33,149 nucleotides of DNA from assembly GCA_964508215.1 (NCBI GenBank), contig CAZDSI010000011.1:1-33149 (forward strand). Direction: 5' to 3'. Source of the stretch: an uncultured Opitutales bacterium (GTDB taxonomy: Bacteria; Verrucomicrobiota; Verrucomicrobiia; Opitutales; UBA9783). Under the pieces are notes generated by a model. That model was not told the origin of the DNA, did no database searches, and was given only the letters and a program-made list of their open reading frames with translations. This document shows, piece after piece, positions 1 through 33,149 of this stretch (the stretch's first letter is position 1; each line of letters opens with the position of its first letter). Made by a program: the position numbers and the translations under genes.

Positions 1-1452
1 GCAGCTTACCGATGCCCAATTGACCGAGACAAAAAAAAAAACAAAAACGTTTTCTTTGTAATCGTATTTTACCGCTTTCAAGATTTGCACTAAAGAAGTG
101 AGCAATTGGTTGCTTGCGTCGTTAACCTGTTCTTCTACAACGCCTTGTTCGTTTTTTGGATGTTTTTCATCTTTTACTTTTTCCAATAGTGTGATTAGCT
201 CTGCTGTCCATTGAGGTATAGATTCCTTAAAAAGCGAATTGAAAAATTTCTTGCCTTCTTCGGTCGTCCACTGTCCCGTATATACACACACTGTCCGTCC
301 TTTAAGTTCTTTTTTGTTTGTATAGCTTAACCAATCACGGCTGGCCCAATATCCGTCACAATACTTGGCGCATAGCGATAAATATTGTTCAACAAAAGAA
401 CTTTTACTTATAATGAAATCGACAAGCGTTTTCCATGGATTGCCCGGTAATGTTGGGGTGTTTTTTATATTTTCGCTGGCGCGTGTTGATATTGCATGAA
501 AATACTCAACCGTATCGTTGAATTCGCATTTACCAATACCTTGGCTTATGCTGTTTTTTGGTAACCATTGTGCAGCTTTTACCGGTGCTGAAACCAAGGG
601 TTTTGACAAATAAGTCGATAAAGCCGTATTCGGTTTGCTCTTAATATCGAAAGATAAGCGGACGGTAGCATTATCTAACGTTACCGAAAATCCTAGGCCG
701 GCAATTTCTTCAATAAAGGGTTTTAACATTGCATAAAAATCAAATTGTTTAGCAACATCGGCTTTGACGACAGAATTGTCGTTATTATCTTCGTTCCAAA
801 ATCCGTCAAAAACTTGTACGTTCAAATCGGATGATTGCGGCGATTCAAGGAATTGTATGAGCTTTCCAACCGTAACTCTTACTCCTTTTGCAACGGTCGC
901 ATCGTCGCATAAAAAGTACCAACCTCTTTCAACCCTTTCAAACACTAGCTGCTGGAGTCCATTCAAAATCTTGACAACATGAGCGTTGGGTTGTGCTTTA
1001 AACAAGACTACAATGGAACACTTATTTTGTAAGTTGGGGAAAAGAAATACTCCGATGTTATCTTTAGCCGAAATGCCGGGGCAATCGGGTCCTCCGAGTG
1101 CTCCCATTGTCATTAAGGCAAAACTCGATGAAGTATTTGGAGAAACCGTCTCTAGAAATTTTAAATACTTATTTAAAACCGTTGGTAATGGTCCAAATTT
1201 TACATATCCCAGCAACTTTCCTTTAGAGCTGGGCGTCGTCGATTTTGCTGTCGCTGGGGTCGTAACCGTGGTAGTGGTTGGAGCTACAGTTGTTTCACTG
1301 TTAGTGGCCGGCAATGCCGGAGATGCCGGTGTCGCCGGCTGTGGAACTGGGCTTACGGTCTTTTGGCCCTGGGCTAATTCTTCTTGGCCAAAGCCATAAA
1401 GTGCTAAAGTTAAAAATAGTGAAAAGCTACACACCAACTTTCGTAATTTCAT
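1..1452 (-). CDS. Exported hypothetical protein with Pro/Thr-rich N-terminal linker; 3' end runs off the window
   Basis: Read by hand and absent from the ORF track. ATG at 1452 and no in-frame stop down to base 1 (484 codons). N-terminus MKLRKLVCSFSLFLTLALYGFGQEE looks like a Sec signal peptide, followed by PVPQPATPASPALPATNSETTVAPTTTTVTTPATAKSTTP. No family recognised. Confidence 0.85.
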   Translation of the reverse strand, partial: MKLRKLVCSFSLFLTLALYGFGQEELAQGQKTVSPVPQPATPASPALPATNSETTVAPTTTTVTTPATAKSTTPSSKGKLLGYVKFGPLPTVLNKYLKFLETVSPNTSSSFALMTMGALGGPDCPGISAKDNIGVFLFPNLQNKCSIVVLFKAQPNAHVVKILNGLQQLVFERVERGWYFLCDDATVAKGVRVTVGKLIQFLESPQSSDLNVQVFDGFWNEDNNDNSVVKADVAKQFDFYAMLKPFIEEIAGLGFSVTLDNATVRLSFDIKSKPNTALSTYLSKPLVSAPVKAAQWLPKNSISQGIGKCEFNDTVEYFHAISTRASENIKNTPTLPGNPWKTLVDFIISKSSFVEQYLSLCAKYCDGYWASRDWLSYTNKKELKGRTVCVYTGQWTTEEGKKFFNSLFKESIPQWTAELITLLEKVKDEKHPKNEQGVVEEQVNDASNQLLTSLVQILKAVKYDYKENVFVFFFVSVNWASVSC

Positions 1453-1884
1453 AGGCGAAAAATTAACGTATTCTTTCCAAACTGTAAAGGGCAAATAACG
1501 AGATCTAATAAATTGTCTTAATCGAAATAACATCTCCTAATTTTTTAAAAACCAATAGGATACATAACGTAAGGAATAGGCCATAGGAAACCTTTCCTTG
1601 TAAGATAAACAGGATTTCGTGCTAAAAAGCGTCAAGTTAAAAAGCCACCGGGTATTGTGAGCTCTGAAACTGTCGTTGTCTCGGCCTATTGAACGGGAGC
1701 TTGTTTTTCTTTTTTAAAACGTGAAGTTTTTTGTTTCCGCGCAAAAAAATTTCCATCCTTTTGTTTCCAACACGAAGCCTTTGATGTGGCTTTAGTCCTT
1801 TATAAAAAGTATTGGTTTTAATGTTAAAAAACTTGGGTAATTTTTCCGCCGAAATCCTTAAGTTTTACAATAGATGCATATGGC

Positions 1885-3129
1885 TTATGATTTTTTAACT
1901 TCTTCCGGCCTTTTTTCAATAAAAGATAAATAAAGTACAATTACGAGTAAAATCAAAGCGAATAAGTTAAGGGCGTAAAAAGCACTTTTGTAAGAACCGG
2001 TAATGGCTTTCCCAAATGCGAACAGAACGGGACCAAAAGCGTTTAATAAAAGGCTAAACGACAAACTTAAGCTGATAGCTACATTCAGGTGTTCGAGGCC
2101 ATATAGGCGTGACCATGCCGTGTTCATTAAAAACCCAAACAAGGCCCACCCAATTCCTCCAAGGACAATGTAGCTGATCGCCCCAAAACGATTGTTTAGT
2201 TGACTAAAGCTTAATACGTAAAGCATTTGATCCAAAACCAAATAAAGCATAAGTGTTTTTACCTTGATACGCGAAATGCTCATGCTGCTTATTAAGGAAA
2301 GGGACACAATGACAAAAGCCATAAGGAAGACTTTTTGTGCCACGCTAATGGAGGGCATGTTTAATTCTTGTGCAATAGACTCGAGGTGAAAGTAGAATCC
2401 GGAGTTTGTTAAAATCGGAAGTGTAATGGCAAAGTTACAAACCCATATTTCAGGATTTTTTAGTAAACGCCACCACCCTTTATTTTTTGTCGCTTTTTTT
2501 TTGAGAAGATTTTGGAATTCGTTTTCGGTGCTGAACGGTCTTATACAAAAATGTGCGATTGTAGCTAGGATAACATAAGTGGCACATAAAGCATAACAAG
2601 CATGACGCCATCCTATGTTTTTTATAAGCCACAACAATACCATTGGCACCGCCGCACACACAATTGTTCCGGCGGATTCCTGGATGGCTACCATTAAATT
2701 TTGATATCGACCTTCGAATTTTTTGACTACAGACGATCGGCAAGTGGCCACAAGCCAACCTTGTCCTACCCATTGAAGAAACACGAACCCTAAAACCAAC
2801 AGCATTTGAGCCGTGAAATGACTACTAGTAAGGGAAGGGAGAAGGCTGAGGTAAAAAAAACCAAACATTAGCAGGATATTCCCATAAACCAAAGAGCGGC
2901 GAAAGCCTACTTTTGTATACATCATACCAGACAAGTTGGCCAGTAATCCAACAATACAGGTTGATAGGAAGTAGATGGAGCTAACGGTTGTACGCGATAA
3001 CTTTAGATCGACGATGAAAGATTCTGTGAAAACACCAATTCCTACAACATTCGTAAAGGCTGTACCAAGATAACTTAAAACAGATGCTAACAAAATTCCG
3101 GCGGCTCCTTTCTCAAAATTCAACCGCAT
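1885..3129 (-). CDS. MFS transporter (OFA/YhjX-like)
   Basis: 414 aa with about 12 hydrophobic segments; GIGVFTESFIVDLKLSRTTVSSIY and SGMMYTKVGFRR resemble the MFS TM1-TM2 and motif A region. Substrate unknown. Confidence 0.85.
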   Translation of the reverse strand: MRLNFEKGAAGILLASVLSYLGTAFTNVVGIGVFTESFIVDLKLSRTTVSSIYFLSTCIVGLLANLSGMMYTKVGFRRSLVYGNILLMFGFFYLSLLPSLTSSHFTAQMLLVLGFVFLQWVGQGWLVATCRSSVVKKFEGRYQNLMVAIQESAGTIVCAAVPMVLLWLIKNIGWRHACYALCATYVILATIAHFCIRPFSTENEFQNLLKKKATKNKGWWRLLKNPEIWVCNFAITLPILTNSGFYFHLESIAQELNMPSISVAQKVFLMAFVIVSLSLISSMSISRIKVKTLMLYLVLDQMLYVLSFSQLNNRFGAISYIVLGGIGWALFGFLMNTAWSRLYGLEHLNVAISLSLSFSLLLNAFGPVLFAFGKAITGSYKSAFYALNLFALILLVIVLYLSFIEKRPEEVKKS

Positions 3130-3132
3130 ATT

Positions 3133-3798
3133 CTAAAACAATTCTTGTTGGTTCATGTTCTGAAAGTTTCGTTGTCCGTTCGCGCTATGAACAAGTAACC
3201 ATTCCAAACTTGGTGATTGTAAGTCGCGATGCTGCATCAAATTCAGTAATAATACACTGCAAGCCAAGGCGTCGTAAAGTGCACAATGGTATTTTTGGCG
3301 GTTGAGAGGGCAATATTTTTTTGCCAGTGAGTCCAATAAATTACGACACCCAAAAATCTCAATTAAGTCACTGAGTGCAAACTGCCTTAAGTTTGGGAAG
3401 CAGCGTTTATAAAGGAAATAAGTGTCTAGCCAGGGGCCCCATCCGTCAAATGCGGGTGGTACATCTAAAAACCGAGGTACTTTCCCGGGACTGGCCCACT
3501 CATAGCGTAGTAATCGGTCTTCAAATAGTGAATTGTGTGCGCCAAAAGGCCCTAAAGCGCGTTGGCTTAAGAAATATTCTCTTTCATGCGTAAAAGGTAA
3601 GTAAGATAAAGTTTCTTCAAAATCAATACCGTGACAACGGTATTCGTTGATATCAATGGGCGCACGCGCACGACAAAAGCGTGTTTGGGTGCTTACGATC
3701 TGCCCTTTTTCGATCTTCACCAAGCCATATTCAACAACTCCCGATGCTAAACTGCCCTCGAAATCAACAACAAAAATTGGCCAATTTGGACAAAACAC
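3133..3798 (-). CDS. DEDDh 3'-5' exonuclease (DnaQ/epsilon-like family)
   Basis: ExoI VVDFEG, ExoII HNSLFED, ExoIII HCALYDA; ends 3 nt before the MFS start, so probably co-transcribed. Confidence 0.85.
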   Translation of the reverse strand: MFCPNWPIFVVDFEGSLASGVVEYGLVKIEKGQIVSTQTRFCRARAPIDINEYRCHGIDFEETLSYLPFTHEREYFLSQRALGPFGAHNSLFEDRLLRYEWASPGKVPRFLDVPPAFDGWGPWLDTYFLYKRCFPNLRQFALSDLIEIFGCRNLLDSLAKKYCPLNRQKYHCALYDALACSVLLLNLMQHRDLQSPSLEWLLVHSANGQRNFQNMNQQELF

Positions 3799-3844
3799 GC
3801 TTTTGTACTTTTAAGATTAGCTTTTTCTATTAAAACTTAAGAGT

Positions 3845-5281
3845 ATGCAATCGCTTTTTTTATTTCTTTTAAGCGTTCTTTTTTGCACAAGCTTGAGTGC
3901 AAGCTCCCAAAACAGCACGGTAGCCATACTACAAGAAGGCATTAAAACGGAGCCATTTCGGATATTTAGCTTTTTAATGTTTGCGTTGGCTATTTTGCAC
4001 ACTTTCTTGGCCAGTCGGTTTCAACGTCTTTCCGCCGATTTAAAACAAAAACATCGAGAACGCATTCAAAAGGGCGAAGTCCCGGCGAGCAGAGTTTCGT
4101 TTTGGGCCGAATTAACACATTTTTTCGGAGAGGTTGAAGCCATATTTGGACTATGGATATTTCCTCTAATCTTAGGCTATGTTTGGCGTTTTGGGTGGAA
4201 GGAAATGGTACATTACTTTGAGACGCGCAACTACACCGAACCTGTGTTTGTTATTGTTATTATGGCCATTGCTTCAACACGGCCCGTATTGCGATTCGCC
4301 GAATATTGTCTACAGGGCATTGTGTGCCTCATTGGGGGAAACAAACCCTCTTGCTGGTGGTTTGCAATACTAATTGTTGCACCTTTATTGGGTTCTTTTA
4401 TTACGGAACCGGCGGCAATGACCATTGGAGCATTACTTTTGTCAAAACATATTTATGAGTTAAAACCGTCAAAGGCTTTTTCCTACAGTACCTTAGGACT
4501 TTTATTTGTAAACGTGTCGGTTGGCGGGGTTTTAACAAATTTTGCGGCTCCGCCGGTATTAATGGTTGCCCATCGATGGGGTTGGAGCACAGTTTTTATG
4601 TTTAAACATTTTGGTTGGGAAGCTACGACGGGAATTGTACTGGCAACGATTTGTTATGGACTAATCTTTACCAAAGAACTTAAGCGGCTGAACACACAAA
4701 AACCCAAAACTAAACATTTTGAAAGAGAAATTGATCGAGTACCCTTTGCGGTAATTACGGTACACTTGCTTTTTTTATGCTGGACTGTGATCAATGCACA
4801 TTCCTTGCCGCTTATTTTGGGTGGTCTTTTATTTTTTCTGGCTTTTCTGAAAACAACAGCTCACTATCAGCAAAATTTTTCGATACGCGGGCCTTTAATG
4901 GTTGGATTTTTTCTTGCCAGCCTTGTAACCCACGGTGGATTGCAATCCTGGTGGATACAGCCTGTCTTAAGTGCAATGAGCGAGCAAGCATTGTTTTGGG
5001 GTGCAACATTTTTGACATCTTTCAACGATAACGCTGCTATCACGTATTTAGCTTCATTGGTAGAAGGATTTAGAGATAATTTTGCATTTCAAAAGGCCGT
5101 TGTTGGGGGAGCTGTTGTTGGGGGCGGGTTAACAGTTATTGCAAACGCTCCAAATCCTGCCGGACAATCGCTTCTGTCAAAATACTTCCAAAATGGCATT
5201 GTGTCACCGCTTTATCTTGCGCTTTCGGCTGTCCTGCCAACACTTTTTATGGCGTTAGCATTTCGCTGCCTGACTCTTTAA
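3845..5281 (+). CDS. Putative Na+/H+ antiporter (DUF1504 / ion transporter superfamily)
   Basis: 478 aa polytopic membrane protein with GEVEAIFGLW, SFITEPAAMT, NFAAPPVLMVA, TSFNDNAA and GLTVIANAPNPAG, motifs I recognise from the DUF1504 family. Confidence 0.8.
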   Translation: MQSLFLFLLSVLFCTSLSASSQNSTVAILQEGIKTEPFRIFSFLMFALAILHTFLASRFQRLSADLKQKHRERIQKGEVPASRVSFWAELTHFFGEVEAIFGLWIFPLILGYVWRFGWKEMVHYFETRNYTEPVFVIVIMAIASTRPVLRFAEYCLQGIVCLIGGNKPSCWWFAILIVAPLLGSFITEPAAMTIGALLLSKHIYELKPSKAFSYSTLGLLFVNVSVGGVLTNFAAPPVLMVAHRWGWSTVFMFKHFGWEATTGIVLATICYGLIFTKELKRLNTQKPKTKHFEREIDRVPFAVITVHLLFLCWTVINAHSLPLILGGLLFFLAFLKTTAHYQQNFSIRGPLMVGFFLASLVTHGGLQSWWIQPVLSAMSEQALFWGATFLTSFNDNAAITYLASLVEGFRDNFAFQKAVVGGAVVGGGLTVIANAPNPAGQSLLSKYFQNGIVSPLYLALSAVLPTLFMALAFRCLTL

Positions 5282-5430
5282 TTTCCTCCTTATTGCTTTT
5301 AACAGCTGATAAATCGGGGGAAAACTGGTGTTTTGGCAAGCCTAGATTTGGAATCGACTTCGTACGGTTTTTTTTAAACTTACCGTAATACTTTACATTT
5401 TTTACTATAAAAATATGTAATTAATATGAA

Positions 5431-6732
5431 ATGAAACGCATCCAAATTGGTGTATTTGCTTGTTTGTTGGGCTCGGTTTTGTGGTTCGTATGGCATTGTA
5501 AATCAGTAGATCGTACCTTAAATATCCTGCCGATAACACCTCAAGAACGTGAAGCTATCCAGAAAATTGGTGAAAGCTCCAAAGATTATCTCTTGGTTCA
5601 GGCTTTTACCGAAGAAAAAGCCTTCCGTTTGGCTTCTTATAAGGTCTTAATGTTGCTGAGCCAATCCGTTGCCGAGGCTTACCAAGAGAGGGTTCAAGCC
5701 GACGGGAAATGTTTTCAACAACAATTAAAAAGGGATTGTATTACCCAAATTTCTAACGACTTGAAAATAGTAGAAAAATTAGGAGATTATAAGGGTCTAG
5801 AGGGTAATACTTATTCGTTTGAAACGCACAAACTACGAGAAATATTGAAGGAAACAAAAAGATTTGTTCAAAAAAACTTCAACGATTTGGTTACACACAA
5901 CTGGATGAAAAAATACCCCGTTGATTTCCAAAAAATTTGCCTAATGGGTGGTCAAAAAGATAGTAAGTATAATTTCGAAGACATTCAGGGGTCAATGGTT
6001 GCCCTCAATATTAGATCTGCTTTGATTGTCTTGGATCATTTATTGCAGAAGAGATTTTTTCAGTTATGTCCTATGGGAGAAAACCCTCTTGTTCATGCAA
6101 CCGCTCTTCCAAATAAGTTGTTCGAACAAAAAAGAGTTGATCTTAAAAATTTTACCTGGCTTTACAAGGATGAGAATTTGCCCGGAGAGTTGATGTACCC
6201 TCATCAAGGTTACGCGATGCGTGGATATGTCGATGACAAAAAATATTTTTACGATGGAGTGGCGAAGAAAGCGTTTGGTCCGATAGATTGTTCTGCGTGG
6301 ATTTGCCAACTTATTGGCTCAAAATCCCTTGCGGCAACTGCTCATTTTTATGCTTTGTTTAACCGAAAATTTTCGCTGGGCCAAACTCGTTTTGAAAGAG
6401 AGAAAGATAACGTCATGTTAGAGGATCTTGCCCAATGTGTAGAGCCAGTAAAAGTTGATAACATTGGCGATCTAAAGCCAGGGATGATTGTTGCCTTTCG
6501 AACATTTGATACCGACGAAGATCCAAGAATGGAAGGGCTTGGTAATTCTGGACATATTGCCTTAGTTATTCAAGCGACAAAAACGGAACTTATCGTATTG
6601 GAAAGGACACGACATCTTCCTATGTATTCTGGGTTTGGCCTCCGAAAAATTCCTTTTAAAACCCCGAATAAAAATACACGACAGTTTTATTTTAAGTTCA
6701 GTCGAAATTTAGCACAGACAAATAAAAATTAA
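5431..6732 (+). CDS. Membrane-anchored or exported protein with C-terminal NlpC/P60-like (papain-fold) domain
   Basis: N-terminal hydrophobic helix; C-terminal IDCSAWICQ, DLKPGMIVAF, GHIALV, IVLE follow the order of the NlpC/P60 Cys-His-polar triad motifs. The N-terminal ~270 aa are unassigned. Confidence 0.55.
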   Translation: MKRIQIGVFACLLGSVLWFVWHCKSVDRTLNILPITPQEREAIQKIGESSKDYLLVQAFTEEKAFRLASYKVLMLLSQSVAEAYQERVQADGKCFQQQLKRDCITQISNDLKIVEKLGDYKGLEGNTYSFETHKLREILKETKRFVQKNFNDLVTHNWMKKYPVDFQKICLMGGQKDSKYNFEDIQGSMVALNIRSALIVLDHLLQKRFFQLCPMGENPLVHATALPNKLFEQKRVDLKNFTWLYKDENLPGELMYPHQGYAMRGYVDDKKYFYDGVAKKAFGPIDCSAWICQLIGSKSLAATAHFYALFNRKFSLGQTRFEREKDNVMLEDLAQCVEPVKVDNIGDLKPGMIVAFRTFDTDEDPRMEGLGNSGHIALVIQATKTELIVLERTRHLPMYSGFGLRKIPFKTPNKNTRQFYFKFSRNLAQTNKN

Positions 6733-6846
6733 GCCATAATTTGATGAGGCAAATTATATTCGCAATAAATTGTTAACTTAATTTATTTGCCGAACTCTAC
6801 TATTTTTATTAAAAGTGTGTAAACACACCTTTACGCTTTTTACAGT

Positions 6847-7848
6847 ATGATGAGAATACTAACGGGATTGATGTTTGGCTTATCATCGGTTTTTTTACAC
6901 GGTGGAATTATAAAAATAAATTCTTCGCTAGATAAATTTGATGGCCAAATTGCTGTGTTTTTTTGCGGGCACGTTTCGAGAGAAAAGGCCAGCGATCTAA
7001 GGCTGGAGACCGACCTTGGGCAAAATCATTTTCACGAAGCTTGCTATTGTATCGACCCAAATAACGAAAAAAATCCCGATCTATGCGGTCATATCCTTGA
7101 TCCCGAGGTGCAAGAATATCTAAAACACAATGGGGCTGAGAAATTTCAATTTGTCCTTGTGGAACACCCACCGGCCATAGGTGTCCTTGAGGTTCCAAGT
7201 TTTCTCGAAACTGTTTACACTATGTTGGCCCCCGGAGGAGCACTGGTACTTCCCATTGATCTGCCATTAAGGACCGGTAAAGACATTATTTTCTCTCCCT
7301 GCTTCAACGGAGAATGCTTAGCATTTCCAGTGTCCTTCAACATGAGTAGTTTTAAGGCTTATGTTGACAAATTTAATACAAAATTAGGCCTTTACATAAA
7401 GGCAGATCCACTTACATGGCAAACACTAGAGGATATACAGGCCTACCAAAGTGGCCTGTATTCACAGTTACATGGATCTTCTCGGTTTTTGAAAACGATG
7501 TGGCCCGATATACTTTTGGATCGGCTCGAAGGTAAGCTTATTCCCGTTCCTGCGTGGCCATTTCTTCCGTTACTGCAAAGATCTTTTTACGCCAAGTACT
7601 TTGAAACGTTAAAATCCTTAGGCTTTATTCCAATGTTAAATTATCACGACATTAATCAGCCTGACTATATTGAAATATTATGTTCTTATGCTGCGGCAGC
7701 GAAGATACCAGCGAAATGTTTTAAAATGCGTATCGGCTGCTTTTCAGGGTTACTATGTTTGTCTTGTAAGTGTGGGTGTGAACAATTGTCTCTTTTTAGC
7801 AATGGGCTTTTTAAGACAATGACCTTGAGGTGTATTAAGCCTTTTTAA
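6847..7848 (+). CDS. Hypothetical exported protein with class I SAM-methyltransferase-like domain
   Basis: Signal-like N-terminus; VFFCGH (degenerate motif I), CIDPNNEKNPDL, FQFVLVEHPP and FLETVYTMLAPGGALVLP (LxPGG motif); Cys-rich C-terminus. Confidence 0.45.
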   Translation: MMRILTGLMFGLSSVFLHGGIIKINSSLDKFDGQIAVFFCGHVSREKASDLRLETDLGQNHFHEACYCIDPNNEKNPDLCGHILDPEVQEYLKHNGAEKFQFVLVEHPPAIGVLEVPSFLETVYTMLAPGGALVLPIDLPLRTGKDIIFSPCFNGECLAFPVSFNMSSFKAYVDKFNTKLGLYIKADPLTWQTLEDIQAYQSGLYSQLHGSSRFLKTMWPDILLDRLEGKLIPVPAWPFLPLLQRSFYAKYFETLKSLGFIPMLNYHDINQPDYIEILCSYAAAAKIPAKCFKMRIGCFSGLLCLSCKCGCEQLSLFSNGLFKTMTLRCIKPF

Positions 7849-7953
7849 TATGAAGCTAAGGGAAATAACCAAGGCTACAGACAGGTGACGCCATAATATT
7901 CCAGTTATCCAACAGCTAAGGATTAAAAATATTGTTAGCGGAAACACAAGTTT

Positions 7954-7970
7954 AGCGATAATTTATCGCT
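7954..7970. repeat. Perfect 8-1-8 palindrome AGCGATAA-T-TTATCGCT
   Basis: Read directly; lies 29 nt past the 3' end of tRNA-Gly. Function unknown (hairpin or dimeric-protein binding site). Confidence 0.7.
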
Positions 7971-7998
7971 CATCTTTGCTATTGATTTTTGGTCGACT

Positions 7999-8072
7999 TG
8001 GTGCGGGTGGACGGAATCGAACCGACGAATCCAGCTTGGAAGGCTGGAGTTTTACCACTAAACTACACCCGC
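7999..8072 (-). tRNA. tRNA-Gly (anticodon TCC), CCA encoded
   Basis: GCGGGTG TA GTTT AGTGGTA AAAC T CCAGC CTTCCAA GCTGG ATTC GTCGG TTCGATT CCGTC CACCCGC A CCA; 74-nt cloverleaf with G1-C72, C2-G71, G3-C70. Confidence 0.97.
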
Positions 8073-8243
8073 TTGCAAGAATACTTAAGAAATACAAAAA
8101 TCTTTTAAGTTTTACAGGTCAAGCAATTTTAACGTCTTCGGATAATTAATTTATTTTTTTGAGAAGTACAAGAATTTGGGTGCACCTTTTGTTATTGTAC
8201 GCATCCGTCTCATTAAGGCTTATATTTTTCCGATTAAAATAAA

Positions 8244-9793
8244 TTAACAAGTAGAAAAAGGCGTATCGCCAAGCTTTTTTCTCTTACTCACAGAGGAAAA
8301 ATATAAAGCCGATAAATAAAAAATCCCAAGAGATAGGCTGGTATAGGGCAGCGATAGCTTAAAAGCGATACTAGCTCCGGGCAAGATTGCGGCCTTAGAC
8401 AGTATAAAAATGAGGGCTTTGATGCTCTGCACGGCAATCCAATTAAAAATATCAACTAAAGGAAACCAGGGAAGAATGCTTCCGACCAATAAAGCACATC
8501 CTCCAAAAGCAACTGCAAAGGAGGCTAATGGAATTACAAACATATTGAGTAATAAAGCCCAAGGTGTAAGGTATTGCCAGTAATAGGCCATCAATATTTG
8601 GCTTAAGATCGTTGCCGCCAATGAGACAGAAAATGCACTAATCATCCATTGTTGGATGCTAAGTTTATATTTTTGAAACAACGATAGCGATTTTTGTGGA
8701 ATATATTGATATGCCAAAAACAAGCTTCTTAATTGGTTGGCTAAGGGTGCTCCGAACCAAATCAGTGCGCCTACTATTCCGTAAGAAAGTTGAAAACCGA
8801 CATCAAAAAGTTGTTTTGGGTTCCAGAGAAGAACAATGAATAACGCAACCAAAAAAGTTCCTTCACCTCTGATCTGACGATAAAAAAGTTGTGCAAAAAC
8901 CCAGGTTGCCACCATCACAAAGGCTCTTAAGGTTGAGGGGGAGTTGCCAACGACAAACACATAAAACCCCACCACGCACAGTGCGCATAACAAACGTAAT
9001 GGCCGTGAGCAAGGAAAGAACTTCAGGAACCCAAAAACCACGATAGAGATTACACCAACGTGTAACCCGCTAACAGCTAAAAGATGTAAGGTTCCGGTAA
9101 GCGTGAAATCTTTAAAGGTTGATGGCGAAAGATATTCTTTTCGTCCCAACAACATGGCTTTATAAGTATGGGCGGCTTCGCTATCCTTATCGGAGCCTTT
9201 CGATAATATTCGTTCACAGTAACGATTGCACCGAAAAAATAAAGACTCGTGCGTGTTCATACAACGCTCGAGTGTTCTTACGCGAGTTATTTTGTAATGA
9301 ATGTCGTTTGTCCATAAAAAATGATCAAACTTATGTTCTGGAAACCTGATTGGCCGGTTGTCAAAACTCCCGTAACGTTCCATTGTTGTCCACGTTCCAT
9401 GAGCTTGCTATCTTTACCTAAGGGTAACGAAAAATAAACCGAATCGCCTTTTAAAAACTTTAAATGCAGGCCCTGTACCGATCCAATCGATCCAATCCCA
9501 GATGTTTTATTGCCGAAAGAGCGAAATATTTTTTCAACGATAAGAGTTGCCCGTACTTCACGTGGCGGTATTGGCTTCGGAGTGGCCAGTTCAAAACGCC
9601 AATTTCCGTAAATAGCACACAAGACTACACATAGGCTAAGAATAAGACTCTTGCGTCCTCGATAAATTAAGGCAATGGCAAGGAAGCTACCCCATATAAC
9701 CCATGGAAAAATACCGCTTCCCTCAAGGCAAGCAAGACCTAGATAAGCAAATACGATTGAAAAAACGCACCAAAATAACGCGGTAAAAATCAT
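8244..9793 (-). pseudogene. comEC: ComEC/Rec2 DNA-uptake channel split by a 1-nt deletion (true pseudogene or sequencing error)
   Basis: ORF 9287-9793 carries the N-terminal TMs and OB-like region (GQQWNVTGVL). ORF 8244-9383 carries KAMLLG, TGTLHLLAVSGLHVG and DVGFQLSY of the Competence domain. The span is 1550 nt, one short of a whole number of codons; the frames join near 9345-9366. No C-terminal metallo-beta-lactamase domain. Confidence 0.9.
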
Positions 9794-10581
9794 TTTTTAG
9801 AGTTATTTTCTTCCTCTAAAGTGGCCTCATACCAAAAAACGTATTTTAAAAACGTGGCAAATGCCGAATGAATGGCCACGCAAACTCCACCGAAGCCATC
9901 CAAAAACCCCAATCGAAAAATATATCCACGTAGTAATGTCCAACCGGCACGTAACGGTGCTACAAAAGCAATCCTTGACTTCTTTAGCTTAATGTTTTGT
10001 TCGCGTTTTTGTTGCACAAAAAGTTCGGCAAAACGAAGGATCTTTGTTACGTGGGTTTTGAGAGTAGGATAGGAGTAGTGTTCCAAATCTCCTTTCAGTC
10101 GTGCAATAGCGCCGGATAATTCTAATTTTTCGTGAACACATCCGCCTCCCCATTTCCCTTTTTCTCTTAAAAACAACCGTAGCGACCAATCGGGATACCA
10201 ATCTCCGTGCTTAATCCAACGATTGCAGAACCAAGTTTTGCGCGGGAAGCCCGCCCCCGTATAATTATGCTTTCTAGATAAAAAGAACTCGATGGACTTT
10301 TTAAGTTCTTTGCTTACCCTTTCGTCTGCATCAAGGCTTAAAACCCACGGTTGAGTAGCATGAGCTAAGGCAAGATTTTTTTGATCACGAAAGCCTTGCC
10401 ATTCATGGGTAAAGACTTTCGCACCATATTCCTTCTCTGCGATTTTGTCGGTACCGTCGACACAATCGTTTACAATTACAACAATTTCCTTTGCCCAGTT
10501 TTTGAGAGGATCCAAGCAACGTCGAATGTTTTGTGCTTCATTGTGGGCAATAATAACAATCGATAGCGGTAAAGGATCCAT
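9790..10581 (-). CDS. Glycosyltransferase family 2 (WaaE/KdtX/LgtF-like LPS core glucosyltransferase)
   Basis: LSIVIIAHNEAQNI, QKNLAL, WVLSLDADE (DxD), GGCVHEKL, GFLDGFGG; ATGA overlap with the comEC start. Confidence 0.9.
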   Translation of the reverse strand: MDPLPLSIVIIAHNEAQNIRRCLDPLKNWAKEIVVIVNDCVDGTDKIAEKEYGAKVFTHEWQGFRDQKNLALAHATQPWVLSLDADERVSKELKKSIEFFLSRKHNYTGAGFPRKTWFCNRWIKHGDWYPDWSLRLFLREKGKWGGGCVHEKLELSGAIARLKGDLEHYSYPTLKTHVTKILRFAELFVQQKREQNIKLKKSRIAFVAPLRAGWTLLRGYIFRLGFLDGFGGVCVAIHSAFATFLKYVFWYEATLEEENNSKK

Positions 10582-10617
10582 AAATTAAGGTTTATAACTT
10601 GAGAATGAAAAGCCTTA

Positions 10618-10694
10618 TGGTGGGAGATACTGGGTTCGAACCAGCGACTTCTAGCGTGTGAAGCTAGCGCTCTAACCAACTGAGCTAATCCCCC
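10618..10694 (-). tRNA. tRNA-Val (anticodon CAC), CCA encoded
   Basis: GGGGGAT TA GCTC AGTTGGTTA GAGC G CTAGC TTCACAC GCTAG AAGTC GCTGG TTCGAAC CCAGT ATCTCCC A CCA; 77 nt. Confidence 0.97.
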
Positions 10695-11131
10695 ACTAAC
10701 AAAAAGGCAAACTTTCTCGTTTTAAAAGACAAGATTAAAATCTTAACATCCGTATAATACAGAACAAATTTATTATTAACCTCTTGAAGCCAGTTCGGTA
10801 CATCGAGGTTATGGATGGAGTCGTTAAAAGAATTTTTTTGCGTAAAAAGCCTTAAAACATTCTATAACGTCGTAGGGAAGGGTTCCTTCCCAGAACTTAT
10901 GGAAGTTTTTCAGTTTTAATTCAAGCGAAGCTTTAAACTTATACTTATCGTAAAGTTAAGGAACGATTATTTACTTTCCTTGAGGCGATTATTGGAAATT
11001 TAGGTGTGTAAGCCGTTAGCGCAGTGCTCCTTCAGAACTTTTGGCTGCCCTTCTCCTCCTTAAAACAAGCCGTCGATATTCTAAGGGTTAACCACTCTAC
11101 AATTTTGTCTAAGGCGTTTTCCGAGAGCCGT

Positions 11132-12328
11132 TTAGTTATGAGCAAACCTGCTAAACGCCTTGTTCTTTCGTCCCTTGTATCGTCCCTTATAATTTCCCGA
11201 TGGACGCCTAAAGGACGATGTTTCCTTTTTCTCGGTTTTATCTTTATCCCCGTTGATGAATTTATGGATTAACTTCCAATGATGTTTTTCTGAAGATGAA
11301 ATGAACGATAATGCACATCCTTCGGCTCCAGCACGTGCCGTACGGCCAATACGATGGATGTAGTCTTCTGGACATTGAGGTAGGTCGTAGTTAATAACGT
11401 GTTGAATATGAGGAACATCAAGGCCGCGTGCCGCAATATCGGTTGCAACCATGATACGTTTCTTTTGTTCGCGAAACGATTGCATAACTCGCTCACGTTT
11501 GCGCTGCTCTAAATTACCATGAATCGCTGCCGCATCGTAATTGCTTAATTTTAAACGTTTGGCGAGTTTTTCGGCACCTATTTTCGTTTTGACAAAAACT
11601 AGAATAGAGCCTTGCCGTTGTTCAAGTTCTTTTACGAGAAAATTAAACTTTTCATTGGGTTCAGTGTGTAAAACATCTTGCTTGATTTTTTCTACTGGAC
11701 GGGTTGTCGAAGCAACAGCAATACGTTGTGGATTGTTAAGGTATTTTTGCGCATTGCGAATAATATTGGCTGGCATAGTCGCCGAAAACATAAACGTTTG
11801 GCGTTTCTCAGGCATATTTCGAGCAATAGCATCAATTTGTTCGCTAAATCCCATGTCTAGCATACGATCCATTTCATCCAAAACAAAGAACTCCAGTCTT
11901 TTTAAAGATAAAGTTTTGCGTCCTAAGTGATCGAAAACACGTCCCGGTGTGCCAAGAATCAATTGCGGGTTTTTCCTTAATTGGGCACACTGTTTCCCAA
12001 AATTTTCTCCTCCAATAAGAAGAGCAAAGAATAAGCCCATTTGAGGGTCTAATAACTTAACCAAAGTGTCTTTTACTTGAGTTGCCAACTCTCGAGTTGG
12101 TGTTAATACCAATGCTTGACGGTCTCTACGATCTAAAAGCTGTGAAAGTATCGGTAACAAAAATGCAAGTGTTTTGCCTGTGCCCGTTTGCGAAGAAGCT
12201 AGGATGTCTTTTCCTTCAAGGGCAGGAAGAATACTCATCGCTTGGATGGGGGTTGGTACTTTTATATGCATGTTTTCCAATGCTTGCAAAAGTATTTTTG
12301 GTAGCTTAAATGTATAAAAATTTTCCAT
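11132..12328 (-). CDS. rhlE: DEAD-box ATP-dependent RNA helicase (RhlE-like)
   Basis: Q motif PTPIQ, Walker A QTGTGKT, PTRELA, TPGR, motif II as DEMD, SAT, ARGLD, HRIGRTAR; basic C-terminal tail. Confidence 0.93.
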   Translation of the reverse strand: MENFYTFKLPKILLQALENMHIKVPTPIQAMSILPALEGKDILASSQTGTGKTLAFLLPILSQLLDRRDRQALVLTPTRELATQVKDTLVKLLDPQMGLFFALLIGGENFGKQCAQLRKNPQLILGTPGRVFDHLGRKTLSLKRLEFFVLDEMDRMLDMGFSEQIDAIARNMPEKRQTFMFSATMPANIIRNAQKYLNNPQRIAVASTTRPVEKIKQDVLHTEPNEKFNFLVKELEQRQGSILVFVKTKIGAEKLAKRLKLSNYDAAAIHGNLEQRKRERVMQSFREQKKRIMVATDIAARGLDVPHIQHVINYDLPQCPEDYIHRIGRTARAGAEGCALSFISSSEKHHWKLIHKFINGDKDKTEKKETSSFRRPSGNYKGRYKGRKNKAFSRFAHN

Positions 12329-12340
12329 AATTAAAAAATG

Positions 12341-12381
12341 AAAAAACCCTTAAACGTCATAAATTTAGACGCTCAAGGGTT
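12341..12381 (-). terminator. Intrinsic terminator or attenuator between csp and rhlE
   Basis: Minus-strand RNA AACCCUU-GAG-CGUC-(9 nt)-GACG-UUU-AAGGGUU followed by a U run; 14-bp stem whose two G-U pairs form only on the minus-strand transcript. Confidence 0.7.
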
Positions 12382-12401
12382 AATTTAGACGTCTTTAAAA
12401 C

Positions 12402-12605
12402 TTATAAAAGCTTTATGTCTGTAGCAGAAGTTCTACCCTTGCTACTGGTTAATTCATAACTGACGCGTTGTCCTTCTTGAAGATTTCGGATTCCCGCGCT
12501 CTCAAGTGCAGAGATGTGAACGAACACATCGTTGCCCTTTTCTTCTGGTTGAATAAATCCAAAACCCTTTGTGGTGTTAAACCATTTTACGATACCTGTG
12601 TACAT
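12402..12605 (-). CDS. cspA: Cold-shock protein (CspA family)
   Basis: 67 aa; GIVKWFN, RNP1 KGFGFI and RNP2 VFVH. The paralog name is nominal. Confidence 0.97.
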   Translation of the reverse strand: MYTGIVKWFNTTKGFGFIQPEEKGNDVFVHISALESAGIRNLQEGQRVSYELTSSKGRTSATDIKLL

Positions 12606-12968
12606 AGTATATTTTATTCTTAGTGATTACGTTCGAGCAAATCATAACCTTTACCTAAACAATTTGTGTTTTTTAACCCACTATTGCCTAATAAAAGACT
12701 ATCACATGCCCTTTAGAAGAAAAATCACAACATACCTTAAGTAAATTAAGTCAAGAAAATTAAAATTTATATTTTAAACCGAGGGGTCATACAATAGATT
12801 GGTAAAGCATTAATAATAAAGCAAGCTTCGGCTTGGAAAGCATATCTATATTGCCGTTGTGCAAAAATGTATAGACTTGGGCCATAGAAGGAAATTACTT
12901 TACGTCTCGATAAAATTTTTGAACAGGATTTCTAAATTTTGGTCTATCGTTATGTATAATGGTAAAAA

Positions 12969-13439
12969 GTGACAACGCATTGGATACTCGACGGTTATAA
13001 CATCTTGTACGCTATAAATTTGATGGGTGGGCGTAATTCGTTAGAAGTTACACGCCATAAACTGATCGCAATTTCTGAAAAATTTCAAAGTACAAAAAAT
13101 GTTTTCTTGACTCTTGTTTTTGATGGTGTCGAAAGCGAAAAGACCGAATCCTGCTCGAGCGTCGAGCAGGGTAATTTTAGGATTATTTTTAGCAACGGGA
13201 AAAGAAATGCCGATGGGGTTATTTTACAATGTTTAACAAAAAGTAATGAATGGGTGACGGTCGTGACAGCCGATATGCTGTTACGTGATGCGGTAATTCG
13301 TAAAGGTGGTAATGTGATGTCACCGGAAAACTTTTATCGTGAGTTTTTAGATCTCGAAAAACATAGCGACCATATTATTCATCGTTTGCATGAATCAGCA
13401 CAAAAAGGTTTTAATTGTCCCTTTAAAGATTTTTTTTAG
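12969..13439 (+). CDS. NYN-domain ribonuclease (YacP/Rae1 family)
   Basis: ILDGYN, LVFDG, NADGVI, VVTAD and GGNVMSPENF match the YacP-like NYN family; GTG start. Confidence 0.88.
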   Translation: MTTHWILDGYNILYAINLMGGRNSLEVTRHKLIAISEKFQSTKNVFLTLVFDGVESEKTESCSSVEQGNFRIIFSNGKRNADGVILQCLTKSNEWVTVVTADMLLRDAVIRKGGNVMSPENFYREFLDLEKHSDHIIHRLHESAQKGFNCPFKDFF

Positions 13440-13824
13440 GAGAAAACATGTATGTCCCGAAATTGGCTTAATCTGTTGTGCTCGATAAAAAACAGTAAAG
13501 ATTAATGACTATGGGAGGCTGTAAAGGTTAAATATAAACGGCTTGAGCCTGAAGATCAAATAATTGTAAAATGCTGAAAAAAGATAAGCTTTTTACAATG
13601 TGTTTTAACACTTAGTATAAAGTAGACAGAAAAGGTGTGAATAGGGCTGCTTTAAGCTAGAATAAAGTGTCTATTTCTCTTTAAGCTTGGCATTTTTTTA
13701 AATTAATCCGAGAAATTACTAACATTTTACTTGATTTAACTTGTTTATAGTCTTAATTAGGCAACGTTTATTTAAGTCAATTACTTTGGTACAAGTGTGC
13801 TGAAGTTTAACGTTGTACGAAACA

Positions 13825-15363
13825 ATGAATAATAGTCCCTCTCAACCAGCATTCTCAAAATTACGAGCGATCTTTTTTCCAATTCATCGCTATGAATTGA
13901 AAAAGGTATTACCGATGAGTATGATATTCTTTTTCATACTTTTTAATTACACCTGCTTGCGGAATATCAAAGATTCGTTAGTGGTTACCAGTACGGGAGC
14001 GGAAGCGCTTTCTTTCTTAAAATTGTTTTGTGTAACACCTTCGGCGATCGTATTTATGCTGCTTTACGCAAAAGCCAGCAATATTTTCAGTAACGAAAAA
14101 TTGTTTTATGCGACCTTATCGCCATTTATTTTGTTTTTTGGTTTGTTTGCCTTCGTCATTTATCCTCATAGAGAAGTCTTACATCCTGCGGCCGAAACCA
14201 TTGCTTTGTGGCAAGGAAAATGGCCTTCACTTTACTGGCCATTTGCCGTTTTTGGAGTTTGGAGTTATGCGATTTTTTACGTTTTAGCCGAATTGTGGGG
14301 TAGCGCTATCTTGTCGCTTTCGTTCTGGCAGTTCGCCAATCAGGTTACACATACGGCCGAAGCAAAACGCGTTTACGCATTTTTCGGTTTTGTGGCTCAA
14401 TTTTCTTTAATTGTTTCGGGTGTTCTCGGTGATCGTTTTTCCAATATTCGTGAAAAGGTTGGCCCAGGAGTTGATCCATGGCAAATTTCGCTTAATTGGT
14501 TAATGGGTATGGTTGTTGTGTTTGGTATTGCAACAATGTTAATTTATAAGTGGATTTACAAATACGTATTAACCGATAAGCGCTTTTACGACAAACCCGA
14601 ATTGCCCGGTGTTAAAAAGGGGAAGAAAAAGGCTGGCTTAATCGAAAGTTTAAAGACGATCTGTACTTCGCCGTATCTTGGTTTGATTGCAATGCTTGTT
14701 ATTGCTTACGGTATCACCGTTAACGTTGTTGAAGGTTTGTGGAAAAGTCAGTTGAAGCTTCGCTACCACAATGAAAACGACTATAACACCTTTATGAGCC
14801 AATTTACAATTTATACCGGTATTGCTTCGATGATAATGTTATTAGTCGGTGGTAATATTTTACGCCTATGTTGTTGGGTTGTTGCCGCAATGTTTACGCC
14901 GGTTGTATTATTTCTCGGTGGAAGCCTTTTCTTTACCTTCGTGTTGTATAGGTCACAGTTGATCGATACATTGACAAAATGGGGCACAAATCCGATTGCT
15001 TTGGCTGTACTTTTAGGTGCTGCTATGGTAATGATTGCGAAGGCAACAAAATATGCTTTGTTTGACCTAACAAAGGAAATGGCTTATATTCCGCTCGACG
15101 AAGAAATGAAGGTAAAAGGTAAGGCTGTTGTGGACGTGGTCGGTGGACGTCTTGGAAAGTCTGGCGGTGCCTTTGTTCAGGTGACTTTGCTTTCGGTCAT
15201 CGGATCTCTGGTAGGACATAAGGTTACATATGACCAAATTGCTCCCTATGTGTTTGGCATTTTTATTGTTATTAGTATCTTGTGGATTTTATCGGTTAAA
15301 GCTCTTGGCAAAAAGGTTGAAGAAGCCAATAAGCTTGCCGGCGAAGTTACGAAAAACCAATAA
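13825..15363 (+). CDS. tlc1: ATP/ADP translocase (TLC/NTT nucleotide transporter)
   Basis: FFILFNYTCLRNIKDSLVV, SFLK, ELWGS, FWQFANQ, KYALFDLTKEMAYIPLD and GRLGKSGG are NTT family signatures. ATG at 13825 preferred to TTG at 13813. Confidence 0.97.
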   Translation: MNNSPSQPAFSKLRAIFFPIHRYELKKVLPMSMIFFFILFNYTCLRNIKDSLVVTSTGAEALSFLKLFCVTPSAIVFMLLYAKASNIFSNEKLFYATLSPFILFFGLFAFVIYPHREVLHPAAETIALWQGKWPSLYWPFAVFGVWSYAIFYVLAELWGSAILSLSFWQFANQVTHTAEAKRVYAFFGFVAQFSLIVSGVLGDRFSNIREKVGPGVDPWQISLNWLMGMVVVFGIATMLIYKWIYKYVLTDKRFYDKPELPGVKKGKKKAGLIESLKTICTSPYLGLIAMLVIAYGITVNVVEGLWKSQLKLRYHNENDYNTFMSQFTIYTGIASMIMLLVGGNILRLCCWVVAAMFTPVVLFLGGSLFFTFVLYRSQLIDTLTKWGTNPIALAVLLGAAMVMIAKATKYALFDLTKEMAYIPLDEEMKVKGKAVVDVVGGRLGKSGGAFVQVTLLSVIGSLVGHKVTYDQIAPYVFGIFIVISILWILSVKALGKKVEEANKLAGEVTKNQ

Positions 15364-15378
15364 CTCTTTTTTTAAACC

Positions 15379-15406
15379 AAAACCCGAGCAAAAGCTCGGG
15401 TTTTTT
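15379..15406 (+). terminator. Intrinsic terminator of the NTT gene
   Basis: AAAACCCGAGC-AAAA-GCTCGGGTTTT perfect stem with a T run, 15 nt after the stop; A-rich 5' flank suggests it could act in both directions. Confidence 0.9.
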
Positions 15407-15429
15407 GTTATTTATAAATATTTATTGAT

Positions 15430-15939
15430 ATGAAAAGGCACAGTAGTGTTCGAATTATTTTATTAAACTCTAAAAATGAACTTCTTTTAATGTGTGCCGA
15501 TGATCCCAAAACGACTACGCTAAAGGGAAAATACAATGGTCGATTTTGGTATACGGTCGGTGGTCAAATTGAGGATGGTGAATCTATCGAACAAGCAGCT
15601 TTACGCGAGATATATGAGGAAACCGGTATTAAAAGAGAAAAGGTTGTTCTTGGCCCAGTTGTTTGGTTTGGCGAGTTTGATTTGATTTTGTCGGGAATCG
15701 CGACCCGGCTCAAACAGGTATTTATTGTGGCGAGAACGGCTGAAAATAATTTTACATTAAAAAATTTAACCGCTGAAGAACAAGCTGTTGTGCAACGGCT
15801 CGATTGGTTTTCATTGCAGAGAATACAGACCAGTACGGAAGTGGTTTACCCAGTTTTATTGCCGAAATATTTGCCAGATGTTATTGCGGGAAATTACCCC
15901 GAAAAGCCGATAGAGATCGATTTGGGGAAACAACCGTAA
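15430..15939 (+). CDS. Nudix hydrolase 1
   Basis: Canonical Nudix box GQIEDGESIEQAALREIYEETGI. Confidence 0.92.
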   Translation: MKRHSSVRIILLNSKNELLLMCADDPKTTTLKGKYNGRFWYTVGGQIEDGESIEQAALREIYEETGIKREKVVLGPVVWFGEFDLILSGIATRLKQVFIVARTAENNFTLKNLTAEEQAVVQRLDWFSLQRIQTSTEVVYPVLLPKYLPDVIAGNYPEKPIEIDLGKQP

Positions 15940-16009
15940 GTTATGTTCTCAAAAGTGAACGAAATACAAACCTGAGCATTCTTCTTAATTTGAAAGAGAA
16001 GGCCGTAGA

Positions 16010-17035
16010 TCAAAGTTGTCTTAATTGTTCCGCTACACACGAGGCAAAGTCATTTACCTCGGTTTCAGTAGTATCGAAGCTTGTAACAAATCTTGCTTCC
16101 GAAAGAAGTTCATCCCAAATATAAAAGGGATAACGCTTTTGTAAGATGGGAACAATTACTGGAGGTAGAAGGACGAATACGGTATTGGCATCGACGGATT
16201 CGGTAATCTTTGTACCCGGAATGTTTTTTAGCTTTTTTGCCAATAGTTTTGCCATTGTATTAGCATTTGTGGCGTTTCTTTTCCAAAGATCGTTGCTTAG
16301 GTATGTTTCAAATTGGGCGGCTATAAAGCGCATTTTTGAATATAGCTGTAAGTTGTTTTTTTGTAGGTAAAGAAAATCGGAATGTAGGTTTTTGTTAAAA
16401 AACATAACACTTTCGCCTATCATCATACCGTTTTTAGTGCCACCAAAGGATAGAACGTCTACGCCAAGAGCTTGGGTAATATCTTTAAAGTTTTTATTTA
16501 AGCTAACGGCCGCATTGGCTAGGCGTGTGCCGTCCATATGCAAATATAAGCCATTTTCATGTGCAAATTTTGATAGCTCCAAAACCTCATCGCAGGAATA
16601 AACGGTACCGCGCTCCGTTGGTTGTGTAATGGATACAACCTTAGGTTTTGTTGAATGAATGCCTCTCAAGTTCCTAAGATAATCCTTAATTGATTCCTTT
16701 TGTAACTTCCCGCTTTTATTGGCTAGTGGAATTAATTTGCAACCGAGATGCTCTGGCGCACCACATTCGTCGGTATTAATATGGGCGGTATCAGCGCAAA
16801 TAACGGAATTGTAAGATCTGGTGAGTGCTTTTATGCCTAATACATTTGCGGCTGTTCCCGAAAAAAGAAAAAAGACATCAATTTCTGAACCAAAATGTTC
16901 CTTGAATTTGCAAATAGCCTTTTGGGTATACTCACAGCTCCCATACCCGGTTGCATGCTCGTGATTAGCCCTTGCTATGGCGTTTAATACTTCAGGGTGT
17001 ATACCTGAATAATTATCACTTGCGAAGCTTTTCAT
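16010..17035 (-). CDS. ltaE: Low-specificity L-threonine aldolase (PLP, fold type I)
   Basis: FASDNYSG, SGTAANVLG, HINTDECGAPE, HMDGTRLANA and SFGGTKNG (PLP lysine); ATG at 17035 preferred. Confidence 0.92.
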   Translation of the reverse strand: MKSFASDNYSGIHPEVLNAIARANHEHATGYGSCEYTQKAICKFKEHFGSEIDVFFLFSGTAANVLGIKALTRSYNSVICADTAHINTDECGAPEHLGCKLIPLANKSGKLQKESIKDYLRNLRGIHSTKPKVVSITQPTERGTVYSCDEVLELSKFAHENGLYLHMDGTRLANAAVSLNKNFKDITQALGVDVLSFGGTKNGMMIGESVMFFNKNLHSDFLYLQKNNLQLYSKMRFIAAQFETYLSNDLWKRNATNANTMAKLLAKKLKNIPGTKITESVDANTVFVLLPPVIVPILQKRYPFYIWDELLSEARFVTSFDTTETEVNDFASCVAEQLRQL

Positions 17036-17229
17036 AGCCTTCAAGTTACAACTTCTTCTTGGTCAGGCAAGATTTTTGAGCAAAGCTCTAATAAAATTTT
17101 TTTGGGAAAACTAGGGAATTTTTTTTAATGTTTTCGGCTTTAAAAAAATATGCATTTCAAATGCTGTTCAAGAGCAAGGAAAGTTTTCTTTTTTGTACAC
17201 TTAAAGAAATTGGGTTTGTTGTAGGATAG

Positions 17230-18164
17230 TCAGGTAATTGGCTTTAACCCGAGTTTTCGAAGCAGCATGTGGTCGTCAACCGGCGAACAGTTTTTGGCCG
17301 TCAAAAGCTTTTGCCCGATTGCAATGCCATTGGCACCAACTAGAAAACAAAGCGCCTGCATTTCTTCGGACATGGTACTTCGTCCTGCTGGAATATGCAG
17401 GGTACTTTGAGGTAAAAAGATTCTGGTCGTTGCGATTAAGCGGATGATTTCGTCCCAAGTTGGTGATGGAGTATTTTGAAGTGGAGTTCCCTCCATAGGA
17501 ATCAAATATTAATTGGAACGACTTCAGGCTTATGATCCATTGAAGCCAGAGCAAGTAACCATTCAAGGCGATCAGAAACAGATTCGCCCGTTCCTAAAAT
17601 GCCCCCACAGCAAATTTTAAGTCCTGCTTGATGCGCAACTTTTGCTGTTTCTAACCGCTCTTCCCATCGGTGCGTTGTTACAATTTTTGGATAGAAAGAG
17701 CGAGAGCTCTCAATATTATGATTGTAGATTTCGCACCCAGCAGATTTCAAACCTCGTGCTTCTTTTTCGGACAAAAACCCTAGGGTACAACATACTTTTA
17801 GGCCAACACTCTTAACCGCGTTAATGGCTTCAAGGATTTTTTCCCAAGCGTTTTTGTTGGGTACTCGACGCCAAGCAGCGCCCAAACAAAACCGGGTTGC
17901 GCCCATTATTTTTGCTTCTTGTGCTTGGTCGATAATTTTCTCAAGAGGCAGAAAGGGGGTGATTGCAACGTTTGTATTGTAATGGCCCGATTGTGTACAA
18001 AAAGCGCAATCTTCGGAGCATTTGCCGCTCTTAATTGAGCATAATCGACTCAATTGAATCTTACCTTCTGGCCAAAACTGATGATGTACATTTGCGGCCA
18101 TTAAGATAAGTTCTAATAGAGGAAGATCATAAACAGCTTTTAGCTCTTCATATGTTACGGTCAT
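17230..18164 (-). pseudogene. bioB: Biotin synthase split by a 1-nt deletion (true pseudogene or sequencing error)
   Basis: Radical SAM CSEDCAFC, RFCLGAAWR, YNHN, CCGGILG and VPIN in ORF 17502-18164, continuing as LIPMEGTPL...AGR...GANG...KLLT in ORF 17230-17505. Adding one T to AAT ATT TGA (run at 17504-17506) gives AAT ATT TTG ATT and a 311-aa protein. Confidence 0.95.
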
Positions 18165-18266
18165 AAAGGACGCTTATACTAAAAGCACTAACTTGTATAT
18201 TAAAATTAAATATAATGAAAAAAGGAACCGACGGATTTTAAAAAAGACCTCAAAATTTTTTAAAAT

Positions 18267-18728
18267 TTATACCCAACGTTTGCATAAATAAATCGTATTG
18301 AGTTTACGTTTTAATTGTTTTGGGATCCATTGAGAGAGTATTTCGGGTAGAATTTTGGCTTCGGAAAGTTTTTCAAGAGGTTCCCAACGAAAGAAAAGTT
18401 TTTCTTCTTTCGAAATGACAGGGTGGAGATAATTAAAATCTTCGTGACAAGCTAAGAAAATTAGGTTGTATTCATGGTTGTGGCATTTTTGTTGTCCATC
18501 AAAACGGTATTCTAAGCAGCCTAGGAAACGCCCAATACGACAATCGTAACCAATTTCTTCAATCAATTCACGGTGTAAGGCTGATCGAGCATCTTCGTTT
18601 ACCTCTACGTGGCCTCCCGGCAGATAAGTATATTCACGTTTTGGATTTTGTGTATAGGCCAGCAAAATATAATTGTGACTCAGTATAACGGCTCGACTTA
18701 AAATATGGATTGGAAGTGTTGTATTCAT
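18267..18728 (-). CDS. Nudix hydrolase 2
   Basis: Box GHVEVNEDARSALHRELIEEIGY; ATG at 18728 overlaps the upstream TGA (ATGA), so preferred to the longer ORF start. Confidence 0.9.
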   Translation of the reverse strand: MNTTLPIHILSRAVILSHNYILLAYTQNPKREYTYLPGGHVEVNEDARSALHRELIEEIGYDCRIGRFLGCLEYRFDGQQKCHNHEYNLIFLACHEDFNYLHPVISKEEKLFFRWEPLEKLSEAKILPEILSQWIPKQLKRKLNTIYLCKRWV

Positions 18729-19297
18729 TTGTTTTTTCCTACGTAAGAAATTTTCCACCGGTTATTGTGGGGAACTTGGACTGGGCTAAAAAAAACTGGT
18801 CTTGCATTTTCAAGTTGCCACATGTCATGCCCTAATAAATCCAATAGAGCGAAAAATATACCGCCATGTGATACGATAAGCAAGGTATTGTTTGTGTTTG
18901 ATAATAGAGTATCTATGGTATTTAGAACGCGTTTTCGAAACCTTTCGTAAGATTCAGCTTTGGTTGGTGTTTTGCCGGATTTCCAAATTTCGAGGTTAAA
19001 TTTTTCGTTTCGGATTTCGCCATCCATAATTACCCAACTTGCTTCTTTTAACCCGTTAATAGGCTCAAGGCTCACTTTTAACTTTGTGTTGATAATTTTG
19101 GCTGTTTTTAAAGCACGTTTTAAGGGACTTGTATAAATATGTTGAATCGAAAGAGACGCTAGTTCCATAGCGGCCTGGTTAGCTTGTTCGACGCCCTGTT
19201 GATTTAGCGGAATGTCTATTTGTCCCATGGCCCGATGTTCGACGTTCCAATCGGTTTGTCCATGCCGAATAAAGTAAAAAGGGCGGGGGGATAGCAT
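18725..19297 (-). CDS. Histidine phosphatase (phosphoglycerate-mutase-like family)
   Basis: FIRHGQTDWN, TSPLKRALKTA, LKEASW and VSHGG. Confidence 0.92.
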   Translation of the reverse strand: MLSPRPFYFIRHGQTDWNVEHRAMGQIDIPLNQQGVEQANQAAMELASLSIQHIYTSPLKRALKTAKIINTKLKVSLEPINGLKEASWVIMDGEIRNEKFNLEIWKSGKTPTKAESYERFRKRVLNTIDTLLSNTNNTLLIVSHGGIFFALLDLLGHDMWQLENARPVFFSPVQVPHNNRWKISYVGKNK

Positions 19298-19344
19298 ACG
19301 TATATTCTTTACCTTGATTAAAACATCCGATCAACTGTTGAATA

Positions 19345-19779
19345 ATGAAAAATTTTGTCGGTTGTCTAATGCTTAAAAACACGGAAGTACTCATGTTATT
19401 GCGTAAGGGGACGGGGATCCATGATGGTACCTGGTGCTTACCGGGTGGAAAAGTTGAAGAAGATGAAAGCCCTATGACCGCTGCGCTAAGAGAATTGGAT
19501 GAAGAAATTGGTATTATCCCAGCAGAAATTAAATTTTCGAGCACCATTTTTTTAAAAGATCCTTCTGTTCGGTTCCCGGGAAAGTATTTTACAGGGCTTG
19601 GTCTATTTTTCGTCATAGAAAAGTGGAATTCATCTATCGTTAATAAAGAACCTCATAAACACGAAAAAATACAGTTTTTTGATTTAAAGCGCCTTCCAAA
19701 CCCGCTAATGCCGCCGATTGGAATGGTGGTAAACAATTACTTGAATAGCCAAAGCTATGGCGAATGCCTTATTGATTAG
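19345..19779 (+). CDS. Nudix hydrolase 3 (MutT-like size)
   Basis: WCLPGGKVEEDESPMTAALRELDEEIGI; NKEPHKH motif near the C-terminus. Confidence 0.9.
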   Translation: MKNFVGCLMLKNTEVLMLLRKGTGIHDGTWCLPGGKVEEDESPMTAALRELDEEIGIIPAEIKFSSTIFLKDPSVRFPGKYFTGLGLFFVIEKWNSSIVNKEPHKHEKIQFFDLKRLPNPLMPPIGMVVNNYLNSQSYGECLID

Positions 19780-19848
19780 TGTTGTAATTGTTGAGTAGAT
19801 TTATCGCTAAACAGTTTGAGCATAAAAATATTCATGCTTTTAAGTAAA

Positions 19849-20457
19849 CTAACCTTTGGCCGAGCTATAAGAAGGATTTCCTTTGGCAGAAAATCTATTC
19901 GGTAAAAAACTGAGACTTAAATATCTTTTCAGAAAAAATAACCCGCCAATGGTAATACAATGGTCTATGGCACCGTTTTGGATTAATTTTTCAAGCTCAT
20001 TGAACGGAATCAATTGGGTCTGTAGTTCTTCATACATATCCCAATGTGTTTTGCCGGTTGCTTCGCAATCTTTAAATAAAATGTAATGGACCTTGTTTGT
20101 TTGTAAAGCAGGATTGGGGTAGCAGGATGCTAATACGAGGGGGTTGCGTCCAATAAAACCCGTTTCTTCTTGAAGTTCACGCATTGCGCCAACAGTTGGG
20201 TCTTCTCCGGGTTCTAGAATCCCTCCGGGAGCTTCTAAACAGATAGTTTGGCTTCCAATCCTAAACTGCTTTACCATAATTAGTTCGTGGTTTGGTGTTA
20301 TGGCTAATGCTTGCACCCAGTCGGGACTTTTCATTACAAAAAAATTACCCTTACGTCCATCGGGATGCTTTGCTTCGCGTTCGCATACTTCACAAATGTG
20401 GTAGCGAGCCATTACCTTGTCTGAAAGAATTTCCCAATTTTGAGGTGCTGATTTCAT
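19849..20457 (-). CDS. Nudix hydrolase 4 (ADP-ribose pyrophosphatase/NudF-like)
   Basis: VKQFR, LEAPGGILEPGEDPTVGAMRELQEETGF, YPNPA and a C-terminal DxxE-like DMYE segment typical of ADPRases. Confidence 0.85.
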   Translation of the reverse strand: MKSAPQNWEILSDKVMARYHICEVCEREAKHPDGRKGNFFVMKSPDWVQALAITPNHELIMVKQFRIGSQTICLEAPGGILEPGEDPTVGAMRELQEETGFIGRNPLVLASCYPNPALQTNKVHYILFKDCEATGKTHWDMYEELQTQLIPFNELEKLIQNGAIDHCITIGGLFFLKRYLSLSFLPNRFSAKGNPSYSSAKG

Positions 20458-20963
20458 GGTTCCGAAGGGATAAAAAGGATTTGTCCAGGGTAAAGTTTAT
20501 TGGGATCGACGCGGTTGTTATGTTTTCTTAAGTTTTCAAGTTGGATATGGTGCTTATGAGCGATCGTTGACAGAGTATCGCCTTTCTGCACGGCATATTT
20601 TTTTAAAATAGAAGCTTTTATCGAATTGGGCGCCGTAATAGGATATGCTGATTTTTGTAATCTTGTTTGGATGTTCTCAAGCGCTAATTGTAAGGTATTA
20701 ATACGCTTGTCTAGCTGTTCAACAATGCCCTGTAGACGCTCTTCTTGATTTAGGACCTTATCGTTCAGTAACGACAAATAATCCTGTAGAGATGCAAAAT
20801 CGGAAACACTTATCCATTTTTTTAGCTGCTCAATAGGCCCTTCAACATTTGCCAAACGCCTCTTTTGTTGCCATAATAACCCCAATGTAAGGGCATGAAG
20901 AAAAATCACAACACCAATAACTCCTGCAAGGAGTTTTTTTAAAGGCCATTTTTCAACATTCAT
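20454..20963 (-). CDS. Membrane-anchored coiled-coil protein with C-terminal LysM domain
   Basis: N-terminal TM, heptad-rich middle and YAVQKGDTLSTIAHKH...LYPGQILFIP; ATGA overlap with Nudix 4. Confidence 0.9.
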   Translation of the reverse strand: MNVEKWPLKKLLAGVIGVVIFLHALTLGLLWQQKRRLANVEGPIEQLKKWISVSDFASLQDYLSLLNDKVLNQEERLQGIVEQLDKRINTLQLALENIQTRLQKSAYPITAPNSIKASILKKYAVQKGDTLSTIAHKHHIQLENLRKHNNRVDPNKLYPGQILFIPSEP

Positions 20964-21283
20964 ACCCTATTATATTAACTCGCTTGCAAAAGTAAATATA
21001 TTTATAGGTGCAAGCAACGCTTTTTTACGGTTTCACGCGAAATTTAAATTACCAAAAATTTTTACCTGTTAAGCTTGCGAAAATTTAACGACAAAATTTT
21101 TAATTTAAGTGATTCATTGCAAAGGCAAGAAGGGTTTTTTAAGACTAGGTAGTTTCTTTTGCGGAAGGTTTTTTCTATTTGACTTTCAAATGGGTTTCTC
21201 AAATCATCCCTGTTTTAGGAAATGCTTGTTGAAAGTCCGATAAGTTTTTATTGAGAATAGGCTAAATTGAAAAAAGTTAAGCT

Positions 21284-23827
21284 ATGAAAGAACTCGTTTC
21301 CGACCCTTCGGTGACCCCCATGATGCGGCAATATTTAAATATTCAACAAAAATTGTCATCAGATACCTTGCTTTTTTTTCGTTTAGGGGATTTTTATGAA
21401 ATGTTCCATAGGGATGCCGAGGAAGGCGCACGACTTTTAGGGCTTACATTGACCCATCGAAATGGCATACCGATGGCCGGAGTACCTTATCATGCGGCAC
21501 AGTCTTATATTGATAAGCTCTTAAAAGCGGGTAAAAAAGTGGCAATTTGCGATCAAATGGAAAGCCCGCAGCCAGGTAAAAAGCTGGTAGATCGTTCCTT
21601 AACACGCATTATTAGTCCTGGTACGGTTTTAGAGGATGCTCAGTTGGTGGCCAAAACAAACCATTACATTGCCTGCTTGGAAATACGTTTGCCTTATTTA
21701 TGTGCGGCGTGGCTTGATTTATCCACGGGAGAATTTAAAATTTCCTATGAAAAGAATTTTGAAGATGTTCTCGCTTTATTGGCCGCTTTGAACCCCAAGG
21801 AAATCATTTTGTCGGAAACGTTTAATCAAACGGTAGAGGCCTCTGATCTAAAGGCATCATTTTTAAGTTTTTTGGCGGGGAAAGTGTTATCAAAAATGCC
21901 TTCTTATGCCTTTGAAACATCTACCAGTTATGGACAGATTCGTGAAGTTTTGAACGTGCACACACTGGATGGTTTTGGAATCATGGAAAATTGTCCGGCT
22001 CTAGGCGTTGCCGGAGCATTGCTGCAGTATGTAACACAAAATTTATGCCGAAAGCCTCAAAACGTACGAGGTATTGTGCTTCATCAATGCAGAAATGCTT
22101 TATTGCTAAACCCTTCGACGCTGCAGCATCTGGAAATTTTTAGCACTTTACAGGGTAATCGAGAAGGTTCTCTCTTGAATGTTTTGGATCAGACGGTTAC
22201 CGCTGCCGGTGGTCGTTTAGTTGAGCAGTTTTTAACACAACCTTTGTTGAGCGTGAAAGGTATAAATACACGTCAAGACATTGTAAGAGCTTTTGTTCAA
22301 GAGCCCTCTCTCTCGCGTTCTTTGCAACAAAATTTAGCGAATACACGTGATATTTTACGGTTGTTAAGTCGCTTGCAAAACCGTGGACAAAATCCTCGTG
22401 AGTTGGGCGGTATTTTAAATACTCTAACGGTATTGCCCGGGATAAAAAAAGATCTGACAAATTTTGAAGCAGCAGAAGTGCGGGCACTTAATCGGCGGGT
22501 AGACCTTTGTGAGGATCTTTATCAATTGTTAAAAAAAGCGCTTAAGGAAGAGTTACCGAACGACCTAAGCGAAGGTGGGTATATACGACCGGGATACGAC
22601 GAGAAATTAGATTATTTAAAAAACCTAACGTCTTCAAACCGAACGTGGTTGACCGAGCTTGAACGTAGCGAACAGGAAAAAACCGGTATTCGCAATTTAA
22701 AAATTCGTTACAGCCAAACTTTTGGCTACTTTATTGAAGTGACCAAATCACAGCTGTCTTTGGTGCCTTGCCGTTACATTCGCAAGCAAACAACAACGAA
22801 TGCGGAACGTTATTATACCGAAGAACTGAAAACAAAAGAACAGGAGATTTTGCAAGCCGAAACACGGGCTATTGATCGCGAAAAGGAAATTTTCTTTCAT
22901 TTGGTAAACGAGGTCTTAAAGGTTTCCGAGCCTTTGAAAGAAACGGCTTTAGCTTTAGCCGAAATCGATGTTTTTATTGGGTGGAGCCGTTTGGCGCGTG
23001 AAAATTCCTACACCTGTCCTGTTGTGGATGAAAGCGAAAGAATCGAGATTCAGCAAGGACGTCATCCCGTTGTTGAACAGGTACTGAGACGTTCCGGTTT
23101 TAATTCTGCATTTGTGGCCAACGATACTGTATTGGATACCGGACAGGAGCAAATTTTGTTGATTACAGGGCCAAATATGGCGGGTAAATCGACTTACATT
23201 CGTCAGGTTGCTTTAATCGTTTTGATGGCCCAAGTTGGTTGTTGGGTTCCGGCTAAGGCTTGCCGTATTGGGCTTGTTGATCGCATCTTTTCACGCATTG
23301 GTGCCAGCGATGATTTATCACGTGGCCAATCAACCTTCATGGTCGAAATGACCGAAACGGCCAATATTCTCAACAACGCAACAAACAAAAGCTTGGTTAT
23401 TTTGGATGAAATTGGCCGTGGAACAAGCACCTACGACGGATTGAGTATTGCTTGGGCAGTTGTTGAACATTTGCACGGAAAGGAAAATGGTCCGCGTACT
23501 TTGTTCGCAACCCACTACCACGAGCTTACGCAGCTCGAAAAGTTATTGCCTCGCGTGGTGAATTATTCGGTGGTCGTTAAGGAATGGAATGAAGAGATTA
23601 TTTTTGTTCATCAAATTATTCGAGGTGCCGCAAGCCGTTCTTATGGTATTCAAGTTGCCAAACTGGCGGGATTACCACCCACTGTTGTGGAGCGCGCAAA
23701 AAACATTCTAGAAGAGCTCGAAAGCGAAGGAAAAACATTACAAAAGGCTTTAAAGGGTACTAACTTTGACCATAAGCAAAAACCTTCCATGCCGCAGTTG
23801 CGGCTTTTTGCAATAGAAGATGAATAA
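21284..23827 (+). CDS. mutS: DNA mismatch repair protein MutS
   Basis: TPMMRQY, GDFYEMF, Walker A GPNMAGKST, STFMVEM, DEIGRGTST, FATHYHEL and SYGIQVAKLAGLP. Confidence 0.99.
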   Translation: MKELVSDPSVTPMMRQYLNIQQKLSSDTLLFFRLGDFYEMFHRDAEEGARLLGLTLTHRNGIPMAGVPYHAAQSYIDKLLKAGKKVAICDQMESPQPGKKLVDRSLTRIISPGTVLEDAQLVAKTNHYIACLEIRLPYLCAAWLDLSTGEFKISYEKNFEDVLALLAALNPKEIILSETFNQTVEASDLKASFLSFLAGKVLSKMPSYAFETSTSYGQIREVLNVHTLDGFGIMENCPALGVAGALLQYVTQNLCRKPQNVRGIVLHQCRNALLLNPSTLQHLEIFSTLQGNREGSLLNVLDQTVTAAGGRLVEQFLTQPLLSVKGINTRQDIVRAFVQEPSLSRSLQQNLANTRDILRLLSRLQNRGQNPRELGGILNTLTVLPGIKKDLTNFEAAEVRALNRRVDLCEDLYQLLKKALKEELPNDLSEGGYIRPGYDEKLDYLKNLTSSNRTWLTELERSEQEKTGIRNLKIRYSQTFGYFIEVTKSQLSLVPCRYIRKQTTTNAERYYTEELKTKEQEILQAETRAIDREKEIFFHLVNEVLKVSEPLKETALALAEIDVFIGWSRLARENSYTCPVVDESERIEIQQGRHPVVEQVLRRSGFNSAFVANDTVLDTGQEQILLITGPNMAGKSTYIRQVALIVLMAQVGCWVPAKACRIGLVDRIFSRIGASDDLSRGQSTFMVEMTETANILNNATNKSLVILDEIGRGTSTYDGLSIAWAVVEHLHGKENGPRTLFATHYHELTQLEKLLPRVVNYSVVVKEWNEEIIFVHQIIRGAASRSYGIQVAKLAGLPPTVVERAKNILEELESEGKTLQKALKGTNFDHKQKPSMPQLRLFAIEDE

Positions 23828-24229
23828 GATAACCCACCTTACCTTAGGCTTTGTGGCACCGATATTGCGCATTTTAGACAAGGGCATAAGAAGAAAGAGG
23901 TTCTGTTGCTTGCCATCTTATTTATCGAAAGTCGTTTTTATGGTTCTTCTGCTAGCTTACTTATAAGCTAAGCAATCTGCTTTAAACAAGGACGGTATCT
24001 ATAGAAACTTTTCTTGTCGTTTTCAGCCGTTACTAAAAGCCTATATTTTGTAGACAAACTTCTTCTCGTTTTAAATATGCCGTCAACACCCGGTTTGACA
24101 CTCCGAATAAGAACTGTTTTCTAATTTTTTCAGAGCCTGTTATCTAAGCGAATTGGTGTTAGTTCCATATTTTTTGCTCACAAGGTTTATAATCGTATGG
24201 GTTTTTTAGTGTGTTAAAACTAATTTATT

Positions 24230-24628
24230 TTACTTTTTAGGGTATTTTTTAGAATGTTCCAAATAGTATTTTGCCAGCGGGGAATCCTCTTCAACTTGAA
24301 CAAAATCTACGGCGATGGCTTCCTCAAAGCCTCCTTTTTGATTATATTTTTCGATTCTTTTCCGTTCGATAGATTCAAAAGGAAGGCTCTGGGTTTTTGC
24401 AATTCCGTGTATGACTTCTAAGCAATCTGCTAGCTCTTCGACCAAATTTTCTTGGCTATCGGCATCAAAAACTTCCTTTGATTCTTCGAGCAATTTTTCT
24501 TTGAAGTAGTGAAGGATTTTTTCGTCGGTTAGGTCTTTAATCAAGGTTACTTTCGCTCCTGTGTCCAACAGCATCTTGTACACTTTATCACGAATAATTT
24601 TATTAAAAAGAAAAGATTTTAAGGCCAT
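24230..24628 (-). CDS. MazG-like / phosphoribosyl-ATP-pyrophosphohydrolase-like NTP pyrophosphohydrolase
   Basis: FNKIIRDK, KLLEESKEV, EELADCLEV and KGGFEE follow the all-alpha NTP-PPase EExxE...ExxD pattern; ATG at 24628 preferred. Confidence 0.85.
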   Translation of the reverse strand: MALKSFLFNKIIRDKVYKMLLDTGAKVTLIKDLTDEKILHYFKEKLLEESKEVFDADSQENLVEELADCLEVIHGIAKTQSLPFESIERKRIEKYNQKGGFEEAIAVDFVQVEEDSPLAKYYLEHSKKYPKK

Positions 24629-24737
24629 TGCTTTTGGGTAACAGAAACTCTTGGGGCATGAAAGAAAATTTTTATGTTCAAAACAAGAAAGCCTCGCCAT
24701 GGTTTTGCGAGGCTTCATAACTTGTAATTTAAAATAT

Positions 24738-26057
24738 TTAGAAGCAGTAGCACATTCCTAATTCAACTCGATTATTTTTATCTCTACGTTCGATACCCTT
24801 ATAGGATATTTTCATATGTGATACTTCTAGTCCGACCCAGAAAGATTCCGTCCATAAATACTTTAAATTTGTAAAATAATTTTCATTTTTTTTGCGACTT
24901 GCCCCCGGTGGATTAGCCGTGTTGTAATTGTTTAAGTCGCTATCTTTTGTTGTATCGATGCCGTAGCCCAAATTCCATTCCCATTTTTTTACTGGAGTAA
25001 ACGTTAATTGTGCGAATCCACCCTGTGTGCGAATAGCCTTGCGTAGTGTGGTATTTACCCCTTGTCCGATGCCACCGTCGTACATGCTCAGATTTGCTCC
25101 TGTGAAAGCCGATAGTGTAAAGGCAACGTATTGAGTAACCGGTACATTCATTGCCGCGTTGATGCCCCATACCTTATAGCGTTCCGAAAGTGTACCGCTA
25201 CCGTTAAGCGCTACTTTTTCTCGGCCCAACACTCCTGAAAAGCTAAATTTACTTTCTTTTTCACAAAAAACTGGTGATAGATAGGCTAAATTATATTGAA
25301 GATGTGGCGTACCGCTATGCGAATGTTCGGGCCGCGATATAGCACTTTCAATTAAAAACGACCGTGATTTTTCAATTTCTATGGTTTTGCTTACTTTTGC
25401 TTGAAAATGGCGATTACCAATCACACCGCTTTGTGCTAGCCCGTTAAAGTTCAAGACTGCCGGGGTAATATTGCCAATAAGGTCGGCTGTTTGTCCAACG
25501 AGTATTCCACAGGTGTCATATTTACATTCAATATATCCATGACGTAATCGAGGCTTTAAACTGCCATGGCTAATTTCTGAATCGCCCCAAAAATCACCTT
25601 CAATGACGCCACCGGTTTGCCAACTGGAAATTTCGGGACCTGAGATTTTAACACCCAATCGTGTTGCCTTTACGGTGCCACTAAATTGCGAGGAATCGTC
25701 TGAATTACCGGACTGAGGAACGGGATAAGTAGGACCATCCTTATCGTTGGTTTGTTTAGAATCGTAGGAAGCTTGGCCATAAACGAAACCGTAAAGCTCC
25801 ATGTTTAGGTTAGCGAGTATGGGCTTTTTGGCATTGGGGAAAGTTTCTGCTAATTTTTTTTCTTCGGCTTGGGTAATGGATGTTGTATTTGATTCTGCTA
25901 AACGCTTTTCGAGATAATCAATGCGTTGCCGTAATTCGGCCAACTCTTTTTTTATTGTGGCATCATAGTCTGGTTCCGCGAAAGTATAATTTGTGAAATA
26001 CATTATACCCCATAACGCTATTACCATTAAAGCGTTTCGATTAATTGTGTCCCGCAT
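24738..26057 (-). CDS. DcaP-like outer-membrane porin with periplasmic coiled coil
   Basis: Signal region, coiled coil (ELAELRQRIDYLEKRL), YGFVYGQASYD, TRLG, IEGDF, RLRHGY, LVGQT and C-terminal Phe. Confidence 0.75.
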   Translation of the reverse strand: MRDTINRNALMVIALWGIMYFTNYTFAEPDYDATIKKELAELRQRIDYLEKRLAESNTTSITQAEEKKLAETFPNAKKPILANLNMELYGFVYGQASYDSKQTNDKDGPTYPVPQSGNSDDSSQFSGTVKATRLGVKISGPEISSWQTGGVIEGDFWGDSEISHGSLKPRLRHGYIECKYDTCGILVGQTADLIGNITPAVLNFNGLAQSGVIGNRHFQAKVSKTIEIEKSRSFLIESAISRPEHSHSGTPHLQYNLAYLSPVFCEKESKFSFSGVLGREKVALNGSGTLSERYKVWGINAAMNVPVTQYVAFTLSAFTGANLSMYDGGIGQGVNTTLRKAIRTQGGFAQLTFTPVKKWEWNLGYGIDTTKDSDLNNYNTANPPGASRKKNENYFTNLKYLWTESFWVGLEVSHMKISYKGIERRDKNNRVELGMCYCF

Positions 26058-26132
26058 GTTGCGTATCCTAAAGATAGGCTAATTTTCTGTCAAGACGACA
26101 GTAGCTTTTATGCCCAATAAAAGAGAAACGGG

Positions 26133-33149: not shown

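Follow-up and report, generated by a model that had tools for sequence, protein, structure and literature searches.

The stretch of DNA analysed here, 33,149 nucleotides from an uncultured Opitutales bacterium and referred to in its entirety as the window, carries a gene for a nucleotide transporter (NTT), together with expression signals and several genes that serve as markers of the taxonomic backbone. The features are as follows.

13543..13572, + strand: candidate sigma-70-like promoter, TTGAGC-18-TAAAAT, a weak consensus match only (9/12)
13784..13824, + strand: minimal transcribed leader of the NTT mRNA, from lake-water metatranscriptome contigs X15 and X16
13825..15363, + strand: NTT (TLC/AAA family, TC 2.A.12) nucleotide transporter, 512 aa, from profiles, alignments, tree and transcripts
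15379..15414, + strand: intrinsic terminator with an 11-bp stem (6 GC pairs), a 4-nt loop and a T-rich tail
19849..20457, - strand: NUDIX hydrolase (NudE-like), backbone marker, 61% identical to the NUDIX protein encoded beside MutS in the relative L086
21284..23827, + strand: MutS, backbone marker for Opitutales/Puniceicoccales, from its named relatives
29751..31109, - strand: Ffh (SRP54), backbone marker, 58% identical to Ffh of a Puniceicoccales metagenome-assembled genome (MAG)

The NTT reading frame begins at TTG 13813 or ATG 13825 and ends at 15363 on the + strand. Translation from ATG 13825 gives the same 512-aa protein as a database gene call (P0001), and the interval given in a preliminary description of this DNA, 13825-15363, is exact. 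Full-length profile matches above the curated thresholds place the protein in the family, both for PF03219 (TLC; E=2.5e-180 and 601 bits against a cutoff of 21 in the Pfam search, covering profile positions 5-490 of 491) and for TIGR00769 (548.7 bits, cutoff 387.2). The protein is also collinear, without large gaps, with two solved structures: residues 6-493 of 9j3n_A (‘ADP,ATP carrier protein 1’) align with residues 7-497 of the NTT (490 bits), and residues 21-486 of 9j3j_A (AtNTT1) align with residues 18-495 (407 bits). Hydrophobic segments are distributed along the entire length, as in a polytopic membrane protein of ~500 aa. These matches confirm an intact, canonical, full-length NTT, and together with the strong hairpin described below they bear out the preliminary description of a full-length gene with its own terminator.

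Four charged residues of the protein, K66 in SFLK, E156 in AELWGS, E303 in VVEGLWKS and K445 in GRLGKSGG, align with K155, E245, E385 and K527 of AtNTT1, which are numbered K156, E246, E386 and K528 in the AtNTT1 version used (a constant offset of +1). The AtNTT1 residues were defined by mutagenesis. None of the four positions varies among 120 Opitutales homologues and 15 reference proteins. The two lysines and the glutamate of ELWGS had been recognized previously, and E303 completes that list. The same residues had been taken as a sign of ATP/ADP exchange, a reading that does not hold: they are invariant in every canonical NTT whatever its substrate, including H+-symporters of other nucleotides, and thus are not diagnostic of this activity.

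The 373 nucleotides 5′ of the gene are AT-rich, and promoter-like sites occur there at only ~1.8 times the frequency expected from shuffled sequences. An Rfam search of this upstream region matched no family, riboswitch or leader. Transcripts of the gene are present in wastewater and lake communities, where metatranscriptome contigs cover it at 97-100% identity. Two of these contigs (X15 and X16, 97-99% identical) start at position 13784 and extend into the coding sequence, although such contig ends are not equivalent to mapped 5′ ends. The terminator hairpin (15379-15404) begins 16 nucleotides past the stop codon and has the form AAAACCCGAGC-AAAA-GCTCGGGTTTT, followed by TTGTTATTT. Its predicted folding energy of -18.3 kcal/mol (z = -5.5) was equalled by none of 200 shuffled sequences. 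The gene is most likely transcribed alone, with this hairpin marking the end of the unit.

The preliminary description had judged the surrounding core genes to be of PVC but non-chlamydial character, and this assessment agrees with the relatives of the marker genes. All names among the best 120 MutS relatives belong to the Opitutales/Puniceicoccales group of Verrucomicrobiota: an Opitutales bacterium, Verrucomicrobia GWF2_51_19, Ruficoccus, Ca. Didemnitutus, Lacunisphaera and Opitutus. In a search of sampled GTDB genomes, the best species among the matches listed is Cerasicoccus (55% identity). The closest MutS relative among the matches listed, at 72-73% identity, is encoded by L086, which has the NUDIX-MutS gene order in common with the window. 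Moreover, the Puniceicoccales MAG that supplies the Ffh match carries an NTT that is 78% identical to that of the window. A chlamydial backbone was first considered on the basis of the 40% GC content, the NTT itself and a PF07399 match, and was ruled out by the labels of the MutS, NTT and SctV relatives; neither mutS nor ffh groups with Chlamydiae, Rickettsiales or Holosporales. No rRNA genes were found in the window with Rfam. By these comparisons, the backbone is that of Verrucomicrobiota, within Opitutales/Puniceicoccales, and not that of Chlamydiae.

A transporter gene of this kind could nonetheless be foreign to such a backbone, either as a misassembly that joins chlamydial or rickettsial DNA to verrucomicrobial DNA or through recent horizontal transfer. 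Long intergenic regions flank the gene, which has its own terminator, and gene order beside the NTT varies among relatives, where the neighbours include gyrBA, ffh, recA, pyrH and fab genes. Furthermore, no single independent contig spans both NTT junctions, a gap that reflects the low coverage of the organism in public runs. However, GC content is uniform over the window (0.35-0.44), and reads of an independent hot-spring run (X2), recruited at 99% identity or higher, cover the gene and its flanks evenly from 9 to 27 kb. All named matches among the best 120 NTT relatives (53-81% identity) belong to Puniceicoccales or Opitutales MAGs, and the Opitutales proteins, which make up at least 120 clusters, form one clade exclusive to this order in a neighbour-joining (NJ) tree (bootstrap 98). 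In relatives the orthologue resides on Opitutales scaffolds as long as 270 kb and 411 kb, and a PLSDB search for NTTs on plasmids yielded a single case, from Ca. Megaera, at 38% identity. A foreign origin is thus highly improbable. The even GC content and read depth, the NUDIX-MutS order and the Opitutales-only clade show no sign of a chimeric contig, and as judged from these sequence data the NTT is native to its Opitutales/Puniceicoccales backbone.

Within the family, the canonical subfamily is cleanly delimited: in the NJ tree, the window protein and all other canonical sequences separate from PamNTT4 with a bootstrap value of 100. The window protein is 29-53% identical to the canonical references and 17% identical to PamNTT4. 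The four best characterized homologues are all ATP/ADP exchangers (PamNTT1, 52.9%; SnNTT1, 50.4%; CtNpt1, 48%; AtNTT1, 44.5%), followed by proteins of other types (PamNTT2, 41%; PamNTT3, 37%; CtNpt2, 32%; PamNTT5, 29%). Among ten positions that are invariant in six ATP/ADP exchangers and rare in eight other NTTs, the window protein has the exchanger residue at eight, versus one of five residues typical of the NTT2/3/5 type. The Opitutales clade lies within the canonical subfamily and outside the NTT2/3/5-Npt2 group, nearest to the ATP/ADP exchangers (PamNTT1, 53%), with weakly supported deep nodes; bootstrap support in this NJ tree is 30-64 for the nodes that join it to the references.

These comparisons also bear on the possibility that this canonical NTT imports GTP, CTP, UTP or NAD+ for nucleic-acid synthesis instead of exchanging ATP for ADP. 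The four charged residues are common to all transport classes, identity to any characterized NTT is at most 53%, and the rickettsial Tlc3, Tlc4 and Tlc5 proteins, which are not ATP/ADP exchangers, are placed close by in the tree at weakly supported nodes. Puniceicoccales also have a second NTT family, which is divergent (P0370, 46% identity), so paralogues may divide tasks, and the genes near the NTT include four of NUDIX type and one that is MazG-like. Nevertheless, the identity of the best matches and the uneven distribution of exchanger-specific and NTT2/3/5-type residues disfavour another substrate. In addition, this protein is the most conserved and widespread NTT of its clade among the matches listed, resembling in this regard the energy-importing isoform of Chlamydiae. 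We regard import of other substrates as quite unlikely, and the window protein is most likely a class I ATP/ADP(+Pi) antiporter.

Relatives of the window organism carry genes for a non-flagellar type III secretion system (T3SS), or injectisome. L086 encodes SctY and SctV, the latter scoring 900 bits against TIGR01399 (cutoff 692) and falling below the cutoff of the FlhA model. In L091, the NTT gene lies 159 nucleotides from sctY-sctV, and its product is 74% identical to the window NTT and 98% identical to P0011, a member of the same subclade as the window protein. A contig of a termite-gut MAG (JAIRKQ010000026.1) has a TyeA-like gene, YscX, SctV and an NTT within ~9 kb, and L083 carries a CesT/SicP-type chaperone gene 8 kb from its NTT. 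In total, SctV is represented by at least 120 Opitutales protein clusters. The window itself (33 kb) was found to contain no T3SS gene, host DNA or other marker of host dependence. Ties to the termite-gut study mentioned below are established by accession range for L087 and L088 only, and are suggested by neighbouring JGI metagenome numbers for L081 and L086.

In Chlamydiae, Rickettsiales and microsporidia, canonical NTTs are the molecular hallmark of energy parasitism. The broader statement that the NTT family marks intracellular bacteria stands for this subfamily only, since free-living bacteria also carry members of the family (PMC5381601). In Opitutales, NTTs have been reported from the putatively endosymbiotic families LL51 and UBA9783, including Ca. 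Nucleococcus, and described as probably ancestral to the order (Mies et al. 2024, PMC11257099). The lineage is therefore poorly known, as the preliminary description put it, but not unknown. For the Opitutales families CG1-02-43-26 and UBA9783, an exclusively symbiotic lifestyle has been predicted (bioRxiv 10.1101/2025.05.29.656868).

An organism of this kind might instead be free-living or loosely attached, and use its NTT to scavenge nucleotides that dense, organic-rich communities release or for another housekeeping exchange, not to draw on the ATP pool of a host. Many free-living bacteria have NTT-family genes (PMC5381601), and UBA9783 bacteria have been proposed as possibly free-living gut specialists (Begmatov et al. 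2025, PMC12306168). Sequences of the window organism are present in several open environments, with sample types (anaerobic digester, hot spring, wastewater, mat, river and lake) that have no direct link to a host. Coding density in the window is normal (~0.87), and because glyA, lipB, bioB (possibly frameshifted) and genes for a LysM protein and an outer-membrane protein are kept, the window does not appear to derive from an extremely reduced symbiont. The reading frames of comEC (around 9,330-9,380) and bioB (around 17,495-17,510) are interrupted, by either real lesions or assembly errors, and public contigs break at or near both sites. However, the homologues described by Major et al. lie mostly outside the canonical subfamily, whereas the window NTT is firmly inside it, and injectisome genes are common in the same clade and sometimes adjoin the NTT gene. 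No cultured species occurs among the named NTT and SctV matches listed, whereas cultured Puniceicoccaceae are present among the MutS matches. On balance, a free-living or loosely attached existence seems unlikely, though less so than the import of other nucleotides.

We consider it reasonably probable that the window encodes a native, canonical NTT by which a host-exploiting, uncultured member of Opitutales/Puniceicoccales performs ATP/ADP counter-exchange with a eukaryotic host. The transporter would be a vertically inherited, canonical 12-helix protein of the bacterial inner membrane. By analogy with PamNTT1, Chlamydia Npt1 and plant NTT1, it most likely operates by electroneutral counter-exchange, whereby ATP from a host compartment (cytosol or nucleus) would enter and bacterial ADP and phosphate would leave. 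Because the clade combines a non-flagellar T3SS with termite-gut MAGs that have been proposed as flagellate endosymbionts, the NTT is best understood as part of a chlamydia-like toolkit for host exploitation in a sister PVC phylum. We infer an intracellular lifestyle and the type of host from these relatives: given their secretion system, the window bacterium probably lives inside protists. The earlier suggestion of an intracellular lineage, possibly with a protist host, thus gains support from the injectisome genes and from PMC11257099, and is still inferential.

More tentatively, the window may sample a large, worldwide radiation of uncultured Opitutales from marine, freshwater, hot-spring, wastewater and termite-gut settings whose ancestor already had both a canonical ATP/ADP-type NTT and a Ysc-type injectisome, an idea to which we give rather limited credence. 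If it were true, the two systems would define a second chlamydia-like, protist-associated intracellular radiation within the PVC superphylum. The NTT and T3SS of Opitutales could then share ancestry with those of Chlamydiae, or reflect ancient exchange with them, with consequences for dating the origin of energy parasitism among PVC bacteria.

The locus places an NTT orthologue natively in another PVC phylum, with a link to the injectisome in relatives, and extends a scarcely described set of verrucomicrobial symbionts (the ‘Nucleococcus cluster’, LL51 and UBA9783) by an environmental member. Its impact is limited by the 2024 report of NTTs, and of their probable ancestral status, in putatively endosymbiotic Opitutales. 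The window NTT is a candidate for biochemical testing, and NTT and SctV could serve as a marker pair for finding hosts.

Among known systems, the class I ATP/ADP(+Pi) antiporters PamNTT1 of Protochlamydia amoebophila, SnNTT1 and Chlamydia Npt1, together with the solved structure 9j3n, are collinear with the window protein over the full length at 48-53% identity. The first three share with it a length of ~500 aa, the four charged residues, eight of the ten exchanger-specific positions and organization as a single-gene unit. These proteins belong to Chlamydiota, whereas the window NTT belongs to Verrucomicrobiota and falls in the separate Opitutales-only clade (bootstrap 98) instead of being nested among chlamydial NTTs. 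The plastid transporters NTT1 and NTT2 of Arabidopsis (9j3j) are members of the canonical subfamily with 44.5% identity and the same charged residues, but they are eukaryotic, are targeted to plastids by a transit peptide and move cytosolic ATP into the organelle instead of into a bacterium. Our literature search found no paper on the 9j3n or 9j3j structures. NTT-like proteins of free-living bacteria, including NTT-HEAT fusions and the PamNTT4-like clade (Major et al. 2017), belong to the same Pfam superfamily; unlike these, the window NTT is a single-domain protein of the canonical clade with 17% identity to PamNTT4.

The nearest known counterparts are the Opitutales NTTs of Mies et al. 2024 (LL51, UBA9783 and the ‘Nucleococcus cluster’), which share order and NTT clade with the window protein. 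One JGI metagenome series is the source of the nearest NTT relative with a name (78%), the nearest MutS relative (72-73%) and the MAG with linked T3SS genes, and one of them is a verified termite-gut MAG of that study. Unlike the termite-gut organisms, the bacterium examined here comes from samples of hot springs, wastewater, digesters, rivers and lakes, and since its MutS is only 73% identical to that of the nearest relative, it would represent a different genus or family.

The gene at the centre of this analysis encodes an ATP/ADP-type nucleotide transporter (NTT), and the coordinates and features given for it in the preliminary description proved correct: the open reading frame, the terminator hairpin and the quoted motifs were all found. 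Starting from the ATG at 13825, the 512-residue product is identical to a database gene call (P0001) from a contig of 37,747 bp. It matches the entire Pfam TLC profile (PF03219, E=2.5e-180), scores 548.7 bits against TIGR00769 (cutoff 387), and aligns over its full length with the solved structures 9j3n ("ADP,ATP carrier protein 1", 490 bits) and 9j3j (Arabidopsis NTT1, 407 bits). The hairpin, 16 bases past the stop codon, has a predicted stability of -18.3 kcal/mol (z = -5.5), which none of 200 shuffled sequences equaled. Upstream lies a 373-nt AT-rich spacer that matches no Rfam family.

13813/13825-15363, forward strand: NTT open reading frame
15379-15404: terminator hairpin, 11-bp GC-rich stem followed by a T-rich tail

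ATP/ADP exchange had initially been argued from conserved charged residues. Residues K155, E245, E385 and K527 of AtNTT1 (each at +1 in the sequence version aligned here) correspond to K66, E156, E303 and K445 of the window NTT, and all four are invariant in its 120 closest homologues (120/120). They mark the protein as a functional-looking canonical NTT. The 15 canonical references share them without exception, irrespective of substrate or transport mode, and the residues therefore are not diagnostic of ATP/ADP exchange.

More discriminating, if cruder, was a comparison at positions that are invariant in six exchangers (class I ATP/ADP(+Pi) antiporters) but uncommon in eight other NTTs. The window NTT has the exchanger residue at 8 of 10 such positions, and only 1 of 5 residues that typify the chlamydial NTT2/3/5-Npt2 group. 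Its highest identities among named references, whose sequences come from the FASTA supplement to Major et al. 2017 (PMC5381601), are to ATP/ADP exchangers.

Identity of named reference NTTs to the window NTT
PamNTT1: 52.9%
Caedibacter acanthamoebae NTT (uncharacterised): 50.7%
SnNTT1: 50.4%
CtNpt1: 48%
AtNTT1: 44.5%
PamNTT2: 41%
PamNTT3: 37%
Tlc5: 37%
CtNpt2: 32%
PamNTT5: 29%
PamNTT4: 17%

In a bootstrapped neighbor-joining tree, the Opitutales NTTs form a single clade (bootstrap 98) within the canonical subfamily (bootstrap 100 versus PamNTT4) and outside the NTT2/3/5-Npt2 group, with weak deeper nodes (30-64). We predict from these comparisons, with fair confidence, that the NTT most probably works by ATP/ADP(+Pi) counter-exchange. 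A second NTT family, with only 46% identity to the window NTT, is found in Puniceicoccales MAGs (P0370, MDR1666063.1), and thus some members of the group carry more than one NTT type.

The genes surrounding the NTT are ordinary bacterial ones, encoding a DEAD-box helicase, a cold-shock protein, a YacP-like nuclease, four NUDIX hydrolases and a threonine-aldolase-like enzyme, together with bioB, mutS, lipB, ffh and glyA. Named organisms among the best 120 MutS relatives are an Opitutales bacterium, Verrucomicrobia GWF2_51_19, Ruficoccus amylovorans, Ca. Didemnitutus, Lacunisphaera and Opitutus, and no chlamydial or alphaproteobacterial names occur among them. Among the matches listed from GTDB species genomes, MutS of Cerasicoccus maritimus is best (55%) and other phyla reach 39-46%. 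The best 120 NTT relatives (53-81% identity) are, where named, all "Puniceicoccales bacterium" or "Opitutales bacterium" MAGs.

Orthologous NTT genes also reside among core genes on scaffolds of relatives, next to gyrBA, gmk, ffh and recA on one long scaffold (L081, whose Ffh is 58% identical to that of the window) and among pyrH, plsY, fmt and fabFG on another of 270 kb (L083). A further relative, L086, carries the closest MutS among the best 120 listed (72-73% identity) and shares the NUDIX-then-mutS order (NUDIX 61% identity). A chimeric contig or a recent transfer of the NTT is very unlikely, given that the named NTT relatives listed are all Opitutales or Puniceicoccales, that GC is even along the window, and that contigs of at least 99% identity from an independent hot-spring run show similar depth over the NTT and both flanks. 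We conclude from these relatives, gene order and even composition and depth that the backbone is Verrucomicrobiota, order Opitutales (Puniceicoccales at NCBI), as the earlier suggestion of a non-chlamydial PVC backbone had anticipated, and that the NTT gene is native to this lineage.

Metagenomes from anaerobic digesters, hot springs, wastewater, microbial mats and rivers contain DNA of the species, at low depth. Lake-water metatranscriptome contigs (97-99% identical) span 13784-14374 of the NTT region and a nearby cold-shock gene, the other covered feature of this 4-kb stretch and the one with greater depth. A wastewater RNA contig (100% identical) spans 14579-14798 of the NTT, and the metatranscriptome contigs leave both the yacP and the NUDIX genes on its flanks uncovered. 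These contig-level data support transcription of the NTT in situ as its own unit, and are also compatible with DNA carry-over.

12402-12605, reverse strand: cold-shock protein gene, 67 aa

Around the NTT and mutS, a span of about 11 kb contains four NUDIX genes, a MazG-like pyrophosphohydrolase gene and a histidine-phosphatase (CobC/GpmB-like) gene. This local density of nucleotide-pyrophosphate-hydrolysing enzymes beside a nucleotide importer is unusual. None of these genes reaches an NCBIfam equivalog cutoff, and NUDIX3 alone was seen conserved beside mutS in a relative (L086). Elsewhere, a membrane protein matches PF07399 (Na_H_antiport_3, "putative Na+/H+ antiporter", E=3e-160) and no NCBIfam model, and the product of an edge reading frame has a signal-like hydrophobic N-terminal stretch and a Thr/Pro-rich linker.

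15430-15939, forward strand: NUDIX/MazG-like/histidine-phosphatase set
18267-18758, 18725-19297, 19849-20457, 24230-24718 and 26133-26780, reverse strand: same set
3845-5281, forward strand: membrane protein, 478 aa
1-1536, reverse strand: long reading frame, at least 512 aa, running past the left window edge

The bioB and comEC frames are each broken at or near a short T-run. The C-terminal part of bioB lies in another frame than its first 220 codons, which correspond to BioB profile positions 3-220 of 307; hot-spring contigs stop at 17500 and resume at 17507, flanking the break, which could be a pseudogene mutation, an assembly error or a variant within the population. The split of comEC is probably due to a frameshift, at a site that public contigs leave uncovered. 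Both breaks could represent early gene decay; independent contigs end at or near both sites, and the breaks may therefore be assembly errors.

17230-18164, reverse strand: bioB, broken near 17503, one base short in the T-run
8244-9793, reverse strand: comEC, N-terminal frame 9287-9793 and Competence-domain frame 8244-9383

Relatives of this organism carry type III secretion (T3SS) genes. SctV of L086 scores 900 bits against TIGR01399 (cutoff 692) and falls under the cutoff of the flagellar FlhA model; the assembly chaperone SctY is also present. Using this SctV as query retrieved at least 120 clusters (63-80% identity), and those named among the matches listed are all Puniceicoccales or Opitutales MAGs. 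Cultured Puniceicoccaceae occur among the MutS matches listed, and none is among the named NTT or SctV matches listed.

In three cases such genes are physically linked to the NTT. A 59,578-bp contig (JAIRKQ010000026.1), with an accession in the termite-gut MAG range of Mies et al. 2024, holds a TyeA-like gene, YscX, SctV and an NTT inside about 9 kb. On a 410,860-bp ENA scaffold (L091 7975-12091; also L092), the NTT is divergent from sctY-sctV at a distance of 159 nt, which suggests that energy import and type III secretion may be co-regulated. This NTT is 74% identical to that of the window and 98% identical to P0011, a protein of the window NTT's own subclade (bootstrap 96). In L083, a CesT/SicP-type chaperone gene is 8 kb away from the NTT. 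Besides these three, a marine Opitutales scaffold from Tara Oceans (L090 8879-12755; 1,258,858 bp) encodes SycN, YscX, SctY and SctV, with genes for a SET-domain protein and a GH77 4-alpha-glucanotransferase immediately after them. Chlamydial traits include SET-domain effectors and glycogen metabolism.

No T3SS genes were found in the 33-kb window, and therefore we infer the lifestyle of this organism from its NTT and the injectisomes of its relatives. Host dependence, possibly in protists, is probable, in agreement with the preliminary description. Three window proteins, two with an N-terminal hydrophobic segment, match no Pfam or NCBIfam family and are candidate secreted or lineage-specific factors, given a T3SS-bearing lineage.

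5431-6732, forward strand: orphan protein, 433 aa
6847-7848, forward strand: orphan protein, 333 aa
26881-28995, forward strand: orphan protein, 704 aa

The lineage is poorly known, as first proposed, but its novelty is less than was then estimated. In 2024, Mies et al. (PMC11257099) reported NTTs from LL51 and UBA9783, two Opitutales families regarded as putatively endosymbiotic; by their account these encompass Ca. Nucleococcus, which is intranuclear, as well as endosymbionts of ciliates. A 2025 preprint predicts the Opitutales families CG1-02-43-26 and UBA9783 to be symbiont-exclusive (bioRxiv 10.1101/2025.05.29.656868). Genomes of <1 Mb were described for UBA9783 by Begmatov et al. 2025 (PMC12306168), who left open a free-living gut lifestyle. 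The window gene thus adds an environmental representative to a kind already on record but barely studied. We found no explicit description of T3SS-NTT linkage in this group in the accessible literature, and do not claim that it is unpublished.

NTT-family proteins are widespread, with the characterised transporters forming one canonical subfamily (Major et al. 2017, PMC5381601), and the window protein belongs to this subfamily. The Opitutales clade that carries it pairs a nucleotide transporter with an injectisome, a chlamydia-like combination that fits life inside eukaryotic cells.
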